From Escherichia phage JM17, in the sequence record PP400779: a DNA stretch of 64,000 nucleotides; one strand, given 5' to 3'. Within the stretch, counting starts at the first letter, position 1. Each line of letters begins with the position of its first letter. Below are positions 1-64,000 of the stretch, one piece after another. The notes under the pieces are model-generated. The model did not search any database. It was given only the letters and a program-made list of their open reading frames with translations, and had not been told where the DNA came from. The position numbers and the translations under genes are program-made.

Positions 1-452
1 TTCAACAGGAGTTAAGTTCAATCGTTCGTAGAAATTGGACGTCTTCTGTTCCTGAGACAATGTATCGTGGAATCTCTAAGAAAACTATGGCCACACTTGA
101 TGATAAAGGCATTGGTAGTATTATTAAATTTGACAGAGTAATGAGCTTCAGCCCAGTGTTCGGTGTAGCACGTAACTTTGCTTCGTATAATTTTTACGGA
201 ACATTTAATATGTTCTGCATCAAAGATGCACCATTTGCTTTCAACTTCCGTGAACATATGCTTAACATGATTCTGGCTGCGCCATCTTGTGAGTTCAATG
301 GAGCTTTCCCTGAAGCGACAAGACGGTCTAATGCCAGACTTATATCCGACGAATGTGAATTTATGCTCCCTATAGGGACTACACTGCGTGTAGATTCTAT
401 TATTCAAGATGGACGGTATACAATCTGGAATCTGTCTATTCTCGGTTACTGA
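1..452 (+). CDS. ModA/ModB-like ADP-ribosyltransferase, 5' partial (reading frame is open to the window start)
   Basis: Frame stays open upstream of the ATG at 60 back to position 3; Arg, S-x-S and E-x-E (ECE) motifs typical of R-S-E ADP-ribosyltransferases; sits where T4 has modA, beyond srd and dda. Confidence 0.5.
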   Translation, partial: QQELSSIVRRNWTSSVPETMYRGISKKTMATLDDKGIGSIIKFDRVMSFSPVFGVARNFASYNFYGTFNMFCIKDAPFAFNFREHMLNMILAAPSCEFNGAFPEATRRSNARLISDECEFMLPIGTTLRVDSIIQDGRYTIWNLSILGY

Positions 453-526
453 CTGAATTGGAATAACCGGATGGAACTCAGAACCATTATAACACATAAA
501 AAATTAAAGCATTTTACGAAAAAAGA

Positions 527-555
527 GTGTACACTACCTGAGGGCATGTTATTAT
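527..555 (+). promoter_or_regulatory. T4-type early promoter candidate (GTGTAC -35, TATTAT -10)
   Basis: -35/-10 pair with 17-bp spacer about 50 bp upstream of the 606 ORF. Confidence 0.35.
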
Positions 556-605
556 AAGCTTATCAGCTAAATGACCTTAACGTCCGTAAGACAGAGGAAA
601 ATATT

Positions 606-1343
606 ATGTTATCAAATAACAAAATCAATCGTCGTCTTGACCACACCAGAGCTTCTGCGAAGAGACGCTCTAAGGATTTTAACTTAGACTTTAATTACCT
701 TAAAAACATTCTTGATCAAAAGGTCTGCGCTTACTCAGGTGAATCTTTTAATAACTCTGTTGAAGGTGAGAAATTATCCTTAGAACGTTTTAATAATGAT
801 ATAGGCTACATTAAAGGTAATGTTATCCCAGTTAAGAAAAAATATAACACGGCTCGTTCTGATTTAACATTAGAAGAACTTATTGAGAAACGTGATGCCA
901 TTGCAAGACGTATCGCTAATCCTTCTGCCCGTAAAGTAGAGAAACTTAATCTCGACGAGAAGAAATGGGCCCAAATTAAAAAGGTTTATGGTACTATTTT
1001 AAAAATCCGAGCAAAACGTGAAAATCGTGTTAAGCATATGGCGAACATGATGAAAAATCAACCTTTATCTAACGAATCTAAACTTAGAATTGTTGCTTTG
1101 AAAGCACGCATTAATGGCTCACATCAAGCAGAAGGCCATGAACTTACTAAACTCAACGTTCTTCTTAAAGGCTCTGACTGGAAAACTAAAACTAAATTAA
1201 CTGACGCTGAATCGCTTTTCGATACATATGATAAAGTTATCCAAGGTCTGCAACGTTTTGAAAAGATTAGTTTCATTGGTAAATTAAAATTGAAACGTGG
1301 CTTACCACTTAGCGCATCATTATTCCAACTGATTAAAGGTTAA
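606..1343 (+). CDS. Srd-like protein (245 aa), assigned by position
   Basis: ORF between the modA-like gene and dda.1/dda as in T4; size close to T4 Srd. Confidence 0.4.
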   Translation: MLSNNKINRRLDHTRASAKRRSKDFNLDFNYLKNILDQKVCAYSGESFNNSVEGEKLSLERFNNDIGYIKGNVIPVKKKYNTARSDLTLEELIEKRDAIARRIANPSARKVEKLNLDEKKWAQIKKVYGTILKIRAKRENRVKHMANMMKNQPLSNESKLRIVALKARINGSHQAEGHELTKLNVLLKGSDWKTKTKLTDAESLFDTYDKVIQGLQRFEKISFIGKLKLKRGLPLSASLFQLIKG

Positions 1344-1345
1344 TT

Positions 1346-1657
1346 ATGGTTTATGTATATGCAATAGTTTATCGAGATATGGAAGGATTTACTGTCCCGG
1401 TTCCACTTGATGAGCATCGTCCTGCAGTATTTTTTAGAAAGGATATTGCAGATAAAGTTTTCGATACTTTGAAAACACAGTATAAAACAGATTTAAAAAT
1501 GGGAGTTCTAAGAATGGTCGAAACTCCGCGTAAGTTCTGGTTTAATAAGCTTGAAATGAAACACGTTAAACTAGATGCGGAGACGCAAAGATTGTATCAA
1601 CGAATCCTGGACACAGGCCGTATTGTTAGTATTCCAATTGCAGGGACTTTACGATGA
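1346..1657 (+). CDS. hypothetical protein (dda.1 position)
   Basis: 103-aa ORF whose stop overlaps the dda start. Confidence 0.5.
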   Translation: MVYVYAIVYRDMEGFTVPVPLDEHRPAVFFRKDIADKVFDTLKTQYKTDLKMGVLRMVETPRKFWFNKLEMKHVKLDAETQRLYQRILDTGRIVSIPIAGTLR

Positions 1658-2967
1658 CATTTGATGATTTGACTGAAGGCCAGAAAAACGCCTTCAACGT
1701 TGTTATGAACGCTATTAAAGAAAAGAAACATCACGTAACTATTAATGGGCCTGCTGGTACAGGTAAAACAACCCTTACTAGATTCATCGTTGAAGCCCTT
1801 ATTTCTTCCGGAGAATCAGGTATTATTTTAGCAGCCCCTACACATGCTGCTAAAAAGGTTCTAAGCAAACTTGCTGGTCAAGAAGCATCGACTATTCATA
1901 GCATTCTTAAAATCAACCCAACTACATACGAAGAAAATGTATTGTTTGAACAGAAAAAGGTTCCCGACTTAGCCTTGTGTCGTGTACTGTTATTTGATGA
2001 AGCGTCAATGTGCGACCGTTCTCTGTTTAAAATAATGTTAGCTAGTATCCCTAAATGGTGCACAGTAATTGGAATCGGCGACCGATGCCAGATTCGTCCG
2101 GTAGACCCAGGCGAATCAACTGCGTATCTAAGTCCTTTCTTCACTCACAAAGACTTCGTGCAATGCAACCTTACAGAAGTTAAACGTAGCAATGCACCAA
2201 TTATTGATGTTGCGACTGACATTCGTAATGGCAAATGGATTTACGATAAAGTAGTTGACGGGCATGGTGTTCATGGATATACAGACCTTAAATCGTATAT
2301 GACGAACTATTTTAACGTCGTTAAAACTCCTGAAGACCTTTTTGAAAATCGAATGATGGCATTCACAAATAAGTCGGTGGACAAGTTAAATTCAATTATT
2401 CGCCGAAAACTTCTTGAAACAGAAAAACCATTTATTAAAGACGAAGTCATTGTTCTACAAGAGCCATTTACTAAGACATATAAGCTAGATGGTAAAAATA
2501 TGACCGAAATGCTTTTCAATAACGGGCAATTCGTTCGTATTCGAGATGCTGTAGAAACGTCTACATTCGTTAAAGCACGTGGTGTTTCAGGCGAATATAT
2601 GATACGATACTGGAATCTTACAGTAGAAACATATGGGGATGATGAAGAATACATCCGCGAAGATATAAAGGTTATTTCTTCTGAAGAAGAGCTTTATAAA
2701 TTCAATTTGTTTTTGGCTAAGACCGCAGAAACATACAAATTTTGGAATAAAGGTGGTAAAGCTCCGTGGAGCGAATTCTGGGATGCTAAACGTATGTTCA
2801 CTAAGGTGAAGGCACTACCGGTATCAACCTTCCATAAGGCCCAGGGTATGTCTGTTGACACGGCCTTTGTTTATACACCGTGTATCCATTATGCTGATTC
2901 AGAATTAGCTAAACAGTTATTGTATGTCGGCACGACTCGTGGTCGGTTTGACGTCCATTTTATTTGA
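1654..2967 (+). CDS. dda: Dda DNA helicase (SF1B)
   Basis: 437 aa; N-terminus MTFDDLTEGQKNAF and Walker A GPAGTGKTT match T4 Dda almost residue for residue. Confidence 0.95.
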   Translation: MTFDDLTEGQKNAFNVVMNAIKEKKHHVTINGPAGTGKTTLTRFIVEALISSGESGIILAAPTHAAKKVLSKLAGQEASTIHSILKINPTTYEENVLFEQKKVPDLALCRVLLFDEASMCDRSLFKIMLASIPKWCTVIGIGDRCQIRPVDPGESTAYLSPFFTHKDFVQCNLTEVKRSNAPIIDVATDIRNGKWIYDKVVDGHGVHGYTDLKSYMTNYFNVVKTPEDLFENRMMAFTNKSVDKLNSIIRRKLLETEKPFIKDEVIVLQEPFTKTYKLDGKNMTEMLFNNGQFVRIRDAVETSTFVKARGVSGEYMIRYWNLTVETYGDDEEYIREDIKVISSEEELYKFNLFLAKTAETYKFWNKGGKAPWSEFWDAKRMFTKVKALPVSTFHKAQGMSVDTAFVYTPCIHYADSELAKQLLYVGTTRGRFDVHFI

Positions 2968-2976
2968 GAGAAAATT

Positions 2977-3654
2977 ATGAGCACTGATGTTATTATAGAT
3001 TTTGAAACATTCGGCAATACATCAAAAGCGGCTGTTATTGACCTTGCGGTTATTGCATATAATTCCGACCCTGAAGTTGTTGAATCATTTGAAGAACTTG
3101 TTCAACGAGGTAAGCGAATTAAATTTAATTTAGCTTCTCAGAAAGGGAAGCGAGTTTTCGCTAAATCCACTATGAAATGGTGGAAAGAACAATCGGCTGA
3201 AGCGCGTAAAAACCTGGCTCCGTCTGAAGACGATGTCACTACGCTTGAAGGCATTAAAATCTTTTTAGATTATTGTCGAGCTAATAAAGTTGACCAATGG
3301 AAATCACAGATGTGGTGCCGTGGTATGAGCTTTGACTTCCCGATCTTGGTCGATTTGATTCGTGACCTCTATCGTGATGAAGGTGTTCTTGAACCAGATA
3401 TTGATACTGATAAATTAGAACCTGTTAAATTCTGGGCTCAACGTGATATTCGTACGGCAATCGAAGCTTACTCGTTGACACGAGGATTAAGTATGTGTCC
3501 ATTACCGATGGGTACGCTAAAAGGATTCGTTGCCCATGATAGTATTCATGATTGTGCTAAAGATATTTTGATGTTAAAATATGCTCAGCGTTATGCGCTT
3601 GGCCTTGAAGATGTCCCTGAGAATCCTGACCCGTTAAGTGTAAAACAGCGATAA
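2977..3654 (+). CDS. dexA: exonuclease A (DexA)
   Basis: 225 aa; N-terminus MSTDVIIDFETFGN and synteny next to dda. Confidence 0.88.
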   Translation: MSTDVIIDFETFGNTSKAAVIDLAVIAYNSDPEVVESFEELVQRGKRIKFNLASQKGKRVFAKSTMKWWKEQSAEARKNLAPSEDDVTTLEGIKIFLDYCRANKVDQWKSQMWCRGMSFDFPILVDLIRDLYRDEGVLEPDIDTDKLEPVKFWAQRDIRTAIEAYSLTRGLSMCPLPMGTLKGFVAHDSIHDCAKDILMLKYAQRYALGLEDVPENPDPLSVKQR

Positions 3655-3659
3655 AACCA

Positions 3660-3689
3660 GTTTACAACCAAGGATGGTTGGAGTATAAT
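3660..3689 (+). promoter_or_regulatory. T4-type early promoter (GTTTAC -35, TATAAT -10)
   Basis: gtttac at 3660-3665 and tataat at 3684-3689; the ATG at 3678 lies inside the promoter, so the downstream gene probably starts at 3720. Confidence 0.5.
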
Positions 3690-3719
3690 GAATCTATCTT
3701 AAACAAAGAGAGAAAAAAT

Positions 3720-4184
3720 ATGATTAATATTGGTGAAATTAAACGTGTATCGACAGCGTCTCGTTCTAAAGCTGCAGGAAAGCTGGTTGAAGTAGTAGGA
3801 CTTCGTACTAATGGCATGGGCCGTATTAAAGAAGTTAAAGTTCGAATCATTCCTAGTTCTGGAAAAACTGAAACTCAGTTCGCCTATGTAAGTCCTAAAT
3901 TCTTGGAAACTCGTGTACGTGTCCAATTTGCTTCAAGCGATATCGTTGAGCCTACTACACAGTTCAAATGGGCCCTTTGCAAAGGCGTTGAATTTATAAC
4001 CGATAAAGAATTTGATTACATCGACGAATACGGTTATCCAAGCAAAACTGATACTATGTGCGGCTTCATCAGCGACCAATGGGTTGAAGATGGTAAAAAG
4101 CTATACAATATTGTATTCTTAGGTGACTTCCGAGTTGTTGAAGAATCTGAAATCACTCGCTATGTGTCTCCTCGTAAAGCTTAA
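3720..4184 (+). CDS. hypothetical protein, tandem paralog A (dexA.1/dexA.2 position)
   Basis: ORF after the promoter; shares ASRSK.AGKLVEV, FKW.LC and GFISD.WVEDG.KLYNIVF blocks with the next ORF. Confidence 0.6.
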   Translation: MINIGEIKRVSTASRSKAAGKLVEVVGLRTNGMGRIKEVKVRIIPSSGKTETQFAYVSPKFLETRVRVQFASSDIVEPTTQFKWALCKGVEFITDKEFDYIDEYGYPSKTDTMCGFISDQWVEDGKKLYNIVFLGDFRVVEESEITRYVSPRKA

Positions 4185-4193
4185 GGAATTATT

Positions 4194-4613
4194 ATGAATA
4201 TTGCAAATCTCTCTATTGGTGATTATGTACACGTATCGGATGCTTCTCGCTCTAAAGTTGCTGGGAAGTTGGTTGAAGTTCTTTCTGTGAGTGATCCGGT
4301 TTTTGGACGTAACGAAGTTAAAGTTCGTGACTCCGATGGTAACATTGGTTACGTTAAAAGCCAATTCATTGAACCAGAAGAAAAAGCGTTCAAATGGGGA
4401 CTATGCAGATCAGTTTCTGTTGAAAAAGACCATGAATTCACTATTGCTGCGGCAACTGATGGAACACCGTGGAAAACTAAGCAAATCGCCGGATTTATTA
4501 GCGACCGTTGGGTAGAAGATGGTGTTAAGCTTTATAACATCGTTTTCGCTGGTCAGTTCATGGTAGTTCCTGAATTCCAAATTAAAAAATATAGCCCAGC
4601 TGCTTTCGCATAA
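4194..4613 (+). CDS. hypothetical protein, tandem paralog B
   Basis: 139-aa ORF, clear paralog of the 3720-4184 product. Confidence 0.6.
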   Translation: MNIANLSIGDYVHVSDASRSKVAGKLVEVLSVSDPVFGRNEVKVRDSDGNIGYVKSQFIEPEEKAFKWGLCRSVSVEKDHEFTIAAATDGTPWKTKQIAGFISDRWVEDGVKLYNIVFAGQFMVVPEFQIKKYSPAAFA

Positions 4614-4617
4614 AATT

Positions 4618-4646
4618 GTTTACTTCTCCTCTGGTTTTGATATTAT
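4618..4646 (+). promoter_or_regulatory. T4-type early promoter (GTTTAC -35, TATTAT -10)
   Basis: gtttac at 4618-4623, tattat at 4641-4646; flanked by an 11-bp perfect inverted repeat (4626-4636 / 4656-4666) whose downstream arm covers the GAGGAG ribosome-binding site. Confidence 0.5.
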
Positions 4647-4672
4647 AACCATATCAACCAGAGGAGAATAAT

Positions 4673-5197
4673 ATGTTAGTTTACCGCGTAGAACGTAGTT
4701 TTTGTACTCAACGTGAATCATTACCAGGAATTGCTATCGAAGACGGTAAAGCCGTCAGAATTTGGGAAACCTCTTGGAATAAAGAACCTCGCTCGCCATA
4801 CGGTTGGTCGGGCACCGACAACTCTGAAGAAACATGGGAGTTCCTTGATAAGCATGGAATACTCTCAGGTAACTTCTACCATCACGGCGACAACTATAAT
4901 GTCCCTAATCGTCCTACAGTAAATGAAGACAAACTCCTTGAACAAAATATCTTAAGATACTATAGAATTGAGCACGCATTTGAATTGAGTGAAGATTGGG
5001 CTCAAGGGTTCTATTTTGGATTTGAAAGTGTTGACGCGGTTTATGCATGGTTTGATGACCAGGTGGATGTTGAACTCTTGAAAGCTAAAGGATACTACAT
5101 CGCGGTCTATGAAGCACCTGATTTCATCCTCGGAAGTTGTCAATTAATGTTTAGACGTTCATTGGCAGAACAAGTTGATTTTATTTTGCTAAAATGA
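4673..5197 (+). CDS. hypothetical protein (motB position by synteny)
   Basis: 174-aa ORF with ribosome-binding site; position matches T4 motB but the sequence could not be verified from memory. Confidence 0.45.
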   Translation: MLVYRVERSFCTQRESLPGIAIEDGKAVRIWETSWNKEPRSPYGWSGTDNSEETWEFLDKHGILSGNFYHHGDNYNVPNRPTVNEDKLLEQNILRYYRIEHAFELSEDWAQGFYFGFESVDAVYAWFDDQVDVELLKAKGYYIAVYEAPDFILGSCQLMFRRSLAEQVDFILLK

Positions 5198-5226
5198 TGT
5201 ACAACAACTATGGTCTATGATACTAT
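5198..5226 (+). promoter_or_regulatory. early promoter candidate (TGTACA -35, TACTAT -10)
   Basis: 17-bp spacer; places the transcription start downstream of the ATG at 5210, favouring the 5255 start. Confidence 0.35.
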
Positions 5227-5254
5227 AGATCTATCAAAACAAGAGGAGAATATT

Positions 5255-5482
5255 ATGAAACGTCAAATCATTAAAAACGTAACTACTGATTCAAACATCG
5301 ATGAGTTTGAAGATGTTCTGTTTAATCCTGATTTAGTTGTTGTACAGAAAAACTGGACCGAATTTTTATGCTACACCGAAGTGGTTTACGTTTACGAAAA
5401 ACTCGGCGATGAAATGCCTATCTATGGTATCTTCCGTGAAATCACTGAAAATGGTACAACTTATTGGAAGGAAACTTACTAA
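5255..5482 (+). CDS. hypothetical protein (75 aa)
   Basis: ATG at 5255 preceded by GGAGAA; in-frame part of the 5210-5482 track ORF. Confidence 0.45.
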
Positions 5483-5892
5483 TGGCTAATAAATTCCGCG
5501 TTAACTCATGGTACCAATTTATAGATAAACGTGCCCAAGAAGAGTTTATTAAAGACCACACTGATAATGGGATTTATGCACGACGTCTTGGCATGGAACC
5601 ATTTAAAGTATTAGATGTTGACCATCTTGGACGTCCTACTAAAATTGTGACATCTGCTGGCACGGTTGGATATGCATCAGGCGGTGATATCCTTGATGAA
5701 AACTTTATCTGGCTTTCCACGAATGAAGCAGAGTTCTTTGACGAAGTTGAAAATCCGTATCAAGCGTCCGAAGAGCAAGATTCTGGTGAACTTGATGAAT
5801 TGTCTGAATTTCCGGCGATGACGATTACTATCGAAAATAACGACCAGGCATGGTCTTTGTATCAAATGTTGAAAGCACATTTTAAGGAATAA
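5482..5892 (+). CDS. hypothetical protein (136 aa; goF position by synteny)
   Basis: ATG overlaps the upstream stop (TAATG coupling); acidic C-terminal region. Confidence 0.5.
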
Positions 5893-5894
5893 TA

Positions 5895-6074
5895 ATGCCG
5901 TTATACGACTATAAATGCCAATCTGAAGATTGTGGACATGAATATGAAAAAATTAAAAGGATTTCTGAACGAGAAAACGATGTTTGCCCTGAATGTCATC
6001 GTCTGTCTACTCGTCGGGTTTCTGCTCCTAAACATGTGAACGGTGGTTTTTACGACTTACTTAAGAAGGGTTAA
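5895..6074 (+). CDS. small zinc-ribbon protein, FmdB-like (59 aa)
   Basis: Not in the ORF track (below 60 aa); translation MPLYDYKCQSEDCGHEYEKI...VCPECH has two Cys pairs in an FmdB-like arrangement; tightly packed between neighbours. Confidence 0.5.
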   Translation: MPLYDYKCQSEDCGHEYEKIKRISERENDVCPECHRLSTRRVSAPKHVNGGFYDLLKKG

Positions 6075-6076
6075 TT

Positions 6077-6502
6077 ATGGCTTTTAAAGGTTTTGAAGTT
6101 GGTAAGAAATATCGTATTATCAAAGGACAGGAAGATAATTTCTTGAGAATTCTTAATACGACTGGTAAACGTCTTAATACTAATCTGCATACTACTTTAT
6201 TGTCCAAAGATTTTATTGTGGAAGAGATGATTGGTTACGGTGTTTCGGTTATTGCTGTAGAAGCCGTAGGCGATTATGGCCGAACTATTCATAGTATGCA
6301 AGGTGATATTCTGCTTTATGGTGCAGAATTTAAATTCTTTGAAGAAGTTCCGGAACCAGATACAGCTGTCGATTTCAAAAAAGGCTCTATAGAATTTGTT
6401 GATGGTTCGGTGATCGTATCAGGCGATGTGGTCATTACAGTTAAAAGTGAACAAGGGCGTTTGGCTGCAATCGATACACTTCAGAAAATTAAATTTAAAT
6501 AA
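6077..6502 (+). CDS. hypothetical protein (141 aa)
   Basis: ORF followed directly by a terminator hairpin. Confidence 0.55.
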   Translation: MAFKGFEVGKKYRIIKGQEDNFLRILNTTGKRLNTNLHTTLLSKDFIVEEMIGYGVSVIAVEAVGDYGRTIHSMQGDILLYGAEFKFFEEVPEPDTAVDFKKGSIEFVDGSVIVSGDVVITVKSEQGRLAAIDTLQKIKFK

Positions 6503-6519
6503 GGGCTTCGGCCCTTTTT
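6503..6519 (+). terminator. intrinsic terminator (GGGC-UUCG-GCCC hairpin plus T5)
   Basis: gggcttcggccc followed by ttttt. Confidence 0.55.
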
Positions 6520-6543
6520 GCTTTAGATTTCGGATGATAGAAT
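6517..6543 (+). promoter_or_regulatory. candidate MotA-dependent middle promoter for gene 39
   Basis: MotA-box-like tttgcttta, 12-bp gap, then tagaat, about 25 bp upstream of the gene 39 start. Confidence 0.4.
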
Positions 6544-6565
6544 ACCTTCATAACGAGGAGACAAC

Positions 6566-8383
6566 ATGATTAAAAATGAAATTAAGGTATTGACAGATGT
6601 AGAACATATTAAGAAACGTAGTGGTATGTATATTGGTTCTTCGGCTAAAGAAGCACATGAGCGTTTTTTGTTTGGTAAATATCAACAAGTTGAATATGTT
6701 CCTGGTCTGGTTAAATTAATCGATGAGATTATTGACAACTCGGTTGATGAAGCTATTCGTACATCATTTAAGTTTGCAAATAAAATTGATGTGCAAATTA
6801 AAAATAATCAAGTTTCGGTGGAAGATAACGGACGCGGTATTCCTCAAGGTTTAGTTACTGACCAAACAGGTGAACAAATTCCTGGTCCTGTAGCGGCCTG
6901 GACTATTCCAAAGGCTGGTGGTAACTTTGGTGATGATTCTGAACGCAAGACTGGTGGTATGAACGGCGTCGGGAGTAGTTTAACTAATATCTTCTCTACG
7001 TTGTTTACAGGCATCACGTCAGATGGCGAAAACGAAATCACTGTTAACTGTTCAAACGGAATGGAAAACAAATCATGGTCTTCTAAGAAATCTAAAGGTA
7101 AAGGCACTAAAGTAATCTTCACTCCTGATTTCTCTTCATTTGAAGAGCATAATTTATCTCAAATTTATTTAGATATTACTTTAGACCGACTTCAAACATT
7201 GGCAGTCGTTTATCCTGATATCAAGTTCACATTTAATGGTAAAAAGGTTGATGGTAATTTTAAACGATTTGCTAAACAATTTGGTGAAGATAACATCATT
7301 CAAGAAAATGATAAAGTCTCTATAGCATTCACAACATCACCAGATGGCTTCCGTCATTTAACTTATGTGAATAACATCCATACTAAAAATGGTGGTCATC
7401 ATGTTGAATGCGTAATGGATGATATCTGCGAACATCTTTTGCCGGGTATTAAAAAGAAATATAAGGGTATTGAAGTCACTAAAGCTCGTGTTAAAGAATG
7501 CCTCACAATGTTGATGTTTATTAGAGACATGAGCAACATGCGTTTTGATTCTCAGACTAAAGAACGTTTAACGTCAACGTATGGTGATATTCGTAATCAT
7601 ATCCAATTAGATGCTAAGAAAATTGCTCAGGCACTTCTTAAAAACGAAGCCTTGATTATGCCTATTGTTGAAGCAGCATTAGCTCGTAAATTGGCAGCAG
7701 AAAAGGCTGCAGAAACTAAAGCAGCTAAAAAGGCAACTAAAGCTAAGGTTCATAAGCATATTAAAGCTAACCAATGTGGTAAAGATGCAGATACGACATT
7801 GTTTTTAACAGAAGGTGATTCGGCAATTGGTTATCTCATTGATGTTCGTGACCGTGAACTACACGGCGGATTCCCATTACGTGGTAAGGTGATGAATAGC
7901 TGGGGTATGTCATATGCTGATATGATGAAGAACAAAGAGCTCTTTGATATCTGTGCTATCACAGGTCTTATTCTTGGTGAAAAGGCAGAGAATACGAACT
8001 ATCGTAATATTGCAATTATGACCGATGCCGATCACGACGGTCTTGGAAGTATTTATCCTGCTTTGCTTGCTTTCTTTAGTAATTGGCCCGAATTGTTTGA
8101 ACAAGGACGTATTCGCTTTGTTAAAACACCTGTAATTATTGCACAAATTGGCAAAACTCAAAAATGGTTTTATACTGTAGCTGAGTATGAAGAAGTTAAA
8201 GATACACTGCCTAAGCATAGTATTCGATACATCAAGGGATTGGGCTCACTTCAGCGGGATGAATATAAAGAAATGATTCAAAACCCTGTGTACGACGTAG
8301 TTAAACTTCCTGAAAATTGGAAAGAACTCTTTGAAATGTTGTTGGGTGATGATTCAGAACTTCGTAAAGAATGGATGTCCTAA
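6566..8383 (+). CDS. 39: DNA topoisomerase II large subunit, unsplit gene 39 form (605 aa)
   Basis: N-terminus MIKNEIKVLTDVEHIKKRSGMYIGS and DNGRGIP ATPase motif match T4 gp39; the single ORF runs through the region that T4 encodes separately as gene 60. Confidence 0.92.
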   Translation: MIKNEIKVLTDVEHIKKRSGMYIGSSAKEAHERFLFGKYQQVEYVPGLVKLIDEIIDNSVDEAIRTSFKFANKIDVQIKNNQVSVEDNGRGIPQGLVTDQTGEQIPGPVAAWTIPKAGGNFGDDSERKTGGMNGVGSSLTNIFSTLFTGITSDGENEITVNCSNGMENKSWSSKKSKGKGTKVIFTPDFSSFEEHNLSQIYLDITLDRLQTLAVVYPDIKFTFNGKKVDGNFKRFAKQFGEDNIIQENDKVSIAFTTSPDGFRHLTYVNNIHTKNGGHHVECVMDDICEHLLPGIKKKYKGIEVTKARVKECLTMLMFIRDMSNMRFDSQTKERLTSTYGDIRNHIQLDAKKIAQALLKNEALIMPIVEAALARKLAAEKAAETKAAKKATKAKVHKHIKANQCGKDADTTLFLTEGDSAIGYLIDVRDRELHGGFPLRGKVMNSWGMSYADMMKNKELFDICAITGLILGEKAENTNYRNIAIMTDADHDGLGSIYPALLAFFSNWPELFEQGRIRFVKTPVIIAQIGKTQKWFYTVAEYEEVKDTLPKHSIRYIKGLGSLQRDEYKEMIQNPVYDVVKLPENWKELFEMLLGDDSELRKEWMS

Positions 8384-8406
8384 GCTCCTTCGGGAGCTTC
8401 ATTTTA
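8383..8406 (+). terminator. intrinsic terminator (UUCG hairpin plus T-run)
   Basis: gctccttcgggagc followed by ttcatttt just after the gene 39 stop. Confidence 0.5.
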
Positions 8407-8425
8407 ATTTTAATAAGGCTTAATT

Positions 8426-9526
8426 ATGAAAGTTATGTTTATCCCATCTCGCGCAGTCCCATTTAACCCAGAACGTGTACAAGGTGGTCTTGAAGCAGTA
8501 CATTTAAATGTGTTGAAATATCTTGTGTCCATCGGTGCTGATATTGATTATATCGGCTTTGATAATGACACGTTTGGTGACTGGAAGGTTAATCATCATC
8601 CTGTTGGTCATCTGACTAAATTCAGTCTAGGTATGAGTTATACTATGGCTCGTAAGATTGTTGAACTAGCCGGCATTAATGAGTACGATTTCGTTGTTAC
8701 AATGGAACCGACCAAACTAACCGTTCAGGCAATTAAAGACGCAGGTCTCTCTAAAGTTCATAAGAATTTTATGGCAACACCATTTGAACCAGTATCTCGT
8801 GGCATTGTTCAAATTTGGGACCAGACTATTCAAATTCGTAAGAATGGTGGTAAGAGTTATGCTCCTACTAAAGCCTTCCGTGAATTTGAACGCAAATATT
8901 GTTATATGACTTCAGGTCTGACTGACAAAATTGATTATGATTATTGGCGAGCAAATCCGTTGTTTGAAGCCGAAGATTATCCGGTTATTTGTTTGAATGA
9001 GAAACCTGAAGTTCTTCCGGCGACGGATCTGATTATTAGTGCACAACGTTATGACACTAAAATGCGTCGTACTGATGTTGCTCTTGAAGCGATTAAAGCA
9101 CTAGGCGAAAATGGTGTAGGATACTGTCCTAGTAAATGGGCACCACCGGCTAAGTATCCTGTTATTATTGATGCTCCACACAGTGAAATCATGGAACGTC
9201 TTAAAACAGCTAAAGCACTTATCAATACGTGTCCTGACACGGGTACGGTAGAGAATAGTTCTATTGAAGCCATCTCTAAAGGTGTCCCTGTGATTCAGTT
9301 AGTTTTTAAGGATTATCCGCACGCGACATTCGAATATGACCCAGATACTGTGCGTGTAGAAATTGATTCCTCTACTCCTAAGAAAGAAGTAGTTGCGCTT
9401 TACACAAAAGCTGTATTAGAATTCACTGACACATACGAAGCTCGAGTTAAACGTGCTGAAGCAGTATGGAAGAAGTATAATCGAGATGCAGTTGTTGCGA
9501 TGTGGGATAAAATCTTCACAGCGTAA
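8426..9526 (+). CDS. putative GT-B-fold glycosyltransferase (366 aa)
   Basis: C-terminal GTVENSSIEAISKGVPVI resembles the GT4-family E-x7-E sugar-donor motif; lies between gene 39 and rIIA. Confidence 0.5.
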   Translation: MKVMFIPSRAVPFNPERVQGGLEAVHLNVLKYLVSIGADIDYIGFDNDTFGDWKVNHHPVGHLTKFSLGMSYTMARKIVELAGINEYDFVVTMEPTKLTVQAIKDAGLSKVHKNFMATPFEPVSRGIVQIWDQTIQIRKNGGKSYAPTKAFREFERKYCYMTSGLTDKIDYDYWRANPLFEAEDYPVICLNEKPEVLPATDLIISAQRYDTKMRRTDVALEAIKALGENGVGYCPSKWAPPAKYPVIIDAPHSEIMERLKTAKALINTCPDTGTVENSSIEAISKGVPVIQLVFKDYPHATFEYDPDTVRVEIDSSTPKKEVVALYTKAVLEFTDTYEARVKRAEAVWKKYNRDAVVAMWDKIFTA

Positions 9527-9542
9527 ATCCTGAATAGCCTGA

Positions 9543-9592
9543 GGCACTATTACACATAAGATGATAGATTATATGGTCTTTAGTAATAGTGC
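9543..9592. repeat. 11-bp perfect inverted repeat with 28-nt spacer
   Basis: ggcactattac (9543-9553) and gtaatagtgcc (9582-9592), in the intergenic region before the 9619 ORF. Confidence 0.6.
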
Positions 9593-9618
9593 CCTAGGAA
9601 TCTACTGAAGAGAATATT

Positions 9619-9819
9619 ATGAGAACATATAACGTGGACTTGGAACTTTTTGATAAAGCAGTGCTCCGGGAATTCCGGCTTATCCAAAGATTTTTTGATA
9701 TCGAGTCAGCAGAGTCCTTTAAAGAACGCTTTAAAGAAATTCGATATAAAATACAAACCGATACAGCTACTAAAGAAGAACTTCTCGAAGTGGCAGAAAT
9801 TTTTAAACGTAACTTGTGA
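9619..9819 (+). CDS. hypothetical protein (66 aa; rIIA.1 position)
   Basis: ORF with ribosome-binding site immediately upstream of rIIA. Confidence 0.45.
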   Translation: MRTYNVDLELFDKAVLREFRLIQRFFDIESAESFKERFKEIRYKIQTDTATKEELLEVAEIFKRNL

Positions 9820-9831
9820 TGAGAGAAAAAT

Positions 9832-12045
9832 ATGATTATTGAAACGGCTAAAGAAACGATTATTGGTTCTGGTGGTAAAAGCACAGCATTTACTATTCAA
9901 GGCAATAGCAAAGTTTATAAGATTTTGTCTAATGACCTTTATACAAACAAAGAATTGGCTTGTGTACGTGAATTAATCACAAACTGTATCGATGGACAAA
10001 TTCTTAATGGTTGCACTGATAAGTTTATTGTTCAGGCTCCAGGTCGTTTAGACCCACGTTTTGTAGTTCGAGACTTTGGTCCTGGTATGAGTGATTTCAC
10101 CATTCGAGGTAATGACGAAGAGCCAGGAATCTATAACTCATATTTTGCTTCAACTAAAACATCGAGTAACGATTTCATTGGTGGATTCGGACTCGGTTCT
10201 AAAGCTCCACTAGCATATACCGATACGTTTAACCTTACGTCTTATCACAACGGTGAAGTTCGTGGTTACGTAATCTACCAAGATGACACGGGTCCACAAA
10301 TTAAGCCAACCTTTGTAGATAAGATGGGCCCCGATGACCGTACGGGTGTAGAAGTAGTTGTACCGGTTAACCCAGAAGATTTTGAAAAGTTCGCATCTGA
10401 AATTGCATATGTTATGCGTCCTCTAGGTGATATTGCAGAAGTTCGTGGTGTTAAAGATATTAAATACTTCCCTGAATTTGACGATGTATATTTGGCCAAG
10501 GAAGCTCCATGGGGTGAACGCGGTAATATCATGGCTGTTTACGGTGGTATTGTATATCCAATCGGAAGTGTTATTAAAGAACAAACATGGATGATGACGC
10601 GATGCACTACAGCTTATATTAAATTCCCTATGGGTGAACTAGATGTAGCCCCGTCTCGTGAAGCATTGTCATTTGATAAACGTACAGTAGCAAATATCCA
10701 TAAACGTGTTGCAGAAATCGATGCTAAATTGTTCGCTGAAGATTCTAAGAAATGGATTGATTGTAAATACCCACGTCATGTGTTCCGTGAAATTGATTCT
10801 CTTGGCTATACCGCTCGTAAATACATGGAAAAGGCCGGGTCTAATATTGAATCACTGAAATACTCTAAAGAACAACTAACTTATTCCGAGTTGTACAAAC
10901 GTTTTAAAATGGGGCCTGAGTGGTGTAATCTTGGCGTCGTATACGATATCGTTGAATCCCCTCGTCTTCGTCGTATTCGTGAAAGTGGTAGCTCATCAAC
11001 AACCATTTCAATTAATAGCCTGATTGGCATTAACATTAAAAACGTTGAAATTGTTATTGACGACGTTAAGGGACGCGTTCCATTAATGCGAGCTCTTAAT
11101 TCAATTGAAATGTCTAAAGACGAGGTTAAATTAACCGGTAAAGTTCCACGCGGTTTTGGTAAAAGCGTACTATTCGTTGACCCTACAGACGAAGATGCAA
11201 TGAAACTTCTGGAACGCCTTAAAGTTATCTTTGATGGCGACAACATTAACATGTACAAGACTTCAGAGCTTTTACAAATCGTTAAGCCATGGATTGAAGT
11301 CAAGACTCGTTCTAATGGGCCTCGCCCTAAATCACCGAGTGCCCATCGTTTCTTCAAGAACGAAAACGATGTTTGGGTATCGGAAGATCTCTTTATTCCG
11401 GCAAGTGAAGCAGATGAAATCCAAGGTTATGCTATAGTTCGTAATCGTTCTAATGCTGAATGTCTTGACTCAGATAAAGGTTGGTTGAACTATGACTCCA
11501 ATTTCTTGACCCGTATTGCTGATTTGTCAGGTATTAAAGAGTTCACTGTAGTCCGTCCACAGATTGCTAAGAAAGTTCGTAAACTTGGTGAAGTAGAATG
11601 CTTGTTCGAAAAATCAATTAATGACTATATTACGCTAATTGATAAAGTGGATTATGATGAGTATGTATCACCAAGTCGTAGAGCACAGCCTTATTTGAAT
11701 CATATTACTCGTAATGAAGAGCTTAACTTCCTTAGTAAGTATTTTAGCTCTAAGAACAAAGAAATCAGTAAAGATTTTGCAAAACTTTCAACAGTAAATA
11801 ATCGTTGGGGATGGAATCGATTCGCAGGTGCTGATAACAGAGACCTGAACACGAAGTTAGAATTGTGTGCTAAAATTTTCGATAAGCTTAAAGATAATGC
11901 TTACGATAATGATGATAAAATGGTTATTGAATTCGAAACCAATTATCATATTGTGTCAGAATACATGGGACGACGTGGTACTCTTTCCAAAGAACAGGTC
12001 GCTCAAATCGTTAAATTCATGAAGGCCGTGGAAGCGGCCAAATAA
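9832..12045 (+). CDS. rIIA: rIIA protein
   Basis: 737 aa, N-terminus MIIETAKETIIG; size and adjacency to rIIB match T4 rIIA. Confidence 0.9.
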   Translation: MIIETAKETIIGSGGKSTAFTIQGNSKVYKILSNDLYTNKELACVRELITNCIDGQILNGCTDKFIVQAPGRLDPRFVVRDFGPGMSDFTIRGNDEEPGIYNSYFASTKTSSNDFIGGFGLGSKAPLAYTDTFNLTSYHNGEVRGYVIYQDDTGPQIKPTFVDKMGPDDRTGVEVVVPVNPEDFEKFASEIAYVMRPLGDIAEVRGVKDIKYFPEFDDVYLAKEAPWGERGNIMAVYGGIVYPIGSVIKEQTWMMTRCTTAYIKFPMGELDVAPSREALSFDKRTVANIHKRVAEIDAKLFAEDSKKWIDCKYPRHVFREIDSLGYTARKYMEKAGSNIESLKYSKEQLTYSELYKRFKMGPEWCNLGVVYDIVESPRLRRIRESGSSSTTISINSLIGINIKNVEIVIDDVKGRVPLMRALNSIEMSKDEVKLTGKVPRGFGKSVLFVDPTDEDAMKLLERLKVIFDGDNINMYKTSELLQIVKPWIEVKTRSNGPRPKSPSAHRFFKNENDVWVSEDLFIPASEADEIQGYAIVRNRSNAECLDSDKGWLNYDSNFLTRIADLSGIKEFTVVRPQIAKKVRKLGEVECLFEKSINDYITLIDKVDYDEYVSPSRRAQPYLNHITRNEELNFLSKYFSSKNKEISKDFAKLSTVNNRWGWNRFAGADNRDLNTKLELCAKIFDKLKDNAYDNDDKMVIEFETNYHIVSEYMGRRGTLSKEQVAQIVKFMKAVEAAK

Positions 12046-12054
12046 GGAAACATT

Positions 12055-12990
12055 ATGTACAATATCAAATGCTTGTCCCAAGAAGAACAGTTAGAAGCTT
12101 ACGGCCTGGTTGAATCAGGCAAATGGACTCGTAAAGAAATTGCCGATTACTTCGACATTTCAACAGATACTCTTCGTAAGATTGTTAAGAATTTTAAAGC
12201 AGAAGAGAAAGCAGCTGAATTTGAAGATGAAGAACAGGTTCCAGAAAATGATGAACCTATTATCGGCGGACATCGTCCTGAAATCGTATGGAACGCGTCA
12301 TCTAAATTTATTTCAATTATTGAAGGACGCGTAGCATACAATGCGACTCCATCAAGTCATGCAAATTTTGAAGAAATTAAAGCTAATCTGGTCGCAGGAA
12401 ACCTTAGTAAAGCTGTCGAACTTATTAACATCAAGAAAGCTATTACTAAGTTTGTTGATGGTAATGTTACTATTGAAGGTGGTAGTTTATTTTATCAAGG
12501 TATAGAGATTCGTTCAGGGCTGGTTAACCGTATTATTGATTCTATGGAAAAAGGTGAAGACTTTAAATTCTATCTGCCATTCCTTGAAAACCTGTTAGAA
12601 AACCCAAGTGAAAAAGCTGTACAACGTTTATTCGACTTCTTGGTTGCAAACGATATTGAAATCACTGAAGATGGTCATTTCTATGCGTGGAAAGTAGTTC
12701 GTAAGGACTATTTAGACTGCTATAGTGGTACATTTGATAACTCGCCTGGTAAAGTTGTTTCAATGCCTCGTACTCGTGTTAACGATGATGATACTCAAAC
12801 CTGCTCCCGTGGTCTACATGTTTGTGCTAAATCATATATTCGTTACTTTGGTTCAAGCTCAGATAAAGTTGTTAAAGTTAAAGTTCATCCACGTGATGTT
12901 GTATCTATCCCAGTTGACTATGGCGATGCTAAGATGCGTACTTGTCGTTACGAAGTAATTTCAGACGTTACTGAATTATTTGCAGAATAA
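12055..12990 (+). CDS. rIIB: rIIB protein
   Basis: 311 aa, N-terminus MYNIKCLSQEEQ as in T4 rIIB. Confidence 0.9.
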   Translation: MYNIKCLSQEEQLEAYGLVESGKWTRKEIADYFDISTDTLRKIVKNFKAEEKAAEFEDEEQVPENDEPIIGGHRPEIVWNASSKFISIIEGRVAYNATPSSHANFEEIKANLVAGNLSKAVELINIKKAITKFVDGNVTIEGGSLFYQGIEIRSGLVNRIIDSMEKGEDFKFYLPFLENLLENPSEKAVQRLFDFLVANDIEITEDGHFYAWKVVRKDYLDCYSGTFDNSPGKVVSMPRTRVNDDDTQTCSRGLHVCAKSYIRYFGSSSDKVVKVKVHPRDVVSIPVDYGDAKMRTCRYEVISDVTELFAE

Positions 12991-12995
12991 TAATT

Positions 12996-13017
12996 GGGGA
13001 CTTCGGTCCCCTTTTTT
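12996..13017 (+). terminator. intrinsic terminator (GGGGAC-UUCG-GUCCCC plus T6)
   Basis: ggggacttcggtcccc followed by tttttt after rIIB. Confidence 0.65.
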
Positions 13018-13031
13018 CTTTAGGGGTAATT

Positions 13032-13319
13032 ATGATTCATCCATTTGACGTATCAGAATCCAAAATTGCTAATCTTCGTGGTCATCATAAGTGTAAATCA
13101 GTTTATTGCGCTAAATTGGTAAAACATCCTGGTGATGCACACTACGGCTGGTTAGAATGCGACGAAGTTGTTATTGAAATCCCACCGGTAGATGCAGAAT
13201 ATCTTGAAGAAGGTGACCGCATTTATTTTGGCGAACTACACATCAGAGGTATCTATGGTAAAGACGAACTTGGGGCTGTTGAGGCTGAAGAGTCTTCCGA
13301 CATTTATCCTGTCGAATGA
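13032..13319 (+). CDS. hypothetical protein (95 aa)
   Basis: ORF with ribosome-binding site after the rIIB terminator. Confidence 0.5.
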   Translation: MIHPFDVSESKIANLRGHHKCKSVYCAKLVKHPGDAHYGWLECDEVVIEIPPVDAEYLEEGDRIYFGELHIRGIYGKDELGAVEAEESSDIYPVE

Positions 13320-13335
13320 GTTTTTGACTAGCGAA

Positions 13336-13812
13336 ATGAAGGTTAAGATCGCTGATACTGCTCGGTACTCGTTGAAACAAGATCCAGGTCAAATAAAAGA
13401 AGACGTTGTTCGACGTTGTAAGGTTGCAGTCTTTGCAGAGTATGTAGTAGCAAATTGGCTAGACGGATATGTTAATAAAGGTAATGAAGACGTAGAAGAC
13501 CCGTACACGTATGCATGGGACGTTTTAGCTCATCCTAAGTACTGTGGTCTACGCGTAGAAGTAAAGACCCATCAGATGGATTCGAAATGGATTTCGGTTA
13601 CCACAGGATACAGTGGTGATTATCCGGGTGGCAACGGAATCAACATAGGGCCCTTCCTTAATCATCGAGTCGCTGACTGTATTATTATATTGAATGTCAA
13701 AGAAACCTCACCTGACGTCTTCTCTTATTCTATAAAGTTCGTGGGAGACCATGAAGACCTAAAGAAAATCGTCCGCAAGAGCAACTACAACGGGTGGTAT
13801 CTTCATCTTTAA
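13336..13812 (+). CDS. hypothetical protein (158 aa; denB position by synteny)
   Basis: ATG at 13336 in the frame of the 13192-13812 track ORF; the longer start would overlap the upstream ORF by about 130 bp. Confidence 0.4.
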   Translation: MKVKIADTARYSLKQDPGQIKEDVVRRCKVAVFAEYVVANWLDGYVNKGNEDVEDPYTYAWDVLAHPKYCGLRVEVKTHQMDSKWISVTTGYSGDYPGGNGINIGPFLNHRVADCIIILNVKETSPDVFSYSIKFVGDHEDLKKIVRKSNYNGWYLHL

Positions 13813-13824
13813 TTTCATAAAAGT

Positions 13825-13854
13825 GTTTACAACTAAGTAGGACTATGATATAGT
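13825..13854 (+). promoter_or_regulatory. T4-type early promoter (GTTTAC -35, TATAGT -10)
   Basis: 18-bp spacer; -10 flanked by 8-bp inverted repeat taggacta / tagtccta. Confidence 0.5.
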
Positions 13855-13880
13855 AGTCCTATCTAAAAGAGGATAACATC

Positions 13881-14144
13881 ATGAAATTTAAATTTTTCTA
13901 CGCAAAACATAAAGTAACAGGCGAATTTGTTTCAATGTACAACACCGCAGATGACGAAGGGATGATTTATACCCATTTGGGACTATCTCATTGGGACTCA
14001 GACGTGCCTTATATGTCATCTGAAGCCGAAATAACTCGTTTAGTTAATGGACATATGAACGACCATTTTGGTGTTATTCTTTCTAAAGACCTTAAAGAGG
14101 TTATCAACAAAGGATATATGGAACTCGCGGAAGTTGAGATATGA
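13881..14144 (+). CDS. hypothetical protein (87 aa)
   Basis: ORF with ribosome-binding site downstream of the promoter. Confidence 0.45.
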   Translation: MKFKFFYAKHKVTGEFVSMYNTADDEGMIYTHLGLSHWDSDVPYMSSEAEITRLVNGHMNDHFGVILSKDLKEVINKGYMELAEVEI

Positions 14145-14227
14145 GCTCTAAAATGTGGATAGGAATATGGTTGCTTAGTATCCCAATGATTTGTATAATA
14201 TTTTCAATTGTGATGAGGTACTTATGA
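14141..14227 (+). CDS. possible small hydrophobic peptide (28 aa)
   Basis: ATGA overlap with the upstream stop; translation MSSKMWIGIWLLSIPMICIIFSIVMRYL. Confidence 0.2.
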   Translation: MSSKMWIGIWLLSIPMICIIFSIVMRYL

Positions 14228-14334
14228 AAAATGCACTTCTTATTGTACTAAGAACAATTTGTGATGCGTGGTTTTACATCGCATGTTCGTTCACTGGAAC
14301 ATGGTTGGCTTTAACATATTTTAATGTAATTTAA
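14224..14334 (+). CDS. possible small hydrophobic peptide (36 aa)
   Basis: Overlapping start; translation MKNALLIVLRTICDAWFYIACSFTGTWLALTYFNVI. Confidence 0.2.
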   Translation: MKNALLIVLRTICDAWFYIACSFTGTWLALTYFNVI

Positions 14335-14336
14335 TT

Positions 14337-14366
14337 GTTTACATCACGGTAGGATTATGGTATAGT
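14337..14366 (+). promoter_or_regulatory. T4-type early promoter (GTTTAC -35, TATAGT -10)
   Basis: 18-bp spacer; near-duplicate of the 13825 promoter. Confidence 0.5.
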
Positions 14367-14394
14367 AGTCCTACTGAAACATGAGGAACACAAA

Positions 14395-14595
14395 ATGGCT
14401 AAGCTTTTTAAAGATGTTGAAATTGGTGAAAAATTTGTTCTGAATAACGGTCAGCAGCTTATTCGTGTAGCTTCTATCGCCGGACAAACTCATAACTGTA
14501 TCGCCCCAACGTGTTGGACTCGATTCTTTATTGAAGATGACACTGAATGTTTAACTGTTGAAGAGCTTTTTGAACGTTCTGATATGGCCGAATAA
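14395..14595 (+). CDS. hypothetical protein (66 aa)
   Basis: ORF with ribosome-binding site downstream of the promoter. Confidence 0.45.
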   Translation: MAKLFKDVEIGEKFVLNNGQQLIRVASIAGQTHNCIAPTCWTRFFIEDDTECLTVEELFERSDMAE

Positions 14596-14597
14596 AA

Positions 14598-14628
14598 TTG
14601 TACAAACTCTTGAGAGCAGAGTATAATG
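14598..14628 (+). promoter_or_regulatory. early promoter (TTGTACA -35, TATAAT -10)
   Basis: -10 flanked by inverted repeat gagagca / tgctctc; upstream of ndd. Confidence 0.45.
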
Positions 14629-14671
14629 CTCTCATGGATTACAAAAACATTAATCAATTGAGGAAATTAGC

Positions 14672-15118
14672 ATGTCCAAATATTTAACTCGTAAAGACCT
14701 TCTGGCAGTTGGCGGTGAAGTTGTTGCAGTAGTTCGTAATGGCGAATACGGTTCTGAAGTTTCTAAAGAGTTTCGTTCTCGTGAAGGTTTTTACTTCTTC
14801 GTTAAAGGTTCATCTGATTGGCGACAAGTAGCAGCACGATTCTTTGTAGGACGTCAACGTTCTAAACAAGGGTTGGATGCAATTCTTTCTCACATTCGTC
14901 AAGGCCGTTCACAACTAGCCCGTACCATGGGCACTAACAATATTGAATATGATGTAATCTTTGTTGCAGCTAAGAACATGAAACCACTGACCACTGGTTA
15001 TGGTAAAGGTCAATTGGCTCTGGCATTCACTCGCAACCATACATCAGAATATCAAACACTCACTGAAATGAACCGTCTTCTGGCAGATAATTTCAAATTC
15101 ATTCTGCAGAGTTACTAA
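14672..15118 (+). CDS. ndd: nucleoid disruption protein Ndd
   Basis: 148 aa; [10 protein letters not shown]...[13 protein letters not shown]...[13 protein letters not shown]...LADNFKF blocks match T4 Ndd. Confidence 0.9.
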
Positions 15119-15125
15119 TTTATAC

Positions 15126-15157
15126 AGGCCTATTAAGTTGGGCCTTTAATTTATTTT
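15126..15157 (+). terminator. possible terminator (GC stem plus T-rich tail)
   Basis: aggcc...ggcct hairpin followed by ttaatttattttt after ndd. Confidence 0.3.
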
Positions 15158-15170
15158 TGAGGTAATTAAA

Positions 15171-15317
15171 ATGGTAGCATGGATTATTGCATTGCTGTGT
15201 TGGTCGTTTTTATTCGTTAACACTTTAGTTACAGGCGAAACAACAGTATTTCAACAGGCCGTATCACAAGGTACCTTAGCGGTCTTAGCTCTTCTTAACG
15301 TGTTAAAAGGCGAGTAA
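15171..15317 (+). CDS. small hydrophobic protein (48 aa)
   Basis: Ribosome-binding site GAGG; translation MVAWIIALLCWSFLFVNTLV... is one predicted membrane helix; between ndd and gene 52, where T4 has ac. Confidence 0.3.
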   Translation: MVAWIIALLCWSFLFVNTLVTGETTVFQQAVSQGTLAVLALLNVLKGE

Positions 15318-15457
15318 TGATTAAGAAAATCTTAGCAGGAGCCTTCGGGCTCTTGTTGTTGCTTACGGTTCTGTACTACGGTGTGATGTTTGGACTAATC
15401 CAAGTAGTGCTTTTCATTTCAGATGTTATAATGGTTATTAGTTCATTAATATGGTGA
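15317..15457 (+). CDS. small hydrophobic protein (46 aa)
   Basis: ATG overlaps the upstream stop; translation MIKKILAGAFGLLLLLTVLYYGVMFGL... Confidence 0.3.
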   Translation: MIKKILAGAFGLLLLLTVLYYGVMFGLIQVVLFISDVIMVISSLIW

Positions 15458-15461
15458 AAAT

Positions 15462-16787
15462 ATGCAATTGAATTCTCGTAATCTAAAAAGTATTATTGAT
15501 AACGAAGCCTTAGCATATGCGATGTACACCGTTGAAAACCGTGCAATCCCAAACATGATTGATGGATTTAAGCCGGTTCAACGTTTTGTGGTTCATCGTG
15601 CGTTAGATTTGGCTCGTGGTAATAAAGAAAAATTTCATAAACTTGCGTCAATTGCAGGCGGTGTTGCAGATTTAGGTTATCACCATGGTGAATCTTCTGC
15701 ACAAGATGCAGGTGCATTGATGGCTAACACATGGAACAACAACTATCCACTGTTAGATGGCCAAGGCAACTTTGGTTCTCGAACAGTCCAAAAAGCTGCA
15801 GCATCTCGTTATATTTTTGCTCGTGTAAGTAAAAATTTCTATAACGTATATAAAGATACTGAATATGCTCCAGCTCATGAAGATAAAGAACACATTCCAC
15901 CAAAATTCTATCTTCCTATTATTCCGACAGTTCTTTTGAATGGTGTCTCTGGTATTGCAACCGGTTACGCAACAAATATTCTGCCTCATAGTTTTAAATC
16001 AGTCAAAAAGGCTGTATTACAAGCTCTTCAAGGTAAAAATGTCACTAAGCCAAAAGTTGAATTCCCGGAATTCCGTGGTGAAGTACATGAAGTTGATGGG
16101 CGTTATGAGATCCACGGAACATATAAGTTCACATCTCGCACTCAAATGCAGATAACTGAAATCCCATATAAATTCGACCGTGAAACGTATGTGAGTAAGG
16201 TTCTTGACCCGTTGGAAGACAAAGGTCTAATCTCATGGGAAGATGATTGTGGTGAACACGGCTTTGGGTTTAAGGTGAAGTTCCGTAAAGAGTACTCGCT
16301 TCCTGATGATGAAGAGCTACGTCATGAAAAAATCATGAAAGATTTTAGTCTCATCGAACGTCGTTCACAAAACATCACAGTGATTAATGAAAAGGGTAAA
16401 TTAGCTGTCTACGATAACGTAGTGGACTTAATCAAAGATTTTGTTGAAGTCCGTAAGACTTACGTTCAGAAACGTATTGACAACAAAATCCTTGAATCTG
16501 AAAAAGCATTTAAACTGGCTTTTGCTAAGGCACACTTCATCAAAAAAGTTATCAACGGTGAAATTGTGATTCAGGGCAAGACTCGTAAAGCTTTGACTGA
16601 AGAGCTAGCACAAATCGAAATGTATAAAGAACATGTCGATAAACTGGTAGGTCTTAACATCTTCCATATCACTTCCGATGAAGCACGTAAACTAGCAGAA
16701 GAAGCTAAAGCTAAGAAAGAAGAAAATGAGTATTGGAAGTCTACTGATGTTGTGACAGAGTACACTAAAGACTTGGAGGCACTTTGA
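15462..16787 (+). CDS. 52: DNA topoisomerase II medium subunit (gp52)
   Basis: 441 aa; N-terminus MQLNSRNLKSIIDNEALAYAMYTVENRAIPNMIDGFKPVQRF near-identical to T4 gp52. Confidence 0.95.
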   Translation: MQLNSRNLKSIIDNEALAYAMYTVENRAIPNMIDGFKPVQRFVVHRALDLARGNKEKFHKLASIAGGVADLGYHHGESSAQDAGALMANTWNNNYPLLDGQGNFGSRTVQKAAASRYIFARVSKNFYNVYKDTEYAPAHEDKEHIPPKFYLPIIPTVLLNGVSGIATGYATNILPHSFKSVKKAVLQALQGKNVTKPKVEFPEFRGEVHEVDGRYEIHGTYKFTSRTQMQITEIPYKFDRETYVSKVLDPLEDKGLISWEDDCGEHGFGFKVKFRKEYSLPDDEELRHEKIMKDFSLIERRSQNITVINEKGKLAVYDNVVDLIKDFVEVRKTYVQKRIDNKILESEKAFKLAFAKAHFIKKVINGEIVIQGKTRKALTEELAQIEMYKEHVDKLVGLNIFHITSDEARKLAEEAKAKKEENEYWKSTDVVTEYTKDLEAL

Positions 16788-16863
16788 GTGCCCTAGCCTT
16801 AGGATTTCTCAGTGCAATAGCTGCACTAGTGATTTGGCTGTATTGGTTGGACAAACATGATTA

Positions 16864-16883
16864 GGGAGCTTCGGCTCCTTTTT
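16864..16883 (+). terminator. intrinsic terminator (GGAGC-UUCG-GCUCC plus T5)
   Basis: ggagcttcggctcc followed by ttttt. Confidence 0.6.
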
Positions 16884-16904
16884 GTGCATTTTTCTCACAA
16901 AACA

Positions 16905-16934
16905 GTTTACACGTGCTTCAAACATGATATTATA
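16905..16934 (+). promoter_or_regulatory. T4-type early promoter (GTTTAC -35, TATTAT -10) for motA
   Basis: 17-bp spacer; spacer also contains tgcttca. Confidence 0.5.
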
Positions 16935-16972
16935 AACCTATCAAAACAAAACAACCGAATTGGAGAAATAAA

Positions 16973-17605
16973 ATGTCTAAAGTTACTTACATCATCAAAG
17001 CTTCTGAAAACGCTCTGAATGAAAAAACTGCTGCAATAATGGTTTATATCATTAAGAACAACTTCACCACTGTTGCCAATGTCCGTGAAGCTCTGGAAGC
17101 AGAATACAGTGCATCAGTTGTTAACTCTAACATTGGTGTATTGATTAAGAAAGGTTTAGTCGAAAAATCTGGTGATGGACTTATAGCAACAGGCGAAGCA
17201 ATGGATATTATCCAAAAAGCTGCAGACCTCTTTGCCCAAGAAAATGCTCCAGAACTTCTTCAGAAACGTAACACCAGAAAAGCACGTGGAGTTACTCCTG
17301 AAATGCATGAATTAGCAAACTTTGTTTTTGAAAATATTAAAGATAAAGTTGAAGTTAAAGAAATTGGTGAAAACCGTAGTAACTTAGAAGTTCGATTTGC
17401 AAAACGAGTTCTAGGTATTCGTCAGATCGAAATTCGTCGAGATGGCGCTCTTAGAATCTTTGCATACAACATGTCAGAAACTGAATCAAAGCTGTTTACT
17501 TCTCTTGAAAATGATGTTAAGATTAAAATCGGTGGTAAATATACTTACATTGACTTCCCTAATGTGTCCAAAGAAATCATTACCCTTGTAACTAATGTAC
17601 TGTGA
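16973..17605 (+). CDS. motA: middle-transcription activator MotA
   Basis: 210 aa; N-terminus MSKVTYIIKAS and NSNIGVLIKKGLVEKSGDGLI match T4 MotA. Confidence 0.92.
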   Translation: MSKVTYIIKASENALNEKTAAIMVYIIKNNFTTVANVREALEAEYSASVVNSNIGVLIKKGLVEKSGDGLIATGEAMDIIQKAADLFAQENAPELLQKRNTRKARGVTPEMHELANFVFENIKDKVEVKEIGENRSNLEVRFAKRVLGIRQIEIRRDGALRIFAYNMSETESKLFTSLENDVKIKIGGKYTYIDFPNVSKEIITLVTNVL

Positions 17606-17615
17606 GGAATACATA

Positions 17616-17960
17616 ATGAATAAGCTGAATATTATTAACGAACTTCGTAAATGTGCAGAACCTACTCAGGAAGGATGGGATATTTGGTACCATGGAGCTT
17701 ATCTTGGAACTATCGTTAAAGTTAGAGCTGGGTTATATTTAATTATTCGCGAAAATTCTGAATTCCATAATGGAGTAGCTCCTGGTGGTATACGTAAAAA
17801 CTTTATGGCAGCGATCAGTTCATTTGTTGATGCAGCTTACGAAATCTATAAAGAAGATTATAAAGAATATCAGCAGTCACAACCGGTTATTCGTTCAATT
17901 GGTGTTAACAAAGCTCAGCAGAAAACTTTGTGGCAACGTATTAAAGGATGGTTTAAATGA
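17616..17960 (+). CDS. hypothetical protein (114 aa)
   Basis: ATG at 17616 with ribosome-binding site GAGGAA, just after the motA stop. Confidence 0.5.
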
Positions 17961-18418
17961 AAACTTTTAAAGAACGTTTAGCTCTGTTAGATAAAGCTTT
18001 GTCGCGTGAGACTCCGGAAAGTCTGGCTGCTAAATTAGCTTCTTACGGTGGTGAATATACAGAACAAAATGTTTTAGATGAAGTTCCTGAAATCTGTTGG
18101 CAGACTCTGTATTGGGATGAAAACCAAAAGTATCAACGACGAATTGTCTGCGCAGCCAACCGTTTTAAATTAAAAGATGGACGAACTCTTATTATTCCAG
18201 GTGCTCGTCATTATTCTAAAGATATGGCAGAAGTTTTAGATGTAGTTAAACCTCAATTAGTTACTCAACAAGTTTGTGATGATGACCAAGGGTTTATTGA
18301 CCAATATAGTAATTATTGGACACGTGAAGAAGCAATGATTATTGCAACTTACGCTGGACAAGTACGTATTGAACGTGGTGGTAATGAAAAAGAACTTTAC
18401 TCTGAGGACCTTTACTAA
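17957..18418 (+). CDS. hypothetical protein (153 aa)
   Basis: ORF translationally coupled to both neighbours. Confidence 0.55.
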
Positions 18419-18699
18419 TGAATCTTAAACAACTCCAGATTGATGCTATTGAATCACGTATCCAAGATATCAAACGCCTTAATCATATGATGGAAGAAAA
18501 CTATGGTATGTATGCTAATCAGCCTGGTTGGGATGCTTTAGACCATCCTTATTTGGTTAATTTATGTAAAGGTGATACGTTAGCAATTATTCGTGATGGG
18601 TTAAAACCTTTCTTGCGTGACATGTATATTAAAATGAACGAAGAAATTATTAGCTCGTTGCAATATCAATTAAGGAAATTAGATGATGAGAATAATTGA
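18418..18699 (+). CDS. hypothetical protein (93 aa)
   Basis: ORF with overlapping stop/start. Confidence 0.5.
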   Translation: MNLKQLQIDAIESRIQDIKRLNHMMEENYGMYANQPGWDALDHPYLVNLCKGDTLAIIRDGLKPFLRDMYIKMNEEIISSLQYQLRKLDDENN

Positions 18700-18901
18700 T
18701 TCTAAAGCAGATTATTTTAATTCTGTTAATGATAAGAATAAAGCTTTAATTCGCCACTTTATTACTGAGATGGGATATACCGACTCTAAAGATTTGAAAG
18801 AGCACATTGTCGAATGTTCTGTGGCTAAAAAGTTTTCTTTCACAGACAAATGTTTAAACGAGGTTATAAATCATTATGAACAATCTTGTAGCAAAACATG
18901 A
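18683..18901 (+). CDS. hypothetical protein (72 aa)
   Basis: ORF in an operon-like arrangement. Confidence 0.4.
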   Translation: MMRIIDSKADYFNSVNDKNKALIRHFITEMGYTDSKDLKEHIVECSVAKKFSFTDKCLNEVINHYEQSCSKT

Positions 18902-19284
18902 TTTCAATAAGGCTTCCGTCCATAAGGACAAGAAGAAATCAGAACTTCAATCTAAACGTAAACAAAAACATAAGGGTAAAGACTATGCTTACTAAAATCA
19001 AAGAAAATCCTGCCACTGAACTTGTTATTCGATGTGAAGAACTTGCAGAGCTTTATCAGGTTAACCGAGAAGTGTGTCGTAGTGTTATCATAGATATGGC
19101 AGACGAAGTATGTTCTCGTATTCCTTTTAGTGTCGATTTCAATCATATGAAGCCTGGTGAAATCACCATCGTCTTTGGTTCTGACTATACTGAAGAACGG
19201 GCTCTTAATGTCCTAGAATATGAAATGTCATTCTTTGACATACAGGACTACATTGATAGTTATAAGGAACAATATGAGTCATAA
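18898..19284 (+). CDS. hypothetical protein (up to 128 aa; start uncertain)
   Basis: ORF; an internal ATG near 18984 with ribosome-binding site is an alternative start. Confidence 0.45.
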   Translation: MISIRLPSIRTRRNQNFNLNVNKNIRVKTMLTKIKENPATELVIRCEELAELYQVNREVCRSVIIDMADEVCSRIPFSVDFNHMKPGEITIVFGSDYTEERALNVLEYEMSFFDIQDYIDSYKEQYES

Positions 19285-19435
19285 TCTTCAGAACGTAGTA
19301 GAGGCCGAACGTGAGCGTGAGGCTTTAATCTATAATGAACTATTGGCCTCGTTCTTAGCCTTACACTCGTACGAACAGGAAGACTACATTGATTACGTTA
19401 AAAGCGTAGAAAAAGCCGTTTACAATCAACACTGA
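19274..19435 (+). CDS. possible small protein (53 aa)
   Basis: ATG overlapping the upstream stop; acidic. Confidence 0.3.
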   Translation: MSHNLQNVVEAEREREALIYNELLASFLALHSYEQEDYIDYVKSVEKAVYNQH

Positions 19436-19481
19436 TAATGGTACTATACTCCTATCAATTAAGTGGAATGAATAAAACGTT

Positions 19482-19754
19482 ATGAATAAAGACATTGAAA
19501 TCGTACGTGAAATTATTACTATTGCTTCTATTTTGATTAAATTCTCGAGGGAAGATATTGTTGAAGACAGAGCAAGTTTCATCGGATTCTTGAATGAGAT
19601 TGGAATTAAAAAAGATGGTCGGCAGCTAAATCAGAATTCGTTCAGAAAACTAATTACAAATTTAACTGCCGAAGAAAAGAAAACACTGATTAGTGAATTC
19701 AATGAAGGTTTTGAAAATATTTATCGTCATTTAGCGATGTATTCTAACAACTAA
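19482..19754 (+). CDS. asiA: anti-sigma70 factor AsiA
   Basis: 90 aa; MNKDIEIVREIITIASILIKFSREDIV near-identical to T4 AsiA. Confidence 0.93.
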   Translation: MNKDIEIVREIITIASILIKFSREDIVEDRASFIGFLNEIGIKKDGRQLNQNSFRKLITNLTAEEKKTLISEFNEGFENIYRHLAMYSNN

Positions 19755-20414
19755 TTATTTAGCCCTTCCTAGTATTCGGATCGCTTGGTTGCATATAGCC
19801 GCTAAGCGATCTTCCTCAAGTATATTATTCCCCTTATACCAATACATCGTCACAGTTCCAGCATAGATGTTATCCAAATTAAAATATGGACAACTATACA
19901 TATAAGAAAGTTCGGCAGTCTTAGATTTTGTAGGCAAAAATGCAAATTCTGTTTTAGATGAGAAATGACGGCCACTTAAATGAATTATATATTCATTAGC
20001 CGTTTTATCCACTGGGAATCCGCCAAGGGACTTTTCAGAAATTGTGCTAGGTAGTTTGCCTTCATAAGCTATAAGGTCGACAAAATAATTTAAGTTTTTA
20101 GGTCTGAAAGAATACACAGCACTAAAATCTGCACCAGATGAGATATGAACTATTTGCAGTTGTTCTAGAGCCGCAGATTCAAAACGTAAAGCTCGTTCTT
20201 TTTGGATTATTTCAGTATAAGTATCATACTTAGCTCTTACATAATAATCCAGCAAAATACTTCCTTTGTACCATATTAGTGCCATTAGGAACAAAAGAAT
20301 AATTACCGCTACTCGGGACATTAAAACCTTTCCAGTAGCGTTATCTTTGAAAATACGATCTAGCAACCCAAATAGAATATCACTAGGCGAAAATGATACT
20401 TTTGGTGTTGCCAT
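19755..20414 (-). CDS. t: holin T
   Basis: 219 aa; VSFSPSDILFG...RIFKDNATGKVL...YSFRPKNLNYFVD match T4 holin. Confidence 0.93.
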   Translation of the reverse strand: MATPKVSFSPSDILFGLLDRIFKDNATGKVLMSRVAVIILLFLMALIWYKGSILLDYYVRAKYDTYTEIIQKERALRFESAALEQLQIVHISSGADFSAVYSFRPKNLNYFVDLIAYEGKLPSTISEKSLGGFPVDKTANEYIIHLSGRHFSSKTEFAFLPTKSKTAELSYMYSCPYFNLDNIYAGTVTMYWYKGNNILEEDRLAAICNQAIRILGRAK

Positions 20415-20423
20415 AATACCTCC

Positions 20424-20975
20424 TTACTTAAAGATATTTATAATCGCTTTGATAATAGATTTGTTTTCAAGGTCAGGGAATTTAGGGAATTCGCCGCCAA
20501 GATGTTCATGTTTTTCTAAAAGGGCAAAGAATTTTTTGAGCTCTTTAAATTTTCGTTTTTCTTCTCTATTAGCAACCTCTGCGTCAATAAGAGAACTTAA
20601 AACACTGAATAATTTATAGAGTTCATGAATTTTCTTATCACGTTGAACTACGCGTTTATATGCTTCATCTTCCTTCCACCCGTCGTCGGTCCAAATGTCA
20701 AATTCACCAGGTTCTTCTGTAGTAACATTTTGAAGAGCACCTGGAGTGTCAATAACAATTTTTTGCTTATCATAAGTCCATACTGTTTTTCCACGATGGT
20801 CTTCAACATATACCCATTCTTTTTCGCGTTCATCAAATACAACAGCATAGCCTTCTTTAGGGTCTAAAGGTTTTTTAGATGTCGAGTGAGCCGGAAGACC
20901 GAGGCCTTTAACCGGTTTGTAATTTTCTTCTTTGTAAAATTCTTTAGTGTCAAAATAATAATGATATATTTTCAT
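20424..20975 (-). CDS. 38: gp38, T4-type tail fibre assembly protein
   Basis: 183 aa; N-terminus MKIYHYYFDTKEFYKEENYKPVKGLGLPAHST matches T4 gp38. Confidence 0.92.
   Translation of the reverse strand: MKIYHYYFDTKEFYKEENYKPVKGLGLPAHSTSKKPLDPKEGYAVVFDEREKEWVYVEDHRGKTVWTYDKQKIVIDTPGALQNVTTEEPGEFDIWTDDGWKEDEAYKRVVQRDKKIHELYKLFSVLSSLIDAEVANREEKRKFKELKKFFALLEKHEHLGGEFPKFPDLENKSIIKAIINIFK
20435..20442 (-). promoter_or_regulatory. late promoter TATAAATA for t
   Basis: tataaata on the - strand about 20 nt upstream of the t start, inside the 3' end of gene 38. Confidence 0.45.
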
Positions 20976-21002
20976 ATTTAGAAGGGGCCGAAGCCCCTCT
21001 CC

Positions 21003-24000
21003 TTATGCTAAACGAACGATATAGTTAAAAGCAATGTTTTTAACCGTGTTTTCTGTATTACCTGTACTATTTACAGTGATAGTATGACCATGCGAGCCAA
21101 TTGCTACCGAGTGAGTATGAGCACCAATACCTACAGTATGTGTATGGGCACCAATACCTACAGTATGCGCGTGGTTACCCGTAGAGCTAGTAGTACCAGA
21201 CCAAGAGTGTGTATGGTTACCTTCTGTAGATGACTTTGCAATATATTGGCTTGAACCAGGCACGACACCGTTGCTTAGGCCAAAACCAACAACCTGGTTT
21301 CCACTAATTAGAGTAGACCCATTAGGAAATATCCCTGTTGGTTGATTATTAGGACCCCTTGGACCGGTTTGTGAGTGCTGGTGGTTACCTGCTGCACCAG
21401 TAGTACCGCTTACTGTATGGTTATGGTTACCTGTTGTATTGCTAGTCTTCGTACCATAATCAAAGCTTGAAGAGGTTTTAGTACCATAATCAAAACTTGA
21501 TGTGTTTTTAGTACCCAAATCTGTGCTTGATGCACTTGCACTATGGCTATGTGACTTAACACCATCTGCTTCTGTACTTAATACAGCACGCCCAGATGGT
21601 TTACCCTTGATAGTTTGACCACGCATATCCGGAATAGTACCAGTAGGATATGCAACAGCCAATTTTGGGTATGCAGACTTATCAAAAGTCTGTCCTTCCA
21701 TAATAGCGTAACCTTCAGGAGGTGTATCAGTAGGCCAAGGAATCGGAGCACCAATTGGGTAACTCGACACAATATCTGTCTTAAGGTTATTTATTGTGGT
21801 ATTCAAGTTAGCAAAATTACCAGTGCCGCCAGTGATGTTACCATCAGTACCGAATTGAGCATTACCAACTTTTAATGGTTTTGAAAAAAGAACATCGTCG
21901 GTTCTAAATGCAACCCCATGACCTAATGCATTACTATATAAGTTAAGTTCATCTGAACTACCACTCCCATTACCAACGAACCATTTAACCGTATTAGCTT
22001 TTTTACCCTGAATATAAACAGGGTTGGTCGATGAAACCGAGTTAATAATAAGCGCGGCGTTATTAGCGTTAATTGTGATAGCTTGCCCTGATGTTGTTCT
22101 ACTAGTTTCTACTTTAAATCTTCCACCGCCGATATCAACATCATGATCCATGGAAACTTTACCATCACTTAATGTAATATAGAACGGACGTAAATTAGAA
22201 ATACCACCTGATTCACCAGCATTCTGTGGAGTTGGAATAATATAAAGCTTATCTTCAGAACGACGGAAAATAGCCCCGTATTCAGCATTCCAAATTCTTA
22301 ATGCATCAGCTGTTCCGCCGATTTTAACTTGCCCGGTAATAGAAGAACCACCTTGGACAAACAAACCGTTAGACATAGTAACATTGCCACCAAAAGAACC
22401 TGTACCGGAGGCACTTATATTACCAAGGCCTATGATATGGCCTGTTTCGACAGTTCCGTTAAATTTAAAGTTAACCGGACCTACTGTTTCACCAGAAGCC
22501 GGGTTGGTACGTTGAGCATAAAAATAATAACCATGCCCGTCAGCTAATTCAAAAACTGTTTCACGAGTACGATCGCCAGATGCGTTAAATGAATTACCCC
22601 ACGCTTTAATAGATACATAACTTTTATTCTGACCTGCGCGAGTACCACCAGCCCACAGTATAGTTTTAGTGCCATCTGTTGTTGTAGGAGCGTCAAGTTG
22701 AATACCGTCGGGTCTAGCACCAGTAAGAACTAATCCATTATCAAATTTAATTCTTTGTATTGAAGATACTGTTCCGTCGGCATAAAACTGTACATTATTA
22801 GAACCAGTTACCAGTTTCAAAATACCCGGGTTAACTTCCATACCTTCTTGTGTATTAATGTTGGTTTGGCCTTTACCGCGGAAATAGTGGGACATTTTCC
22901 CGCCTGAGTTATAGCCAATATGCGTCTGGCCGTCTCCAGCAGTGTTTTCATCAGCTTGTGTTTGAACCGATAAAAACGCGGCGTTGGTTCCAGGCATAAT
23001 CCATGTTGTACCTTGGTCCTCGGAACGACCAAAAATCGCTTTACGGGTACTACGGAAACTATAAGGAGTAATAGATGCGACAGAATTCCCTGAACCAACT
23101 AAATCATAAACACCGGTTTTTTTGTATGATAGCCCCGTCCCGTTATCGCCTAGAGCTAAATAAACACCGAATCCTAAAGCGGCACCATTACCATAGTCGC
23201 TTGACGGGTATCCTGCAGTCACGGTCCCGATGGCTATGCTATTGCGGACGATCATTCGGCCGTCATTACGAATACCATATAATTTAAATGATGGTGTATT
23301 ACCAGTCCACCAAGAAACTTCATCAGCCTGGTCTGTTTGTGCAGTAACAATTTCATGATACATTGTACCACCGGATTTAGCTCGCACTTTACGAAGATAG
23401 TTTACACCATTCGTTTCACCGGTTCCAGGATAAACATAGTTAACCAAAGATTGTGAATCATATTGTCCAAATGATTTAGAATCATGATTAATTAAATTAA
23501 CACTAATAGTTGGTGTACTAATAGAAGTTAAAGCAGTTAATTTGCGTGCCTGGAAGATACCGCCATCAGTAGAAATGAAATGAAATTCTGAATTTTGAGC
23601 TTCCGCAGCGGTTCCTTGACGAACACGCATTGTAATTACGCCTTCATTTTCAGACTGCGGGTTTGAATATAAAACGCCACGTTCTGAGCCATTTGTATTT
23701 TCAAACCAAAGATGGGCCTTTGCAGTATCATTTATTGCTCTTGTATAAAATGAACCGGATGTTGATCTGAATACTGTAGCAGAAACAATATTACTTGCCG
23801 TAATAGTACCACTTGTAGAAAAATTTCCAAAGTTGTTTATTGGTCCATTGACGCGTAAAGTTCCATCAATAGTTACATTTCCATCAATTTGACCGCCTTT
23901 AGCAATACCTAGATCAATGATATTTCCTGTATCATCTTTAGTAAAAATTGTTCTATCTTTTAAGTTTATAGCCAATTCACCTTCGGCTAATACTGAAGCA

Positions 24001-24059
24001 GCAGGACGTGCACCTGCGGTTTTGCTTCTTTTAAATTGTATTTGTTTTAAAGTAGCCAT
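21003..24059 (-). CDS. 37: gp37, long tail fibre distal subunit
   Basis: 1018 aa; N-terminus [52 protein letters not shown] matches T4 gp37; C-terminal His-x-His repeats. Confidence 0.92.
21451..21540. repeat. three tandem ~30-bp repeats inside the gene 37 distal region
   Basis: gtaccataatcaaa(g/a)cttga... recurs three times, encoding (S/T)SFDYGTKTS-like decapeptides. Confidence 0.45.
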
Positions 24060-24067
24060 AAGTCCTC

Positions 24068-24733
24068 TTAATAATAGCCGAAATCTTGAACAGAATCCTT
24101 AATTACGATTTGGTCGAAACGAGGAACGTGATTAGCCTCAGACGCCGGATTCTGTGAGAAAAAGTTTGGTGCTGTTAAAGTACCAGTCATGGTATCGCCT
24201 TTACGCAATACACGGGAATTTGCGTTATCCGTAACAATATTTATTCGTCCATCAACATAGTCCTTTCTAGTAAGGTCATTCGCTGCTATAGGAGCAGACA
24301 TATCGCTTCTTACTTGTCCTGAAGCAGATACAACGCCTTTTGTATTAATATCACCATTACGTGTATTGATTACTACAGTTCTACCCGCTGTTCCTTGTGA
24401 TGATTTAAAACCAATACCATACCATGAAACAATATCAATATTTGCTGTAACAAAAGTAGCTGCATCACCATTACCTGGATAAATACCAGATTGATTTGTA
24501 TTGTTTATAGCATATGGTATTTGAACACCGCCGTTAAATGTTACCTTTGATGCATAAGTACCACCATTAGCTTTAGAAACGAAATCGTTATCAGCAGCTT
24601 GTGGTTTATTATATTCTGAATAGAGTTTAAACGTTTTATACAGGACGTCATCACCTGCTGGCATTAAAGGGAAATTACCTTGATGCCATATAACAGCACC
24701 GCCAGTTGTACTACCAGCTTTTAAATCGGCCAT
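24068..24733 (-). CDS. 36: gp36, long tail fibre distal connector
   Basis: 221 aa; position between 35 and 37. Confidence 0.85.
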
Positions 24734-24757
24734 AGTTGTCTCCTTATATGTATACCA

Positions 24758-24765
24758 TATTTATA
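24758..24765 (-). promoter_or_regulatory. late promoter TATAAATA for gene 36
   Basis: tataaata on the - strand about 25 nt upstream of the gene 36 start. Confidence 0.5.
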
Positions 24766-24790
24766 CAAAAATGGGAGACCGAAGTCTCCC
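24766..24790 (-). terminator. intrinsic terminator on the - strand
   Basis: - strand reads gggagacttcggtctccc then attttt, just after the gene 35 stop. Confidence 0.5.
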
Positions 24791-24795
24791 TAAAT

Positions 24796-25923
24796 TTATT
24801 CTGATGCTTCTTTAAATTCTTGTCCAAATACCTTACCAGTATCAGTTGAAGATTGAGTAGGTAGTGTCATTATGTCTGGAGTATTTAAAGATTCTGAAAC
24901 ATAATTTACACGAATACCATTTATACCAAACTCAGCAGGTTTTGAAACGCTTCCATTACATGATACTTCAGTGAATATAACGTTTCTTAATCCGCCTTGC
25001 CCGACTGGGGCCGTACGATAACAATAAATCGTGAACCCGTCAGCACCGGCAGGAATTTCTATGTAGTCTTCATATATCTTCCATTCACCTGCAGCCCCAT
25101 CAAAGTTTGTATCCTTAAATGAAATAGGTGAAGTAGAAGGAGATTTAAAGAAACGAATAGAAAGTCGTGTCGTCCCTTGTGCTAACAAATCGGCATCGGC
25201 CATTAGTTGGAATTTCATATAAAGGAAATCTCCAGGCTTCAATTTATACCCAGCGAGAGGTGTAATAACGGACGTTGTAGGCATCCTTTTAATTTCATTA
25301 TTAGTACCTCCAACAACAGATAAAAATGTGTCTGTCGATTCGTACGTACGACTAGGGAAGCCGGTAGCACCAATATCATCGATCGTGTCGTACACAACAT
25401 CAAGTGGTGTACTATAGTCGGTTGAAGTTTTCTTATTACTATACTTAATATGTTCTAGTGCTATAGCATTCTTACCAGAAATATAAAATGCCGAATAAGA
25501 AATGTCCACTATATTTAAAACTTGTTGAGCTAATGGAATAGAAGAACTTCCGGCTTTATTAAACCATGCAAGAACTTCTGGCGGAAAGTTTGTTTTAGCG
25601 TTAGTAACAAGAGCAAATATAAAATTTGAAGCATATGTGTCCATGAAAGTAACAAATGCACTTGACGTGGCGTCGTTTTCAGTAGAGAAATTATATGTCT
25701 TAGATTCAACTACTGCACCCGTTGTAGGATTTATTACACGAACGTTTAATCCAACGGAAAAAACCTGGGACCCAAGTGGATTATCCTGGAACTTAATATA
25801 AGCAGGAGATGTTGATAGCGGGCAAGAGCCCGCTATGCTTAATTTAAATCGTACTGAATTGCTTTCCGATAAAAATGGCGTTTGGACGTATCCTTGTCCA
25901 AACTTAGCCATAAATTTTTCCAT
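24796..25923 (-). CDS. 35: gp35, long tail fibre hinge
   Basis: 375 aa; synteny between 34 and 36. Confidence 0.85.
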   Translation of the reverse strand: MEKFMAKFGQGYVQTPFLSESNSVRFKLSIAGSCPLSTSPAYIKFQDNPLGSQVFSVGLNVRVINPTTGAVVESKTYNFSTENDATSSAFVTFMDTYASNFIFALVTNAKTNFPPEVLAWFNKAGSSSIPLAQQVLNIVDISYSAFYISGKNAIALEHIKYSNKKTSTDYSTPLDVVYDTIDDIGATGFPSRTYESTDTFLSVVGGTNNEIKRMPTTSVITPLAGYKLKPGDFLYMKFQLMADADLLAQGTTRLSIRFFKSPSTSPISFKDTNFDGAAGEWKIYEDYIEIPAGADGFTIYCYRTAPVGQGGLRNVIFTEVSCNGSVSKPAEFGINGIRVNYVSESLNTPDIMTLPTQSSTDTGKVFGQEFKEASE

Positions 25924-25931
25924 AATACCTC

Positions 25932-28900
25932 TTATTCAATCCACTCGAATTTAACAGATTTATTCACAGGGTCTGGAATAATGCGGACATTACCAATCCT
26001 TAAGAAATCCCTTATTGTCAAGTTTCCGATTGTTGCATTATCAGAAGGTAAAGCACCAATATCAGATGGCTGAGGAGGGTTACCCCCATCAAATACTTGA
26101 ACAAAACTTGACCAAGAATTTTTAGTTTTCTGCCATGTACGAGTCCAACGGGTTGTACGTGCTTCTGGAGTTGTTGGATAAGTAATCCAATCTTGGTAAA
26201 GTGAATCAAGTGTGTTACCAAACTGAGTCAATGTACCAGGAGATTTAACTTCTTCGCCACGTTCTAAGTATGGAAGCCCAGTCACTTCATTAGTTTTTTC
26301 AACCATTTTAAAATAACCTGGGAACTGGTTATAAGTGGCTGAATCGTTAATATCAATTGACCAGAATCCTACATTATCAGATGTTGGCGCACGGGTATAT
26401 AAATCGGATGTTTTAGTACCCTGAGAACGAATTCTCGAGTTAACAGTCAAACCGCCAGAATTTATAGTAGCACCATTGGCAATGATTAAGCCTTCACCAA
26501 TTGTAATCTGACCGGATTGGTTATTAATTGATAATGGACGTAATCCATTAAATCCACCGGTCTGATCACCTGATGCAGTAAGCATAAAATATGTGCTGCC
26601 TCCATCATTGCGAATAAAGAATCCGTAATCACCACTAATTGCTCTGAAAGCATTTGCAGACTTGCTAATGAATTCGCCATTGGCTGTAACTGAACGACCA
26701 AATGTTGCAACGCCATTCGCATTTAACGTGCCTGAAGCGTTAACATTTATTGGCATCACAGTACCATTGATACTAAACGTTATATTCCCGGCTTTATTAC
26801 GTTGAGAATAAAAGTGATTAGATGTTTCATCGCCAACTTCAAATACAGTAGAACGTGTTGTATCTGAACCATCACCAAATTCATTTCCACAAACTCTGAT
26901 AGTCATCGTCTGTGCCGGGTTAGTTCCAGTTTGAGGTCCTTTCTCAAAAATCAGACGAGTTGCCGTTCCAGTATTAGAAATAGTTAATGTACTATTTGCC
27001 GAAACTGAACCACCAAACGTAGCAGTACTAGTTGATACAAGAGGGGCACTCAGATTCGTTTGTTGGGTTAAGGTTAGTGAACCATTAACCGTCTGTGCAA
27101 TGTCCCTACGAATGAACTGAGATGAATCTAGGCCATCTAATAAATTTGCGTCAGCAGCTTTTGCTTTTAATGGCAAATAGTTAGCAAGTACACGGTTTAA
27201 TTCATATGGAGAAATAGCATAACTATTTTTTTCATATGATTCTAAAGGTTGTGTTGAACCAACTGTATCATTACCAACGAATGTAATTGAACCAGATGAA
27301 GTTTTAACAAAACCTCTTATTGCAGTAGTAGCAGCCCATGTCGGTTCATTCTGGACAATCCATTTTAAATTCTTAGGAGATACAGCAGTATTAGCAGAAG
27401 TTCCTGTTACAGTTTCAGCCTGAGTAGCAACCTTAATTACGCCTTCAGACGTTTCAGTGGACTTAGTCCCTAAAAGCTTTTTAGGAGTAATAAGAACATC
27501 ATCTAAAGTTCCTGCATTAGATTCTGCTTGGGTCGCTACACGAAGTGTACCACGTTGTGTTTCATTTGCTTTAGAAATATCAAGAGTATAATGGTTCCAC
27601 AAGGTTCCTTCTTCAATAAGTCCGGAATCAGAATTAACACTGGTACGGTCAGAAGAATCAAAATGAGTTTTAATTTTCAGTGGAGTTGAGATACGAGTAT
27701 CGTCAGTTCCAGTATCAAATTCAACTTGCGTAGCAAGTTCGGCTATGCCGGATAATCCTTCCGTAGCTTTCCTATCATTTAACGTCTTAGGCGTTACTGC
27801 ACGTGTATAATCAGTCCCAGCATTAGTTTCTGTTTGCGTAGCAATTTCAATTAAACCAATACGTCCATCAGTAGAAGTTTTCTTATGTAGTGTTTCAGGA
27901 GTTACTACAGCGTGAGAATAACCTGCTTGTGATTGACCAGCAATTACTTCACTATCAACAGCTAAAATTACTGCACCTTGTTGAGCATAAGTTGCTTTAT
28001 ATTGGTCAAGGGCTTTAGGAGAAATAGTTAAATTATTTACGGTTTTATTATAAACGTTAGTGCCTGCAGCACCACGAGTTTCAGCAGGAGTAGCAGAAGT
28101 AGTTGATACATATTTAACTATACCTGATAGTGTTTCAGAACCCTGACGTGCCTGCAATTTCTTAGGTGTAATAATCGTTGTGTCATCAAGACCAGCATCG
28201 GTTTCGGCCTGAGTAGCAATTTCTGCAAGACCGCGACGAGTTTCAGTTGCTGTACGCTCATTTAGTTTTTTAGGCGTAACAATAGTATCGTCCACAAATG
28301 ATGCTGTGGAATTCTGGTTAACTTGTGCTGTTGTAGCAATTTTAGCGATACCACGTCGAGCTTCAGTTGCTGTACGATTTGCCAACGTTTCAGGAGTAAT
28401 AGCCACTTCTTTAGCTGGAGTATTCTCTAAATCAACATTTGCTTGCGCTTGAGTAGCAAGAGCAATAACACCTAAACGAGCTCGTGTAGCATCAGTTCCA
28501 GCATCAACACGTTCTACAGTTGGGACGTTTTGTTGAACAACCCAATAACGTGTACCAGCAACGGTGTCTTCGATATACGCTAATTCTAATACAGGAACAT
28601 ATGAAGTAGTGCCATTGAATTCTAGTTCAGTAACAGAGACCCATTGAGCATCAGGTGGATATTCAGAACGTTTAGGGAACTGAAGCAATGCAACAGAAGA
28701 AGCAATTGTATCACCTTCGGCAGCTTTAATTTTTACTGTTTGGCCTTTACGCATGTAGTTCATTGAAATTTTAACAGTGTCACCACTCAAAATTCCGGAA
28801 GGCAGCGTAAGATTAATAGTTCCGGCTGTACCGTTATTTGTGCCAAAAATAAGAACTTCTTCATTTGGTCGAATATTTGAATCCGCACGGATAATACGAA

Positions 28901-29807
28901 GACGCGATTTCTGGTCGCCTTCCCATATACGCCATAAACTATTTGCAGCATCAAAAACAAAAAACGCGTCAGAGTCATTTCTGCCTTCGGCAATATGAGT
29001 CCCGACTTCACCAATAGACGTTGTATCATCAAATGTTTTAACAATTGTATGATACAGTGGGTTTAATCTATCTAAATCGACTAGGCTGATTATATCACCA
29101 TTGTTAGCATTACGTGGAAGTGTAATGTTGATTGGTGCTGCACTAGTAAAACGACGAACGATAAAATCATTTGCTTGTGCTTGATATGGTGACGCAGGTG
29201 TAACAGTGATTGATTCTTTACCATAATCGGTAATATACATCTGCCACAAACGATTACTAAACACAAACAATAGTTGTGAACGCGGACGCGTCATTAAAAC
29301 CGTACGAACTTGTTCACCTCTAAAGTTTAAAATACTCTGTACAGACGCGTTAATCTGTACTTTAACTGTCCCGGTTCTTCCACCAATATCAGCCAAAACA
29401 ACAGTATCGCCATCAACCGGCGTATTCGGCAACGTGAAAACCATATCATTGCCGGCACCAGTGTTAACCGAAATCGATTCACCTGAAGAAAGTTGATAAG
29501 TCCCAGAAGCGACAGTTATCCATTGCGCGTCGGTACGAACTGCACGCCATTGTAAAAGGTTAAATGCCCCGGAAGGAGACACGATATCATTTATTGCTTG
29601 ATATAAACGGTTGTCATAAAGAACAACAAATCCTTTGTTATATCCACGTGTAGAATCATATACTTGAACGGTGTTTTCTTGTACCAGGAAGTCAACGTTT
29701 ACGCCATCAGTACCTACTGTACGGTCGGCTAATGCTACGTTAACAATCTTGTCGCCACCGGCGTCCAGACCGTCTTCGGCTCTGAACTTACGTTTGATGT
29801 CGGCCAT
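25932..29807 (-). CDS. 34: gp34, long tail fibre proximal subunit
   Basis: 1291 aa, N-terminus MADIKRKFRAEDGLDAGGDKIVNVALADRT; size and position match T4 gp34. Confidence 0.92.
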   Translation of the reverse strand: MADIKRKFRAEDGLDAGGDKIVNVALADRTVGTDGVNVDFLVQENTVQVYDSTRGYNKGFVVLYDNRLYQAINDIVSPSGAFNLLQWRAVRTDAQWITVASGTYQLSSGESISVNTGAGNDMVFTLPNTPVDGDTVVLADIGGRTGTVKVQINASVQSILNFRGEQVRTVLMTRPRSQLLFVFSNRLWQMYITDYGKESITVTPASPYQAQANDFIVRRFTSAAPINITLPRNANNGDIISLVDLDRLNPLYHTIVKTFDDTTSIGEVGTHIAEGRNDSDAFFVFDAANSLWRIWEGDQKSRLRIIRADSNIRPNEEVLIFGTNNGTAGTINLTLPSGILSGDTVKISMNYMRKGQTVKIKAAEGDTIASSVALLQFPKRSEYPPDAQWVSVTELEFNGTTSYVPVLELAYIEDTVAGTRYWVVQQNVPTVERVDAGTDATRARLGVIALATQAQANVDLENTPAKEVAITPETLANRTATEARRGIAKIATTAQVNQNSTASFVDDTIVTPKKLNERTATETRRGLAEIATQAETDAGLDDTTIITPKKLQARQGSETLSGIVKYVSTTSATPAETRGAAGTNVYNKTVNNLTISPKALDQYKATYAQQGAVILAVDSEVIAGQSQAGYSHAVVTPETLHKKTSTDGRIGLIEIATQTETNAGTDYTRAVTPKTLNDRKATEGLSGIAELATQVEFDTGTDDTRISTPLKIKTHFDSSDRTSVNSDSGLIEEGTLWNHYTLDISKANETQRGTLRVATQAESNAGTLDDVLITPKKLLGTKSTETSEGVIKVATQAETVTGTSANTAVSPKNLKWIVQNEPTWAATTAIRGFVKTSSGSITFVGNDTVGSTQPLESYEKNSYAISPYELNRVLANYLPLKAKAADANLLDGLDSSQFIRRDIAQTVNGSLTLTQQTNLSAPLVSTSTATFGGSVSANSTLTISNTGTATRLIFEKGPQTGTNPAQTMTIRVCGNEFGDGSDTTRSTVFEVGDETSNHFYSQRNKAGNITFSINGTVMPINVNASGTLNANGVATFGRSVTANGEFISKSANAFRAISGDYGFFIRNDGGSTYFMLTASGDQTGGFNGLRPLSINNQSGQITIGEGLIIANGATINSGGLTVNSRIRSQGTKTSDLYTRAPTSDNVGFWSIDINDSATYNQFPGYFKMVEKTNEVTGLPYLERGEEVKSPGTLTQFGNTLDSLYQDWITYPTTPEARTTRWTRTWQKTKNSWSSFVQVFDGGNPPQPSDIGALPSDNATIGNLTIRDFLRIGNVRIIPDPVNKSVKFEWIE

Positions 29808-29837
29808 TCGTTTTTCCTTTATTGTTTCAATAATACT

Positions 29838-29845
29838 TATTTATA
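29838..29845 (-). promoter_or_regulatory. late promoter TATAAATA for gene 34
   Basis: tataaata on the - strand about 30 nt upstream of the gene 34 start. Confidence 0.5.
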
Positions 29846-29848
29846 CCA

Positions 29849-29878
29849 GTTTACGCTTTCAAATGAGTGTGTTACTAT
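29849..29878 (+). promoter_or_regulatory. T4-type early promoter (GTTTAC -35, TACTAT -10) for rnh
   Basis: 18-bp spacer; divergent from the gene 34 late promoter. Confidence 0.5.
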
Positions 29879-29910
29879 AGACAAGTTGACTAACTGAACA
29901 AGAGGTTCAT

Positions 29911-30828
29911 ATGGATTTAGAAATGATGTTGGATGAAGATTACAAAGAAGGTATTGCACTTGCTGACTTTAGTAACATTGCATTGGCAGCCGCATTAAAC
30001 AACTTTGAAGACGGCGATAAAATTACCGTTCCGATGGTTCGCCATGTAATCTTGAATTCAATTCGTAAAAACGTAGTGATGTTCCGTAAGCAAGGCTATA
30101 CAAAATTTGTATTGTGTATGGATAATGCTACTTCGGGTTATTGGCGTCGTGACTTTGCTTACTATTACAAGAAAAATCGTAAAACCGATCGTGAAGCTTC
30201 AAAGTGGGATTGGGAAGGATATTTTACTGCACTCCATCAAGTTGTTGATGAGATTAAGAAATACATGCCATACGTTGTAATGGATATTGACAAGTATGAA
30301 GCGGATGACCATATCGGTGTATTAACTAAATATTTGTCATTAGCTGGACATAAAGTATGTATTGTTGCATCGGATGGCGACTTTACACAATTACACAAAT
30401 ATCCTAACGTTAAACAGTGGTCGCCACCACAGAAAAAATGGGTTAAAATTAAGAATGGTTCTGCTGAAATTGATTGCATGACTAAAATTCTTAAAGGTGA
30501 CCGTAAGGATGGTGTTGCATCTGTTCGAGTTCGTGGCGACTTCTGGTTTACCAGAGTTGATGGTGAACGAACTCCGAGTATGAAAACATCGATTATTGAA
30601 GCAATTGCCAACGACCGTTCTCAAGCTGAAGTATTATTAAGTGCAGAAGAATATAAACGGTATCAAGAAAATTTGGTTCTCATTGATTTTGATTATATCC
30701 CTGATAATATTGCTTCAACCATTATAGAGTATTATAACTCATATAAACAACAACCTAAAGGCAAGATTTATTCATACTTTGTAAAATCTGGTCTTTCTAA
30801 ATTATCAAGTGTAATTAATGAATTCTGA
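29911..30828 (+). CDS. rnh: RNase H (5'-3' exonuclease)
   Basis: 305 aa; N-terminus MDLEMMLDEDYKEGI and YWRRDFAYYYKKNR match T4 RNase H. Confidence 0.93.
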   Translation: MDLEMMLDEDYKEGIALADFSNIALAAALNNFEDGDKITVPMVRHVILNSIRKNVVMFRKQGYTKFVLCMDNATSGYWRRDFAYYYKKNRKTDREASKWDWEGYFTALHQVVDEIKKYMPYVVMDIDKYEADDHIGVLTKYLSLAGHKVCIVASDGDFTQLHKYPNVKQWSPPQKKWVKIKNGSAEIDCMTKILKGDRKDGVASVRVRGDFWFTRVDGERTPSMKTSIIEAIANDRSQAEVLLSAEEYKRYQENLVLIDFDYIPDNIASTIIEYYNSYKQQPKGKIYSYFVKSGLSKLSSVINEF

Positions 30829-30835
30829 GGTAAAC

Positions 30836-31105
30836 ATGGCTAAGAAAGAAGCAGTTGAATTTAATCAAGATGTGCACGGTGAAGAACTGGCTAAACTAGT
30901 CAAGGAAGCTTCCGATAACAAACTTAAAATTTCTGGTTATAATGAACTGATTAAAGACATTCGTACTCGTGCTAAAGAAGAGCTTGGTGTCGATGGAAAA
31001 ATGTTTAATCGTTTGTTAGCTCTTTATCATAAAGACGCTCGTGATCAATTTGAAGCTGAAAACGAAGAGGTAGTCGAGCTTTATGACACAGTTTTCACTA
31101 AGTGA
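30836..31105 (+). CDS. dsbA: double-stranded DNA-binding protein DsbA
   Basis: 89 aa from the ATG at 30836 with ribosome-binding site; between rnh and gene 33. Confidence 0.75.
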   Translation: MAKKEAVEFNQDVHGEELAKLVKEASDNKLKISGYNELIKDIRTRAKEELGVDGKMFNRLLALYHKDARDQFEAENEEVVELYDTVFTK

Positions 31106-31421
31106 TATTAAACCGGTTGATGAGGCCGATTTATCTGAACAAGAATTAGCAGTAAAACACGATAAAGATGATATCGCTAAATTGCTTGACCGACAAGAAA
31201 ACGGATTCATTATCGAATCCATGGTTGAACAATTTGGTATGTCTTATTTAGAAGCAACAACTGCTTTCTTGGAAGAAAATTCTATTCCAGAAACACAATT
31301 TGCTAAATTTATTCCTACAGGAATTGTTGAAAAAATTACAAGCGAAGCAATTGACGAAAACATGCTTCGCCCATCAGTTGCTCGTGGTGAAAAAACTAAT
31401 ACGTTAGATTTCTTATTATGA
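31083..31421 (+). CDS. 33: gp33, late transcription co-activator
   Basis: 112 aa, acidic; T4 size and synteny. Confidence 0.8.
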   Translation: MTQFSLSDIKPVDEADLSEQELAVKHDKDDIAKLLDRQENGFIIESMVEQFGMSYLEATTAFLEENSIPETQFAKFIPTGIVEKITSEAIDENMLRPSVARGEKTNTLDFLL

Positions 31422-32071
31422 TTAAAATACGCATGCCTCCTGATGGAGAACGTTATATTAACGGAAAATCGGTATACAAACTATACTTGATGTGCAAACA
31501 ACATTTTAATGGTCGGTATGACGTAATCAAATATAACTGGTGCATGCGTGTTTCGGATAATGCGTATCAAAAACGCCGAGATAAATATTTCTTTGAAAAA
31601 CTAGCAGAGAAATATAAATTGAAGGAACTCACCTTGATATTCATAAGCAACTTAGTTGCTAACCAAGACGCATGGATTGGTGAGATATCAGACGCTGATG
31701 CATTAGTTTTCTATAGGGAATATATTGGACGTCTCAAACAAGCCAAGGAGACGTTTGCTGAAGACGTACGTAACATCTACTATTTCAGTAAGAAAGTTGA
31801 AGTTAGTGCGCTTCAAGAGATATTTGATTATAATAACAACGTTCAGTCGAGCTACATATTTAAATTGCTACAAAGCAATATAATTTCATTTGAAACTTTC
31901 TTATTGTTGGACTCGTTTTTGAATATTATAGATAAGCACGACGAACTCACTGATAACTTAGTCTGGCAAAATTATTCTACCAAATTAAAGGCATATCGAA
32001 AAATACTTCAAATCGATGGAAATGTTGCTAAGAAATTGTTCATAGAAACAATCAAATCATGTAAGTATTAA
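31418..32071 (+). CDS. 59: gp59, helicase loader
   Basis: 217 aa; N-terminus MIKIRMPPDGERYINGKSVYKLYLM and NWCMRVSD match T4 gp59. Confidence 0.93.
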   Translation: MIKIRMPPDGERYINGKSVYKLYLMCKQHFNGRYDVIKYNWCMRVSDNAYQKRRDKYFFEKLAEKYKLKELTLIFISNLVANQDAWIGEISDADALVFYREYIGRLKQAKETFAEDVRNIYYFSKKVEVSALQEIFDYNNNVQSSYIFKLLQSNIISFETFLLLDSFLNIIDKHDELTDNLVWQNYSTKLKAYRKILQIDGNVAKKLFIETIKSCKY

Positions 32072-32072
32072 G

Positions 32073-32097
32073 CTTTATTTCTTGTGTGTTAAAATTA
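32073..32097 (+). promoter_or_regulatory. possible middle promoter for gene 32
   Basis: MotA-box-like agcttta, 12-bp gap, then taaaat. Confidence 0.3.
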
Positions 32098-32100
32098 CTT

Positions 32101-32108
32101 TATAAATA
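32101..32108 (+). promoter_or_regulatory. late promoter TATAAATA for gene 32
   Basis: Exact tataaata 82 nt upstream of the gene 32 ATG. Confidence 0.45.
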
Positions 32109-32118
32109 AATCATACCA

Positions 32119-32180
32119 GCTACGAGGTATAAGTGTCGTAGCAACCAACTGTAAATAAATTAAATAATCTAAATAAAAGG
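32119..32180 (+). promoter_or_regulatory. gene 32 translational operator (hairpin plus unstructured A/U-rich leader)
   Basis: Hairpin gctacga...tcgtagc (32119-32142) followed by repeated UAAAUA elements up to the ribosome-binding site, as in the T4 gp32 autoregulatory leader. Confidence 0.5.
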
Positions 32181-32189
32181 TAATAATCC

Positions 32190-33092
32190 ATGTTTAAACG
32201 TAAATCTACTGCTGACCTCGCTGCTCAAATGGCTAAACTGAATGGTAACAAAGGTTTCTCTTCAGAAGATAAAGGCGAATGGAAGCTGAAGCTAGATGCA
32301 TCCGGTAATGGTCAAGCGGTAATTCGTTTCCTGCCGGCAAAAACAGATGACGCACTTCCGTTTACAATTCTTGTTAACCACGGGTTCAAGAAAAATGGTA
32401 AATGGTATATTGAAACCTGTTCATCTACACACGGCGATTATGACTCTTGTCCTGTATGTCAGTACATTAGTAAAAATGACCTGTACAATACAAACAAAAC
32501 CGAATATTCTCAACTGAAACGTAAAACTTCTTATTGGGCTAATATCCTGGTTGTTAAAGACCCACAAGCTCCAGATAATGAAGGTAAAGTATTCAAATAT
32601 CGTTTCGGTAAAAAGATTTGGGACAAAATCAATGCAATGATTGCAGTCGATACTGAAATGGGTGAAACTCCTGTTGATGTAACTTGCCCATGGGAAGGTG
32701 CTAACTTTGTGCTGAAAGTTAAACAGGTTTCTGGTTTCAGTAACTACGATGAATCTAAATTCCTGAATCAATCTGCGATTCCAAACATTGATGATGAATC
32801 TTTCCAGAAAGAATTGTTCGAACAAATGGTTGACCTTTCTGAAATGACTTCTAAAGATAAGTTCAAATCGTTTGAAGAATTGAATACTAAATTTAATCAA
32901 GTTCTTGGTACTGCCGCTCTTGGTGGTGCAGCAGCCGCAGCAGCTTCTGTTGCAGATAAAGTTGCTTCTGACCTTGACGATTTTGATAAAGACATGGAAG
33001 CCTTTAGTTCAGCAAAAACTGAAGATGACTTCATGAGCTCTACCTCATCCTCTGATGATGGCGACCTCGATGACCTGTTAGCTGGTCTATAA
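32190..33092 (+). CDS. 32: gp32, single-stranded DNA-binding protein
   Basis: 300 aa; N-terminus [36 protein letters not shown] near-identical to T4 gp32. Confidence 0.95.
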
Positions 33093-33098
33093 TAAATT

Positions 33099-33120
33099 GG
33101 GAGACTTCGGTCTCCCTTTT
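33099..33120 (+). terminator. intrinsic terminator (GGGAGAC-UUCG-GUCUCCC plus T4)
   Basis: gggagacttcggtctccc followed by tttt after gene 32. Confidence 0.65.
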
Positions 33121-33147
33121 GAGTATCTGTAAATTGCCGAAAAAGTT

Positions 33148-33176
33148 GTTTACTTCTTCCCTGGACGTGTTAGTAT
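33148..33176 (+). promoter_or_regulatory. T4-type early promoter (GTTTAC -35, TAGTAT -10)
   Basis: 17-bp spacer. Confidence 0.5.
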
Positions 33177-33205
33177 AGACCTATCAACAACATGAGGAAA
33201 TCAAA

Positions 33206-33598
33206 ATGGAAATCGGAAAATCTTATATCATTAACCCTTTATTTAAAGATGACTTTGTTCAAGAAGCACCACACAATAACGCTAAGATGTTAAAATTGAT
33301 TGAACTCCACGGGCCTAGTTTTGTTGTAAACGGAATGGAACCTGATTATGATAACGATACGTCAAACGTAGTAAGTGTAACTATGGAAGACGGTACTGTA
33401 TGTTCTGCCGGTGGTGAAATTGAAACTTATTTTGAGATTTATCATGATGAGTTCAAATACTTTACTGAGGTAGATTTAGTAAAGCCTCAACCTACTAACG
33501 AAGGTATAACTTTAGGTGTAACAAAAATCCATTGTATCGTAGATGAAACCAACGTCGACGAAATCATCAAACTTTTGCAAAAAACTTTTAAAAAGTAG
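33206..33598 (+). CDS. hypothetical protein (130 aa)
   Basis: ORF with ribosome-binding site downstream of the promoter. Confidence 0.55.
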   Translation: MEIGKSYIINPLFKDDFVQEAPHNNAKMLKLIELHGPSFVVNGMEPDYDNDTSNVVSVTMEDGTVCSAGGEIETYFEIYHDEFKYFTEVDLVKPQPTNEGITLGVTKIHCIVDETNVDEIIKLLQKTFKK

Positions 33599-33627
33599 TG
33601 TACAATCAGATAGGGTTATGTTATAGT
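33598..33627 (+). promoter_or_regulatory. early promoter (GTGTAC -35, TATAGT -10)
   Basis: 18-bp spacer; -10 flanked by inverted repeat gataggg / ccctatc. Confidence 0.45.
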
Positions 33628-33662
33628 AGCCCTATCAAATCAAAAGTGAAGCGGAGAATAAA

Positions 33663-33911
33663 ATGCGATTGCAACGCCAGAGCATCAAAGATTCTGAAGT
33701 TAGAGGTAAATGGTACTTCAACATCGTTGGTAAAGACGCTGAACTCCTTGAACAAGCTGAAGAAGCTTTACGTGAAATGGGTTGGAACGAAGAATGTGAT
33801 GGATGTCCACTCTACGAAGATGGTGAAAGTGCAGGATTCTGGATTCACCACTCTGATGTTGAATCGTTTAAAGCTGATTGGAAAGTTGTTAAGAAAAATC
33901 TGAGGAAATAA
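33663..33911 (+). CDS. hypothetical protein (82 aa)
   Basis: ORF with ribosome-binding site GGAGAA; preferred over the overlapping 33598-33903 frame, whose start lies inside the promoter. Confidence 0.5.
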   Translation: MRLQRQSIKDSEVRGKWYFNIVGKDAELLEQAEEALREMGWNEECDGCPLYEDGESAGFWIHHSDVESFKADWKVVKKNLRK

Positions 33912-33913
33912 AA

Positions 33914-34501
33914 ATGCTTAAATTAGTATTCGCATGTGCTCCGTCTAAAACAGTCGATGATAAACTGGAATATGCTTTTGGATTAGGTGATGGACTACCA
34001 TGGAAGCATATCAAACAAGATATGAGTAACTTTGTTGCTCGCACTAAAAACACTGTAATGGTTATGGGTGCTAAGACATTTGCATCATTACCTCGTCTAC
34101 TCCCAGATCGTACTCATGTGGTTGTCACTGATATGGCCAGAAAACTGCCTAGGACTAAAACTGATGAACTTGCACGGTTCTATATCACACAAGCAGAATT
34201 TATTACCTTGGTAATGGGTGGTGAAATTAACCTGTTTAGCCCTGCAACTGACGTACCGTTTAAACTTTCTACTGAACATATTGATGTATCTGTTATTGGT
34301 GGTCCTGCTCTACTTAAACAAGCACTGCCTTATGCCGATGAAATCGTGATGACTAAAATCATTAAGAAATGTCGTGTTAATTCCGATGTTCAACTTGATA
34401 AAGATTTCGTCCAAGATATTATGCTTCAACGTTCTATGGTAGAATCTCATTACTACAGAATCGATGAACTCACCGAAATTACTGAGAGCGTATATAAATG
34501 A
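33914..34501 (+). CDS. frd: dihydrofolate reductase
   Basis: 195 aa; N-terminus MLKLVFACAPSKTVDDKLEYAFGLGDGLPW and VSVIGGPALL match T4 Frd. Confidence 0.92.
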   Translation: MLKLVFACAPSKTVDDKLEYAFGLGDGLPWKHIKQDMSNFVARTKNTVMVMGAKTFASLPRLLPDRTHVVVTDMARKLPRTKTDELARFYITQAEFITLVMGGEINLFSPATDVPFKLSTEHIDVSVIGGPALLKQALPYADEIVMTKIIKKCRVNSDVQLDKDFVQDIMLQRSMVESHYYRIDELTEITESVYK

Positions 34502-35046
34502 AACAATACCAATACCTGATTAAAGATATCTTAGAAAATGGCTACGAGACAGACGACCGTACAGGTACCGGCACTATTGCCCTGTTCGGAACTAAATTAC
34601 GTTGGGACCTTACTAAAGGATTTCCTGCAGTAACAACTAAGAAATTAGCATGGAAAGCTTGTATTGCCGAGTTACTGTGGTTCATGTCTGGTTCTACCAA
34701 TGTTAATGATTTGCGTATTCGTACTCATGGTAGTCTTATTCAAGGTAAAACTATTTGGGACGACAACTATGAAAATCAGGCAAAAGACCTTGGATATCAT
34801 AGCGGCGAACTTGGTCCTATTTATGGTAAGCAATGGCGTGATTTTGGTGGTGTAGACCAATTAGTTGAAACAATCGACCGTATTAAAAAATTACCAACTG
34901 ATCGTCGTCAAATTGTTTCTGCCTGGAATCCAGCTGAAATAAATCAAATGGCTCTTCCTCCTTGTCATATGTTCTATCAGTTCAATGTGCGTAATGGTCA
35001 TCTTGATTTACAATGGTATCAACGCAGTGTAGATGTTTTCTTGGGT
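34498..35046 (+). CDS. td: thymidylate synthase, exon 1
   Basis: Matches T4 TS residues 1-183, ending ...QRSVDVFLG; the in-frame stop directly after GGT is the first intron triplet. Confidence 0.93.
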
Positions 35047-36063
35047 TAATTTAGGCCTGGGTATAAGGTGACTTATACTTGTAATCTATCTAAACGGGGA
35101 ACCTCTCTAGTAGACAATCCCGTGCTAAATTGTAGGACTACCCTTTAATAAATACTTCTATATTTTAAAGAGGTGTTTATGAAAAGCGGAATTTATCAGA
35201 TTAAAAACACTTTAAATGGTAAAGTGTATGTTGGAAGTGCTAAAGATTTTGAGAAAAGATGGAAGAGACATTTTAAAGACCTTGAAAATGGTGTTCACTC
35301 TTCTATAAAATTTCAAAGGTCTTTTAATAAACATGGTAATGTTTTTGAATGCTCTATACTGGAAGAAATTCCATATGAGAAAGATTTGATTATTGAACGA
35401 GAAAATTTTTGGATTAACGAGTTAAATTCTAAAATTAATGGATATAATATTGCTGATGCGTCCTTTGGCGACACATTTTCAAATCACCCATTAAAGGAAG
35501 AAATTGCTAAGAAACGAGCTGAAACGGTTAAAGCTAAGATGCTTAAGCTTGGTCCTGATGGTCGAAAAGCCGTTTATGGTAAACCCGGAAGTGAAAACGG
35601 ACGATGGAATCCAGAAAACCACAAGTTTTGTAAATGTGGTGTTCGCATACCAACTTCAGCCAACACTTGTAGAAAGTGTCGAAAACGTTCAGGTGAAAAT
35701 AATCCATTCTTTAATCATAAACATTCAGAAAAAACTAAAACTAAACTATCAGAAAAGATGAAAGGTAAAAAGCCATCTAACATCAAAAAGATTTCATGTG
35801 ATGGTATTATTTTTGAATGTGCAGCTGATGCGGCCAGACATTTTGAAATTTCATCTGGATTAGTTACTTACCGTGTAAAATCTGATAAGTGGAATTGGTT
35901 CTACATAAATGCCTAACGACTATCCCTTTAGGGAGTAGGGTCAAGTGACTCGAAACGATAGACAACTTGCTTTAACAAGTTGGAGATATAGTCTGCTCTG
36001 CATGGTGACATGCAGCTGGATATAATTCCGGGATAAGATTAACGACCTTATCTGAACATAATG
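35047..36063 (+). mobile_element. td group I self-splicing intron (1017 bp)
   Basis: 5' end taattt...ggcctgggtataaggtgacttatac and 3' end ...ctgaacataatg match the T4 td intron; the TS frame resumes at 36064. Confidence 0.9.
35179..35916 (+). CDS. intron-encoded GIY-YIG homing endonuclease I-TevI
   Basis: 245 aa from the ATG at 35179; MKSGIYQIKNTLNGKVYVGSAKDFEKRWKRHF matches T4 I-TevI. Confidence 0.93.
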   Translation: MKSGIYQIKNTLNGKVYVGSAKDFEKRWKRHFKDLENGVHSSIKFQRSFNKHGNVFECSILEEIPYEKDLIIERENFWINELNSKINGYNIADASFGDTFSNHPLKEEIAKKRAETVKAKMLKLGPDGRKAVYGKPGSENGRWNPENHKFCKCGVRIPTSANTCRKCRKRSGENNPFFNHKHSEKTKTKLSEKMKGKKPSNIKKISCDGIIFECAADAARHFEISSGLVTYRVKSDKWNWFYINA

Positions 36064-36375
36064 CTACCGTTCAACATTGCCTCGTACGCTGCCTTGACGC
36101 ATATTGTAGCGAAGATGTGTAACCTTATCCCAGGTGATTTAGTGTTCTCAGGTGGCAATACGCATATCTACAGCAATCATGTAGAACAATGCAAAGAAGT
36201 TCTTCGTCGTGAACCTAAAGAGTTATGTTCTCTTGAAATTAATTGGCCTAGTAATTTTGAGAATTGGCCTACAAAAATCCAAATGGACTGGGTTACTGGA
36301 ACAATGACACATTCTGATTTCGTTCTTAAAAATTACGAATCACATCCAGCTATCAAAGCTAAAATGGCGGTATAA
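36064..36375 (+). CDS. td: thymidylate synthase, exon 2
   Basis: Begins LPFNIASYA...; exon 1 plus exon 2 gives 286 aa, as in T4 TS. Confidence 0.93.
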   Translation, partial: LPFNIASYAALTHIVAKMCNLIPGDLVFSGGNTHIYSNHVEQCKEVLRREPKELCSLEINWPSNFENWPTKIQMDWVTGTMTHSDFVLKNYESHPAIKAKMAV

Positions 36376-36376
36376 A

Positions 36377-36631
36377 ATGATTTTACGTTTTATTAATTCA
36401 TATGGCACCACAATTTTTGAAATGAAAAATCCTACCGAACTGGATATCCCTTCACCGAATAGTGAAATCACAGTTAAAGGTGAACGATTCATTTGTTATT
36501 CACATGAACGAATTTATGAATATCGTGAATTTTGTGGTGGTTACGGTATGGAAAAAGAACCATTGGTTTATTTCGATATTACGGTCTTGACACCTAAAGA
36601 ATACGAAGAAATTATTGCTGAGGATAATTAA
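36377..36631 (+). CDS. hypothetical protein (84 aa)
   Basis: ORF starting 2 nt after the td stop. Confidence 0.45.
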   Translation: MILRFINSYGTTIFEMKNPTELDIPSPNSEITVKGERFICYSHERIYEYREFCGGYGMEKEPLVYFDITVLTPKEYEEIIAEDN

Positions 36632-36655
36632 CGCTTCAGTTTAAAAGTGTATAAT
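36630..36655 (+). promoter_or_regulatory. candidate MotA-dependent middle promoter for nrdA
   Basis: MotA-box-like aacgcttca, 11-bp gap, then tataat. Confidence 0.35.
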
Positions 36656-36718
36656 AAATTAACGGGATAAATACTATCCCGTTTGGAGTAATGTCTATCA
36701 ACCTATACTGAGGAATAT

Positions 36719-38143
36719 ATGCAAGTAACTAAGAGCAGTGGTGTATCCCAAAATTTTGATGCACAGAAAATTATTCAAGTCTTAACTTGGCAATGTGAAG
36801 GAACACAAATTGATCCATATGAATTGTACGAAGAAATTAAGACCCATCTTGTCGACGGGATGAGCACCAAAGATATCCAGAAGATTTGTATTAAAGTTGC
36901 AGCTAACTCGATTTCTGTCGAAGAACCTGATTATCAGTATGTCGCCGCCAAAGGGCTAATGTTTGCACTTCGTAAAGATGTATATGGGCAGTTTGAACCG
37001 CCTGCTTTTATCGACCATATTTCTTACTGTGTTAATGAAGGCAAATATGACCCTGAGCTGTTGTCTCAATATTCAGCAGAAGAAATCATTTATCTCGATT
37101 CACAGATTAAACATGAACGAGACTTTGACCTGACTTACGCTGGTGCTATGCAGCTTAAAGAAAAATATCTAGTTAAAGATAAAACAACTGGGAAGATTTA
37201 TGAAACTCCACAGTTTGCTATCATGGCTATTGGCATGGCCTTACATCAAGACGAAACTCATGACCGTTTGAAACATATTATTCGTTTTTATGACGCCGTT
37301 TCTACTCATCAAGTTTCATTGCCTACTCCAATTATGGCAGGTGCTCGTACTCCAACTCGCCAGTTCTCTAGTTGTGTAGTTATTGAAGCCGGTGATTCGT
37401 TAAAATCTATTAACAAAACTTCAGCATCAATTATTGAATATATTTCTAAACGAGCTGGTATTGGTATCAACGTTGGTATGCTTCGTGCAGAAGGTTCTAA
37501 GATCGGTATGGGTGAAGTTCGACATACGGGTGTTATTCCATTCTGGAAACATTTCCAAACTGCAGTAAAATCTTGTTCTCAAGGTGGTATTCGTGGTGGT
37601 GCTGCTACAGCGTATTATCCGATGTGGCACTTAGAAGTAGAGAACCTATTAGTTCTGAAAAATAACAAAGGCGTGGATGAAAACCGTATTCGACATATGG
37701 ACTACGGAATTCAGATTAATGACCTTATGATGGAACGCCTTGGTAAAAATGATTATATTACTTTATTTAGCCCTCACGAAATGTCAGGCGAACTATACTA
37801 CTCGTTCTTTGAAGATCAAGATAAATTCCGTGAGCTTTATGAGAAAGCTGAAAAAGACCCAACAATCAGAAAGAAAAGAATCAAAGCACTAGAACTCTTT
37901 GAATTGTTCATGACTGAACGTTCTGGCACCGCTCGAATTTATCCGCAATTCGTTGATAACACGAACAACTACACTCCATTTATTCGTGAAAAAGCTCCAA
38001 TTCGTCAGAGTAACTTATGTTGTGAAATCGCTATTCCAACTAATGATGTGAATGGGCAACAAACCCGTTTAATCAAAATTAAGAAGTCGGATGTAGCTAA
38101 GTTTTATGAAGCTAATCCTGGCGGTATAATTCAAAGCAAATAA
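36719..38143 (+). CDS. nrdA: ribonucleotide reductase alpha subunit, N-terminal fragment (NrdA-a)
   Basis: 474 aa; class Ia NrdA through the active-site loop SNLCCEIAIPTNDVN, then a 28-aa non-homologous tail and a stop. Confidence 0.9.
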   Translation: MQVTKSSGVSQNFDAQKIIQVLTWQCEGTQIDPYELYEEIKTHLVDGMSTKDIQKICIKVAANSISVEEPDYQYVAAKGLMFALRKDVYGQFEPPAFIDHISYCVNEGKYDPELLSQYSAEEIIYLDSQIKHERDFDLTYAGAMQLKEKYLVKDKTTGKIYETPQFAIMAIGMALHQDETHDRLKHIIRFYDAVSTHQVSLPTPIMAGARTPTRQFSSCVVIEAGDSLKSINKTSASIIEYISKRAGIGINVGMLRAEGSKIGMGEVRHTGVIPFWKHFQTAVKSCSQGGIRGGAATAYYPMWHLEVENLLVLKNNKGVDENRIRHMDYGIQINDLMMERLGKNDYITLFSPHEMSGELYYSFFEDQDKFRELYEKAEKDPTIRKKRIKALELFELFMTERSGTARIYPQFVDNTNNYTPFIREKAPIRQSNLCCEIAIPTNDVNGQQTRLIKIKKSDVAKFYEANPGGIIQSK

Positions 38144-38188
38144 AGTACACAGACCGTTAATAAATAATCCATAACAAGAGGAAAAGTT

Positions 38189-38899
38189 ATGGATTATTCT
38201 AAAATTTACAATAACCTTATTTCTAAAGCTAAGAACAGAAAATTAGATTGCTATACCGAATCACACCATATTATACCTCTGTGTATTGGTGGTTCTGATA
38301 CAAAGGAAAACCTGGTAGATTTGACACCAGAAGAGCATTACATAGCTCATCAATTATTAGTAAAGATATATCCAGATAATCATAAATTGATATTTGCCGC
38401 TAATATGATGTGTGTTTATTCTGAAGATAATATTGAACGAAAGAACACCAATAAACGCCATGGGTGGCTTAGAAGAAAATTGGCTATTTCTGTATCTGAA
38501 AATAATAAAGGCAAACCAGCTTGGAACAAAGGTATTCCTATGTCTCCAGAAGTTAAATCTCGACTTCAAACATCTTGGGTGTTTACATTTCCGGATGGTC
38601 ATGAGGAAATTCATCGAGGTCTTAACGAATTTTGTAAAGAGCATAATTTAAATCCATCTGCAATGTCAGCCGTTTGTAAAGGTAAACGGGCGCATCACAA
38701 AGGATTTAAGTGTAAGAAATTGGATAAGATTTCGGAGCTTGATAATTTAGTTTTCGTCAGTAAACCTCATCCAAAGGGATTAAAACCCCATAACTTAATT
38801 GCTGTAAAAATAAACGGTATAGAATATCAATCAATACAACGAGCATCTAAAGCTTTAGGAATTACTAGAAAAAAGGTAGAAGAATTAAATGAATATTGA
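38189..38899 (+). CDS. HNH homing endonuclease (Mob-like) inserted within nrdA
   Basis: 236 aa; HNH motif ESHHIIPLCIGGSDTKENLVDLTPEEH; own ribosome-binding site; its end overlaps the start of the NrdA-b ORF. Confidence 0.85.
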   Translation: MDYSKIYNNLISKAKNRKLDCYTESHHIIPLCIGGSDTKENLVDLTPEEHYIAHQLLVKIYPDNHKLIFAANMMCVYSEDNIERKNTNKRHGWLRRKLAISVSENNKGKPAWNKGIPMSPEVKSRLQTSWVFTFPDGHEEIHRGLNEFCKEHNLNPSAMSAVCKGKRAHHKGFKCKKLDKISELDNLVFVSKPHPKGLKPHNLIAVKINGIEYQSIQRASKALGITRKKVEELNEY

Positions 38900-39878
38900 T
38901 TATGAATTTGTAGATGAATTTTACGAAGATGATGAGTATACTACAATAAAAGTTATTGAAAACAAGGGAGAAGTGGGGCTTTGTACTCTCTCTGCTTTTG
39001 TATTAGATAAATTTGATTGGCAAGACCAAGATAAAATTAATGAACTTGCTGAAGTACAAGTACGTGCACTTGATAACCTGTTAGACTATCAAGATTATCC
39101 GGTTCCAGAAGCTTTAAAAGCCAAAAAGCGTCGTAATCTTGGTGTTGGTGTTACGAACTATGCTGCATGGTTAGCTTCTAACTTCGCTTCATATGAAGAC
39201 GCTAACGATTTGACTCATGAATTGTTTGAGAGATTGCAATATGGCCTTATCAAAGCTTCAATCAAACTCGCCAAAGAAAAAGGATGTTGCGAGTATTATT
39301 CAGACACTAAATGGTCTAGAGGCGAATTACCTATCGACTGGTACAATAAAAAGATTGACCAAATCGCAGCCCCGAACTACGTATGTGATTGGGAAGAACT
39401 TCGAGCTGAACTCAAAGAACATGGAATTCGTAACTCAACGTTGTCTGCACTCATGCCTTGTGAGTCAAGCAGTCAAGTATCAAACTCTACAAACGGGATT
39501 GAACCGCCGCGTGGTCCAGTGAGTATTAAAGAATCTAAAGAAGGCAACTTCCGTCAGGTTGTTCCTAATATAGAACATAACATGGGTCTTTACGACTACG
39601 CGTGGAAACTTGCTAAGAAAGGTAATAAACCTTATTTGACCCAAGTTGCTATCATGTTGAAATGGGTGTGCCAATCTGCTTCTGCTAATACTTACTATGA
39701 CCCTGCAGTATTTGAGAAAGGTAAAGTGCCAATGTCAGTAATGCTTGACGATCTGCTTTACTTCTGGTACTTTGGCGGAAAAAACCTCTACTATCATAAC
39801 ACTCGTGATGGGTCAGGTACAGATGACTATGAATTAGAAACACCTAAAGCTGAAGATTGTTCTGCTTGTAAGCTTTAA
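38889..39878 (+). CDS. nrdA: ribonucleotide reductase alpha subunit, C-terminal fragment (NrdA-b)
   Basis: 329 aa; about 27-aa novel N-terminus, then GEVGLCTLSAFVLDKF... continuing NrdA homology to a C-terminal CxxC tail. Confidence 0.9.
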   Translation: MNIDYEFVDEFYEDDEYTTIKVIENKGEVGLCTLSAFVLDKFDWQDQDKINELAEVQVRALDNLLDYQDYPVPEALKAKKRRNLGVGVTNYAAWLASNFASYEDANDLTHELFERLQYGLIKASIKLAKEKGCCEYYSDTKWSRGELPIDWYNKKIDQIAAPNYVCDWEELRAELKEHGIRNSTLSALMPCESSSQVSNSTNGIEPPRGPVSIKESKEGNFRQVVPNIEHNMGLYDYAWKLAKKGNKPYLTQVAIMLKWVCQSASANTYYDPAVFEKGKVPMSVMLDDLLYFWYFGGKNLYYHNTRDGSGTDDYELETPKAEDCSACKL

Positions 39879-39933
39879 GACTTTTGATTATAATTTACTC
39901 ATGGATGAGTTAATAACTAAGTGAGAAAATATA

Positions 39934-40609
39934 ATGAGTACAGTTTTTAACACACAACAAGTCGATGTTTTGAATGAACCAATGTTCTTTGGTTCTGGTC
40001 TTGGCCTAGCACGTTATGATATTCAGCGACATAAAGTTTTTGAAGAACTTATTGAAAAGCAATTGTCGTTTTTCTGGCGCCCAGAAGAGGTAAACTTGAT
40101 GTTGGACTCTGCGCAGTTCAATAAGCTTCCTCAGTTCCAACAGGACATCTTTACAAACAATCTTAAGTATCAATCATTATTAGATTCTATCCAAGGCAGG
40201 GCCCCATCTGCGGTACTTATGGCACTGATTTCCGACCCTTCATTAGATACGTGGGTTGCAACATGGACATTCAGTGAAACTATTCACTCTCGTTCGTACA
40301 CTCATATTATGCGAAATCTTTATACCGATCCATCCAAAGTATTTGATGAGATTGTATTAGACGAAGCAATCATGAAACGAGCTGAATCAATAGGTAAATA
40401 TTACGATGATGTTCTGGTTAAAACTCGTTATTGGGAAAACGCTAAAGAATTTGTAGAACAAGCTAAAGAATCTCCTGATGCCGACCTTCGTTTAAACCGA
40501 GCTATTAAACAAGAGACCGAAGCTAAACGAGACCTAATGAAATCTCTTTATCTTTGTTTGCATGTCATCAATGCATTGGAAGCTATTCGTTTTTATGTAT
40601 CTTTTGCGT
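39934..40609 (+). CDS. nrdB: ribonucleotide reductase beta subunit, exon 1
   Basis: NrdB N-terminal homology to ...LEAIRFYVSFA; exon boundary inferred (exon ends at a U, followed by a stop in the intron). Confidence 0.88.
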
Positions 40610-41705
40610 AAAATGCGCCTTTAAACGGTAACGTTTATCGAAAACTCCTTTAATTGCTGGAAAGTCCTTTATAGGAAAACTAGCAGCCAAGGTTTTGCTT
40701 GCACCTTTAATTAGTATATTATAAAATAAATATGATTATACTTTTAAGAGGATGCACAATTGAATTATAGAAAAATTTGGATAGATGCTAACGGACCTAT
40801 ACCTAAAGATTCTGATGGAAGAACATACGAAATCCATCATAAAGACGGTAACCGTGAAAATAATGATTTAGATAATTTGATGTGCCTTTCTATACAGGAA
40901 CATTATGATATACATTTAGCTCAAAAAGATTACCAGGCTTGTCATGCTATAAAGCTTAGAATGAAATATTCTCCTGAAGAAATTTCTGAATTAGCTTCTA
41001 AAGCCGCAAAATCTAGAGAAATCCAGATTTTTAATATCCCTGAAGTACGAGCTAAAAATATTGCCTCTATTAAATCTAAGATAGAAAATGGTACATTTCA
41101 TCTTTTAGACGGTGAAATACAGCGTAAATCTAATTTAAATAGAGTTGCATTAGGTATACATAATTTTCAACAAGCTGAGCATATTGCAAAAGTTAAAGAA
41201 CGCAATATTGCAGCTATAAAAGAAGGTACTCATGTATTTTGCGGTGGTAAAATGCAGTCAGAAACTCAATCAAAACGGGTAAATGACGGTTCACATCATT
41301 TCTTGTCAGAAGACCATAAGAAAAGAACATCAGCAAAAACATTAGAAATGGTTAAGAACGGAACCCATCCTGCACAAAAAGAAATCACATGTGATTTCTG
41401 CGGTCACATTGGTAAAGGTCCTGGATTTTATCTAAAACATAATGACAGATGTAAATTAAATCCAAATAGAATTCAATTGAATTGTCCATATTGTGATAAG
41501 AAAGATTTATCACCATCAACATATAAACGATGGCACGGCGACAATTGCAAAGCAAGGTTCAACGACTAGTCTTCGGACGTAGGGTCAAGCGACTCGAAAT
41601 GGGGAGAATCCCTCTGGGATTGTGATATAGTCTGGTCTGCATAGTAATATGTAGCAGTTCATAAGAGAACGGGTTGAGAATTAGCGAGCTCAATCGAACA
41701 TAACG
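40610..41705 (+). mobile_element. nrdB group I intron (about 1.1 kb; boundaries inferred)
   Basis: NrdB homology is interrupted for about 1.1 kb; 3' end ...cgaacataacg parallels the td intron 3' end; contains the I-TevIII ORF. Confidence 0.8.
40760..41569 (+). CDS. intron-encoded homing endonuclease I-TevIII, full length
   Basis: 269 aa; N-terminal HNH-type motif (YEIHHKDGNRENNDLDNL) plus C-terminal Cys-rich zinc-finger region; the track start at 40760 is a TTG codon. Confidence 0.8.
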   Translation: MNYRKIWIDANGPIPKDSDGRTYEIHHKDGNRENNDLDNLMCLSIQEHYDIHLAQKDYQACHAIKLRMKYSPEEISELASKAAKSREIQIFNIPEVRAKNIASIKSKIENGTFHLLDGEIQRKSNLNRVALGIHNFQQAEHIAKVKERNIAAIKEGTHVFCGGKMQSETQSKRVNDGSHHFLSEDHKKRTSAKTLEMVKNGTHPAQKEITCDFCGHIGKGPGFYLKHNDRCKLNPNRIQLNCPYCDKKDLSPSTYKRWHGDNCKARFND

Positions 41706-42208
41706 GTACCTTTAACTTCCATAAGAACATGGAAATTATGGAAGGTAATGCAAAGATTATGAAGTTCATTGCTCGTGACGAACAACTCCATCTCAAGGGT
41801 ACTCAGTACATTATCCGTCAACTTCAATCTGGTACTGATGGCGATGAGTGGGTTCAAATTGCTAAAGAATGTGAACAAGAAGCAGTTGACATTTTTATGG
41901 AAGTAAATCGTCAAGAGAAGGAATGGGCTGCACACCTCTTTAAAGACGGTACATGTCCAGGTATCAATACGCAGAGTATGTGTGCTTTTGTTGATTACTT
42001 GACTGTGTCTCGTATGAAACAGTGTGGTTTGCCATGCCCAATCACTGATGCTCCGACCAAGCATCCGTATCCTTGGATTCGTGAATATCTTAACTCTGAT
42101 TTAGTTCAAGCAGCTCCTCAGGAAGTTGAAATCAGTTCTTATCTTGTTGCACAAATTGATAATGATGTGGACCAAAATGTAATCAATTCATACAAAAAAT
42201 ATTTCTAA
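41706..42208 (+). CDS. nrdB: ribonucleotide reductase beta subunit, exon 2
   Basis: Resumes ...MEGNAKIMKFIARDEQLHLKGTQ... to the NrdB C-terminus; exon 1 plus exon 2 gives about 392 aa. Confidence 0.85.
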
Positions 42209-42212
42209 GGAC

Positions 42213-42234
42213 GGGACTTCGGTCCCACTTTATT
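42213..42234 (+). terminator. UUCG hairpin, possible weak terminator
   Basis: gggacttcggtccc followed by actttatt. Confidence 0.4.
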
Positions 42235-42645
42235 ATGAAAGATATTGCCGCCGAATATTCCTTTATTAAATATATAGAATTGGAGCTATTAGAAGATGCA
42301 ACAATTAAAACAGTTGATGTCCCTAATAAGAAAAATGTCATATACGCTATTGCTATAGATGACGAACTTGTGTATATTGGTAAAACCAAGAATTTAAAGA
42401 AACGCATTAACTATTATCGAACAGCCATAAATCGAAAAGACCAGACTTCAGATTCAAGAAAATCACTTATGATTTTGGATGCCTTAATGCAAGGCAAAAA
42501 GGTTGAATTCTGGGCCCGCCAATGTTTTGACCTTTCAGTCACCAACGAACTTGGTTCAATGACCATCGCAACAATGGACCTTGAAGAACCACTTTTTATC
42601 AAAAAGTTCAACCCGCCTTGGAATATCCAACATAAGAAAAAGTAG
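42235..42645 (+). CDS. denA: endonuclease II (DenA)
   Basis: 136 aa; VIYAIAIDDELVYIGKTKNLKKRINYYRTAINRKD and C-terminal FNPPWNIQHKKK match T4 DenA. Confidence 0.88.
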   Translation: MKDIAAEYSFIKYIELELLEDATIKTVDVPNKKNVIYAIAIDDELVYIGKTKNLKKRINYYRTAINRKDQTSDSRKSLMILDALMQGKKVEFWARQCFDLSVTNELGSMTIATMDLEEPLFIKKFNPPWNIQHKKK

Positions 42646-42674
42646 TTTACATACCACAAGGATTGTGGTACAAT
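42645..42674 (+). promoter_or_regulatory. T4-type early promoter (GTTTAC -35, TACAAT -10)
   Basis: 18-bp spacer containing inverted repeat accacaa / ttgtggt. Confidence 0.5.
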
Positions 42675-42691
42675 TTAAAAAAACTAACTGA

Positions 42692-43825
<1,134 letters not shown>

Positions 43826-43827
43826 CG

Positions 43828-43857
43828 GTTTACAAACACCAAGGATGGTGATACTAT
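43828..43857 (+). promoter_or_regulatory. T4-type early promoter (GTTTAC -35, TACTAT -10)
   Basis: 18-bp spacer; overlaps the upstream ATG at 43845, so the downstream gene probably starts at 43887. Confidence 0.5.
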
Positions 43858-43886
43858 GGGTTTATCAACAACACGAGGAGAAAATT

Positions 43887-44387
43887 ATGAATATGCAATT
43901 GATTACTAACGATATGGTTGTAAACGCTTTTGGAGACACAACTGACGGAATCCGGGTCTTTAAGAAAGGACGTCCAGTTGGTTATCTTACTGACCTACGT
44001 GTTACACTGGCCAAAAATCTTAAAAAGAAAGTAAAACAAAAAGAGTATTCCACCCGATACGCTGAAGAGAAACGCGAAGCGATGCCGGAAGCAGTTAATG
44101 CCATGGTAGAATTTCTTCAAAACAATTTGACTAAATATGACGCTAATGTGTTCATTAATATTAGTCAACCAAACGTACATATCGCAGGTATAAAATTCTA
44201 CATTATTTGCGACCCTCTTACTGACAAATTCAACCGCCTCGGAATTTCAAGTCCGTATCATACAGCAGAAGAGTTGTGTGTATTGTTTGAATCGTACAAA
44301 ATCCAGTGTGATGGTTTGAAAACCGTTCTTATCAATGGATTATCCCGAGATGAAATCATTGAGATTATTAAAACATGCTTAAAGTAA
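43887..44387 (+). CDS. Alc-like protein (166 aa), assigned by position and size
   Basis: ATG at 43887 with ribosome-binding site GAGGAG; located between gene 63 and the spanins, as T4 alc. Confidence 0.45.
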   Translation: MNMQLITNDMVVNAFGDTTDGIRVFKKGRPVGYLTDLRVTLAKNLKKKVKQKEYSTRYAEEKREAMPEAVNAMVEFLQNNLTKYDANVFINISQPNVHIAGIKFYIICDPLTDKFNRLGISSPYHTAEELCVLFESYKIQCDGLKTVLINGLSRDEIIEIIKTCLK

Positions 44388-44731
44388 ATCCGATTTACGC
44401 TATAGTAGCAGCTTTTGCTCTAGTTTCTACGGTAACAATAGTGGTCTTAAACAACAAAGTTGATTCGTTGAATACTGAATTAGCTTCTGTCAAAGAGGCT
44501 GCTAAAAACAATGCTAAAGTATTAGACGACTTCAAGGTTCAATATCAGTCAATCGAAGAAATGACTTATAAGAACCGTGTTTTAGTTGACCAACTTAAGG
44601 CCGAAAATGAAAAGCTCCGTAAGGATTCGAAGAAGAAGAACGTGGTGGCAAGTAAACCAGGATTGGTCGAAAAACAAATCAACAAGTCCTTTGATTCCTT
44701 TGCAGAAGACCTCAGGAAGCTCTCAGAATGA
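44375..44731 (+). CDS. i-spanin (inner-membrane spanin, PseT.3-like)
   Basis: 118 aa; N-terminal membrane helix then a charged coiled-coil region; followed by an overlapping lipoprotein ORF. Confidence 0.6.
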   Translation: MLKVNPIYAIVAAFALVSTVTIVVLNNKVDSLNTELASVKEAAKNNAKVLDDFKVQYQSIEEMTYKNRVLVDQLKAENEKLRKDSKKKNVVASKPGLVEKQINKSFDSFAEDLRKLSE

Positions 44732-45018
44732 TTAAATTAACCGCAGTTGTATTATCTATTGGCATTTTGGCTGGATGTGCCCAGGATGTGCTCTTAAGCC
44801 CTAAAGAAACTTTACATCCGCCATGGCCTGAATCTATTGTTGAATATAACCAGAAATGGCAAGTAAAGGTTATTGATGGTAATCCATGGGTTGGAATGCC
44901 GTTTGAAGACTCTCAAGAATTTCGTATCTGGTTAAACGACGTAAAAAGATATGTACATGACCAGAAGACTATGTTATGTTATTATCGTAGTGGTTTAAAA
45001 GAGGAAAAATGTCAATGA
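44728..45018 (+). CDS. o-spanin (outer-membrane lipoprotein spanin, PseT.2-like)
   Basis: 96 aa; signal peptide with lipobox LAGC; start overlaps the i-spanin stop. Confidence 0.65.
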   Translation: MIKLTAVVLSIGILAGCAQDVLLSPKETLHPPWPESIVEYNQKWQVKVIDGNPWVGMPFEDSQEFRIWLNDVKRYVHDQKTMLCYYRSGLKEEKCQ

Positions 45019-45233
45019 CTAAAGAACAGCATGAATACATTAAAGGGCTTATCTATGAATCTGAAATGGCGGCTATGATTTATGGGCGCCAGATTCAACG
45101 ATTAGAATCTTTGCCTCCGACTAATGACCGCTTATTAGTTCAGTCTCGTGCTAATCTGAAAAATGAATATCAGAACAAGTGGGCAGTTGCGACTAAAGCT
45201 CTTCATGAGTATATTGAATCTTTAGTAAAATAG
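45009..45233 (+). CDS. hypothetical protein (74 aa)
   Basis: ORF overlapping the o-spanin stop. Confidence 0.5.
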   Translation: MSMTKEQHEYIKGLIYESEMAAMIYGRQIQRLESLPPTNDRLLVQSRANLKNEYQNKWAVATKALHEYIESLVK

Positions 45234-45262
45234 TTTACAAACTCTTGGGAGCAGAGTATAAT
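45233..45262 (+). promoter_or_regulatory. T4-type early promoter (GTTTAC -35, TATAAT -10)
   Basis: 18-bp spacer; near-duplicate of the 14598 promoter. Confidence 0.5.
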
Positions 45263-45290
45263 GCTCCTATGGATAATTGAGGAAATCTAA

Positions 45291-45589
45291 ATGAAAACAT
45301 TACTAGAGAATTACATCAAACGGTCTGATGAGTATATTGATATCTGCCGTGGAATGTCACTTGTCAATTATGACAAAGATGCAGCAAAGGCACTAGATGA
45401 AGCAGGTAAAGCTCTTCGTAAAGCTGCTAAAGAAAAAGGGTTGGATTTGCAACAACTCAAAAGTCATATGATTAAATTTATTTCTTCAAACGTTAGAAGT
45501 ACGTCAATTAATAAAAACGTTGCTGAAATTAATAAAGACCGGCGCGAGCATAACATTCGTATTCTTGAAACTTTCTTAGGAATAAAATA

Positions 45590-45590
<1 letters not shown>
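45291..45590 (+). CDS. hypothetical protein (99 aa)
   Basis: ORF downstream of the promoter. Confidence 0.5.
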
Positions 45591-46677
<1,087 letters not shown>

Positions 46678-46848
46678 TGAAATGATTATATGAAGTGATT
46701 GAGGCCATCGAACATCATAAAGAATATTTGTTTGTAGCCTGGCCTTTAGTAAATGGACAGTTCGGTATTGATGTGATGGACTATGAGCGTGAAGAACGTT
46801 TGGACGGCGGTATATTTGATAACGTCGACCAGGCAATTGAATGGTTAA

Positions 46849-47073
46849 ATGAAAACTATGTACGATAAACATCATGAAATCGAAGATGAAGCATACAAAA
46901 TGCTTCGTAAACTAGTGGGACTTAATATGAGTCCTACATTAATCAACAAACTCGCAGGAATTCGTAATGATCTGAATACTCGTTACAAAGGTGAATATCA
47001 TGTAGAGTTTGTTCCTGTAGGTGAACCGACCGAGCGATTTGTTGTTCGAGTTAAAGTAAATACTGTACACTGA
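46849..47073 (+). CDS. hypothetical protein (74 aa)
   Basis: ORF; a small GTG-initiated ORF at about 46695-46868 may precede it. Confidence 0.4.
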   Translation: MKTMYDKHHEIEDEAYKMLRKLVGLNMSPTLINKLAGIRNDLNTRYKGEYHVEFVPVGEPTERFVVRVKVNTVH

Positions 47074-47080
47074 GGTAATT

Positions 47081-47356
47081 ATGTTCCCAACTTATTCTGA
47101 AATTGTAAAGGTAGTCTTCAGTCAGATTATTGCTAATAATATGTTTGAAGTGCTTGATAATGCAGCCGAACTTAGAGTTCATGCTCAACTAACTCATGTA
47201 CTCAATGCTTTGCTCCCAGACCAAGTAGATTCTATTGCTATTACTCTTCTCCCTGGGTCTGCACACGTCATAGTGGTATTTGATCTTGACGGCGATTTAG
47301 TTATCCAATGTGATATCAATTTCGGTACACAAAAAATTGAATGCAAAGCAATTTAA
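47081..47356 (+). CDS. hypothetical protein (91 aa)
   Basis: ORF with ribosome-binding site. Confidence 0.45.
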   Translation: MFPTYSEIVKVVFSQIIANNMFEVLDNAAELRVHAQLTHVLNALLPDQVDSIAITLLPGSAHVIVVFDLDGDLVIQCDINFGTQKIECKAI

Positions 47357-47358
47357 TG

Positions 47359-47388
47359 GTTTACAACATGGTGGAGTTGTGATACTAT
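47359..47388 (+). promoter_or_regulatory. T4-type early promoter (GTTTAC -35, TACTAT -10)
   Basis: 18-bp spacer. Confidence 0.5.
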
Positions 47389-47416
47389 AACTCTACCAAC
47401 AAATGAGGAAATAGAA

Positions 47417-47653
47417 ATGCTAAGTGAAAACCCAATTACAGTACACGAATTTCAGATTAAAGTAAAAGAATTTGCTCAAGCACTCATCAATAAAGTGTCT
47501 GAACGTTTCCAAGATGCAACATTACGAGTTATTCAAGAATCTCCACGTTCTTTTCTCATAATCGTTAATCCTAAAGATGGTGACCAAATTACTAATCTTA
47601 AATTAGGCAGTGATGGTCTTGTTGAAGCAACTCGAGTATATGGAACACTATAA
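47417..47653 (+). CDS. hypothetical protein (78 aa)
   Basis: ORF downstream of the promoter. Confidence 0.45.
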   Translation: MLSENPITVHEFQIKVKEFAQALINKVSERFQDATLRVIQESPRSFLIIVNPKDGDQITNLKLGSDGLVEATRVYGTL

Positions 47654-47773
47654 TGAGAGCTATCTCATTACTATCGAGAATGGTCATAAATCTGAGCACT
47701 ACCAACTTAGCCTGTCTAATCCGGTTAAAGGTATTGTTGAATCAGAATCTGTTTATATCTCCTAAGGATTGTT

Positions 47774-48766
47774 ATGTTACCTGTCGTCGGAAAACTTATT
47801 TCTCCAAAAGAACTGGCTGAGATTATTCCTTTGTCGGAAGCTTACGCATCACAAGTGGCTTCTCATCGCGAACAAGTTAATTCGATTATGAACGGTGAAG
47901 ACCCACGCAAACTTATTGTTGTAGGTCCTTGTTCAATTCATGACCCTATTGCTGCTGTTGAATACGGCAAACGTTTGGCTGAACTTCAAACTCGTCTTCC
48001 TAATGTTCTGTTAGTGATGCGCGTTTATTTTGAAAAGCCTCGAACCACCGTAGGTTGGAAAGGTCTTGTAAATGATCCATATCTTGACGGAAGTTTTGAT
48101 ATGAACCACGGTCTTATAGTTGCACGAACATTGTGTCGTAAACTTCTACGTATGGGACTTCCATTAGCAACTGAAGTATTAGACCCATTCACGATTAAGT
48201 ATCTTTCTGGTATTTTCTCATGGGTTGCTATTGGCGCCCGTACGACTGAAAGCCAGACACATCGTGAAATTGCTTCAGGTCTACCGATGTGCGTAGGCTT
48301 CAAGAACGCAACCAATGGTTCTATTAAAGTAGCTACAGACGCGATGTATAGTGCCGCCTGGCCTCATCGGTATATGGGTATGGACGTCGATGGTACTGTA
48401 GGCATTGTTGAAGCTGAAGGTAATCATAATACGCATATCGTATTGCGTGGCGGGACCAACGGCCCGAACTATCATTCTTCTGATATTCAAGAAGCTTCTA
48501 ACAAAGCAAGGGCAGTAGGTCTGAATCATTATGTAATGGTTGACTGTAGCCATGCAAACGCTGATGGGCATTATAGCAATCAAATTGGTATTGGTAAAAA
48601 TTTAGCAGCTAATGATTTGGTCAAAGGAATTATGATAGAATCATTTCTACATGAAGGAAATCAAAAAATTTCTGATAATATGTCCTATGGCGTTTCCGTT
48701 ACCGATGCGTGCATCAGTTGGGAACAAACTAAAGAGCTGTTAACTTATATTAATAAGGTTCAATAA
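47774..48766 (+). CDS. 3-deoxy-7-phosphoheptulonate (DAHP) synthase, class I (AroG/AroF/AroH-like)
   Basis: 330 aa; VVGPCSIHDP, RVYFEKPRTTVGWKGLVNDP, AIGARTTESQ.HRE.ASGL, DCSHAN and TDACI blocks match E. coli AroG; stop overlaps the cd start. Confidence 0.85.
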   Translation: MLPVVGKLISPKELAEIIPLSEAYASQVASHREQVNSIMNGEDPRKLIVVGPCSIHDPIAAVEYGKRLAELQTRLPNVLLVMRVYFEKPRTTVGWKGLVNDPYLDGSFDMNHGLIVARTLCRKLLRMGLPLATEVLDPFTIKYLSGIFSWVAIGARTTESQTHREIASGLPMCVGFKNATNGSIKVATDAMYSAAWPHRYMGMDVDGTVGIVEAEGNHNTHIVLRGGTNGPNYHSSDIQEASNKARAVGLNHYVMVDCSHANADGHYSNQIGIGKNLAANDLVKGIMIESFLHEGNQKISDNMSYGVSVTDACISWEQTKELLTYINKVQ

Positions 48767-49347
48767 TGAAAGCTAGCACATACCTTCAGATTGCATATCT
48801 GATTTCTCAAGAATCAAAATGTTGTTCATGGAAAGTTGGTGCCGTCATTGAAAAAGATGGACGCATTATCTCTACTGGATATAATGGTTCACCCGCAGGT
48901 GGCGTTAACTGTTGCGAACATGCATCCGAAAATGGTTGGTTGAAGAATAAACCAAGCCCGGTCATCGTTGCTGGGCATAAAGAAGGCACTACGGCATTTG
49001 GACGGGTGGATAATTTTGTTTTGGCTAAAGAACATCGGGCCGCTCATAGTGCATGGTCTGCTAATAACGAAATCCATGCTGAATTGAATGCCATTTTGTT
49101 TGCTGCTCGTAAAGGTAATTCTATTGAAGGTGCTACGTTGTATACGACACTTTCTCCATGTCCTGATTGCACTAAAGCTATTACACAGTCAGGTATTAAA
49201 AAGGTTGTATATGCAGAATTATATGACCGATCTCCTGAAAATTGGGCAGACATTCTTAAACAAGCTGGTATTGAAGTAATTCAGTACTCTCGTAATAATC
49301 TTCGTTCTCTGAATTGGGAACAAATCCGAAACTTTTGTGGTGAATAA
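48766..49347 (+). CDS. cd: dCMP deaminase
   Basis: 193 aa; zinc-binding HAELNAI and PCPDC motifs; matches T4 Cd in size and position. Confidence 0.9.
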   Translation: MKASTYLQIAYLISQESKCCSWKVGAVIEKDGRIISTGYNGSPAGGVNCCEHASENGWLKNKPSPVIVAGHKEGTTAFGRVDNFVLAKEHRAAHSAWSANNEIHAELNAILFAARKGNSIEGATLYTTLSPCPDCTKAITQSGIKKVVYAELYDRSPENWADILKQAGIEVIQYSRNNLRSLNWEQIRNFCGE

Positions 49348-49348
49348 T

Positions 49349-49645
49349 ATGATTTTAACTGAACAAGAAACTATGGTTCTTCGTGAACGTATTAAAACTA
49401 TTCTGTCTGTAGGCGTTCATTGTGTTGTATTTGAAAAGGCTAACGGTGATGTTCGTACGATGTTTGCCTCGCGCGATGAACTTGAAGTCAAATATGAAAA
49501 TAGTAACCCATCAACAGAAGTTCGTTCTGAACCTCGTGAATCAGTTCGAGCATTCGACACCAAGTTAGGCCAGTGGCGTTCTTTCCGCCTTGATAAAGTA
49601 ATTTCGGTTGATGGTACTCCGGTAGAACGTTTGCTTCTTATGTAA
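49349..49645 (+). CDS. hypothetical protein (98 aa)
   Basis: ATG directly after the cd stop; the track ORF uses a GTG at 49337. Confidence 0.45.
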   Translation: MILTEQETMVLRERIKTILSVGVHCVVFEKANGDVRTMFASRDELEVKYENSNPSTEVRSEPRESVRAFDTKLGQWRSFRLDKVISVDGTPVERLLLM

Positions 49646-49702
49646 TATGCTTTACGAATAGTATGGTATTATTAATCTATCGTCAAACAACAAGGAAATA
49701 AG

Positions 49703-50035
49703 ATGTCTGAAGTACAACTCCCAATTCGTGCTGTTGGTGAATATGTCATTCTGGTTTCTGAACCCGCTCAAGCAGGTGATGAAGAAGTTACCGAATCAGG
49801 ACTTGTGATTGGTAAACGTGTTCAAGGTGAAGTTCCTGAACTATGTGTAGTTCATTCTGTAGGTCCTGATGTTCCTGAAGGTTTTGTTGAAGTCGGTGAT
49901 TTGACTCCACTACCAGTTGGACAAATTCGAAATGTTCCACATCCATTTGTGGCTTTGGGTCTTAAACAACCTAAAGAAATTAAACAGAAATTCGTAACAT
50001 GCCACTATAAAGCTATTCCGTGTCTTTATAAGTGA
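49703..50035 (+). CDS. 31: gp31 co-chaperonin (GroES-like)
   Basis: 110 aa; [34 protein letters not shown] near-identical to T4 gp31. Confidence 0.93.
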
Positions 50036-50043
50036 TATAAATA
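50036..50043 (+). promoter_or_regulatory. late promoter TATAAATA upstream of rIII
   Basis: Exact tataaata immediately after the gene 31 stop. Confidence 0.45.
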
Positions 50044-50159
50044 ACTATATGAAGAGAACACTCTTCTAAGCGGTAGCCTACAACTGAGAGACTTGTCGAA
50101 AGAAGGTGAAATTCAGACGAACGTGGCTACTAAATATTATCTCGAATTGAGAATTTAAA

Positions 50160-50408
50160 ATGATTAAACAATTACAACACGCTCTTGAACTGCAACGAAA
50201 CGCATGGAATAACGGTCACGAAAACTACGGCGCGTCAATTGATGTTGAAGCCGAAGCACTGGAAATCCTGCGTTATTTCAAACATCTGAACCCGGTACAG
50301 GCAGCTTTGGCCTCTGAACTGGAAGCAAAAGATGAACTGAAATATGCTAAGCCTTTGGCTTCTGCAGCTCGTAAAGCAGTACGTCATTTTGTTATTACCC
50401 TTAAATAA
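50160..50408 (+). CDS. rIII: rIII lysis-inhibition accessory protein
   Basis: 82 aa; MIKQLQHALELQRNAWNNGHENYGASIDVEAEALEILRYFKHLNP matches T4 RIII. Confidence 0.9.
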   Translation: MIKQLQHALELQRNAWNNGHENYGASIDVEAEALEILRYFKHLNPVQAALASELEAKDELKYAKPLASAARKAVRHFVITLK

Positions 50409-50702
50409 GTTTTAGGTGATTCGCTACCTTAGTGCGGCTAGAAAATCGAGGAGCCGTCGAACTGTCTGATTAATGATTTGCGAATCATTATAGTTTTAAG
50501 ACCCCGGCAGTTTTACGGTGTACCTCTTGAATGTATTTTATACTATCACGCGTCAGAAAAAGGTTATCTGTCTAAGTCGTGGTTGGTATGATGACGGGTT
50601 TATGGTTATCCTGTCGTTAAATATCCAAAACCTATGTTCCCCTTGAGGGCTTGCGCAGGCAATGTCAATAAGTCCTGCATTTTCATTTAAAGAGAATTTA
50701 TA

Positions 50703-50882
50703 ATGGCAAAACAAGCTAAAGCAAAGAAAGCAGTTGAAAAGAAAGTTGATGGTACCTCTAAACGCGCTGGATACAAGCGTGGGTCGAACTCTCGTATTAA
50801 TCAAACAGTTGAGAAGATCATGCGCAGAGCACGTGCAGTTCTTCGAGATGATGCTTCTCGTTTTGGAAAGGTTGTTGCATAA
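50703..50882 (+). CDS. possible small basic protein (59 aa)
   Basis: Not in the ORF track; MAKQAKAKKAVEKKVDGTSKRAGYKRGSNSRIN..., Lys/Arg-rich; followed by a strong terminator. Confidence 0.35.
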   Translation: MAKQAKAKKAVEKKVDGTSKRAGYKRGSNSRINQTVEKIMRRARAVLRDDASRFGKVVA

Positions 50883-50887
50883 TTTTA

Positions 50888-50909
50888 GGGAGACTTCGGT
50901 CTCCCTTTT
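50888..50909 (+). terminator. intrinsic terminator (GGGAGAC-UUCG-GUCUCCC plus T4)
   Basis: Same hairpin sequence as the gene 32 terminator, followed by ttttg. Confidence 0.65.
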
Positions 50910-50941
50910 GTGCGTTTAGGGCAGAAAAAGTTTAAAAAGAT

Positions 50942-50970
50942 GTTTACTCTCCTGTAGGATGTGTTACTAT
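50942..50970 (+). promoter_or_regulatory. T4-type early promoter (GTTTAC -35, TACTAT -10)
   Basis: 17-bp spacer. Confidence 0.5.
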
Positions 50971-51012
50971 AGACTTGTACCATCTAATCAATAAAACAAC
51001 CTGGAGAACAAA

Positions 51013-51381
51013 ATGAAAATCAATCTGAACTCATACATCAAATGTAAAGACCACGATGGTTATAAAGCTATCGAAATTAAAGAATTCCAGTGGATGTTAT
51101 ACAAAGAGCAATTTGAGTTCGTAGGTTGTATGACCCCTGAAGGTCCTTCTGATGATTTCTCTTGGAAAATTGTGTTAGCAAACTTTTTCACAGGTGACAC
51201 ATACGAATTAAAAACTATTATTACCGGTAAAATTCGTTCAGAAACATATGTTGACGAAGAAACTGGTTACTCTGAAGATGTTACATGGTATCAAAATGGA
51301 CGCATTACAGCAGATAACCTGATAGAAAAAATGAAAGCCAAAGGTGTTTTAAATTTAGACAATTGGATTAAAGTTGCATAA
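51013..51381 (+). CDS. hypothetical protein (122 aa; gene 30.x region)
   Basis: ORF with ribosome-binding site after the promoter. Confidence 0.5.
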   Translation: MKINLNSYIKCKDHDGYKAIEIKEFQWMLYKEQFEFVGCMTPEGPSDDFSWKIVLANFFTGDTYELKTIITGKIRSETYVDEETGYSEDVTWYQNGRITADNLIEKMKAKGVLNLDNWIKVA

Positions 51382-51385
51382 AACA

Positions 51386-51414
51386 GTTTACTTTGGTACA
51401 GGTTATGTTATTAT
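51386..51414 (+). promoter_or_regulatory. T4-type early promoter (GTTTAC -35, TATTAT -10)
   Basis: 17-bp spacer; -10 flanked by inverted repeat acaggt / acctgt. Confidence 0.5.
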
Positions 51415-51455
51415 AGACCTGTATCAACAAACAACTTAAACATCTGGAGAATAAA

Positions 51456-51821
51456 ATGAACTACACCAACTTCGAACGTAAATATGTTTCTAACGGTATT
51501 GCTGGTTCTTCTGAAGTTATTTGCTTATGGAAACACGAAAACGGTACAGTTTGTGAAATCGAACAGTGCATGACTCCTAATTACGTTTATATGCGATTTG
51601 AAAATGGTATCACGGTTTCAATCACGATGGAAGGTTCAAATTTTAAAATTGCATTAGATGATGATTTCCGTCAGCGTGATTTAGGTACTCATCCTTGCTG
51701 GAATGGTGTTAATCGTAAACTTCTGGTTAAAACTTGGATTCGTCATATCCTGAGTAACCGAGCTAAACCTGAACATCTCGAAGCAATCTTTGATGTAGTT
51801 CTTAACGAATTTGATATCTAA
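51456..51821 (+). CDS. hypothetical protein (121 aa)
   Basis: ORF with ribosome-binding site after the promoter. Confidence 0.5.
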   Translation: MNYTNFERKYVSNGIAGSSEVICLWKHENGTVCEIEQCMTPNYVYMRFENGITVSITMEGSNFKIALDDDFRQRDLGTHPCWNGVNRKLLVKTWIRHILSNRAKPEHLEAIFDVVLNEFDI

Positions 51822-51827
51822 ATTAAT

Positions 51828-51843
51828 TGGGAGCTTCGGCTCC
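51828..51843 (+). terminator. UUCG hairpin without T-run (attenuator or stability element)
   Basis: gggagcttcggctccc followed by actgagg. Confidence 0.3.
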
Positions 51844-51856
51844 CACTGAGGAAATT

Positions 51857-52471
51857 ATGTTTAAAGTTAATACTTTTTATAAAATGAATTTTAAAAATGG
51901 GGATATTACTCCACGCCTTAAAAACATGTTCTCATATGACCTTATTGAGCCTTTTGAAGTTTTAGAAGTTACTGATGCTGGCTCAGTTTGTGAAATTAGA
52001 ACTTCTGAAGGTAAAATTTATCAGGCCGGTGTTGGTAAATTCAGTAATTGTTTTACTTTAATATTCTCGACCGATTTAGATGAGCATTTTATTGAATGTC
52101 CTAACCCTAAGGTCTATGAAGTTCCACATCAAGAAACTAAGAAAAATGGACCGCACGAATATACGAAGGTTGAAACTCCTCACGGCGTGATGTGGCGACA
52201 TAACTCTCCTTTTGGAAGTAAAGGAACATTTGCTCAACTGGCTAAGCCCTACGACGATGAAAAATATGTAGTAGTCCTTTTATCTGAACAGGGTACTCAA
52301 GACCGTGGATGCCAGCGTTCCGGTTTATTGAGTGAACTCGAAGCTCATAACCTAGCACGTGAATTCGTTGAGAAAAATCCTGGTTCTGAAGCTCTAGTCA
52401 TGAAAGCAATTACTCAATATATCACTGCTCAACCTGTTGTTCATCCGGTAGAAATTAATTTCATTAAGTAG
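51857..52471 (+). CDS. hypothetical protein (204 aa)
   Basis: ATG at 51857 with ribosome-binding site GAGGAA after the hairpin; the track start at 51827 lies inside the hairpin. Confidence 0.5.
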   Translation: MFKVNTFYKMNFKNGDITPRLKNMFSYDLIEPFEVLEVTDAGSVCEIRTSEGKIYQAGVGKFSNCFTLIFSTDLDEHFIECPNPKVYEVPHQETKKNGPHEYTKVETPHGVMWRHNSPFGSKGTFAQLAKPYDDEKYVVVLLSEQGTQDRGCQRSGLLSELEAHNLAREFVEKNPGSEALVMKAITQYITAQPVVHPVEINFIK

Positions 52472-52501
52472 TGTACATCCAAGGACGGATTAGAGTATAA
52501 T
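52471..52501 (+). promoter_or_regulatory. early promoter (GTGTAC -35, TATAAT -10)
   Basis: 19-bp spacer. Confidence 0.4.
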
Positions 52502-52525
52502 GATTTCTTTAGTAAGTGGAAAAAT

Positions 52526-52723
52526 ATGAAATTTTTAATAGCACAAACAGTCCAATTAAAAGGTGTTGGAATCCCTGGGATGATTTTTAAAGTTCTCAAC
52601 GAATTTAAAACTGCCGCTGGAATTATCAATGAAGCGTATGCTGTTCAATGGGTTGATGGGACTTCTGACATACGTATGGGTAAAGAGTTATCTCCTATTA
52701 AAGGGTTGAAACATGTTGAATAA
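52526..52723 (+). CDS. hypothetical protein (65 aa)
   Basis: ORF downstream of the promoter. Confidence 0.4.
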   Translation: MKFLIAQTVQLKGVGIPGMIFKVLNEFKTAAGIINEAYAVQWVDGTSDIRMGKELSPIKGLKHVE

Positions 52724-52931
52724 ATTAATCCAGAAATTGTTTGGTACGGAAATGATTGAAGTTACTTATCGTGTAACCGACGTTTTTCCATATTACGCGG
52801 AAAACCGTTTAGAACCATACGTTACGTCAATTAAAATGCCTAAAAATGACAGAAATTTATCTATCGAAGACCGTATACCTGGATACGGACATTGGGCTGA
52901 TGTTGAAATTATAAGTGTTAAAGATGTCTGA
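52713..52931 (+). CDS. hypothetical protein (72 aa)
   Basis: Overlapping coupled ORF. Confidence 0.4.
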   Translation: MLNKLIQKLFGTEMIEVTYRVTDVFPYYAENRLEPYVTSIKMPKNDRNLSIEDRIPGYGHWADVEIISVKDV

Positions 52932-53382
52932 ATTAGAAATAAGAAGTAATTTCAAATGGCCGTCATGTGCATTAAGTAACTTTGCTCAATGGCCTTTTGT
53001 TATGGATGGTATTCAATTCGGAGGTCTTGAAGGATTTCTCCAAGGATGTAAGGTGAAAAATGTTGAACAACAAAGACGTATATTTGGGTTGTCTGGATTG
53101 GCTGCACAACAAGCTGGAAGGTCTTACGCAAGAGCTCAGGACCGTGGGACTCTCTTCTGGTTAGGAGTTCCATTTTCAAGATACTCCGAAGCGTGGAAAG
53201 AATTATACACAAATGCATATTTTGAAGCCGCGATCCAAAACAAGGGGTTTCGTGATGCCTTACAAGCCTCTAAAGGAAAAATTTTGAAGCACAGCATGGC
53301 CAGCCACCTAACAAAAGATGATACAATACTAACTGAAGATGAATTTATTGACGTGTTAAACCTATTAAGAGACTCTTTATGA
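52924..53382 (+). CDS. NADAR (YbiA-like) domain protein
   Basis: LSNFAQWPFVMDGIQFGGLEGFLQGCKV parallels the YbiA/NADAR core FSNFAAWP..DG......E.YFQ..K; ATG at 52924 (GTG at 52915 also possible). Confidence 0.55.
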   Translation: MSELEIRSNFKWPSCALSNFAQWPFVMDGIQFGGLEGFLQGCKVKNVEQQRRIFGLSGLAAQQAGRSYARAQDRGTLFWLGVPFSRYSEAWKELYTNAYFEAAIQNKGFRDALQASKGKILKHSMASHLTKDDTILTEDEFIDVLNLLRDSL

Positions 53383-54143
53383 AGCCTACTATTTTGACTG
53401 ATATTGATGGTGTATGTTTAAGCTGGCAATCTGGACTTCCTTATTTTGCCCAAAAATATAACCTTCCATTAGAACATATTTTAAAAATGATTCAGGACGA
53501 AAAATTTATTTCTCCTGGTAAACTGTTCAATACCGACGATAACCTTGGTAAACAATTAATAGAAAAATATAATAGCTCTGATTTTATTCGTTACTTAGCG
53601 CCTTATTCTGATGCTCTTCGAGTTATCAATAAACTAAAAGAAGACTATAATTTTGTAGCCGTGACGGCGCTAGGTGATTCAATTGATGCTCGATTGAATA
53701 GACAATTTAATTTGAATGCTTTGTTCCCAGGCGCTTTCTCTGAAGTAATGATGTGTGGTCATGATTCTTCAAAGGAACAATTATTCGAACTAGCTAAAAC
53801 AAAATATAACGTAATTTGTTACGTTGACGATTTAGCTCATCATTGTGACCATGCGGCAGAAATTCTTAATGTACCGATTTATTGGTTGGCTCGTGGTGAA
53901 CGTGATGCCATTCCTCGTACTGCACAACGTGTACACACGTGGGATGATATTGAATCTCGTTTGGTTCCACCTGAGCATAATTCAGATTCAGATCGTGAAG
54001 ACCTTTTAAAACGATTGGCGGATTTGCTTAAAGAATCTGGTGCAACAAGTCCAGGTGCATGGCCTAATCAAATTGGTGGCCCCTCGACAACACGTACTCC
54101 ATATACCTGGCGAACCACAGGACCAACTGATATGCAGCCGTAG
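53379..54143 (+). CDS. HAD-superfamily hydrolase-like protein
   Basis: 254 aa; N-terminal motif I ILTDIDGV (D-x-D-x-V); coupled to the NADAR ORF. Confidence 0.4.
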   Translation: MKPTILTDIDGVCLSWQSGLPYFAQKYNLPLEHILKMIQDEKFISPGKLFNTDDNLGKQLIEKYNSSDFIRYLAPYSDALRVINKLKEDYNFVAVTALGDSIDARLNRQFNLNALFPGAFSEVMMCGHDSSKEQLFELAKTKYNVICYVDDLAHHCDHAAEILNVPIYWLARGERDAIPRTAQRVHTWDDIESRLVPPEHNSDSDREDLLKRLADLLKESGATSPGAWPNQIGGPSTTRTPYTWRTTGPTDMQP

Positions 54144-54212
54144 TGGACGATTCAAAACTTTCCTTTAGATTCGTCTAAATGGACTTGGTCTATAAATTGT
54201 TAAGGGTTAATT

Positions 54213-54482
54213 ATGTTTGTAGTTCATGATATTACAGATGGCAAAAATACCACACGTGACTACGGTCACGTTAACATGTTCTTTCGAGACTGGCCATTGT
54301 TTCGTTCAGTAAAAGACGCAGAAATATTTAAAGAGTGTGTTGAACAAGGGTTCATCTACATTTCAGAATACTATGTTGAAGGACTCGGTAAATGGATTAC
54401 CACTTATCAGAAAACGCTGAAATCGCTTCTAGATGAAGTGGCTTATAATAGAACCGTAACCAAAATCGAGGATATCAAATGA
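54213..54482 (+). CDS. hypothetical protein (89 aa)
   Basis: ORF whose stop overlaps the ligase start. Confidence 0.45.
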   Translation: MFVVHDITDGKNTTRDYGHVNMFFRDWPLFRSVKDAEIFKECVEQGFIYISEYYVEGLGKWITTYQKTLKSLLDEVAYNRTVTKIEDIK

Positions 54483-55972
54483 TTTTAGATATTTTAAACC
54501 AAATAGCTGCGATCGGTTCTACTAAAACAAAACAAGAAATCCTTAAGAAAAATAAGGACAACAAATTACTTGAACGTGTGTATCGTTTAACATATGCACG
54601 TGGTATCCAGTATTATATTAAGAAATGGCCAGGACCGGGTGAAAGGTCTCAAGCGTATGGACTTCTTGAATTAGATGACATGTTGGATTTTATTGAGTTC
54701 ACATTAGCCACTCGTAAACTCACCGGTAATGCTGCAATTAAAGAGCTCATGGGTTATATCGCTGACGGTAAACCTGATGATGTAGAAGTCCTTCGTCGTG
54801 TAATGATGCGCGACCTTGAAGTAGGTGCTTCAGTGTCTATCGCGAATAAGGTGTGGCCTGGACTTATTCAATTGCAACCACAGATGTTAGCATCTGCGTA
54901 TGACGAGAAATTGATTACTAAAAATATTAAATGGCCTGCATTTGCCCAATTAAAAGCAGATGGTGCTCGTTGTTTCGCTGAAGTTCGCGATGATGGTGTT
55001 CAATTCTTTTCTCGTGCCGGTAACGAATACCACGGTCTTACTCTATTAGCGGATGAACTGATGGAAATGACTAAAGAAGCTCGTGAAAGACACCCTAATG
55101 GGGTTTTAATCGACGGCGAATTAGTTTATCATTCATTTGATATTAAAAAGGCTGTGAGCTCAGGAAATGACCTGTCGTTCTTATTTGGGGATGATGAAGA
55201 ATCCGAAGAAGTACAAGTTGCAGACCGTAGCACTTCAAATGGTTTAGCAAATAAATCTCTTCAAGGGACTATTTCTCCTAAAGAAGCTGAAGGTATGGTT
55301 CTTCAAGCCTGGGACTATGTTCCTTTAGATGAAGTCTATTCTGATGGCAAAATTAAAGGTCAGAAATACGATGTTCGTTTTGCTGCTCTTGAAAATATGG
55401 CTGAAGGCTTTAAACGAATTGAGCCAATTGAAAATCAGTTAGTTCGTAATCTTGACGAAGCTAAAGTGGTTTATAAAAAATATGTTGACCAAGGTCTTGA
55501 AGGTATTATCCTTAAAAACCGTGATTCATATTGGGAAAACAAACGTTCTAAGAACCTAATTAAATTTAAAGAAGTTATTGATATCGCTTTAGAAGTTGTA
55601 GGATACTATGAACACTCTAAAGACCCTAACAAATTAGGTGGTGTCGAACTCGTATCACGTTGTCGTCGTATTACAACCGATTGTGGTTCAGGGTTTAAAG
55701 ATACAACTCATAAAACAGTTGATGGTGTAAAGGTTCTTATTCCTTTAGATGAGCGACATGATTTGGACCGTGAACGATTAATGACCGAAGCTCGTGAAGG
55801 TAAATTGATTGGACGTATTGCTGATTGCGAATGCAATGGTTGGGTTCATTCTAAAGGACGTGAAGGCACTGTAGGTATTTTCCTCCCAATTATTAAAGGG
55901 TTCCGTTTTGATAAAACAGAAGCGGATTCGTTTGAAGACGTATTTGGACCGTGGTCCCAGACAGGTTTATAA
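54479..55972 (+). CDS. 30: ATP-dependent DNA ligase (gp30)
   Basis: 497 aa; MILDILNQIAAIGSTKTKQEILKKNKDN and the adenylation lysine motif in AQLKADGARCF match T4 DNA ligase. Confidence 0.93.
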   Translation: MILDILNQIAAIGSTKTKQEILKKNKDNKLLERVYRLTYARGIQYYIKKWPGPGERSQAYGLLELDDMLDFIEFTLATRKLTGNAAIKELMGYIADGKPDDVEVLRRVMMRDLEVGASVSIANKVWPGLIQLQPQMLASAYDEKLITKNIKWPAFAQLKADGARCFAEVRDDGVQFFSRAGNEYHGLTLLADELMEMTKEARERHPNGVLIDGELVYHSFDIKKAVSSGNDLSFLFGDDEESEEVQVADRSTSNGLANKSLQGTISPKEAEGMVLQAWDYVPLDEVYSDGKIKGQKYDVRFAALENMAEGFKRIEPIENQLVRNLDEAKVVYKKYVDQGLEGIILKNRDSYWENKRSKNLIKFKEVIDIALEVVGYYEHSKDPNKLGGVELVSRCRRITTDCGSGFKDTTHKTVDGVKVLIPLDERHDLDRERLMTEAREGKLIGRIADCECNGWVHSKGREGTVGIFLPIIKGFRFDKTEADSFEDVFGPWSQTGL

Positions 55973-56160
55973 TGAAAGCTTATTTAGAAACAGTTATTGT
56001 AGCTAAGAAGGATGGTGGAAACATCTCCACCTCTTGCTCTCAGATTATATTAGATTTTCCTAATAACGATTCCTATCATATTTTTATGGACAATTTCGAT
56101 AAGTACGAAAAAGGCTCTAATTTTGAAGTTTATCGTACTTTGCTTCCGATTGTGGATTAA
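55972..56160 (+). CDS. hypothetical protein (62 aa)
   Basis: ATG overlaps the ligase stop. Confidence 0.4.
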   Translation: MKAYLETVIVAKKDGGNISTSCSQIILDFPNNDSYHIFMDNFDKYEKGSNFEVYRTLLPIVD

Positions 56161-56180
56161 GAGCCTTCGGGCTCTTTTTG
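56161..56180 (+). terminator. intrinsic terminator (GAGCC-UUCG-GGCUC plus T5)
   Basis: gagccttcgggctc followed by ttttt. Confidence 0.6.
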
Positions 56181-56181
56181 G

Positions 56182-56195
56182 CATAAATATAAATT
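56182..56195 (+). promoter_or_regulatory. possible late promoter (one mismatch to TATAAATA) for alt
   Basis: cataaatataaatt about 25 nt upstream of the alt start. Confidence 0.3.
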
Positions 56196-56215
56196 ATTAC
56201 TAAAAGGAAAACACT

Positions 56216-58303
56216 ATGTCTGAACAATTAAATGAAGTGTTTGAATCTGAAGGCAGTCTTCCTGTCGTCAATTTGAACCCTAAAGCTAAAGTTCCACAAG
56301 TCTGGAAAATTGGTGATATCGATACAAATATTGTAGTTCGTTTATTCTCTTACCTTTCCGAAGGCGACGCTGTAAAACAAGTTAAACTTGGCGACAAATA
56401 CGCCCATGTTGTTATTATGAGTCTGTCTGAAAAGGGTAATCTAGCTGAATTGAAAAATGGCCTTGGTCCTGCTCCTATTGATGCAATCAACACTATTTTC
56501 AATACAGTATATGAACAGGTTAAAGCTCTTCGTATGGATGCAGTTCTGTTCCGATTCCCTACCAAGAAATTGAAAGGACGTGGACAACAGCTTCAAACTC
56601 TTCTTGCTCGTTTAGTTTCTACTAAAACCGGTGGTCGTTTTAAAGTATTGTCGGCAATGTATCAATTCACAGGTAAACACACCTATGTGATGATGGTTCG
56701 TAAAAATGCCAACATTGAAGATATTAAAGGCATCCCTAACATTAACACAGAGTTGTACACGAAAGTAGATTCTGATGTTGGCGAAGTTTATGTGAGTAAA
56801 AAGACCGGCGAAACGGTCACCAAAGAAACGGCTATCGCAGGTTCTATTGCTGCTGTAGAAGAAAAACGTAAAGATAAACCTGTTATTGCTCGTACTAAAA
56901 TTTCTCGTCGTGCTATTGCAGCAAGTCAATCTTTAGAAGCTGACCGCCAAGAAGGTGAGTTATTCCAGAAATACGAAAATTCTGCTAAAGAAGTTAGTGG
57001 CCCGGCTACAGCCGAATTACTTCCTGAAGCATATGAAATCGTACTAGCCCAAGCATCATCCACAGCAAAAGGCACTTTAGTTGCTGATATCGAAAATAAG
57101 ATTTATAATCGTATTGATGAATCCTTTAGATTTGCCGATGAAGTTTCTTATGGTAGTGTTATTAAGCCAACTTTAGAAAAGTTTGCTAAGAAAATTAAAA
57201 CCGAAAAAACAACATCTGTTAAAGCATTAGCTGCTTTTGTTGAAGCTGCAAATGAAATTGCAGACTCTATTAGAGACGAATGGTTTGAAGATTTTAGACG
57301 AGATAATTTCCAACTGGCAGACGACGTTTTAGCTGAAGTATCTGAAAAAACTTGGAAACAACGTAAATCAGCGTTCTTGTCTAATGTGATGTATACTTAT
57401 GCACGAGAATCGGCTAGAGGCACCTTTAATATAACAATGAATCGGGACCCTAAACAATACTCTGTTGCTGAAAAACGAGCTATTCGTGAATATGCCTCTT
57501 CTGCGTATACCGATATCAACAATATGTTGTTAGGTCGTTATAAACCAGATTTTTACGATGTTGCAGATGAAGATGAAGTTAAACGCGCTATTGATGGTCT
57601 TGATTCGGCGTTTTTAAATGGAGATCGTTTACCTGAAGGACTAACGTTATATAGAGCTCAGTCTATCAGAATGCCTATTTACGAAGCAATGGTTAAAAAT
57701 AAGGTATTCTACTTCAGAAACTATGTTTCCACTTCACTAGCTCCTATTATTTTCGGCGGGTTTAAAGAGAACGTTGCCCTTGGACTTGCTCCTGAAGAAG
57801 TTCGCAAAGAGCTTAACATTGACAATAATGACGAAGGTGTTACTATTTCTCCTAGCCTGGTGCGTACCGCTATGCATGCGCCAGAACAAATTCGTGTTAA
57901 TGTTGGATGGGCTATTGATGGCGCCCATAAAGTTAACGTGATTTATCCGGGACAGTTGAGTAATCACCCTAATGAGCAAGAAATTATTTTGCCTAGAGGC
58001 ATTCTCTTGCAGATAAATAAAATTACAGATGCGTCATCTGACACTGGTGCAGGTTTAGAATCCAACCTTAAATTTATTCAAGCTGAAGTCATGTCCTCGG
58101 ACCAGTTGGACGAAGCTGTCATTTACGATGGTGATGTTCTCATGGAAACAGGCGAGGTAGTTGCTATGACGGGTGAAATCGAATCAGATGAGCCGGTATC
58201 TTTTGCCTCATTTGTAGAAAAAACTAGTGCACCTAAAGGTTTGAAATTGTTAGCATCTTTAATGGATTTAGAATCAGTTCCGTTTAAATTTGTCCAAGGA
58301 TAG
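56216..58303 (+). CDS. alt: Alt ADP-ribosyltransferase (head-packaged)
   Basis: 695 aa; C-terminal LYRAQSIRM...VFYFRNYVSTSL and final KFVQG match T4 Alt. Confidence 0.9.
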   Translation: MSEQLNEVFESEGSLPVVNLNPKAKVPQVWKIGDIDTNIVVRLFSYLSEGDAVKQVKLGDKYAHVVIMSLSEKGNLAELKNGLGPAPIDAINTIFNTVYEQVKALRMDAVLFRFPTKKLKGRGQQLQTLLARLVSTKTGGRFKVLSAMYQFTGKHTYVMMVRKNANIEDIKGIPNINTELYTKVDSDVGEVYVSKKTGETVTKETAIAGSIAAVEEKRKDKPVIARTKISRRAIAASQSLEADRQEGELFQKYENSAKEVSGPATAELLPEAYEIVLAQASSTAKGTLVADIENKIYNRIDESFRFADEVSYGSVIKPTLEKFAKKIKTEKTTSVKALAAFVEAANEIADSIRDEWFEDFRRDNFQLADDVLAEVSEKTWKQRKSAFLSNVMYTYARESARGTFNITMNRDPKQYSVAEKRAIREYASSAYTDINNMLLGRYKPDFYDVADEDEVKRAIDGLDSAFLNGDRLPEGLTLYRAQSIRMPIYEAMVKNKVFYFRNYVSTSLAPIIFGGFKENVALGLAPEEVRKELNIDNNDEGVTISPSLVRTAMHAPEQIRVNVGWAIDGAHKVNVIYPGQLSNHPNEQEIILPRGILLQINKITDASSDTGAGLESNLKFIQAEVMSSDQLDEAVIYDGDVLMETGEVVAMTGEIESDEPVSFASFVEKTSAPKGLKLLASLMDLESVPFKFVQG

Positions 58304-58332
58304 TTTACAAACACATGGATGTGTGATACTAT
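58303..58332 (+). promoter_or_regulatory. T4-type early promoter (GTTTAC -35, TACTAT -10)
   Basis: 18-bp spacer. Confidence 0.5.
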
Positions 58333-58361
58333 TATCCCATCAACAACATGAGGAAAACGTT

Positions 58362-58655
58362 ATGAAATCTATGCTTCGCTTTAATGGTCAAGAACTAGTA
58401 GTTGAAGATGCTATCCCAGCGGATGATGTTTTTAACGAAGCTGTGATTGACGAATTGAATCGAGTATTCCCAGGTGCATTCCATATTGCTATGGAACCTC
58501 TTAAAAACTTTCGTGACCCTGAGCACACTGATCAAATTTTTATCGGTGTAGTGACAGGTCATTTAGAAACAGAGGTACCAATGGTCGTATTAGTTAAATA
58601 CTCTAAAGATGATACTCCATTCCGAGCACCAGCATTCCTTTCATTCCGTAAATAA
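58362..58655 (+). CDS. hypothetical protein (98 aa)
   Basis: ATG at 58362 with ribosome-binding site GAGGAA after the promoter. Confidence 0.45.
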   Translation: MKSMLRFNGQELVVEDAIPADDVFNEAVIDELNRVFPGAFHIAMEPLKNFRDPEHTDQIFIGVVTGHLETEVPMVVLVKYSKDDTPFRAPAFLSFRK

Positions 58656-58664
58656 ACCCCTAAA

Positions 58665-58688
58665 GGGAGACGTTGTCTCCCTTTTTTC
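58665..58688 (+). terminator. intrinsic terminator (GGGAGAC...GUCUCCC plus T6)
   Basis: gggagacgttgtctccc followed by tttttt. Confidence 0.6.
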
Positions 58689-59651
58689 TTATAGTCCTAA
58701 AACTCTTGACGCAGAATTCACCACACCTGTCAATGTGTTTATATTAGACACGCCACCAGCAGTCCCACCTAATCTAGAAAGTCTTGATACTGCACTTCCT
58801 AGTCCAGAATCATTCTGATTATTTCCAAACATTCCTGAAACACTACTAATAAGTCCTGATTCCAGCCATTCTAAAGCAGCCTGTCTATTTACAGCACCTG
58901 ATTGCATAACGCGATAAGCAAATGTTACATCAAAAACTGTTATCTGATTATCACCATCATACGTTAACTCAGGAGAAGAGACACTAACAGGAATACATCC
59001 AGTGAACATGACAGCGGTATGTGGTAAACCATTTCGTGCATGTAAATTAACCTGAATATCTGCTTCGACGTCTTGTGGTAAAGCACGAAGACCTGTTACA
59101 GGGTCTTGGACCGAGTTTACCCAGTCTTGCATTGCTCTAAAGTTAGATGCTTCAGAATCCATTCTAAAGCTTATTACTAACGGGTCCATTTCACGACCGG
59201 TAATTCGGATGTTCGGGGAGTTATAGTTGAAATCTGTTTCATACGATAATCGGTTCTCAGGCATTTTTACAGAATAAATCATTAAACCTGTATTATTATA
59301 TGCCATATTGAAGAAGTCTATCAGATAAGCTCCTACTGTGAACTCACCTAACAAGCTTTGTACCGTACGTTGACTCATTGCTCCAATCAGATATTTACTT
59401 ACACCTGATTTTCGAATTAATTTCTGTGTTCCTGCTGTAATCAGGGTTGTTACGCCCTGATTGATATCACCTTGAGTCAATCCTAGCCAATCTGAATCCA
59501 ACCCTAAGTTATTATAAGCAAAACTACCAATTGACGAAATTAGTGAAGACGATTTGGTCGATGGCGTAGTAGCAAATACACAACTAAACATATTGTTTCG
59601 TTGGAAATCTGCATTTATAGCTTGGTTATTAAATTCTTCTAAAGAGTACAT
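58689..59651 (-). CDS. 54: gp54, baseplate tail-tube initiator
   Basis: 320 aa; N-terminus MYSLEEFNNQAINADFQRNNMFSCVF matches T4 gp54. Confidence 0.9.
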   Translation of the reverse strand: MYSLEEFNNQAINADFQRNNMFSCVFATTPSTKSSSLISSIGSFAYNNLGLDSDWLGLTQGDINQGVTTLITAGTQKLIRKSGVSKYLIGAMSQRTVQSLLGEFTVGAYLIDFFNMAYNNTGLMIYSVKMPENRLSYETDFNYNSPNIRITGREMDPLVISFRMDSEASNFRAMQDWVNSVQDPVTGLRALPQDVEADIQVNLHARNGLPHTAVMFTGCIPVSVSSPELTYDGDNQITVFDVTFAYRVMQSGAVNRQAALEWLESGLISSVSGMFGNNQNDSGLGSAVSRLSRLGGTAGGVSNINTLTGVVNSASRVLGL

Positions 59652-60760
59652 TAGAAAGTCCCCGCATAAAGTGAAGAACGGTTTAATGTAATAATTTCTC
59701 GCATTGTTATCTCTAACGTAAATGTTGACGGTAAGTTAGGAGCAACAGCAAGACCATTAAATTGTCCGTTTGGAGTTTTATCAAAACGTACGCTTTGAAT
59801 TTGGCATGGACCAAATACGTCAGTTAATCCATCAAATTTAGACGTATAACCAAAGTTTTTAACCATCCAAATTGTAGGGTTGCTTACAACTAATACATTT
59901 GTTAATGACGCAGTAATCTTTTCAAACAATGTCTTATTTTTTACTGCATCGTCTGGTGTCATAGGCTCAATAAACGTTGAACGGTACCATTCGTCTAAAT
60001 AACTTTTAATCTCTTGGGCGTACTGTGATTTACCGGTCTCACCATATGAGAAATAGTTAAAATACTGGTAAATGTTTATAATAGCCATAAGGTCTTCAGT
60101 TGAACGCGGAGTTAAATCCCATGTAAAGACTTTAGTACGGTTCTCAGCACCGCCGTACATACTACGAGAAGTCGTATAAATCTGTTCGTTATTATCAGCC
60201 ATAAGCCCTTGAGTAATAGAATCTAATGCACCAAAAACTGCAGTAGAAGCAATGTTACTTAAAACACCCGTAGCAGTACCTCCACCTTTAGTAATAAGGC
60301 TATCACCGATATCATTAAAACGATGTGAAGTTGTATCAACGTCAGATTTGGAACGTGGCAAAAGTATATTAGCAACAGGAGTTTTGTTTATAGTAGACTT
60401 ATTAGCTCCGGCAGGAAGCAATCCGTTTGAGAATTTAGTCACCGCATCTTTCACATTATCAGTTAAATCTGATATGATACCATTAGATGAAGTCCCGGCA
60501 TACGCCGGACGTAAATTCCTGAGGGATCCTGAATCGCGTGCAGACATATTGTACGCGGTAAATAATAATCCATTCTTATAAAGGTCTGTTACCTGGAAGT
60601 CTCCTGTGGAGTCATTTCCGGCTGCTCTTCCTGTAGGAAATTGAGCAACATAAGTTTTAGTAGTTGTTTCGGTTTTAGTGCTTTGCCCAGCACTTTCTGA
60701 GACTGGGATTGCTTTATTTAAATCCTTTGCATCTACTACTATTTCTTTTACACTAATCAT
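59651..60760 (-). CDS. 48: gp48, baseplate tail-tube cap
   Basis: 369 aa; T4 size and synteny. Confidence 0.88.
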   Translation of the reverse strand: MISVKEIVVDAKDLNKAIPVSESAGQSTKTETTTKTYVAQFPTGRAAGNDSTGDFQVTDLYKNGLLFTAYNMSARDSGSLRNLRPAYAGTSSNGIISDLTDNVKDAVTKFSNGLLPAGANKSTINKTPVANILLPRSKSDVDTTSHRFNDIGDSLITKGGGTATGVLSNIASTAVFGALDSITQGLMADNNEQIYTTSRSMYGGAENRTKVFTWDLTPRSTEDLMAIINIYQYFNYFSYGETGKSQYAQEIKSYLDEWYRSTFIEPMTPDDAVKNKTLFEKITASLTNVLVVSNPTIWMVKNFGYTSKFDGLTDVFGPCQIQSVRFDKTPNGQFNGLAVAPNLPSTFTLEITMREIITLNRSSLYAGTF

Positions 60761-60768
60761 AATAATCC

Positions 60769-62541
60769 TTAATTAACACCGGTGGCATGGAAAATTCCAG
60801 GAGCCGTTGTACTTGTTACAGGGGTCATATTCTGGACTACGGTATTCTTTTTGACGACATTATTTGTGTTACTAATCGCCGCTACCGGTTGCTGTTGTTT
60901 AGATTCAGAAGCACGTCCTTTCTCTATTGACTGAACTTGTTTTGCTTCCGGAGATTTAGACGAAGATTCAGGCTTAACTGTTGTCTGAGCCTTTTTGGCT
61001 TCAGCCATTTTATTATTTAGCTTTTCAAATCTAGCATCTAATTCCTTTTTAACAACAGGAGTTTTATTAAGTTCAGGGTCTTTAATAAGTTTACTTAAAT
61101 CAGCATAAGACTTCTCGACGTTTTTAGCATTTTCCGGATTAGTCATATCGATTTTATCGATATAATCCTCAAATCTAACCAGTGCCGCACGAGTTTCATT
61201 AGCTTTTATATACGCCTCTTTACGCTCCTCTTCAGGTAACTCTTTTAATTTTGCTGATTCCGCAGCACGCTCATCGCTTGTACTAAACTCTTCTTTATTA
61301 TCATTACCACGAACCCAGTTAGTAACGAATGTTTTGCCGCGTTGTAACATATCAAGACCTTTAGAAACGGTTCCTAATTCCCCATCGTCACGTTTCATTT
61401 GATATTTAGCGACTTTCTCTTGGTCTTCTTTCTTTAATTTGTTCCCAGTAGTTTCTTGGAATCCTTCTAAAGCACGTCCTTCTATTTCGTCCGCGGTATC
61501 GCCAAAACCTATAGCACGCAATATAGACGCAGAGAGTTTAGCCATTCCTAATTGAATTAGTTCACCTAAGTTCATTAATGCTGTTCCTACACCTTTGACA
61601 ATAGCAACGGTTAAACCACCCCAGTCTCCAGCTTCCCACAATTGTTTTATAGAGTCAATAGAAGTGAATATATCACTTAAGAATTTACCCCACTCTTTAG
61701 CTTCATCGGAGAATTTAGTAAAGTTTTCATCAAATAAATCCCAGGCAGAAGTGAACTTGTCTGTCCAATATTTGAAATGGACTATCAATAAATCAATACC
61801 GATAACAATACCAAGAATAAGTGCGGCCATTTTTGCTGCTTCAATAGCAGCCGTTATAGTGTATTTGAAAAGCATTCCAGCAATTCTGTCTGAAATTGAT
61901 ATTGATTTATTAAACCCGGTTTGAACTGTTTTGGTGAGCATTGCAATTTTATCGCTCAATTTAAAGCTAATTCCGCCTTTAGAATCGGAAGTAGAATTAG
62001 CACTTTCTTTAACCGGTGTTGGGAAGAAATCTTCGTCTGGCTTATTATCAATCTTTTCAGGTGTAGGGAATGCTTTAAACAACTCATCAGAAGTTTCATT
62101 CTCAACCACTTTAACAGGTATTGCGTTCTCAATTACTTCAAGAGAGGTGCCTCCTGTATTTTGAATAGCGGTAGATGTTTGTAATTTTTGCTCTAATAAT
62201 GTAGCTAATCGGTCTAACTTAGAGCTTATTGCACTAGAAACTTCGTTTATACTTTTAGTGACTTCAGTTTGTTTTTCAATAACTTCTGCGATAAGCTCTG
62301 TGCCTTCAGCAGTATTATCTGTCGAATTCTTTAAGTCTCCAATTGATTCAATAATTCCATTGCCTTTATCTTCTACACTTTGTGATGTGAGTTCAGACGC
62401 GGCTTGGACATCGTCTAGTTTTGATGAAATGTTATTCAATGCTTCTAATGAATCGGTAGCTGCTGTTGCAGCTACTTTTTGTGGTTTATTATCGGCAATG
62501 ACCTTATTTCTACGCATGGATTTCATTTCTTCAGGTTTCAT
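60769..62541 (-). CDS. 29: gp29, tape measure / baseplate hub subunit
   Basis: 590 aa, same length as T4 gp29; synteny 28-29-48. Confidence 0.88.
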   Translation of the reverse strand: MKPEEMKSMRRNKVIADNKPQKVAATAATDSLEALNNISSKLDDVQAASELTSQSVEDKGNGIIESIGDLKNSTDNTAEGTELIAEVIEKQTEVTKSINEVSSAISSKLDRLATLLEQKLQTSTAIQNTGGTSLEVIENAIPVKVVENETSDELFKAFPTPEKIDNKPDEDFFPTPVKESANSTSDSKGGISFKLSDKIAMLTKTVQTGFNKSISISDRIAGMLFKYTITAAIEAAKMAALILGIVIGIDLLIVHFKYWTDKFTSAWDLFDENFTKFSDEAKEWGKFLSDIFTSIDSIKQLWEAGDWGGLTVAIVKGVGTALMNLGELIQLGMAKLSASILRAIGFGDTADEIEGRALEGFQETTGNKLKKEDQEKVAKYQMKRDDGELGTVSKGLDMLQRGKTFVTNWVRGNDNKEEFSTSDERAAESAKLKELPEEERKEAYIKANETRAALVRFEDYIDKIDMTNPENAKNVEKSYADLSKLIKDPELNKTPVVKKELDARFEKLNNKMAEAKKAQTTVKPESSSKSPEAKQVQSIEKGRASESKQQQPVAAISNTNNVVKKNTVVQNMTPVTSTTAPGIFHATGVN

Positions 62542-63071
62542 TCAAGCAATCCAATAATTTCTGCTATACCCTTAATAGGGCCATTAGGGCCTGGAATAGC
62601 AATAGTTGTCGAAAGGTCTTCTGCCCATTTGATTACAAAAGCAGGCATCTCAAGGAAAGAAATTTCTTTCTCTTCGTCATTAACTTTTATTAAGCAATTT
62701 GATAGCATTTCACTGATTGTAGCGAATTGTTCAAATTTGCCTGGAGGTCTAAAATAAAAAGTATTGCCTTGGAATTGGAATTCTGTTCGTTGGCATACAT
62801 AGACGTCATCTAGTTTATAAGTGAATCCGTCTTTTTCAACTTCAGACTTAAGTTTGTTATTAAATTCCAATATGTGTAGACATGCAAAATCAAAATCTGC
62901 GGGACTCATATTTTTACAAATAGAATCAGCTAAGATTTTCATGTTTTCATCAGGGCCTTTAACGTCCTTTAAAAGATTATAATGTTTGAGCCCTAATTTA
63001 GGAATCATTACCTTTTTATTAGACTGTGGTAGAATTATTTTCTTTAGAGGTAGAATCAGATTTAAGTTCAT
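62538..63071 (-). CDS. 28: gp28, baseplate hub distal subunit
   Basis: 177 aa; T4 size and synteny. Confidence 0.85.
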
Positions 63072-64000
63072 TTTTAACCTTAACTGGGTTAACAGGTTCT
63101 AACACCATTGAGTTGGTAAACATGTACAGATGAGTTTGTGAGTTGTTATTTGATAACTCATGAATAACTTCATCTACGTAAAATTCGGATTTGAATTGGT
63201 TCTTTTGGTCAACAAATATAATTTTAGTAGCAGGCGTTATGTTAAAATTGCCTGTAGTAGTGCATTTAGCATATCCGTCATATTGAGCCATTGTCTGAAG
63301 ACGACTTGCTTCTTCAAATCCATTACGATAGGTCATTTCGGAATATCCACCGGATCTTGACACAACAATAGCATTATCACCATCACCTGTAACAATAACC
63401 GGAATAGATGTATCTAAAAATGAATGGGCGAATATTGTGGCGTTTTTAATAGGGTCTCTTGTAAATTGATTAGCTTTAGTCATCCAGGTGAAATCCCATA
63501 CTAATGGATACTCAAGCTCTTGAATATACTGACCTACGGTATTTGGCTCGCCTACAACCATCTTAATGCCTTCCTGACCAATAAGAGTATCGTAGTCAAT
63601 CATGTTTACGCCTAAAATATCTTGCCATACGAATACGAACTTATCACTCGCTGTAGCAAGTCCTAATTCTCTGACATATGCCAAATAATCATCAAATGTG
63701 CTTGTCCAAGGGATATCAGGAACATAAGCATTAATAGTGTTTATTGGCGGAGTAATTAACGCACGGTCTTTGTATATGACACCTAACATTTCACGTATAG
63801 ATTCGCCTGCGTCCGGGAAGAATGGTCGCCCAAATTTAAGGTTCTCTATAGAATGTATTGTTCCAAGCTCAATTGCAATAATATTGTCACCTTTTGAGTC
63901 CACAGACACAGAATAATGTTTGCATCCATAAATTCGAGTTCTAACTTGGAGAGGTGTGTTTGAATTTGAAACAGAGATTTGAACTATCTGTCTACCGTCC
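63019..64000 (-). CDS. 27: gp27, baseplate hub subunit, 5' partial (N-terminus lies beyond the window)
   Basis: The - strand frame is open from the stop at 63019 to the window edge; the track start at 63909 is an internal GTG; T4 gp27 is about 391 aa. Confidence 0.8.

Follow-up and report, generated by a model that had tools for sequence, protein, structure and literature searches.

A hairpin enclosing the early motB.2 promoter of Escherichia phage JM17 is predicted to mask the motB.2 ribosome-binding site in read-through RNA

T4-type phages carry dozens of strong early promoters in tandem and few terminators. How small early genes escape being driven by all of the promoters upstream of them is, to our knowledge, poorly understood. 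The region in front of motB.2 in Escherichia phage JM17 poses this question in a concrete form: an inverted repeat encloses the core of an early promoter, and one of its arms contains the ribosome-binding site (RBS) of the gene. A preliminary description of the 64,000-nucleotide stretch of DNA analysed here (sequence record PP400779; hereafter the window) had proposed that transcripts reading through from upstream fold a hairpin that hides this RBS, that transcripts started at the local promoter carry one arm only, and that promoter choice may in this way set translatability, at motB.2 and possibly at three similar repeats elsewhere. Does this notion withstand closer analysis, and how far does it reach beyond a single gene?

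Positions 4000-9000 of the window are 97-99% identical to about 145 genomes of Mosigvirus, the RB69 group of T4-type phages. According to the annotation of PhAPEC2, the early genes lie on the + strand, in the order dexA, motB-family genes, motB.2 (ORF 4673-5197), cef, goF, gp39, rIIA, rIIB, denB, ndd and onward. A pattern for T4 early promoters ([GTC]T[TG]TAC, N16-19, TA[TCG][ATG][AG]T) matches the 64-kb window 23 times on the + strand versus 4 times on the - strand; 19 matches are intergenic with an SD and ATG downstream, and a 20th early promoter, at 5198, escaped the pattern. This specificity for strand and intergenic space is a property of the T4-early pattern only, as a generic sigma70 scan of the window found 58 matches versus 64 expected in shuffles, and hence no enrichment. 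For several of the early promoters, the RB69 orthologue was predicted by Nolan et al. (2006), who noted a preference for C at -3 to -1 in RB69. The early promoters of the window also have in common a GGA at about -22 and, over the predicted +1 (the A of CCTATC), a CCTATCAAC-like motif, for example at 13855-13866, 33630-33640 and 4649-4658.

The motB.2 promoter (4618..4646, + strand), a sigma70-type early promoter recognized from its sequence and by pattern scans, consists of the -35 element GTTTAC (4618-4623), a 17-nt spacer and the -10 element TATTAT (4641-4646). Its RB69 orthologue is the predicted promoter Pe:7443, located directly 5' of RB69 motB.2 at 6852-7373 (Nolan 2006). A rule of 7 nt past the -10, together with Nolan's alignment, puts the predicted +1 at A4653. 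The 5' arm TTCTCCTCTGGTT (4624..4636, + strand) starts directly after the -35 and constitutes an anti-SD sequence that would be present in upstream-initiated transcripts only; the 3' arm AACCAGAGGAGAA (4656..4668, + strand) would lie in the 20-nt leader of the local transcript and contains, as had been noted, the SD GAGGAG at 4661-4666. By published target rules, the 3' arm also carries a RegB-type GGAG, followed by an A-rich tail (PMC1702504, PMC3014915). The arms had been described as a perfect 11-bp repeat (4626-4636/4656-4666) flanking the -10. The repeat is real and does flank the -10, but it is longer, with 13 perfect base pairs (4624-4636/4656-4668) closing a 19-nt loop that holds both the -10 and the predicted +1. 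Perfect dyads of at least 13 bp with a loop of 3-22 nt occur twice in the window versus 0.00 times in 30 dinucleotide shuffles. Downstream of the hairpin follows the motB.2 homologue itself (4673..5197, + strand; 174 aa, assigned from the PhAPEC2 and RB69 annotation), whose RBS would be masked and in which a Pfam scan found no domain. Upstream lies a co-directional motB-family gene (4194..4613, + strand) with its own promoter at 3660 and the stop codon TAA at 4611-4613; since no terminator separates this gene from the hairpin, it is the presumable source of read-through RNA.

Folding predictions are consistent with the proposed masking at this site. Read-through RNA (4560-4720) folds with -35.7 kcal/mol (z = -3.1), and its centroid structure comprises essentially just the 4624-4668 hairpin (-24 kcal/mol), in which the SD at 4661-4666 is fully paired, as it is in the minimum free energy structure. 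The predicted local transcript, which starts between the arms and would thus retain one of them, folds no better than its shuffles (z = +0.3). A search of the whole window against Rfam returned no family at gathering score, and near motB.2 just a chance match to a snoRNA (E = 0.98); the late promoter motif TATAAATA is absent from 4600-4672. The upstream stop codon is located 11 nt before the 5' arm, and ribosomes terminating there could briefly open the stem.

Is this arrangement maintained in other phages? An SD-sequestering motB.2 hairpin is also found in Tequatrovirus, Dhakavirus, Kanagawavirus and Mosugukvirus (-15 to -29 kcal/mol), and the layout is the same in all five genera, with the anti-SD in or next to the promoter and the SD in the 3' arm, built from stems that are different and compensated. 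T4 and other members of Tequatrovirus have GTTTAC-TTCCTCGGT...ACTGAGGA and an inner helix of 9 bp, three of which are G·U pairs (-21 to -28 kcal/mol), and the stem in Dhakavirus is TTCTCCTCATG/CATGAGGAGAA. In Kanagawavirus and Mosugukvirus the 5' arm begins inside the -10, so that the predicted start falls within the 5' arm, whereas elsewhere it falls in the loop. Stem polymorphisms inside genera run from G-C to G·U to A-U. The motB.2 leaders were compared fold by fold rather than by a formal pair count, MAFFT having misaligned the Tequatrovirus 5' arm, and the five-genus comparison came from a protein alignment; a scan of IMG/VR with the MotB.2 protein alone yielded 3 near-identical loci.

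The remaining promoter hairpins fall into two classes: those of class A wrap the -10, and those of class B are small spacer hairpins centred on the GGA. The three other dyads around a -10 that had been listed alongside motB.2 do exist (13838-45/13854-61 and 14611-18/14627-34, 8 bp each, and 33609-15/33630-36, 7 bp or, with G·U, 11 bp), the earlier coordinates being off by 1-3 nt at most, and at least five hairpin sites had been missed (5212-5231, 14347-14376, 45246-45269, 47369-47398 and 51393-51427). All are on the + strand. The class A hairpin in the promoter after denB (13837..13862; core TAGGACTA/TAGTCCTA; -13.2 kcal/mol, top 3%) has a 3' arm that ends at the predicted +1, and the SD at 13869-74 is free. 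Further members of this class are located at the promoters of ndd.1 (14347..14376; CGGTAGGATTAT/GTAGTCCTACTG with G·U pairs, -16.1 kcal/mol), ndd (14611..14634; TGAGAGCA/TGCTCTCA with the loop GAGTATAA) and frd.1 (33609..33636; GATAGGGTTAT/GTAGCCCTATC, -16.3 kcal/mol), at 45246..45269 (TGGGAGCA/TGCTCCTA, a paralogue of 14611-34), at 47369..47398 (TGGTGGAGTTGTG/TATAACTCTACCA, 13 pairs, -16.9 kcal/mol, z = -3.3) and at 51393..51427 (core TACAGGT/ACCTGTA, -15.3 kcal/mol). The cef promoter (5198..5231; TGTACA 5198-5203, TACTAT 5221-5226), whose RB69 counterpart is Pe:6863, has GGTCTAT (5212-5218) and ATAGATC (5225-5231) around its -10, with one G·U pair in the window that is a G-C pair in PhAPEC2. 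Class B is best exemplified by 42652..42670 (TACCACAA gga TTGTGGTA, + strand); its other members, at 3666-3679, 43837-43850, 52477-52490 and 58311-58324 on the same strand, are none of them individually significant. The class B flanks vary yet stay complementary (AACCA/TGGTT, CACCA/TGGTG, ATCC/GGAT, ACACA/TGTGT and TACCACA/TGTGGTA). At the promoter downstream of denB, T4-like and Dhakavirus phages have a class B hairpin and Mosigvirus has one that wraps the -10.

The masking logic does not carry over to the class A hairpins. At 13837-62, 14611-34, 33609-36 and related sites the 3' arm extends to about the predicted +1, so that local transcripts would contain neither arm, and hiding of the RBS is inapplicable there. 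At the three sites to which it had been extended (13838-61, 14612-33 and 33612-37), the hairpin is followed at a distance of 7-35 nt by the SD, which the centroid folds leave unpaired. The suggestion that promoter choice sets translatability thus holds, in silico, at motB.2, where five genera share the layout, and does not extend to the three other sites. Nor do the hairpins resemble canonical terminators: a search for a U-tract after the promoter hairpins found none (the 3' arms are followed by AUAAUAUG, CUAAAAG, UGGAUUAC and CAAAUCAA), and a terminator scan calls none of them on the + strand. The lack of a U-tract makes canonical intrinsic termination unlikely, and the candidate reading as intrinsic terminators was rejected on this ground.

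T4 shows the same hairpin classes, plus SD-sequestering cases at nrdC.9 and modB; further SD-sequestering cases are found near denB in T4-like and Dhakavirus contigs. The T4 promoters concerned (AF158101) have their -35 at 53943, 13186, 57990 and 20612. The SD-sequestering hairpin of the nrdC.9 promoter is GTTCCTCTGTGGT...ACTACGGAGGAAC (-19.4 kcal/mol), and the mobD.2 and dmd promoters have 15-bp hairpins wrapping the -10 (-20 and -22 kcal/mol).

The second and only other perfect 13-bp inverted repeat of the window, 38163-38198 (AATAATCCATAAC aagaggaaaa GTTATGGATTATT, -13.8 kcal/mol), belongs to a different setting. It spans the start of a free-standing homing-endonuclease ORF (38189-38899, with an I-HmuI NUMOD-like domain), the SD of which lies in the loop and the AUG (38189) of which lies in the 3' arm. 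Phage homing endonucleases are known to be translationally down-regulated, and the layout matches this. The ORF splits nrdA, which is intact in PhAPEC2, into two pieces: 36719-38143, with the ATP-cone, the N-terminal domain and positions 1-221 of the barrel profile, and 38889-39878, with barrel positions 219-523. The split resembles a case reportedly described by Friedrich et al. in 2007 as 'genes in pieces', mobE/nrdA of Aeromonas phage Aeh1. Intron-like inserts in td and downstream of nrdA-b (34498-36375 and 39879-41728) contain the ORFs 35173-35916, 39934-40611 and 40760-41569; Rfam found no group I intron in the whole window at gathering threshold.

Is the pairing at the promoters selected, or would any sequence of this composition show it? 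Dyads of at least 8 bp number 30 in the window versus 23 expected from shuffles. Since dyads of 7-8 bp are barely above shuffles, dyad length alone is not evidence, and tests were anchored on promoters instead. When the sequence between the -35 and a point 24 nt beyond the -10 was folded and compared with 3000 random genomic 48-mers, a hairpin enclosing the -10 ranked in the top 3% of stability at 8 of the 19 intergenic early promoters versus 0.6 expected (binomial 4e-8). These eight (4618, 13825, 14337, 14598, 33598, 45233, 47359 and 51386) have hairpins of -13 to -24 kcal/mol; five of the other 11 have a short class B spacer hairpin, and six lack any hairpin. In a set of 34 unselected promoters, 19 from the window and 15 from T4, at least 7 consecutive in-register pairs are present at 10, versus 1.6 when 3' halves are swapped between promoters, and 0 of 5000 swaps reach 10. 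Among 16 class A promoters from five genera, which were chosen beforehand for having a hairpin, 91.7% of the cells are paired versus 74% after shuffling, double changes occur in 10 of 12 pairs, and the signal is lost once partners are shifted by 1-3 columns. That 74% still pair in shuffles indicates that promoter symmetry is partly due to the common consensus (GGA near -22, CCTATC at +1). Related copies have diverged in keeping with pairing: A-U has become G-C and G-C has become G·U between the paralogues 14611-34 and 45246-69, and the PhAPEC2 and window orthologues at 5212-31, 47369-98 and 51393-427 differ by compensatory or wobble changes.

Two further properties of the class A hairpins bear on the level at which they might act. 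In 7 of 7, stability favours the sense strand over the antisense strand by 2-9 kcal/mol, an excess caused by G·U pairs, and such a bias indicates a structure in RNA, or in the non-template strand of DNA, rather than a duplex palindrome. All of them are, moreover, in the same register, with the -12/-11 step of the -10 at the centre, for which the simple explanation is that the arms are built around an immutable TGnTATA core. Genomic context offers a further hint. In the window, strong hairpins are found at 8 of 13 promoters that abut a co-directional stop codon versus 0 of 6 with a canonical UUCG terminator, a divergently oriented gene or a long gap in front of them. For window and T4 together, the count is 12 of 20 stop-abutting promoters without a terminator versus 3 of 14 elsewhere (Fisher p = 0.029). 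A class A hairpin is absent from all six promoters that are preceded by a terminator. The link to stop-codon context is modest (p = 0.03) and has exceptions, since sp and srd of T4 are without a hairpin and mobD.2 and motB of T4 have one despite a distance of 59-75 nt to the upstream stop. Strong hairpins at stop-abutting promoters fit an RNA-level role on read-through, such as attenuation, a 3'-end barrier or insulation, as has been proposed for the promoter-early stem-loops (PeSLs) discussed below.

How else might these observations be explained? The symmetry might be a product of chance or of the promoter consensus, with the spacer GGA facing the TCC at +1 and pairing itself unselected. Such an account could draw on the near-shuffle frequency of 7-8 bp dyads across the window, on the 74% of cells that pair even with swapped partners and on the 6 of 19 promoters that have no hairpin. 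It is hardly credible, however, in the face of the partner swap (10 versus 1.6 expected, 0 of 5000 swaps), of 8 of 19 promoters ranking in the top 3% of stability, of a perfect 13-bp dyad that no shuffle produced, and of changes between paralogues, orthologues and genera that are compensatory or preserve wobble pairs; a pure consensus by-product was rejected by the partner-swap test. A dyad that works as DNA, either as an operator bound by a protein dimer or by forming a cruciform or a non-template-strand hairpin that modulates promoter opening, would fit the single register of the class A dyads, centred on -12/-11, and a non-template DNA hairpin would suit the sense-strand bias, too. We nevertheless hold it to be very improbable. 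The stems are wholly different in sequence between promoters and offer no common protein site, for which reason a common operator was rejected; a G·T pair is an A·C mismatch on the other strand, which speaks against a duplex palindrome or a symmetric cruciform; the fixed register already follows from arms placed around the immutable TGnTATA core; and the 19-nt loop at motB.2 is unfavourable for cruciform extrusion.

Alternatively, all hairpins, that of motB.2 included, may serve as transcriptional attenuators or terminators for the upstream gene, the overlap with the SD being incidental. One RB49 PeSL stem-loop cut expression of a downstream lacZ as strongly as rrnB T1 (PMC2839356), and within the window -10-wrapping hairpins and canonical UUCG terminators never occur at the same promoter. 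A lacZ assay, however, cannot tell termination from effects on translation or stability, and no hairpin is followed by a U-tract or called as a + strand terminator. Moreover, the SD stays within the stem in all five genera despite replacement of the remaining stem, which is hardly incidental, and on balance we regard pure attenuation as unlikely. It has also to be considered that recombination is the selected function, such that patches of promoter-plus-stem homology shuffle small genes (the PeSL mini-circles) and pairing has no regulatory meaning. PhAPEC2 has an extra gene and promoter between dexA and the motB genes where the window has a single hybrid promoter, the promoter repeats hit 4-5 places per genome in BLAST, and the PeSL papers document such exchanges (PMC2839356, PMC4122927). 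But homologous recombination needs similarity between copies and not intramolecular complementarity, and it leaves the compensatory changes, the sense-strand G·U bias and the SD pairing across genera unexplained. As the selected function, recombination appears distinctly improbable; it is compatible with an RNA-level function and hence not a true alternative to one.

What, then, might these elements do? We consider it fairly probable that they are PeSL-type composites of an early promoter with a stem-loop, in which class A hairpins act on read-through and the motB.2 hairpin gates translation. We envision that one intergenic space of 55-75 nt accommodates both a strong sigma70 early promoter and an RNA stem-loop, the hairpin being encoded in the only positions that the promoter leaves free, namely the spacer and the stretch from the -10 to the +1. 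We infer that the hairpin would form in vivo only in RNA that is read through from the upstream gene, because local transcripts are predicted to begin at or past the 3' arm. In most copies, which are of class A and leave the downstream RBS free, it would most likely act as an attenuator, a 3'-end barrier or an insulator replacing a canonical terminator. The motB.2 element (4624-4668) would represent a specialised version, with the anti-SD just past the -35, the -10 and the +1 in the loop, and the SD as the 3' arm. In read-through mRNA, motB.2 would be translationally silent and, as RNA structure inhibits RegB and RegB cuts the T4 motB.2 SD in vivo, also shielded from this GGAG-specific nuclease; the local transcript with its 20-nt leader would be accessible to ribosomes and RegB alike. 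MotB.2 synthesis would in this manner be tied to the firing of its own immediate-early promoter. The motB.2 promoter and the nearest upstream promoter (3660) are both early, which makes a gain from telling their transcripts apart less than obvious.

It is conceivable, if rather doubtful, that a subset of immediate-early genes of the Tevenvirinae carries an anti-SD in its own sigma70 promoter spacer as a general 'early-only' translational gate. Judged by their sequences, candidate cases would be motB.2 in the five genera, nrdC.9 and modB of T4, and those near denB in T4-like and Dhakavirus contigs. If this were true, promoter-proximal transcripts alone would be translatable and RegB-sensitive, and the abundant transcripts from read-through and middle-mode extension would remain silent, mirroring the lysozyme gene with its late-only gate. 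Promoter-embedded hairpins would then supply tandem early units with post-transcriptional insulation, a role beyond that of terminators or recombination patches. Should the hairpins insulate units and gate motB.2, nrdC.9 and modB, this would explain how expression remains specific to each gene and limited to the first minutes of infection, how RegB targets are chosen and why the cassettes lend themselves to shuffling as self-contained units. A corollary is that whoever moves or deletes a gene with 'its promoter' would displace half of a regulatory hairpin as well, which matters for annotation and for the engineering of therapeutic T4-like phages.

How do these elements relate to known systems? 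The general feature, which the preliminary description had not identified with any published element, corresponds to the PeSLs of RB49/phi1 (with GGGG...CCCC stems), T4/PST and KVP40/nt-1 (Arbiol et al. 2010, PMC2839356; Comeau et al. 2014, PMC4122927). In these papers, the stem is located 'most commonly between the -35 and -10 or overlapping the -10' (PMC2839356), the proposed roles are attenuation or termination of upstream transcription and recombinational shuffling (PMC2839356, PMC4122927), the T4/PST figure draws stems just 5' of the promoter, and the RB69 group is not among the phages described. The window resembles these elements in combining an early promoter and its A-rich upstream region with a stem-loop, in many copies and with cassette indels. 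Specifically, strong sigma70-like early promoters (-35, 17±1 nt, -10) with an A-rich upstream region lie between a stop codon and an SD/ATG, and a stable stem-loop is found in or over the promoter in 8 of 19 cases (-13 to -24 kcal/mol), in addition to five small spacer hairpins. The six promoters without a hairpin parallel the 'degraded' PeSLs of the published papers. Repeated copies coincide with cassette indels: the window and PhAPEC2 differ by one gene-plus-promoter cassette, which in PhAPEC2 lies between dexA and the motB genes and comprises an extra gene of 164 aa and a second copy of the promoter. Window positions 3663-3707 match both PhAPEC2 copies (locus 614-658 and 1171-1215), which places the indel junction inside the promoter, as in the PeSL shuffling model. 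In the accessible parts of the PeSL papers (PMC2839356, PMC4122927), we came across neither the -12/-11 register nor the sense-strand G·U bias, nor SD sequestration.

T4-type intrinsic terminators, with their GC stem, UUCG loop and U-tract, are likewise stem-loops located directly after a gene. The promoter hairpins differ from them in having no U-tract, more A-U and G·U pairs and loops of 6-19 nt, and do not qualify as terminators of this type. RegB provides another point of reference. Its targets consist of GGAG/U and A-rich 3' sequence in early SDs, and cleavage is inhibited by secondary structure (PMC1702504, PMC3014915); the T4 motB.2 SD belongs to the few GGAU sites that RegB cleaves in vivo (PMC1702504), and according to Durand et al. 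the enzyme can cut structured sites in vivo, possibly in nascent RNA. The 3' arm GAGGAGAAUAAUAUG fits the rule of 'GGAG followed by A-rich' sequence, and RegB of the RB69 group may cut there; RegB sites are defined by sequence and not, like the element described here, by a hairpin. For motB.2 and the T4 promoter 'P8.1', a literature search found the RegB paper and Hinton's review alone; by map position alone, P8.1 is presumably the motB.2 promoter.

The closest precedent for masking of the RBS is the one in T4 to which the preliminary description had rightly appealed. The genes e, soc, 49 and I-TevI each have an internal promoter along with a hairpin that masks the RBS (McPheeters et al.; PMC3014915, section 29): in long transcripts the SD/AUG is held in a helix, and transcripts from the internal promoter lack the 5' strand of the helix and are translated (PMC3014915). 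The predicted layout at 4624-4668 is the same, and among the promoter hairpins of the window it is only here that the SD lies in an arm and is predicted to be paired. The two differ in the internal promoter, which is late in the T4 genes (TATAAATA, gp55) and an early sigma70 promoter at motB.2 (GTTTAC-17-TATTAT), and thus not one of a later class. A late internal promoter delays translation of e, soc, 49 and I-TevI to late infection, whereas the early one at motB.2 would restrict translation to the earliest transcripts. The published list of RBS-masking genes (e, soc, 49 and I-TevI) does not include motB.2, which the T4 genome review may mention. The promoter hairpins are thus real and non-random and belong to an element class already published as PeSL. 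Within this class, the motB.2 hairpin is a well-conserved new example of a promoter enclosed by a putative RBS-masking hairpin, unusual in that the promoter is an early one.

Follow-up and report, generated by a model that had tools for sequence, protein, structure and literature searches.

Three homing endonuclease elements in the td-nrdA-nrdB cluster of a T4-like coliphage, one of which splits nrdA into two genes

The nucleotide-precursor cluster frd-td-nrdA-nrdB-denA gives this region of the T4-like coliphage JM17 (Escherichia phage JM17, PP400779) its identity, and it has very probably been invaded by three selfish endonuclease elements, with the host genes kept working in two different ways: by splicing in td and nrdB, and by the production of two polypeptides in nrdA. 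As the original prediction held, three homing endonuclease genes lie near td-nrdA-nrdB; all three are intact, and all of the predicted features were found between positions 34498 and 42208 of the window, that is, of the whole stretch of 64,000 nucleotides that was analysed. All features described below lie on the plus strand.

The nearest annotated relative is phage a20, which is filed under Mosigvirus. The three-endonuclease layout is not a chance pattern, since it also occurs in phage PTE-Eco05, where the whole 9 kb is colinear (97.6%), and likewise in the Yersinia phage fPS-2. GenBank already holds all three elements, with 198 phage records for the td intron, 34 for the mobE/nrdA cassette and 84 for the full-length nrdB intron. 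Because the td and nrdB introns are classic and a split nrdA has already been described, the region is real but mostly ordinary. Its only uncommon part is the nrdA gene split by mobE, a rare arrangement which the literature on the coliphages that carry it mentions only in passing.

A large-subunit gene in two pieces

The large subunit of the class Ia ribonucleotide reductase is encoded by two ORFs, at 36719-38143 and 38889-39878, which lie in different frames and have a stop codon between them. The first, nrdA-a (474 aa), covers the N-terminal three-fifths of the subunit, with Pfam matches to ATP-cone, Ribonuc_red_lgN and positions 1-221 of the Ribonuc_red_lgC model; its product aligns to residues 7-454 of E. 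coli R1, the NLCxE active-site motif included. The second, nrdA-b (329 aa), covers the C-terminal two-fifths and matches positions 219-523 of the Ribonuc_red_lgC model, and residues 24-323 of its product align to E. coli R1 454-751. The two halves meet at E. coli R1 residue 454 without any loss or duplication, and the break falls between NLCxE (E. coli C439/E441) and C462, in agreement with an alignment to the unsplit NrdA of T4. Each half furthermore carries a tail that is absent from unsplit NrdA, including the T4 and a20 proteins: a basic one at the C terminus of NrdA-a (residues 447-474, encoded at 38057-38140; pI 10.0) and an acidic one at the N terminus of NrdA-b (residues 1-27, encoded at 38889-38969; pI 4.05).

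An HNH insertion in nrdA had been predicted, its nature being left unstated. The corresponding ORF of 236 aa is present at 38189-38899, overlaps nrdA-b by 11 nt, and belongs to the MobE family of homing endonucleases. Since its Pfam HNH match is below the cut-off (18.2 versus 21.4 bits; the match to I-HmuI_NUMOD-like reaches 38 bits), the family assignment is drawn from homology to MobE, with 44% identity to Aeh1 MobE along the entire protein and 45% to T4 MobE in the N-terminal 130 aa, and from the match to PHROG 655 ('homing endonuclease', E=1e-58). The insertion is very probably not an intron, nor is it likely to be an intein; it represents a mobE cassette of the type known from the Aeromonas phage Aeh1, which leaves two genes whose products would have to reassemble.

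In the mechanism that we propose, a MobE-family gene interrupts nrdA at the loop that links the active-site NLCxE to the redox cysteine of LCTLSAF, so that the large subunit would consist of two polypeptides, NrdA-a and NrdA-b. From the cassette, NrdA-a would gain a basic extension of about 28 aa, and NrdA-b an acidic one of about 27 aa. Judging from the homology with Aeh1, these tails may enable the halves to form an active (a/b)2 large subunit capable of binding NrdB. We infer by this analogy that the split reductase of JM17 is active in a manner which depends on the tails and involves neither RNA nor protein splicing.

The nrdA-a / mobE / nrdA-b locus of Aeh1 was reportedly presented in 2007, by Friedrich et al., as a 'genes-in-pieces' ribonucleotide reductase. 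Experimental work on this locus found the split reductase to be fully active, and its tails to be essential for the assembly of both the large subunit and the holoenzyme (Crona et al., 2011; PMC3045599). In Aeh1 and JM17, nrdA is broken in the same loop, between NLCxE and LCTLSAF, and the gene order is the same, with ORFs of 474/236/329 aa here and 473/237/323 aa in Aeh1, a spacer of 45 nt here versus 46 nt, and an overlap between the endonuclease gene and nrdA-b of 11 nt here versus 14 nt. In addition to the homologous MobE proteins, both loci possess a hairpin covering the site where translation of the endonuclease begins, as well as homologous basic C-tails and acidic N-tails, the NrdA-b tail being related via a YEDxEYTT motif (pI 10.0/4.05 here, 9.9/4.05 in Aeh1). 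However, Aeh1 is a distant relative, and the tails are conserved only in part. The locus is hosted by a Cinqassovirus in the case of Aeh1 and by an E. coli phage of the Tequatrovirus/Mosigvirus type here; the nrd operon of Aeh1 lies elsewhere, whereas nrdA of JM17 is found in a T4-like td-nrdA-nrdB cluster.

Alternative explanations of the nrdA insertion

One alternative, which we regard as improbable, is that the insertion inactivated nrdA, in which case both ORFs would be remnants in decay, and the phage would depend on its host or on the anaerobic reductase. The nrd genes of T4 are not strictly essential in the laboratory, which speaks for this possibility, but the two halves are full length, retain all catalytic residues and match intact a20 at 97.8% and 97.7% without frameshifts. 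Furthermore, the arrangement is kept intact in five phages and in two nrdA backgrounds, the tails are conserved at the protein level between coliphage and Aeromonas phage copies, and full activity has been measured for the split enzyme of Aeh1 (PMC3045599).

The insertion might also be a third self-splicing group I intron with an HNH ORF, the spliced mRNA of which would yield one polypeptide. Phage ribonucleotide reductase genes often host introns and HNH endonucleases are often intron-encoded (PMC3653736), and approximately 130 nt before and 80 nt after the endonuclease ORF do belong to the insert. However, these roughly 210 nt would not accommodate a group I ribozyme core, and they form open frames continuous with nrdA-a and nrdA-b, whose translations are conserved with Aeh1 despite the divergence of the DNA. 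With no Rfam match in 38040-38980, even at E<=10, a third intron appears very unlikely.

The lowest probability, close to dismissal, falls to a degenerate or split intein whose remnants, the tails, would ligate the halves by protein trans-splicing: Crona et al. considered that the tails might stem from a degenerate intein (PMC3045599) and metagenomes contain nrdA genes fractured by split inteins, but the tails of JM17 comprise only about 28 and 27 aa, the C-tail starts without Cys or Ser, no His-Asn precedes the conserved part of NrdA-b, Pfam Hint/intein domains were found in neither nrdA half, and a stop codon together with a frame change separates the halves.

Mobility of the cassette

The Aeh1-type mobE cassette that we prefer as the reading of this insertion extends from 38058 to 38995 and comprises the C-tail codons, the 45-nt spacer, the MobE-like gene, the N-tail codons and about 26 recoded nrdA bases. 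These roughly 0.9 kb stand in place of 7-8 nt (CTGATGC) of uninterrupted nrdA alleles. Five phages with T4-like and a20-like nrdA backgrounds share the same insertion point and boundaries, and the 26 nt that directly follow the insert agree with other cassettes at all 26 positions, as opposed to 17 of 26 in a20, the closest uninterrupted relative. Because the cassette is 99.1% identical to that of fPS-2, compared with only 77.5% and 77.9% in the flanking nrdA sequences, our data suggest that homing transfers all of it together, including the tails and the short recoded nrdA stretch. The cassette as a whole would in this manner pass between phages, presumably with the MobE-like protein cutting empty nrdA alleles at a specific site and with super-Mendelian inheritance of the cassette.

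In T4 and RB3, mobE is a free-standing gene located between nrdA and nrdB (Wilson and Edgell, 2009; PMC2790892). The N-terminal HNH domain of these proteins is homologous to that of the MobE-like protein (45-49% identity over about 100-130 aa), whereas the gene lies inside nrdA in JM17, with an nrdA-nrdB spacer of 55 nt that is devoid of mobE, and the C-terminal DNA-binding part of RB3 MobE is unrelated to the one found here. Phage IME537 carries the intragenic copy along with a 243-aa ORF, annotated as hypothetical, at the intergenic mobE position; if this ORF is mobE, the intragenic and intergenic copies are not alternatives. A further likeness exists to the split topoisomerase of T4 (gene 60-39), where mobA, also a mob gene of the HNH type, splits an essential enzyme gene, and where the resulting proteins retain extra sequence at the C and N termini (bioRxiv 10.1101/2022.08.31.505936). 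The host gene is a different one, however, and a translational bypass element was not seen here.

The td and nrdB introns and their endonucleases

The thymidylate synthase gene td (34498-36375) consists of exon 1 (34498-35046), a group I intron of 1017 nt (35047-36063) and exon 2 (36064-36375), and its joined exons encode a TS of 286 aa that is colinear with the T4 enzyme 1TIS over residues 1-286 (E=3e-165). In nrdB (39934-42208), exon 1 (39934-40609) and exon 2 (41706-42208) flank a group I intron of 1096 nt (40610-41705), and the 392-aa NrdB obtained by joining them is colinear with E. coli R2 across the junction (FYVSFAC/TFNF, the slash marking the splice site). The splice junctions are GGGU/UAAU...AAUG/CUAC in td and GCGU/AAAA...AACG/GUAC in nrdB; in both genes the 5' exon ends in U, the intron ends in G, and removal of the intron restores a colinear ORF. 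The junctions implied by the original prediction thus produce full-length, colinear TS and NrdB, and its observation that the 3' ends of the two introns are closely alike was likewise borne out (...CTGAACATAATG/CTACC in td versus ...TCGAACATAACG/GTACC in nrdB).

When the window was compared with the Rfam model Intron_gpI (RF00028), no match reached the cut-off of 50, the td intron scoring 16.5 bits and the 3' half of the nrdB intron 33.9 bits (E=7.5e-6); the endonuclease ORFs break up the model and thereby lower these scores. Copies that lack the ORF score above the cut-off, with 66.9 bits for the td intron of PYps55T and 68.6 bits for the nrdB intron of PD112, and they are 97.5% identical to the non-ORF halves of the td intron and 97.8% identical to the ribozyme parts of the nrdB intron in the window, respectively. 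Splicing has been established for the introns of T4 and RB3, and autocatalytic splicing is predicted for td and nrdB of JM17 because of their near-identity to these introns, which amounts to 90.5% with T4 for td and to 99.3% with RB3 and 97.2% with T4 for nrdB. Each would be a group I self-splicing intron that carries an endonuclease ORF in a peripheral loop of the ribozyme, and whose RNA would splice itself out, thereby restoring the mRNA. In turn, I-TevI and I-TevIII would cut intron-less alleles in co-infecting phages, and repair would copy the intron in (homing).

The td intron shares its insertion site, splice junctions and ORF position with that of T4, which is 1016 nt in length, but the allele has diverged, at both the DNA level and the protein level; 18 database records contain it at 99% identity or better. 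I-TevI, a GIY-YIG homing endonuclease of 245 aa with an ATG start, is encoded within this intron as predicted (35179-35916), and is identical to the T4 protein at 219 of 245 positions (89%). Its four Pfam matches, all above their cut-offs, are GIY-YIG (PF01541), I-TevI_ZnF (PF22635), NUMOD3 (PF07460) and I-TevI_DNA-bd (PF20987), and the domain order is complete, from the N-terminal GIY-YIG domain via the zinc finger linker to the C-terminal DNA-binding domain. The ORF list places the start of I-TevI two codons earlier, at a GTG (35173).

The nrdB intron contains the full-length I-TevIII gene of 269 aa with a TTG start (40760-41569) that had been predicted, and the T4 copy, which is truncated, is annotated as defective, in line with the prediction. 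The JM17 protein matches Pfam HNH_3 and PHROG 12324 (E=2e-193), and 268 of its 269 residues are identical to RB3 I-TevIII, which is annotated with the same TTG start in GenBank KM606994. The H-N-H residues and two zinc fingers of RB3 I-TevIII are shared as well, the translation containing H26, H27, N39, H48 and both CX2CX12-13HX3C fingers (numbering per PMC1865063), whereas residue 23 is Asp in RB3 and Tyr here, Tyr being the majority allele among five phages compared. Judged by this identity, the 'intact I-TevIII' is nothing other than the allele of RB3 and, with the full-length nrdB intron present in 84 phage records, its occurrence is therefore no surprise. An RB3 nrdB intron with an active I-TevIII is said to have been described by Eddy and Gold in 1991. 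The RB3 allele, known since that year, has been studied biochemically, again as part of an nrdB intron with an active I-TevIII (Robbins et al., 2007; PMC1865063).

Hairpins and late-promoter-like motifs

Folding reveals a 13-bp RNA hairpin at 38163-38198 that occludes the AUG of the MobE-like gene and holds the Shine-Dalgarno sequence AAGAGG in its loop (-13.8 kcal/mol, z = -4.1; none of 200 shuffles was as stable), and a late-promoter-like AATAAATA at 38159-38166 overlaps its 5' arm. The corresponding place in Aeh1 contains a hairpin of different sequence (-20.9 kcal/mol, z = -5.5), which buries the Shine-Dalgarno sequence instead, and which reportedly masks the ribosome-binding site of mobE (PMC2988022). 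By analogy with this promoter-and-hairpin logic, published for both I-TevI and Aeh1 mobE (PMC2988022), the hairpin of JM17 may have a similar function: located over the start codon, it probably holds back endonuclease synthesis early in infection, and the endonuclease is probably released late, from the promoter inside the 5' arm. Among the coliphage copies, no covariation or synonymous-bias pattern showing selection on tails or hairpin was found, since both are almost invariant in these copies.

The late-promoter-like motifs read AATAAATA, one base away from the consensus TATAAATA, and motifs of this kind, short and rich in A+T, are not statistically unusual in the genome, where exact TATAAATA was observed 5 times versus 7.1 times expected. 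Upstream of I-TevI, AATAAATA is found at 35147-35154 together with a hairpin that spans the ribosome-binding site and the AUG, comparable to the late-promoter motif and hairpin described before the I-TevI ORF of T4 (PMC2988022). In the nrdB intron, 5' of the ORF, a 5-nt insertion and a T-to-A change result in AATAAATA in JM17, whereas the other four phages, including RB3, have TATAAATA.

Organization of the region

Gene order between 33.9 and 42.8 kb is that of T4 (frd-td-nrdA-nrdB-denA-rnlA), at an identity to T4 of only ~78-83%. Escherichia phage vB_EcoM_PTE-Eco05 (PQ306573) is 97.6% identical to the region and colinear with it throughout, and phage a20, a Mosigvirus according to GenBank, is 97.5% identical. 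The original prediction of three homing endonuclease genes around td, nrdA and nrdB is real, was read correctly and is mostly ordinary. The introns, I-TevI and I-TevIII are fully known; they are textbook T-even biology and nothing new comes from them. The split nrdA is the sole uncommon component of the region, and its part of some value.

No fourth homing endonuclease was found in the window, either by tblastn with the three endonucleases and DenA or by Pfam analysis of ten more ORFs. As a candidate for such a gene, denA (42235-42645, 136 aa) was rejected: it matches the Pfam GIY-YIG domain, but is T4 endonuclease II, the T4 nuclease degrading host DNA, as assigned from position and size.

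A split nrdA gene resembling that of Aeh1

Unsplit T4 NrdA (754 aa) matches two ORFs of the window, at 36719-38143 (NrdA-a, 474 aa) and 38889-39878 (NrdA-b, 329 aa), which lie in different frames, are separated by a stop codon and enclose a 236-aa ORF. NrdA-a aligns with residues 7-454 of E. coli R1, and residues 24-323 of NrdA-b with R1 454-751; the break is therefore clean and falls in the loop between the active-site motif NLCxE and the LCTLSAF cysteine. Both halves carry extensions which are absent from unsplit NrdA, namely a basic C-terminal tail on NrdA-a (QQTRLIKIKKSDVAKFYEANPGGIIQSK, pI 10.0) and an acidic N-terminal tail on NrdA-b (MNIDYEFVDEFYEDDEYTTIKVIENKG, pI 4.05). The insert matches no RNA family, even at E<=10, and no intein domain was detected in the nrdA region with Pfam. 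In all likelihood, the insertion has split nrdA into two genes and does not belong to an intron.

Split nrdA as such is already known from Aeromonas phage Aeh1, the only biochemically studied case, which was called unique among ~1200 nrdA sequences and attributed to a one-off transposition-like event (PMC3045599, PMC2988022). The likeness to Aeh1 extends over the entire arrangement: Aeh1 has an nrdA-a of 473 aa, a spacer of 46 nt, a mobE of 237 aa, an nrdA-b of 323 aa and a mobE/nrdA-b overlap of 14 nt, and the corresponding values in the window are 474 aa, 45 nt, 236 aa, 329 aa and 11 nt. Furthermore, the MobE-like protein is 44% identical to Aeh1 MobE over its full length, and the tails align, RLIKIKKSDVAKF with MLFKVKKSEVDKF at the C-terminus of NrdA-a and EFYEDDEYTTI with EVYEDEEYTTV at the N-terminus of NrdA-b. 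In Aeh1, where the basic and acidic charge pattern of the tails has already been remarked, the halves are translated independently and form an a/b heterodimer, and the tails are essential to the assembly of (a/b)2 and of the holoenzyme, activity dropping 2000-fold without them (Crona et al., PMC3045599). Given this anatomy, endonuclease and pair of tails, the Aeh1 mechanism is assigned to the window gene by homology, and its NrdA halves would thus reassemble in the same way.

An nrdA cassette that looks mobile

Alignment of nrdA separates two backgrounds which are ~78% identical, one comprising the window, PTE-Eco05, F2 and a20, the other fPS-2, IME537 and T4; sliding identities were derived from the tool alignments. 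The insert occupies exactly the same position in both, where it stands in place of the 7-8 nt (CTGATGC) present in uninterrupted alleles, the empty site in a20 or T4 reading …AATGATGTGAATGGTCCTGATGCTGAAATTGGTTTATGCAC…. Compared with fPS-2, the 912-nt insert is 99.1% identical, with 100% identity in the tail-coding parts and the spacer, and its flanks are 77.5% and 77.9% identical. The first 26 nt past the insert, which still encode conserved NrdA residues, agree with the other cassettes at 26/26 positions and with a20, the closest relative with an uninterrupted nrdA, at 17/26, and therefore travel with the cassette; they may represent a brief tract of co-conversion or else a target half-site that has been recoded.

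A second type of cassette occurs in IME537 and partly in F2, and most of its differences fall in the central part of the endonuclease gene (~70% identity). Here (38531-38760, an I-HmuI NUMOD-like region), the MobE-like gene occurs in two forms which are ~70-77% identical between near-identical ends, and the F2 gene is a mosaic of both. This pattern suggests recombination between cassette variants, which possibly differ in DNA-binding specificity.

The cassette is present in 34 of the ~1095 phage records with a matching nrdA, from Escherichia, Yersinia, Shigella and Salmonella phages, and in our reading of these alignments it looks mobile. Since coliphages carry homologous tails at the same codon as Aeh1, since the cassettes are nearly identical across backgrounds differing by 22%, and since the frequency reaches ~3% of T4-like phage records, the observations argue for a mobile element in which the tails and the endonuclease move together. 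We lean slightly towards a fuller reading, in which the MobE-like gene, both tail segments and the recoded piece of nrdA would form a self-contained mobile unit which brings its own 'antidote' to the fragmentation it causes, spreads actively by homing between T4-like phages of enterobacteria and has one common origin with the Aeh1 cassette. If this is true, tail-mediated reassembly is a heritable and transferable alternative to introns and inteins, and not an accident of Aeh1.

No paper describing the coliphage nrdA cassette was found in the literature, and its annotation in GenBank records goes no further than a homing endonuclease flanked by two RNR fragments. A search of 5.8 billion proteins with the 60-aa head of NrdA-b returned one 73-aa fragment, its word index wanting longer queries, and exhaustive HMMER with the same 60 aa against 50%-identity representatives gave three matches, none of them informative; among such representatives, other cluster members probably stand for the split NrdA-b proteins. 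The coliphage cassette offers an E. coli-based system, much easier to handle than Aeh1, and opens to study how an active site broken in two is put back together by short charged tails and how a free-standing endonuclease enters an essential gene without killing its function.

Further ORFs occur around nrdA in related phages. Phage a20 has a different annotated homing endonuclease gene of 211 aa, which lies just upstream of nrdA and extends over its start (2806-3441 of its locus, L008), at a place where the window shows no more than an 87-nt spacer (36632-36718); near-identical phages thus hold different endonucleases at different sites round nrdA. IME537 (locus L009) combines the intragenic MobE-like cassette (4650-5360) with a 243-aa ORF, annotated as hypothetical, in the nrdA-nrdB spacer (6339-7070). 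This spacer holds mobE in RB3 and T4, and in the window is empty and 55 nt long.

Putative control of the MobE-like endonuclease

A perfect 13-bp hairpin at 38163-38198 (-13.8 kcal/mol, z = -4.1) pairs the AUG of the MobE-like gene, and its 5' arm is overlapped by AATAAATA (38159-38166), a late-promoter-like motif one base from consensus and statistically unremarkable in this genome. The same motif (35147-35154) and a hairpin precede I-TevI. In the model for I-TevI and Aeh1 mobE, read-through early transcripts fold and their translation is blocked, and translation proceeds from late transcripts, whose start lies within the hairpin (PMC2988022). The Aeh1 mobE hairpin differs in sequence and buries the Shine-Dalgarno, whereas that of the window pairs the AUG. 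The hairpin and the overlapping promoter-like motif would probably hold back, and later release, synthesis of the MobE-like endonuclease.

The td and nrdB introns

In td, the last base of exon 1 is 35046 (…CUUGGGU) and that of the 1017-nt intron is 36063 (…AACAUAAUG). Joining 34498-35046 to 36064-36375 gives a protein of 286 aa which matches crystallised T4 thymidylate synthase end to end, the alignment being continuous across the junction (VDVFLG|LPFNIA). The intron is 90.5% identical to that of T4, and most of it occurs in 198 phage records. Its I-TevI ORF (ATG at 35179, to 35916) shows the full set of four I-TevI Pfam domains, and its protein is identical to T4 I-TevI at 219/245 residues. 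The first helix of the intron (35047-35075) differs from T4 and PYps55T by two bases (TTGAGG to TTTAGG and CCTGAG to CCTGGG), of which the second, by our reading, would keep the 5' exon paired, with U-G in place of U-A.

In nrdB, 39934-40609 joined to 41706-42208 yields a 392-aa NrdB whose colinearity with E. coli R2 continues across the junction (FYVSFAC|TFNF). The intron spans 1096 nt and shares 99.3% identity with its counterpart in RB3, a phage with active I-TevIII; the full-length form is found in 84 records, and T4 and ~40 others have a form with a ~0.5 kb deletion. The full-length 269-aa I-TevIII predicted here is borne out, with 268/269 residues identical to the RB3 protein, and its TTG start is the one annotated for RB3 in GenBank. 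Counted from this TTG, residues H26, H27, N39, H48, C211, C214, C242 and C245, which were mutated by Robbins et al. (PMC1865063), keep their published numbers, so TTG is the accepted start. The sole change from RB3 is Tyr23 for Asp23, Tyr23 being the majority allele among five phages compared. A PDB sequence search with I-TevIII returned no relative of solved structure. Upstream of the ORF (40715-40732), an insertion of 5 nt (TATAT) together with the substitution of A for T converts the perfect late-promoter consensus TATAAATA of RB3, PTE-Eco05, a20 and fPS-2 into AATAAATA; this may affect the expression of I-TevIII or be a sequencing difference.

The likeness noted between the intron 3' ends holds, both reading GAACATAA(T/C)G before the exon (C/G)TACC, and the 3' ribozyme halves align lengthwise, as expected of related T4 introns. 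Scanned in full with Rfam at gathering thresholds, the window gave zero matches because the endonuclease ORFs interrupt the introns, the td ribozyme by 738 nt, and ORF-less relatives were scored instead. The td intron of PYps55T, which is 97.5% identical to the window halves flanking the ORF, reaches 66.9 bits with Intron_gpI, for which the cut-off is 50, and the nrdB intron of PD112 reaches 68.6 bits. Such natural ORF-less introns of sequenced T4-like phages make convenient controls for loss of the endonuclease; the matches to them extend over 320 nt (td) and 304 nt (nrdB) and cover 32% and 29% of the respective introns in the window.

Follow-up and report, generated by a model that had tools for sequence, protein, structure and literature searches.

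A probable mobile MobE-family cassette splits nrdA into two genes in a T4-like coliphage

Within a 64,000-nucleotide stretch of Escherichia phage JM17 (PP400779), referred to here as the window, the large-subunit gene of ribonucleotide reductase (RNR) is split into two open reading frames by an HNH endonuclease gene, with all features on the plus strand. The upstream gene, nrdA-a (36719-38143), encodes 474 residues, comprising the first 446 residues of NrdA and a 28-residue basic tail (tail A). It is followed after a 45-nt spacer by a mobE-like gene (38189-38899) for a free-standing HNH homing endonuclease of 236 residues, recognized by homology to MobE of Aeromonas phage Aeh1 and by Pfam, with a Shine-Dalgarno sequence (AAGAGGA, 38176-38182) 6 nt upstream of its ATG. 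The mobE stop overlaps by 11 nt the ATG of nrdA-b (38889-39878), a 329-residue frame that opens with a 26-residue acidic tail (tail B) and continues with the last 303 residues of NrdA. The small-subunit partner follows, with nrdB exon 1 at 39934-40611 (ORF list and sequence), and no mobE lies in the 55 nt between nrdA-b and nrdB, leaving that canonical intergenic site empty in the window. A sequence-only reading of this DNA had described the split, the 236-residue HNH frame with its own ribosome-binding site, both tails, and the overlap between the endonuclease stop and the nrdA-b start, and all are present. Its description of tail A as non-homologous and of the nrdA-b N-terminus as novel was mistaken, as both are conserved features of a family.

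The two nrdA products match different parts of the same Pfam domains. NrdA-a contains the ATP-cone, Ribonuc_red_lgN, and barrel positions 1-221, while NrdA-b contains barrel positions 219-523, so that the two frames are exactly complementary halves. In domain terms, the first piece holds the ATP-cone, the all-alpha domain, and half of the barrel of a class Ia large subunit. Aligned to E. coli NrdA, NrdA-a covers residues 200-454 and NrdA-b residues 454-751, with homology stopping in the first piece and beginning in the second at residue 454. As the sequence-only reading had recognized, this break lies beside catalytic residues. It falls in the loop between the equivalents of Cys439 and Cys462, and the active-site residues are divided between the two ORFs. 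Piece a supplies the equivalents of Cys225, Asn437, Cys439, and Glu441, and piece b those of Cys462 (Cys32 of the piece), Tyr730/731 (Tyr301/302), and the C-terminal CxxC cysteines; alignments with the Aeh1 pieces and E. coli NrdA show all catalytic residues to be conserved. Both halves are under purifying selection. The dN/dS of nrdA-b is 0.01-0.07, including comparisons between split alleles (0.03 for e11/2 against HY01 and 0.01 for the window against PTE-Eco05), all ORFs are intact in each of six genomes checked, and both nrdA pieces are also intact in eight metagenomic lineages.

The junctions of the inserted DNA were set by comparison with uninterrupted alleles in two backgrounds. The uninterrupted nrdA of phage PaulHMueller (L001), which is 99% identical, aligns to 36719-38055 and 38982-39878, and nrdA-a is 99.4% identical to uninterrupted nrdA as far as 38055. 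Counted in codons, the foreign DNA amounts to about 913 nt (38057-38969) and stands in place of CCT GAT GCT (Pro-Asp-Ala), and the following four codons (GAA GTG GGG CTT, EVGL, 38970-38981) are a diverged copy of GAA ATT GGT TTA (EIGL). These codons open a donor-type homologous segment (38970-39002) that ends in a 21-nt co-conversion tract (38982-39002). The cassette extends from about 38057 to about 38981, with donor-type flank to 39002, and the tail A coding region (38057-38143, QQTRLIKIKKSDVAKFYEANPGGIIQSK plus stop) is borne by the cassette and absent from uninterrupted alleles.

Comparison with related nrdA loci, a check suggested by the sequence-only reading, finds the gene uninterrupted in PaulHMueller and split in the same manner in 32-34 independent public phage records (coliphage, Yersinia, Shigella, and Salmonella), where the cassette is annotated as two nrdA pieces and a homing endonuclease; the arrangement is therefore not an artefact. 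Metagenomic relatives of MobE (50-67% identity) lie in a split nrdA in all eight cases, with a layout identical in kind. Across 12 loci, spacers range from 38 to 81 nt and mobE/nrdA-b overlaps from 1 to 20 nt, and in every lineage compared nrdA-a ends at a stop codon of its own and nrdA-b begins at a start codon of its own, which mobE overlaps. Between the window and phage e11/2 the cassette is 99.1% identical, compared with 79% for the nrdA exons, and dS is 0.02 for mobE versus 1.9 for nrdA-b. Co-conversion amounts to 0 nt on the left, where the flank is recipient-type as far as 38054, and 21 nt on the right, where five consecutive informative sites (38984-39002) carry the e11/2-type donor state and all sites from 39003 onward carry the PaulHMueller-type recipient state. 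A near-identical cassette in alleles of 79% identity, together with this short tract, indicates recent homing. The cassette's junctions are precise and the same in the diverged nrdA alleles among which it has recently spread horizontally.

The two tails are opposite in charge. Tail A (QQTRLIKIKKSDVAKFYEANPGGIIQSK, 28 residues) has a pI of 10.0 and a net charge of +3.8, and tail B (MNIDYEFVDEFYEDDEYTTIKVIENK, 26 residues; coding region 38889-38969, MNIDYEFVDEFYEDDEYTTIKVIENKG) has a pI of 4.05 and a net charge of -7.5. This charge pattern holds across 11 lineages, with tail A basic and tail B acidic in each; the tail A motif L[IVF]K[IV][KR]K[SKC][DE][VI]xxF is kept in 11 lineages including Aeh1, and the tail B motif YED[DE]EYTT is invariant in 11. 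Each tail resembles its Aeh1 counterpart more closely than 5000 of 5000 shuffled sequences, and the tails have a pN/pS of 0.31, a value obtained with saturated synonymous sites. The tails are under purifying selection, and they are cassette-derived, conserved features of the family that are homologous to the tails of Aeh1. In Aeh1, deletion of the tails lowers activity about 2000-fold and prevents the dimer and the holoenzyme from forming (PMC3045599).

The endonuclease itself is 45% identical to Aeh1 MobE over 227 of its 236 residues (BLASTP, E 2e-57), and, conversely, a search with Aeh1 MobE finds the nrdA-inserted genes of Tequatrovirus as its nearest relatives in the phage database. Its layout consists of an N-terminal HNH nuclease, an I-HmuI-type NUMOD-like module (PF22083, E 1.2e-9, with 38 bits where the cut-off is 27), and a C-terminal DNA-binding region. 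The Pfam HNH match, at 18.2 bits, is below the family cut-off of 21.4. The HNH-motif residues E24, H26, H27, and N41 do not vary among 25 homologues, in which conservation of H50 and H54 is 90% or higher, and a sequence search of the PDB matched the McrA HNH motif (E 0.003). An AF2 model (pLDDT 86) has a single significant fold match in the PDB, the nicking endonuclease I-HmuI (1u3e, E 1.5e-5). The dN/dS of mobE is 0.14-0.42 and the protein is under purifying selection. These observations, with the homology to Aeh1, point to an I-HmuI-type HNH homing endonuclease that would cleave DNA. A mosaic block (38500-38750, residues ~105-187, spanning the NUMOD-like region) differs from HY01 and F2 by 13-17 positions per 50 nt, versus 0-2 in the rest of the cassette, and holds nearly all of the difference between the two coliphage cassette variants.

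Folding and covariation identify a 13-bp RNA hairpin over the mobE start (38163-38198), whose 3′ arm includes the AUG (38189-38191) and whose 10-nt loop contains the Shine-Dalgarno sequence. Its predicted stability (dG -13.8 kcal/mol, z -5.1) was equalled by none of 200 shuffles. The hairpin is present in five of eight diverged metagenomic loci, with a longer variant in L095, and in the alignment 96.6% of cells are paired, three pairs show compensatory changes, and the covariation score was matched by none of 500 shuffles. A conserved, covarying hairpin of this kind is predicted to mask the mobE start codon and reduce its translation. The 5′ arm contains ATAAATA, invariant in seven lineages, as part of the T4 late-promoter-like element AATAAATA (38159-38166), which matches the consensus TATAAATA at seven of eight positions. 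The exact TATAAATA occurs in loci L088, L090, and L091, and AATAAATA in the window is a putative late promoter.

The closest known system is the 'genes-in-pieces' RNR of Aeh1, with mobE, nrdA-a, and nrdA-b homologous to those described here in every part (Friedrich et al., 2007; Crona et al., 2010, PMC3045599). Both insertions interrupt the loop that separates the equivalents of Cys439 and Cys462, and the spacer (45 versus 46 nt here and in Aeh1), MobE length (236 versus 237 residues), and overlap (11 versus 14 nt) are nearly the same. The homology of MobE, site, ORF overlaps, and both tails bears out the earlier comparison with Aeh1 as a free-standing HNH homing-endonuclease insertion. Differences include the distal part of tail A, NrdA halves that are just 54-60% identical, and the phage genus (Tequatrovirus here, Cinqassovirus for Aeh1). 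The hairpins are analogous but differ in sequence and in detail. The Aeh1 hairpin sequesters the mobE ribosome-binding site (PMC2988022) with the Shine-Dalgarno sequence in the stem, whereas here the AUG is sequestered and the Shine-Dalgarno sequence is in the loop. The population evidence of recent homing is beyond the reach of the single Aeh1 genome.

Other Mob-family and HNH systems resemble the cassette in part. The T4 MobA cassette likewise places a Mob-family HNH gene within an essential gene, that for the topoisomerase large subunit (genes 39/60), with a conserved C-terminal extension on the upstream ORF, a conserved N-terminal extension on the downstream ORF, and a short host-gene stretch exchanged for a recoded homologous copy, and its split products reassemble without splicing, as those here would by homology with Aeh1 (bioRxiv 10.1101/2022.08.31.505936; Bonocora et al., 2011). 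It differs in its target gene, in a 50-nt translational bypass without counterpart here, and in longer extensions (~44 residues) unrelated in sequence to the present tails. The canonical MobE of T4, RB2, and RB3 shares the RNR operon and an N-terminal HNH domain (about 50% identical over ~98 residues), but is short and intergenic (nrdA/nrdB), splits no gene, has another C-terminal region, and has nrdB as its reported target. I-HmuI of Bacillus phage SPO1 shares the NUMOD-like module with MobE, but is intron-encoded, 174 residues long, and ~18% identical, and lacks the extra C-terminal region of MobE. Elements of this kind were already known: the arrangement is annotated in dozens of public genomes, and a single line of a 2022 preprint refers to such insertions with conserved tails as unpublished (bioRxiv 10.1101/2022.08.31.505936).

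Taken together, we consider it highly probable (roughly 0.9) that nrdA of this T4-like (Tequatrovirus) coliphage harbors a mobile MobE-family cassette that splits the gene in two. In order, the cassette comprises 28 codons and a stop encoding the basic tail, the 45-nt hairpin spacer, mobE, an overlapping ATG and 26 codons encoding the acidic tail, and, at its 3′ end, a recoded copy of four displaced nrdA codons. By analogy with the Aeh1 experiments, neither RNA nor protein would be spliced, and the two pieces would assemble into a tail-dependent, active RNR with Cys225 and Cys439 from piece a and Cys462 and Tyr730/731 from piece b. Assembly into an active enzyme is supported indirectly by the purifying selection on pieces and tails. 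In early and middle read-through transcripts the hairpin would block mobE translation, while late transcripts initiated from the promoter-like ATAAATA within the 5′ arm would lack that arm, and MobE would be made only late in infection. During mixed infection, MobE may nick or cut a cassette-free nrdA near the insertion site, with repair from the genome that bears the cassette copying it in, and the recoded EVGL codons and disrupted site would spare the carrier's DNA from attack by MobE. RNR activity, absence of splicing, MobE cleavage, and promoter use are all predicted by homology with a relative at 54-60% (NrdA) and 45% (MobE) identity.

Among other explanations, the one that survives best, and is still very unlikely, is that each tail is one half of a split intein, still working or reduced to a degenerate relic, and that the pieces are joined by trans-splicing or held together by leftover affinity. 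Fractured nrdA genes with two ORFs, split-intein halves, and a free-standing endonuclease gene between them do exist (Dassa et al., 2009, PMC2677866), and two such loci (L023 and L029) were recovered here with their site 13 codons upstream of the cassette site, at NLC/CEI. Oppositely charged N-side and C-side peptides also occur in natural split inteins, and a degenerate intein origin was raised as a possibility by Crona et al. (PMC3045599). However, the fractured loci have recognizable intein halves (Pfam, Cys1, and His-Asn/Cys), presumed to be trans-spliced, and nothing of the kind occurs in the window tails. Profiles for intein splicing and Hint domains (PF14890, PF01079, and PF07591) matched neither NrdA-a nor NrdA-b, while the control loci gave matches (both halves in L023 and L029, and the upstream intein in L028), in agreement with the sequence-only reading that this is not an intein. 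Tail A begins with Gln-Gln rather than Cys or Ser, and tail B ends in Asn-Lys-Gly followed by Glu, with no His-Asn and no Cys, Ser, or Thr at +1. The tails are 28 and 26 residues long, compared with ~100 and ~33 residues for the intein halves of L023 and L029, and their scores against these four halves do not stand out from those of shuffled sequences (P 0.05-0.9, uncorrected). Moreover, the Aeh1 tails are kept in the mature proteins (PMC3045599). Locus L090 holds a complete intein at NLC/CLEI together with a MobE cassette 12 codons downstream, and the cassette is thus not a decayed copy of that intein. A very old intein origin, no longer recognizable, may nevertheless lie behind the tails.

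Less credible again is the possibility that insertion inactivated nrdA and that the ORFs are decaying remnants in a phage that relies on host NrdAB or anaerobic NrdD. The split does separate active-site cysteines, E. coli possesses its own class Ia RNR (NrdAB), and T4 nrd mutants are viable. Because the host supplies NrdAB, the phage may be able to do without its own enzyme, which weakens any argument from viability but leaves the dN/dS argument unaffected. Against decay stand the intact pieces in all six genomes and all eight metagenomic lineages, the low dN/dS of nrdA-b with split alleles included, the conservation of catalytic residues and tails, and the homologous Aeh1 enzyme, which is fully active as a tail-dependent (alpha-a/alpha-b)2-beta2 complex (PMC3045599).

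The least probable explanation, a self-splicing intron, of group I or another type, with the endonuclease ORF inside it and excised to give a continuous nrdA mRNA, has in its favor a superficially similar ORF-in-intron layout, the introns in td, nrdB, and nrdD of T4-like phages, and the td and nrdB introns that flank nrdA in the window (35785-36015 and 41414-41654), but is opposed by the lack of any Rfam match between 36016 and 41413 when filters were permissive and E≤1 was accepted, by translated supposed ends under protein-level selection in 11 lineages, by the stop and start that each nrdA piece conserves in every lineage, and by the Aeh1 homologue, which reportedly uses neither RNA nor protein splicing and retains the tails in mature proteins (PMC3045599). 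The 9-kb scan (34000-43000) recovered the td and nrdB introns at E 4e-6 and 9e-6 and no group I core (RF00028) in the nrdA region at E≤1, upholding the earlier view that this is not an intron.

The MobE-family cassette extends what had been a textbook oddity of a single phage, the active site of an essential enzyme divided over two genes by a selfish endonuclease and restored by tails that the element supplies, to a family. New here are the conservation of the tails over at least 11 lineages, the conserved regulatory hairpin, and a cassette still moving among diverged nrdA alleles with nucleotide-precise junctions. For annotation, the two nrdA coding sequences should be labeled as functional halves (nrdA-a and nrdA-b) rather than as duplicates, fragments, or pseudogenes. 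With the cassette in genetically tractable E. coli phages, questions raised by Aeh1 become approachable in a standard T4-type system, including the role of the tails in dimer and holoenzyme assembly, the MobE cut site, and the use of the tails as a portable module.

More tentatively, and with somewhat under an even chance of being correct, we hypothesize that the cassette is a self-sufficient 'split-and-repair' element whose tails (LIKIKKSDV..F and EFYEDDEYTT) pair as a zipper that is able to work on its own and is carried along with the endonuclease gene. A tail pair that also worked on proteins other than NrdA would amount to a naturally occurring, portable tag for split-protein complementation. 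If the hypothesis is true, the zipper tails would make insertion phenotypically neutral upon landing in any naive nrdA, which could explain the spread of the cassette through T4-like phages of Escherichia, Yersinia, Shigella, Salmonella, and Aeromonas and their uncultured relatives.

The nrdA gene of the window is carried in three plus-strand ORFs, nrdA-a (36719-38143, 474 aa), the HNH endonuclease gene mobE (38189-38899, 236 aa), and nrdA-b (38889-39878, 329 aa). ORF positions and sequence bear out the sequence-only reading both in this arrangement and in the 28-aa C-terminal tail of NrdA-a (tail A) and 26-aa N-terminal extension of NrdA-b (tail B) that it described. Pfam profiles place the ATP-cone, the all-alpha domain, and RNR barrel positions 1-221 in NrdA-a and barrel positions 219-523 in NrdA-b; each piece therefore supplies exactly the half of a class Ia large subunit that the other lacks. 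Compared with E. coli NrdA structures, residue 454 is both the end of piece-a homology and the start of piece-b homology, with the equivalents of Cys225, Asn437, Cys439, and Glu441 in NrdA-a, and Cys462 (Cys32 of piece b), Tyr730/731 (Tyr301/302), and the C-terminal cysteines in NrdA-b. The uninterrupted nrdA of phage PaulHMueller, which is 99% identical, aligns to 36719-38055 and 38982-39878 and resolves the insertion to the codon: CCT GAT GCT (Pro-Asp-Ala) of the uninterrupted allele is replaced by ~913 nt (38057-38969), and directly after them GAA GTG GGG CTT stands as a recoded version of the four codons GAA ATT GGT TTA. At 38881-38899 the conserved MobE C-terminus (…EELNEY and stop) and the nrdA-b start (M-N/S-I-D/N-Y-E) are read from the same nucleotides in different frames, a dual coding constraint kept in relatives P0002-P0008.

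The parallel with the two-piece NrdA of Aeromonas phage Aeh1, also drawn in the sequence-only reading, holds for the layout, the split position, the endonuclease, and the tails. The Aeh1 locus runs nrdA-A (473 aa), a 46-nt spacer, mobE (237 aa), and nrdA-B (323 aa) with a 14-nt overlap, compared with 474 aa, a 45-nt spacer, 236 aa, and 329 aa with an 11-nt overlap in the window; both NrdA proteins are split at the same alignment column, and the endonucleases share 45% identity across 227 residues (E 2e-57). The tails of the window also align with those of Aeh1, QQTRLIKIKKSDVAKF with KEKMLFKVKKSEVDKF and MNIDYEFVDEFYEDDEYTTIKVIE with MIEHERIYEVYEDEEYTTVEIE, at scores reached by 0/5000 composition-preserving shuffles for either tail, and cross-comparisons of tail A with tail B stayed at chance level in the same test. 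Tail A has a pI of 10.0 (+3.8) and tail B of 4.05 (-7.5) in the window, and the Aeh1 values are 9.9 (+5.8) and 4.05 (-9.4); the opposite charges in Aeh1 were already remarked on by Crona et al. (PMC3045599), who found nothing using the tail sequences as database queries. Deletion of the Aeh1 tails lowered activity ~2000-fold and abolished both the dATP-dependent (alpha-a/alpha-b)2 dimer and the holoenzyme with NrdB (Crona et al., PMC3045599). These likenesses show that the window cassette (~38057-38981) is homologous to the Aeh1 mobE cassette, and homology together with sequence patterns suggests that the two coliphage pieces would reassemble into an enzyme and depend on their tails.

Comparison of nrdA loci in related phages showed that the split layout recurs: among 829 records of the phage collection matching this nrdA region, 32-34 carry the cassette, including e11/2, HY01, F2, UFV-AREG1, fPS-2, fPS-90, Manna, SH-1/2, and PTE-Eco05, and nearly all are annotated with two nrdA CDSs and a homing endonuclease (labeled 'MobE' in e11/2). 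Within this collection these coliphage genes are the nearest relatives of Aeh1 MobE, and its next relatives, at ~31% identity, adjoin the uvsW helicase gene. A large protein collection yielded a graded series of full-length MobE relatives from 83% to 50% identity, for eight of which, all metagenomic, the genomic context was checked. In 8/8 the MobE gene is flanked by an nrdA-a on one side and, on the other, by an nrdA-b that overlaps it. The first piece is 474-485 aa long, or 614 aa where it additionally holds an intein, and the second is 324-329 aa; the contig stops within nrdA-a in L091 and within nrdA-b in L093. When IMG/VR was scanned with the MobE alignment, the sole full-length relative was Aeh1 itself (L008), and the other 79 loci had only the N-terminal nuclease domain in common.

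In an alignment of eleven lineages, tail A carries the motif L[IVF]K[IV][KR]K[SKC][DE][VI]xxF and is always basic (+3.4 to +6.4), and tail B carries an invariant YED[DE]EYTT and is always acidic (-7.5 to -13.5). Mean pN across the motif windows (0.22) is far below mean pS (0.72, saturated), and the tails are therefore translated and selected as peptides. A possible beta-ribbon formed by the barrel-adjacent segments TRLIKIK and TTIKVIE is a suggestion that fits their alternating hydrophobic pattern. A re-fused NrdA keeping the tails as an in-frame insert was not present in the best 120 of 8000 matches, all 751-754 aa, and a 72-aa query made up of tail B and 46 core residues gave only one candidate, the word index being coarse for so short a query.

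The tails could alternatively be remnants or halves of an intein. Intein and Hint profiles in Pfam matched neither NrdA-a nor NrdA-b, tails included, and Intein_splicing matched both halves in two IMG/VR split-intein nrdA loci (L023 and L029) that served as positive controls. Residues for splicing are missing: tail A begins with Gln, not Cys or Ser, and tail B closes on Asn-Lys-Gly where an intein would have His-Asn, the +1 residue being Glu instead of Cys/Ser/Thr. Aligned with the intein halves of L023 and L029, the tails scored inside the shuffled-sequence range. The lowest P value was 0.046, uncorrected, and tail B gave P 0.0035 against the unrelated tail A of a further split nrdA from an uncultured phage (L028), values that we treat as chance because 24 comparisons were made and the acidic sequence is of low complexity. 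One of the metagenomic MobE loci, L090, has a complete intein at NLC/CLEI plus the MobE cassette 12 codons downstream; since L090 carries both, the cassette did not arise by decay of that intein. The intein of L090 (1107-4687; ENA ERZ14207129 NODE_16) reads …FFANDILVHN/CLEI… and matches Pfam PT-HINT / Intein_splicing, and the MobE cassette there has its tails. An intein or split intein is rejected on these grounds.

A group I intron was the other possibility, and an intron is also what the genome paper on the carrier UFV-AREG1 suggests its homing endonuclease might point to. In a permissive Rfam scan of 34000-43000 (E<=1), nothing matched within nrdA, and the two matches in all were known group I introns, one in td (35785-36015) and one in nrdB (41414-41654). 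With these internal positive controls detected, a group I intron is ruled out, and the nrdA transcript would not be spliced; neither intron nor intein was favored by the sequence-only reading, which stands on both points. Decay of nrdA to a pseudogene is rejected by nrdA-b dN/dS of 0.01-0.07, including between two split alleles (0.03 for e11/2 vs HY01; 0.01 for the window vs PTE-Eco05), and by ORFs that are all intact in 6/6 genomes checked.

In the preferred reading, a mobile MobE-family cassette splitting nrdA, the middle ORF is the endonuclease. Its I-HmuI NUMOD-like domain scores above the Pfam cut-off and its HNH domain slightly under it; across 25 homologues E24, H26, H27, and N41 never vary, and conservation of H50 and H54 is 90% or higher. 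Matched by sequence to solved structures, MobE resembles the McrA HNH motif (E 0.003) and I-HmuI residues 79-168 (E 0.004). An AlphaFold2 model from the 25-sequence alignment (mean pLDDT 86) matched only one PDB fold significantly, that of I-HmuI (1u3e; E 1.5e-5, 167 aligned columns), with a low TM-score, as expected because the protein is elongated and multi-domain. I-HmuI and the Mob enzymes of T4 belong to the nicking endonucleases (PMC2988022), and by homology MobE would be expected to cleave. It is under purifying selection (dN/dS 0.14-0.42). A ~250-nt block of mobE (38500-38750; residues ~105-187, NUMOD-like region) differs by ~30% between coliphage cassette variants, the window/e11/2 type and the HY01/F2 type, which are nearly identical outside it; the pattern suggests that recombination has exchanged a module in the DNA-binding part of the endonuclease.

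The window and e11/2, a phage with a donor-type nrdA background, share the cassette at 99.1% identity, with tail A, spacer, and tail B 100% identical, and dS is 0.02 for mobE vs 1.9 for nrdA-b. Set against a nearly identical uninterrupted relative of its own (window vs PaulHMueller; e11/2 vs slur03), each background shows the same junctions. At sites distinguishing the two backgrounds, the left flank of the window is recipient-type, like PaulHMueller, as far as 38054, and in the right flank five consecutive donor-type sites (38984-39002) give way to recipient-type ones at 39003 and beyond, giving co-conversion tracts of 0 nt on the left side and 21 nt on the right. The evidence points to recent movement of the cassette and bears the mark that break-repair homing leaves behind; the short tracts suggest a break near the insertion site.

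The start of mobE lies in a perfect 13-bp hairpin (38163-38198; dG -13.8 kcal/mol, z -5.1), with the AUG within the 3' arm and the Shine-Dalgarno within the loop. This hairpin is also found in 5/8 of the diverged metagenomic loci, and a longer form of it in L095. Across seven distinct sequences, 96.6% of alignment cells are paired (30-47% in slid controls), compensatory double changes occur at three pairs (GC/AU, UA/CG, AU/GC), one compensated position being the second mobE codon (Asp or Asn), and the covariation score was reached by 0/500 shuffles. The 5' arm contains an invariant ATAAATA; three lineages have a perfect copy of the T4 late-promoter consensus, TATAAATA, and the window version of this promoter-like element is AATAAATA. 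Aeh1 has an analogous hairpin, unrelated in sequence to that of the window, that sequesters the mobE ribosome-binding site, and its late promoters are sited so that late transcripts lack the inhibitory arm, like I-TevI (PMC2988022). By the same logic, mobE would go untranslated on nrdA read-through transcripts of the early and middle periods, and MobE would be made late only. Counts of sigma-70 promoters and terminators across 36500-40100 did not exceed those of shuffled sequence, in a scan that is uninformative for T4 middle and late promoters.

Other mobile elements lie in and around nrdA. The td (thymidylate synthase) exons (34498-~35049 and 36061-36375) are separated by a group I intron (RF00028, E 4e-6; site 35173-36015) whose ORF encodes a full I-TevI-type GIY-YIG endonuclease of 247 aa, with Pfam matches to GIY-YIG, the I-TevI zinc finger, and the I-TevI DNA-binding domain; the element is the classical td intron of T4. 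Another group I intron (RF00028, E 9e-6) interrupts nrdB at 40612-41654, and its ORF (40760-41569, TTG start) encodes a full-length 269-aa HNH_3 endonuclease, which we take to be intact I-TevIII as in RB3 and not the truncated T4 version. The td, nrdA, and nrdB insertions are thus three separate homing elements in the 7.5-kb dNTP-synthesis cluster frd-td-nrdA-nrdB. The nrdA-b/nrdB spacer (39879-39933) is only 55 nt and has no intergenic mobE of the canonical T4 kind; the mobE relative of this locus is inside nrdA instead. Uninterrupted PaulHMueller is likewise without an intergenic mobE. Short MobE-like genes, homologous to residues 1-~108 only, lie directly 3' of uninterrupted nrdA in many uncultured T4-like contigs (L019, L025, L041-L047, and other IMG/VR loci), and the intergenic arrangement is therefore widespread beyond T-even phages.

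In the uncultured phage locus L028 (257-2944; IMGVR_UViG_3300042400_000402), nrdA is split in the same loop (…LDDEGE/IALCTLGS…) by an ORF that is GIY-YIG-like by motif only, with no Pfam match. Its tails, of 43 aa (FKLSLDDGTEV…) and 24 aa, are unrelated to those of the MobE cassette, and its nrdA has an additional intein at the SQGG site; it looks like a genes-in-pieces event that arose independently at the same site. The nrdA genes of L023 (54-3001) and L029 (30-2957) are fractured by split inteins at NLC/CEI, which lies 13 codons before the MobE site; between the intein halves is an HNH gene in L023 and a GIY-YIG gene in L029, and a short T4-type mobE follows directly downstream of nrdA. Mobile elements of several kinds have used the small stretch of nrdA around the MobE site, making it a hot spot.

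The split nrdA of Aeh1 was reportedly described by Friedrich et al. in 2007, and again in 2010 by Crona et al. (PMC3045599). A published analysis of the coliphage version was not found, searches on nrdA-a/nrdA-b, split mobE/nrdA, and HY01 giving nothing specific, and a supplementary alignment in one preprint is named MobE_split (bioRxiv 10.1101/2022.08.31.505936). Given the Aeh1 precedent, the public annotation, and this passing mention in the literature, the coliphage case is therefore an uncharacterized example of a known phenomenon and would be no surprise to a specialist. Its value is that the system is now available in genetically tractable E. coli phages, together with comparative data on the tail motifs, the hairpin, and the homing junctions.

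Follow-up and report, generated by a model that had tools for sequence, protein, structure and literature searches.

The gene at positions 47774–48766 (+ strand) of the 64-kb stretch of Escherichia phage JM17 DNA analysed here (the window) encodes, judging from its sequence and modeled fold, a type I-alpha DAHP synthase of 330 aa, and it belongs to a phage clade whose sequences lack the allosteric site. As a proposal with about an even chance of being right, we suggest that this enzyme, probably deregulated, pushes carbon toward prephenate for phage DNA hypermodification. The presence of the gene is already on record: it falls in PHROG 5045, and published work counts it among the auxiliary metabolic genes (AMGs) of Mosigvirus, function unknown. 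Added here are its origin, the lost feedback site, its co-distribution with a U32 gene, and an independent case in Aeromonas phage HJ05.

A DAHP synthase gene between pseT and cd

The window derives from a Mosigvirus and is 99.9% identical to phage FL18 at the DAHP synthase gene. The longest reading of the frame starts at an ATG and gives 330 aa, and the translation contains all of the AroG/AroF/AroH blocks from which a first-pass annotation had recognized a class I DAHP synthase (VGPCSIHDP, EKPRTTVGWKG, VDCSHANA, and VTDACISW). Profiles, PDB match, ligand residues, and the AF2 and Foldseek results agree with that assignment, specifically to type I-alpha. The protein scores 251.9 bits against Pfam DAHP_synth_1 (PF00793; cut-off 25.5, E = 6.6e-75), 427.3 bits against NCBIfam TIGR00034 aroFGH (cut-off 173.2), and 454.7 bits against NF009395 (cut-off 343), while the PHROG 5045 profile, in the auxiliary metabolic gene category, covers residues 1–330 (E = 6.9e-182). 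The AF2 model (pLDDT 90.7) is a (beta/alpha)8 barrel with a beta6a/6b hairpin, strands 198–203 and 209–214, and Foldseek matches it to 8e0u, 1kfl, and 4hso (AroG and N. meningitidis DAH7PS) at TM 0.93–0.95, the value for AroG being 0.94.

Loss of the metal- and PEP-binding residues, which the first-pass annotation had named as evidence that would contradict its reading, is not seen in an alignment of 23 phage and 96 cellular sequences. The metal ligands C53, H260, E289, and D311 (AroG Cys61, His268, Glu302, and Asp326) are conserved without exception in both sets, as are the PEP/E4P residues R83, K88, R90, T91, G154, A155, R156, K177, and R225, for which the AroG reference is R92, K97-P-R99-T100, G163-A164-R165, K186, and R234. 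We predict with high confidence that the protein is an active DAHP synthase, converting PEP and erythrose-4-phosphate to DAHP and Pi. The best PDB match is the Tyr-sensitive E. coli AroF (6agm, E = 6.8e-105), with which the phage enzyme shares 51% identity, the (beta/alpha)8 fold with its beta6a/6b hairpin, identical metal, PEP, and E4P ligands, and the Gly at AroF G212. It differs from AroF in its length (330 versus 356 aa), in the absence of AroF residues 2–10, and in the replacement of AroF P151, Q152, D156, and S181 by I, K, G, and P. The protein does not fit the KDO8P synthases (KdsA): its NCBIfam matches are to DAHP synthase models only, and KPRTT is kept.

The gene is preceded by a Shine-Dalgarno sequence, AAGGA (47764–47768, + strand), read from the sequence 5 nt 5′ of the ATG. 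Directly 3′ lies cd (48766–49347, + strand), encoding a dCMP deaminase of 193 aa (Pfam dCMP_cyt_deam_1, 1.6e-26) with 73% identity to T4 cd. Translational coupling of the two genes through an ATGA overlap had been claimed, and this is borne out in part. The genes are co-directional and abutting, but the junction is TAATG (48764–48768, + strand), in which the TAA at 48764–48766 and the cd ATG at 48766–48768 share 1 nt, and such tight coupling is not conserved, 1–2 ORFs separating DAHP synthase from cd in Serratia and Proteus phages. The 5′ neighbor, in the same direction, is a cd.2 homolog (DUF7320; 47417–47653, + strand), and the upstream limit of the conserved pseT-DAHP synthase-cd slot, as defined by synteny, is the polynucleotide kinase/phosphatase gene pseT (45778–46677, + strand). 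Between the cd.3 and cd.2 homologs is a promoter-like site, TTTACA-17-TACTAT with TG (47360–47388, + strand), for which the evidence is weak. Site counts in the promoter/terminator scan did not exceed shuffled expectation, and the one support used was positional, a mapped early promoter occupying the same slot in the T4 annotation. No terminator-like site was found on the + strand in 45000–50200. The DAHP synthase is probably expressed early, alongside the nucleotide-precursor genes.

The earlier reading of this place in T4, as holding small cd.x ORFs and nothing more, is correct: cd.1 to cd.5 lie between pseT and cd, and no DAHP synthase is present. RB69 also lacks the gene, through a clean loss between two short repeats. 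In JM17 these form a 19-nt imperfect direct repeat, of which the left copy (ATAATGAGAGCTATCTCAT; 47650–47668, + strand) is similar to the start of cd and lies at the left end of the 1113-bp segment absent from RB69, and the right copy (ATAATGAAAGCTAGCACAT; 48763–48781, + strand) is the true cd start.

Descent and loss of the feedback site

A survey of related phage genomes, as the first-pass annotation had proposed, finds the DAHP synthase annotated in about 140 near-identical Mosigvirus records and in T4-like phages of Klebsiella, Serratia, Proteus, Enterobacter, and Edwardsiella; the pseT-cd slot holds it in five genera. A tblastn search returns 212 records, all outside the T4/Tequatrovirus lineage, and the gene is found in over 90% of Mosigvirus-type records. 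Contigs carrying a DAHP synthase and labeled "Bacteriophage sp." (faecal) or Acinetobacter phage MD-2021a were left out; the one faecal contig examined was rejected as phage, as it carries the bacterial genes aroD, MarR, and an ABC transporter. In a tree of phage and cellular enzymes built from numpy distances, the phage sequences form one clade (30/30), with the enterobacterial AroF group as its sister. The best explanation of the sequence relationships is that an AroF-like gene was captured once by the ancestor of several T4-like genera. Copies from different genera are 58–77% identical, with an inter-genus dN/dS of 0.15–0.2; dN/dS within Mosigvirus is uninformative, at ~12 differences per pair.

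Whether the enzyme is subject to feedback inhibition had been held to be unreadable from sequence. This was too pessimistic, for the N-terminal arm is lost and resistance positions are substituted. The phage clade has 48–52 residues ahead of the metal Cys, where 95/96 cellular homologs have 58–95, and the arm residues AroG D6, D7, and I10 (AroF N8 and I11) are missing. At AroG-numbered positions the phage clade carries P150 to I (22/23), Q151 to K (22/23), D155 to G (22/23), S180 to P (23/23), and F209 to Y (23/23), which in JM17 are I141, K142, G146, P171, and Y200; cellular homologs have P, Q, D, S, and F at these positions in 89–95 of 96 sequences. The allosteric pocket of AroF, AroG, and AroH, comprising the N-terminal arm and these five residues, is thus not present in the phage enzyme, which also scores below the NCBIfam equivalog cut-offs for AroG (362.8 against 568) and AroH (385.7 against 463). 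Feedback resistance of AroG results from P150L and S180F, Q151 and D155 are inhibitor-site residues, and DAHP synthase governs carbon entry to the aromatic pathway (PMC9529685). From its residues, the phage DAHP synthase is probably feedback-insensitive; with the allosteric site lost, it is predicted to run whatever the levels of Phe, Tyr, and Trp. Engineered resistant enzymes (AroG P150L, S180F, and D146N; C. glutamicum AroF P155L/I) offer a parallel, the phage enzyme being altered naturally at P150 and S180. It differs in combining several changes with an N-terminal truncation, fixed across a natural clade, and in retaining AroG D146, altered in engineered D146N, as well as AroF P148. For the engineering of aromatic compounds, the clade may be useful as a natural collection of type I-alpha DAHP synthases whose allosteric sites are altered.

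Proposed prephenate supply and competing explanations

The first-pass annotation allowed either redirection of carbon into aromatic compounds or supply of a precursor for something else, and the evidence favours precursor supply. In the proposed mechanism, a DAHP synthase without feedback would force carbon into the host shikimate pathway, raising the supply of chorismate and prephenate for a phage U32 protein, the homolog of RB69 gp50, whose gene lies within the 5-hydroxycytosine module and adjoins, in many relatives, that of a phage chorismate mutase. If it works as TrhP, RlhA, and UbiU/V do, the U32 protein would hydroxylate cytosine C5 without O2, using prephenate as oxygen donor or co-substrate, and would thereby complement the 5hodCMP synthase, which depends on O2 and flavin. 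Each genome contains about 63,000 cytosines, so that prephenate would be needed in stoichiometric amounts, which could account for a phage-encoded flux-controlling first step and, in many relatives, a phage-encoded chorismate mutase step too. In its full form, to which we would give slightly less than an even chance, T4-like phages of facultative anaerobes may carry a prephenate module (a feedback-blind DAHP synthase and, in many genera, a mini chorismate mutase) feeding a divergent Fe-S hydroxylase of the U32 family, which would form 5-hydroxy-deoxycytidine independently of O2.

JM17 can be placed in the arabinosyl-5-hydroxycytosine group (PMC13326640) from a gene at 8426–9526 (+ strand), whose product is 99% identical to RB69 gp3, a putative second DNA arabinosyltransferase. 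The other genes of that cluster, U32 among them, fall outside the window; in FL18 the U32 gene is at 124248–125411, ~100 kb from the DAHP synthase. RB69 gp50 matches Pfam Peptidase_U32 (7.4e-11, 42 bits), and pairwise BLAST of the phage U32 protein against TrhP, RlhA, and UbiU is not significant, so that its family membership rests on Pfam and a published structural match (PMC13326640); that study labels it a "sugar or heterocycle reductase". Thirteen Cys are invariant in the phage U32 across four genera. U32 proteins provide the chemical precedent: pyrimidine C5-hydroxylation by TrhP and RlhA needs prephenate, and UbiU/V uses prephenate as O donor without O2 (PMC6599085, PMC10990095).

The distribution of the two genes is closely matched. 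By tblastn, U32 is found in 221 records, with a host-name profile nearly that of the DAHP synthase, whose count is no higher than that of U32 in every host-name bin, and all 16 of the 16 cross-checked carriers of DAHP synthase outside Mosigvirus are in the U32 or chorismate mutase lists, directly or via a sister isolate. A 79-aa AroQ chorismate mutase (Pfam CM_2, 2.4e-10) adjoins the ThyA-like 5hodCMP synthase in 51 records from other genera; U32 is also at this site in several of them, and in Entb_45 the three ORFs overlap. No chorismate mutase is detectable in Mosigvirus, Marfavirus, or Proteus phages. ORF049c, which occupies the chorismate mutase slot in Mosigvirus, was considered as a cryptic one and rejected: it has no Pfam, NCBIfam, or PDB match, is unlike the Entb_45 enzyme, belongs to a family limited to Mosigvirus, and is modeled by AF2 as a low-confidence two-helix hairpin. 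Acinetobacter phages have arabinose genes and lack both U32 and this DAHP synthase. The co-distribution of DAHP synthase and U32 may stem from a single event in a common ancestor and not from a functional tie.

The known phage 5hodCMP synthase requires O2 and flavin (PMC13326640), which favours the proposed role. Other observations limit it: the DNA of RB69, which has no DAHP synthase, is fully modified in aerobic culture (PMC13326640), no chorismate mutase is recognizable in Mosigvirus, the phage U32 is very distant from TrhP, RlhA, and UbiU, and its gene is far from that of the DAHP synthase in FL18. That gp48 and a kinase are enough for 5hodC in E. coli with O2 counts against the prephenate reading. 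In Yersinia phage phiR1-RT, U32 and chorismate mutase are both present but the pseT-cd slot holds no DAHP synthase; given its absence from phiR1-RT and RB69, the DAHP synthase would be at most an optional booster, and RB69 would be a natural deletion mutant.

The unrelated Aeromonas phage HJ05 encodes its own DAHP synthase, changed at P150, Q151, D155, S180, and F209, three genes from a homolog of CmoA, an enzyme that consumes prephenate (PMC12783734). A general rule that phage DAHP synthases adjoin prephenate consumers was rejected: tblastn searches of the 10-kb flanks of 80 IMG/VR DAHP synthase loci for CmoA, U32, TrhP, RlhA, UbiU/V, and chorismate mutase gave one chorismate mutase (L079) and no further CmoA or U32 neighbors. 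Many of these loci lie on giant-virus MAG contigs whose provenance is uncertain, and flanks of this length are blind to the T4-like U32 cluster, ~100 kb away. Among the papers searched, we find none tying a phage DAHP synthase, chorismate mutase, or U32 gene to 5-hydroxycytosine, although prior mention in the newest (2025–2026) work is possible.

The enzyme could instead be a generic AMG, a deregulated DAHP synthase that, once the host is shut off, raises the Phe, Tyr, and Trp available for making phage proteins and has no special link to DNA modification. This reading, which we consider unlikely but deserving of serious attention, accommodates an intact and apparently deregulated enzyme under purifying selection, its control of aromatic-pathway carbon entry (PMC9529685), its classification as an AMG by PHROGs and the literature, and the ability of RB69 and Tegunavirus to manage without the gene. 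However, T4 and other Tequatrovirus phages lack it despite equal protein-synthesis needs, no other aromatic amino-acid gene lies alongside it, and aromatic amino acids are available from the gut and rich media. The only other shikimate-related phage gene, chorismate mutase, lies inside the DNA-modification operon, with U32 on one side and the 5hodCMP synthase on the other, and HJ05 likewise couples its DAHP synthase to a prephenate consumer of nucleic-acid chemistry. Another idea is that a different chorismate product is wanted: folate/pABA, for the baseplate and the enzymes that modify dCMP and dUMP; quinones; or tryptophan, as a cofactor in adsorption. The chorismate mutase of related phages counts against this too, as it diverts chorismate from the pABA, Trp, and quinone branches. 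Chorismate does feed all three (PMC6599085), and T4-like phages encode folate-dependent enzymes, with frd and td in the window region by position. Yet T4 has equal folate needs without the gene, and cofactor demand is catalytic rather than stoichiometric; we regard this idea as very improbable.

Still less probable is a link to arabinose, through KDO8P-synthase-like use of arabinose-5-phosphate (A5P) or through an E4P drain pulling flux to Ru5P/A5P and nucleotides. The Mosigvirus isomerase turns Ru5P to A5P for the arabinose donor (PMC13326640), the DAHP synthase gene sits among nucleotide-precursor genes, and it occurs together with the A5P isomerase in Mosigvirus, Serratia, Edwardsiella, EcS1, and one Proteus phage. 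We reject the link on distribution, which departs from that of the RB69 A5P isomerase: the DAHP synthase occurs without the isomerase in at least 23 Klebsiella phages, and the isomerase without this DAHP synthase in at least 53 Acinetobacter phages. In addition, the E4P-type KPRTT and all DAHP synthase active-site residues are unaltered, NCBIfam gives DAHP synthase models only, and an E4P drain would waste PEP and carbon. The least probable account is that the gene is a dispensable passenger in a hyperplastic region, where selection would act on it weakly or not at all. The pseT-cd interval is indeed variable among T4-like phages, and the clean RB69 loss would fit; but the slot is kept across genera at the identities and dN/dS given above, every catalytic residue is invariant, and few Mosigvirus-type records lack the gene.

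If prephenate supply for DNA hypermodification is the correct reading, an AMG listed without a function would gain one, and the U32 "peptidase" and mini chorismate mutase of an actively studied DNA-modification cluster would gain a role. This reading would also explain 5-hydroxycytosine DNA in gut phages where the O2- and flavin-dependent synthase cannot work. The recently discovered chemistry of prephenate as oxygen donor would then reach viral DNA, beyond RNA and quinones. The phage U32 would be the first such enzyme acting on DNA precursors, and no virus would have been shown before to rewire the shikimate pathway for an organic oxygen donor in DNA hypermodification. For therapeutic Mosigvirus and Klebsiella phages, the pathway could be a vulnerability or a tuning knob against restriction in anoxic niches.

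Comparison with known systems

The prephenate-dependent U32 systems of cells, namely TrhP (tRNA ho5U), RlhA (rRNA ho5C2501), and UbiU/V (anaerobic ubiquinone), resemble the phage case in that the phage U32, with conserved cysteines, belongs to a C5-hydroxy-pyrimidine pathway. In the pairs TrhO/TrhP and UbiIHF/UbiUV an O2-dependent partner leads to the same product, as is proposed for the phage 5hodC pathway. In contrast to the cellular proteins, the phage U32 has a rearranged Cys pattern, and its substrate would be a deoxynucleotide or DNA. We know of no cellular U32 system that brings its own DAHP synthase.

Among phages, a precedent for DNA hypermodification that consumes prephenate stoichiometrically exists in Synechococcus phage S-B43, whose CmoA/CmoX make carboxymethylcytosine. 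The authors of that work pose the question of how much prephenate is available, and their main text is silent on DAHP and chorismate (PMC12783734). The S-B43 chemistry, which proceeds through carboxy-SAM, is different from that proposed here for U32. A broader likeness is to the central-carbon AMGs of cyanophages (talC, cp12, and zwf/gnd), viral enzymes at flux-controlling nodes that direct host carbon to nucleotides and DNA. The phage DAHP synthase differs from these in acting on another pathway, the shikimate pathway, and in that regulation appears to have been removed by mutation of the allosteric site, with no added regulator.

Identity and allosteric site of the DAHP synthase

The 330-aa ORF at 47774-48766 (plus strand, ATG start) is real, and the first-pass annotation assigned it correctly to the DAHP synthases. 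Its translation contains all of the motif blocks noted there (GPCSIHD, KPRTTVGWKG, DCSHAN and TDACI), and the matches to Pfam DAHP_synth_1 (E=6.6e-75), NCBIfam TIGR00034 aroFGH (427 bits; cut-off 173) and solved structures are unambiguous. The closest relative in the PDB is E. coli AroF (E=6.8e-105), and the predicted AlphaFold model (pLDDT 90.7, pTM 0.91) gives TM scores of 0.93-0.95 when superposed on the structures of E. coli AroG and N. meningitidis DAH7PS. A ribosome-binding site, AAGGA, is read 5 nt 5′ of the ATG. The junction with the downstream dCMP deaminase gene cd, described previously as an ATGA overlap, is in fact TAATG, a 1-nt stop/start overlap.

The metal ligands C61, H268, E302 and D326 and the PEP/E4P residues R92, K97, R99, T100, G163-A164-R165, K186 and R234 (AroG numbering) are the same in all 23 phage and 96 cellular sequences compared; loss of metal- or PEP-binding residues had been named as grounds for rejecting the assignment, and the JM17 protein retains every ligand. 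The phage clade has 48–52 residues ahead of the metal Cys, versus 58–95 in 95/96 of the closest cellular homologues, and this N-terminal shortening has removed the arm carrying AroG D6/D7 and AroF N8. At AroG P150, Q151 and D155 the phage clade carries I, K and G, respectively (each in 22/23), versus P (89/96), Q (95/96) and D (92/96) in cellular sequences; S180 and F209 are replaced by P and Y in all 23, versus S and F in 94/96 each. In AroG, P150L and S180F confer feedback resistance, Phe inhibition involves Q151, and the equivalents of Q151, D155 and S180 line the inhibitor site (PMC9529685). Because the arm is lost and inhibitor-site residues are changed, Tyr, Phe and Trp very probably do not inhibit the enzymes of the phage clade. 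The ORF encodes a type I-alpha DAHP synthase that has naturally lost its allosteric site.

Descent, genomic position and expression

The existence of this gene in these phages is already known. JM17, a Mosigvirus, shares it with Escherichia phage FL18 (99.9% DNA and 100% protein identity), and it matches 145 phage records at the DNA level and 212 by tblastn, usually annotated as phospho-2-dehydro-3-deoxyheptonate aldolase, DAHP synthase or AroF/AroG. It belongs to PHROG 5045 (AMG category); a survey of coliphages from Denmark counts the Mosigvirus DAHP synthase as one of the AMGs that have no known function, and the phiC120 paper mentions the domain. One "Bacteriophage sp." record, MT837410.1, also carries aroD, a MarR regulator and an ABC transporter and is a bacterial fragment filed under phage. 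DAHP synthase genes 40–47% identical to the query also occur on dozens of putative giant-virus MAG (GVMAG) contigs in IMG/VR (loci L038-L101).

Phage DAHP synthases are 319–338 aa long and 57–98% identical to the JM17 protein, while the nearest cellular proteins (341–388 aa) reach at most 55%. In a neighbour-joining tree, 25 phage-type sequences are monophyletic (30/30 bootstraps) and sister to a group with AroF from E. coli and other enterobacteria. Inter-genus dN/dS is 0.15–0.2, with dS saturated.

The gene always lies within the pseT-cd interval, in Mosigvirus, a Klebsiella phage, Serratia phage X20 (Winklervirus), Proteus phage phiP4-3 (Bragavirus) and Enterobacter phage Entb_45 (Kanagawavirus), with zero to two small ORFs before cd across the phages inspected. 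T4 lacks it, as noted in the first-pass annotation, and has cd.1 in the slot; the Yersinia phage phiR1-RT slot holds small ORFs only. The gene is also missing from RB69, where cd.2 adjoins cd directly. In JM17 a 19-nt imperfect direct repeat resembling the cd start (47650-47668 and 48763-48781; 16/19 identical) flanks a 1113-bp segment, and the RB69 junction has one copy (locus L102, 4700-5060). Since five genera have the gene in the same slot, the simplest reading is that RB69 lost it by deletion, which would make this phage a naturally occurring deletion mutant. Similarly short and imperfect repeats also arise by chance in the region, so the argument depends on the position of the repeat.

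A 41-aa candidate ORF (47640-47765, plus strand), "hypothetical" in FL18 and SSE1, overlaps the cd.2 end; an ATG at 47653, in a different frame, may be a relic of a cd start. RB69 cd (L102, 4243-4752) is annotated as 169 aa, versus 193 aa in JM17 (48766-49347) and T4, and departs from their sequence after ...ADILK, probably through a frameshift or a sequencing error in an old record.

The stretch between the cd.3 and cd.2 homologues, a place where an early promoter has been mapped in T4, contains a promoter-like site (47360-47388, plus strand), and no terminator-like site was found on the plus strand between 45000 and 50200; the DAHP synthase gene and cd are therefore likely to be co-expressed early.

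Co-distribution with U32 and chorismate mutase genes

Mosigvirus makes arabinosyl-5-hydroxycytosine from Ru5P via the phage's own A5P isomerase (PMC13326640). A link between the DAHP synthase and arabinosylation was rejected: the isomerase is found in 57 Acinetobacter phage records and is absent from Klebsiella phages bearing the synthase. A putative second DNA arabinosyltransferase (8426-9526, plus strand; 366 aa, 99% identical to RB69 gp3), with no Pfam match, lies between topoisomerase gp39 (6566-8383) and rIIA (9832-12045).

Unlike the isomerase gene, another gene of this DNA-modification cluster, which encodes the U32-family protein RB69 gp50 (Pfam 7.4e-11; locus L005, 6496-7662; FL18 124248-125411), tracks the DAHP synthase. 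Binned by the first word of the organism name, records for U32 and the synthase number 136 and 124 in Escherichia, 26 and 25 in Klebsiella, 14 and 12 in Shigella, 7 and 7 in Proteus, 7 and 6 in Serratia, 4 and 4 in Enterobacter, 3 and 3 in Edwardsiella, and 221 and 212 overall; the synthase count exceeds the U32 count in no bin. All 16 cross-checkable non-Mosigvirus carriers (or sister isolates) also turn up among the records listed for U32 or chorismate mutase. Losses are one-way, RB69 and Tegunavirus retaining U32 without the synthase. No U32 match turned up among Acinetobacter phage records; hosts of this genus differ in oxygen physiology.

The Entb_45 cluster runs A5P isomerase, nucleotidyltransferase/kinase, phosphatase, U32, a 79-aa AroQ chorismate mutase (Pfam CM_2, 2.4e-10; PHROG 10027, "unknown function") and a ThyA-like 5hodCMP synthase, the last three overlapping start to stop (locus L006, 7001-9104). 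The mutase occurs in 51 phage records, from Klebsiella, Serratia (including LC53 and 92A1), Yersinia, Enterobacter, Edwardsiella, Erwinia, Pectobacterium, Shewanella, Providencia, Morganella and Kosakonia phages and EcS1, nearly all with a ThyA-like gene listed alongside and several with U32 too. No recognisable mutase was found in the Mosigvirus, Marfavirus and Proteus phage genomes examined, and this "prephenate accessory set" differs from genus to genus. In Klebsiella phage Marfa (locus L019, 2504-4421) the ThyA-like gene directly follows U32, and in phiP4-3 (locus L020, 2495-5093) three small ORFs lie between them. Phage U32 is 82–92% identical across four genera (L005, L006, L019 and L020), far above the DAHP synthase, with 13 invariant cysteines that include C343-x4-C348-x3-C352-x2-C355. 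BLAST of phage U32 against TrhP, RlhA and UbiU gave no connection, the sequences being too divergent.

A proposed prephenate supply for DNA modification

TrhP (tRNA ho5U) and RlhA (rRNA ho5C) require prephenate and are O2-independent; prephenate is the oxygen donor of UbiU/V, and the authors predict this chemistry family-wide (PMC6599085, PMC10990095). Aromatic amino acids exert feedback inhibition on the first enzyme of the pathway that makes them (PMC9529685). With about 63,000 cytosines per genome at 37.7% GC, one prephenate per hydroxylation would place a large stoichiometric demand on this pathway, hardest to meet, we infer, where aromatic amino acids are abundant. The best explanation, with about an even chance of being right, is that the phage DAHP synthase would control entry into a pathway supplying prephenate for 5-hydroxycytosine synthesis without O2.

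The link to DNA modification is a comparative one, and the co-distribution with U32 may stem largely from a single ancestral acquisition. Against this explanation, RB69 DNA is fully modified in aerobic culture (PMC13326640), and RB69 has no DAHP synthase. The main rival, a generic auxiliary gene for aromatic amino-acid metabolism, is rather unlikely. Sighting the synthase is in itself a modest result, which would gain substantially if the prephenate link were confirmed.

An independent case is Aeromonas phage HJ05, which is not T4-like and whose DAHP synthase, only 38% identical to that of JM17, is changed at the same allosteric positions. Within 6 kb (locus L017, 2645-7904) lie a CmoA-like gene, two uncharacterised ORFs, the synthase and an Acb2/Tad1-like anti-defence protein; the CmoA homologue, three genes from the synthase, scores 7.1e-35 against TIGR00740, under the equivalog cut-off. 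CmoA consumes prephenate, and that of phage S-B43 feeds cytosine modification, where the authors ask about the source of prephenate (PMC12783734). The HJ05 locus may encode both a carboxymethyl-type DNA modification and the prephenate supply for it. Among 80 IMG/VR DAHP synthase loci (10-kb flanks), no further pairing with CmoA or U32 was found.

The known phage 5hodCMP synthase depends on flavin and O2 (PMC13326640). Its pairing with phage U32 resembles the TrhO/TrhP and UbiIHF/UbiUV pairs, and this parallel suggests that U32 could provide a second, O2-independent route of 5-hydroxylation in phages whose hosts come from anoxic habitats.
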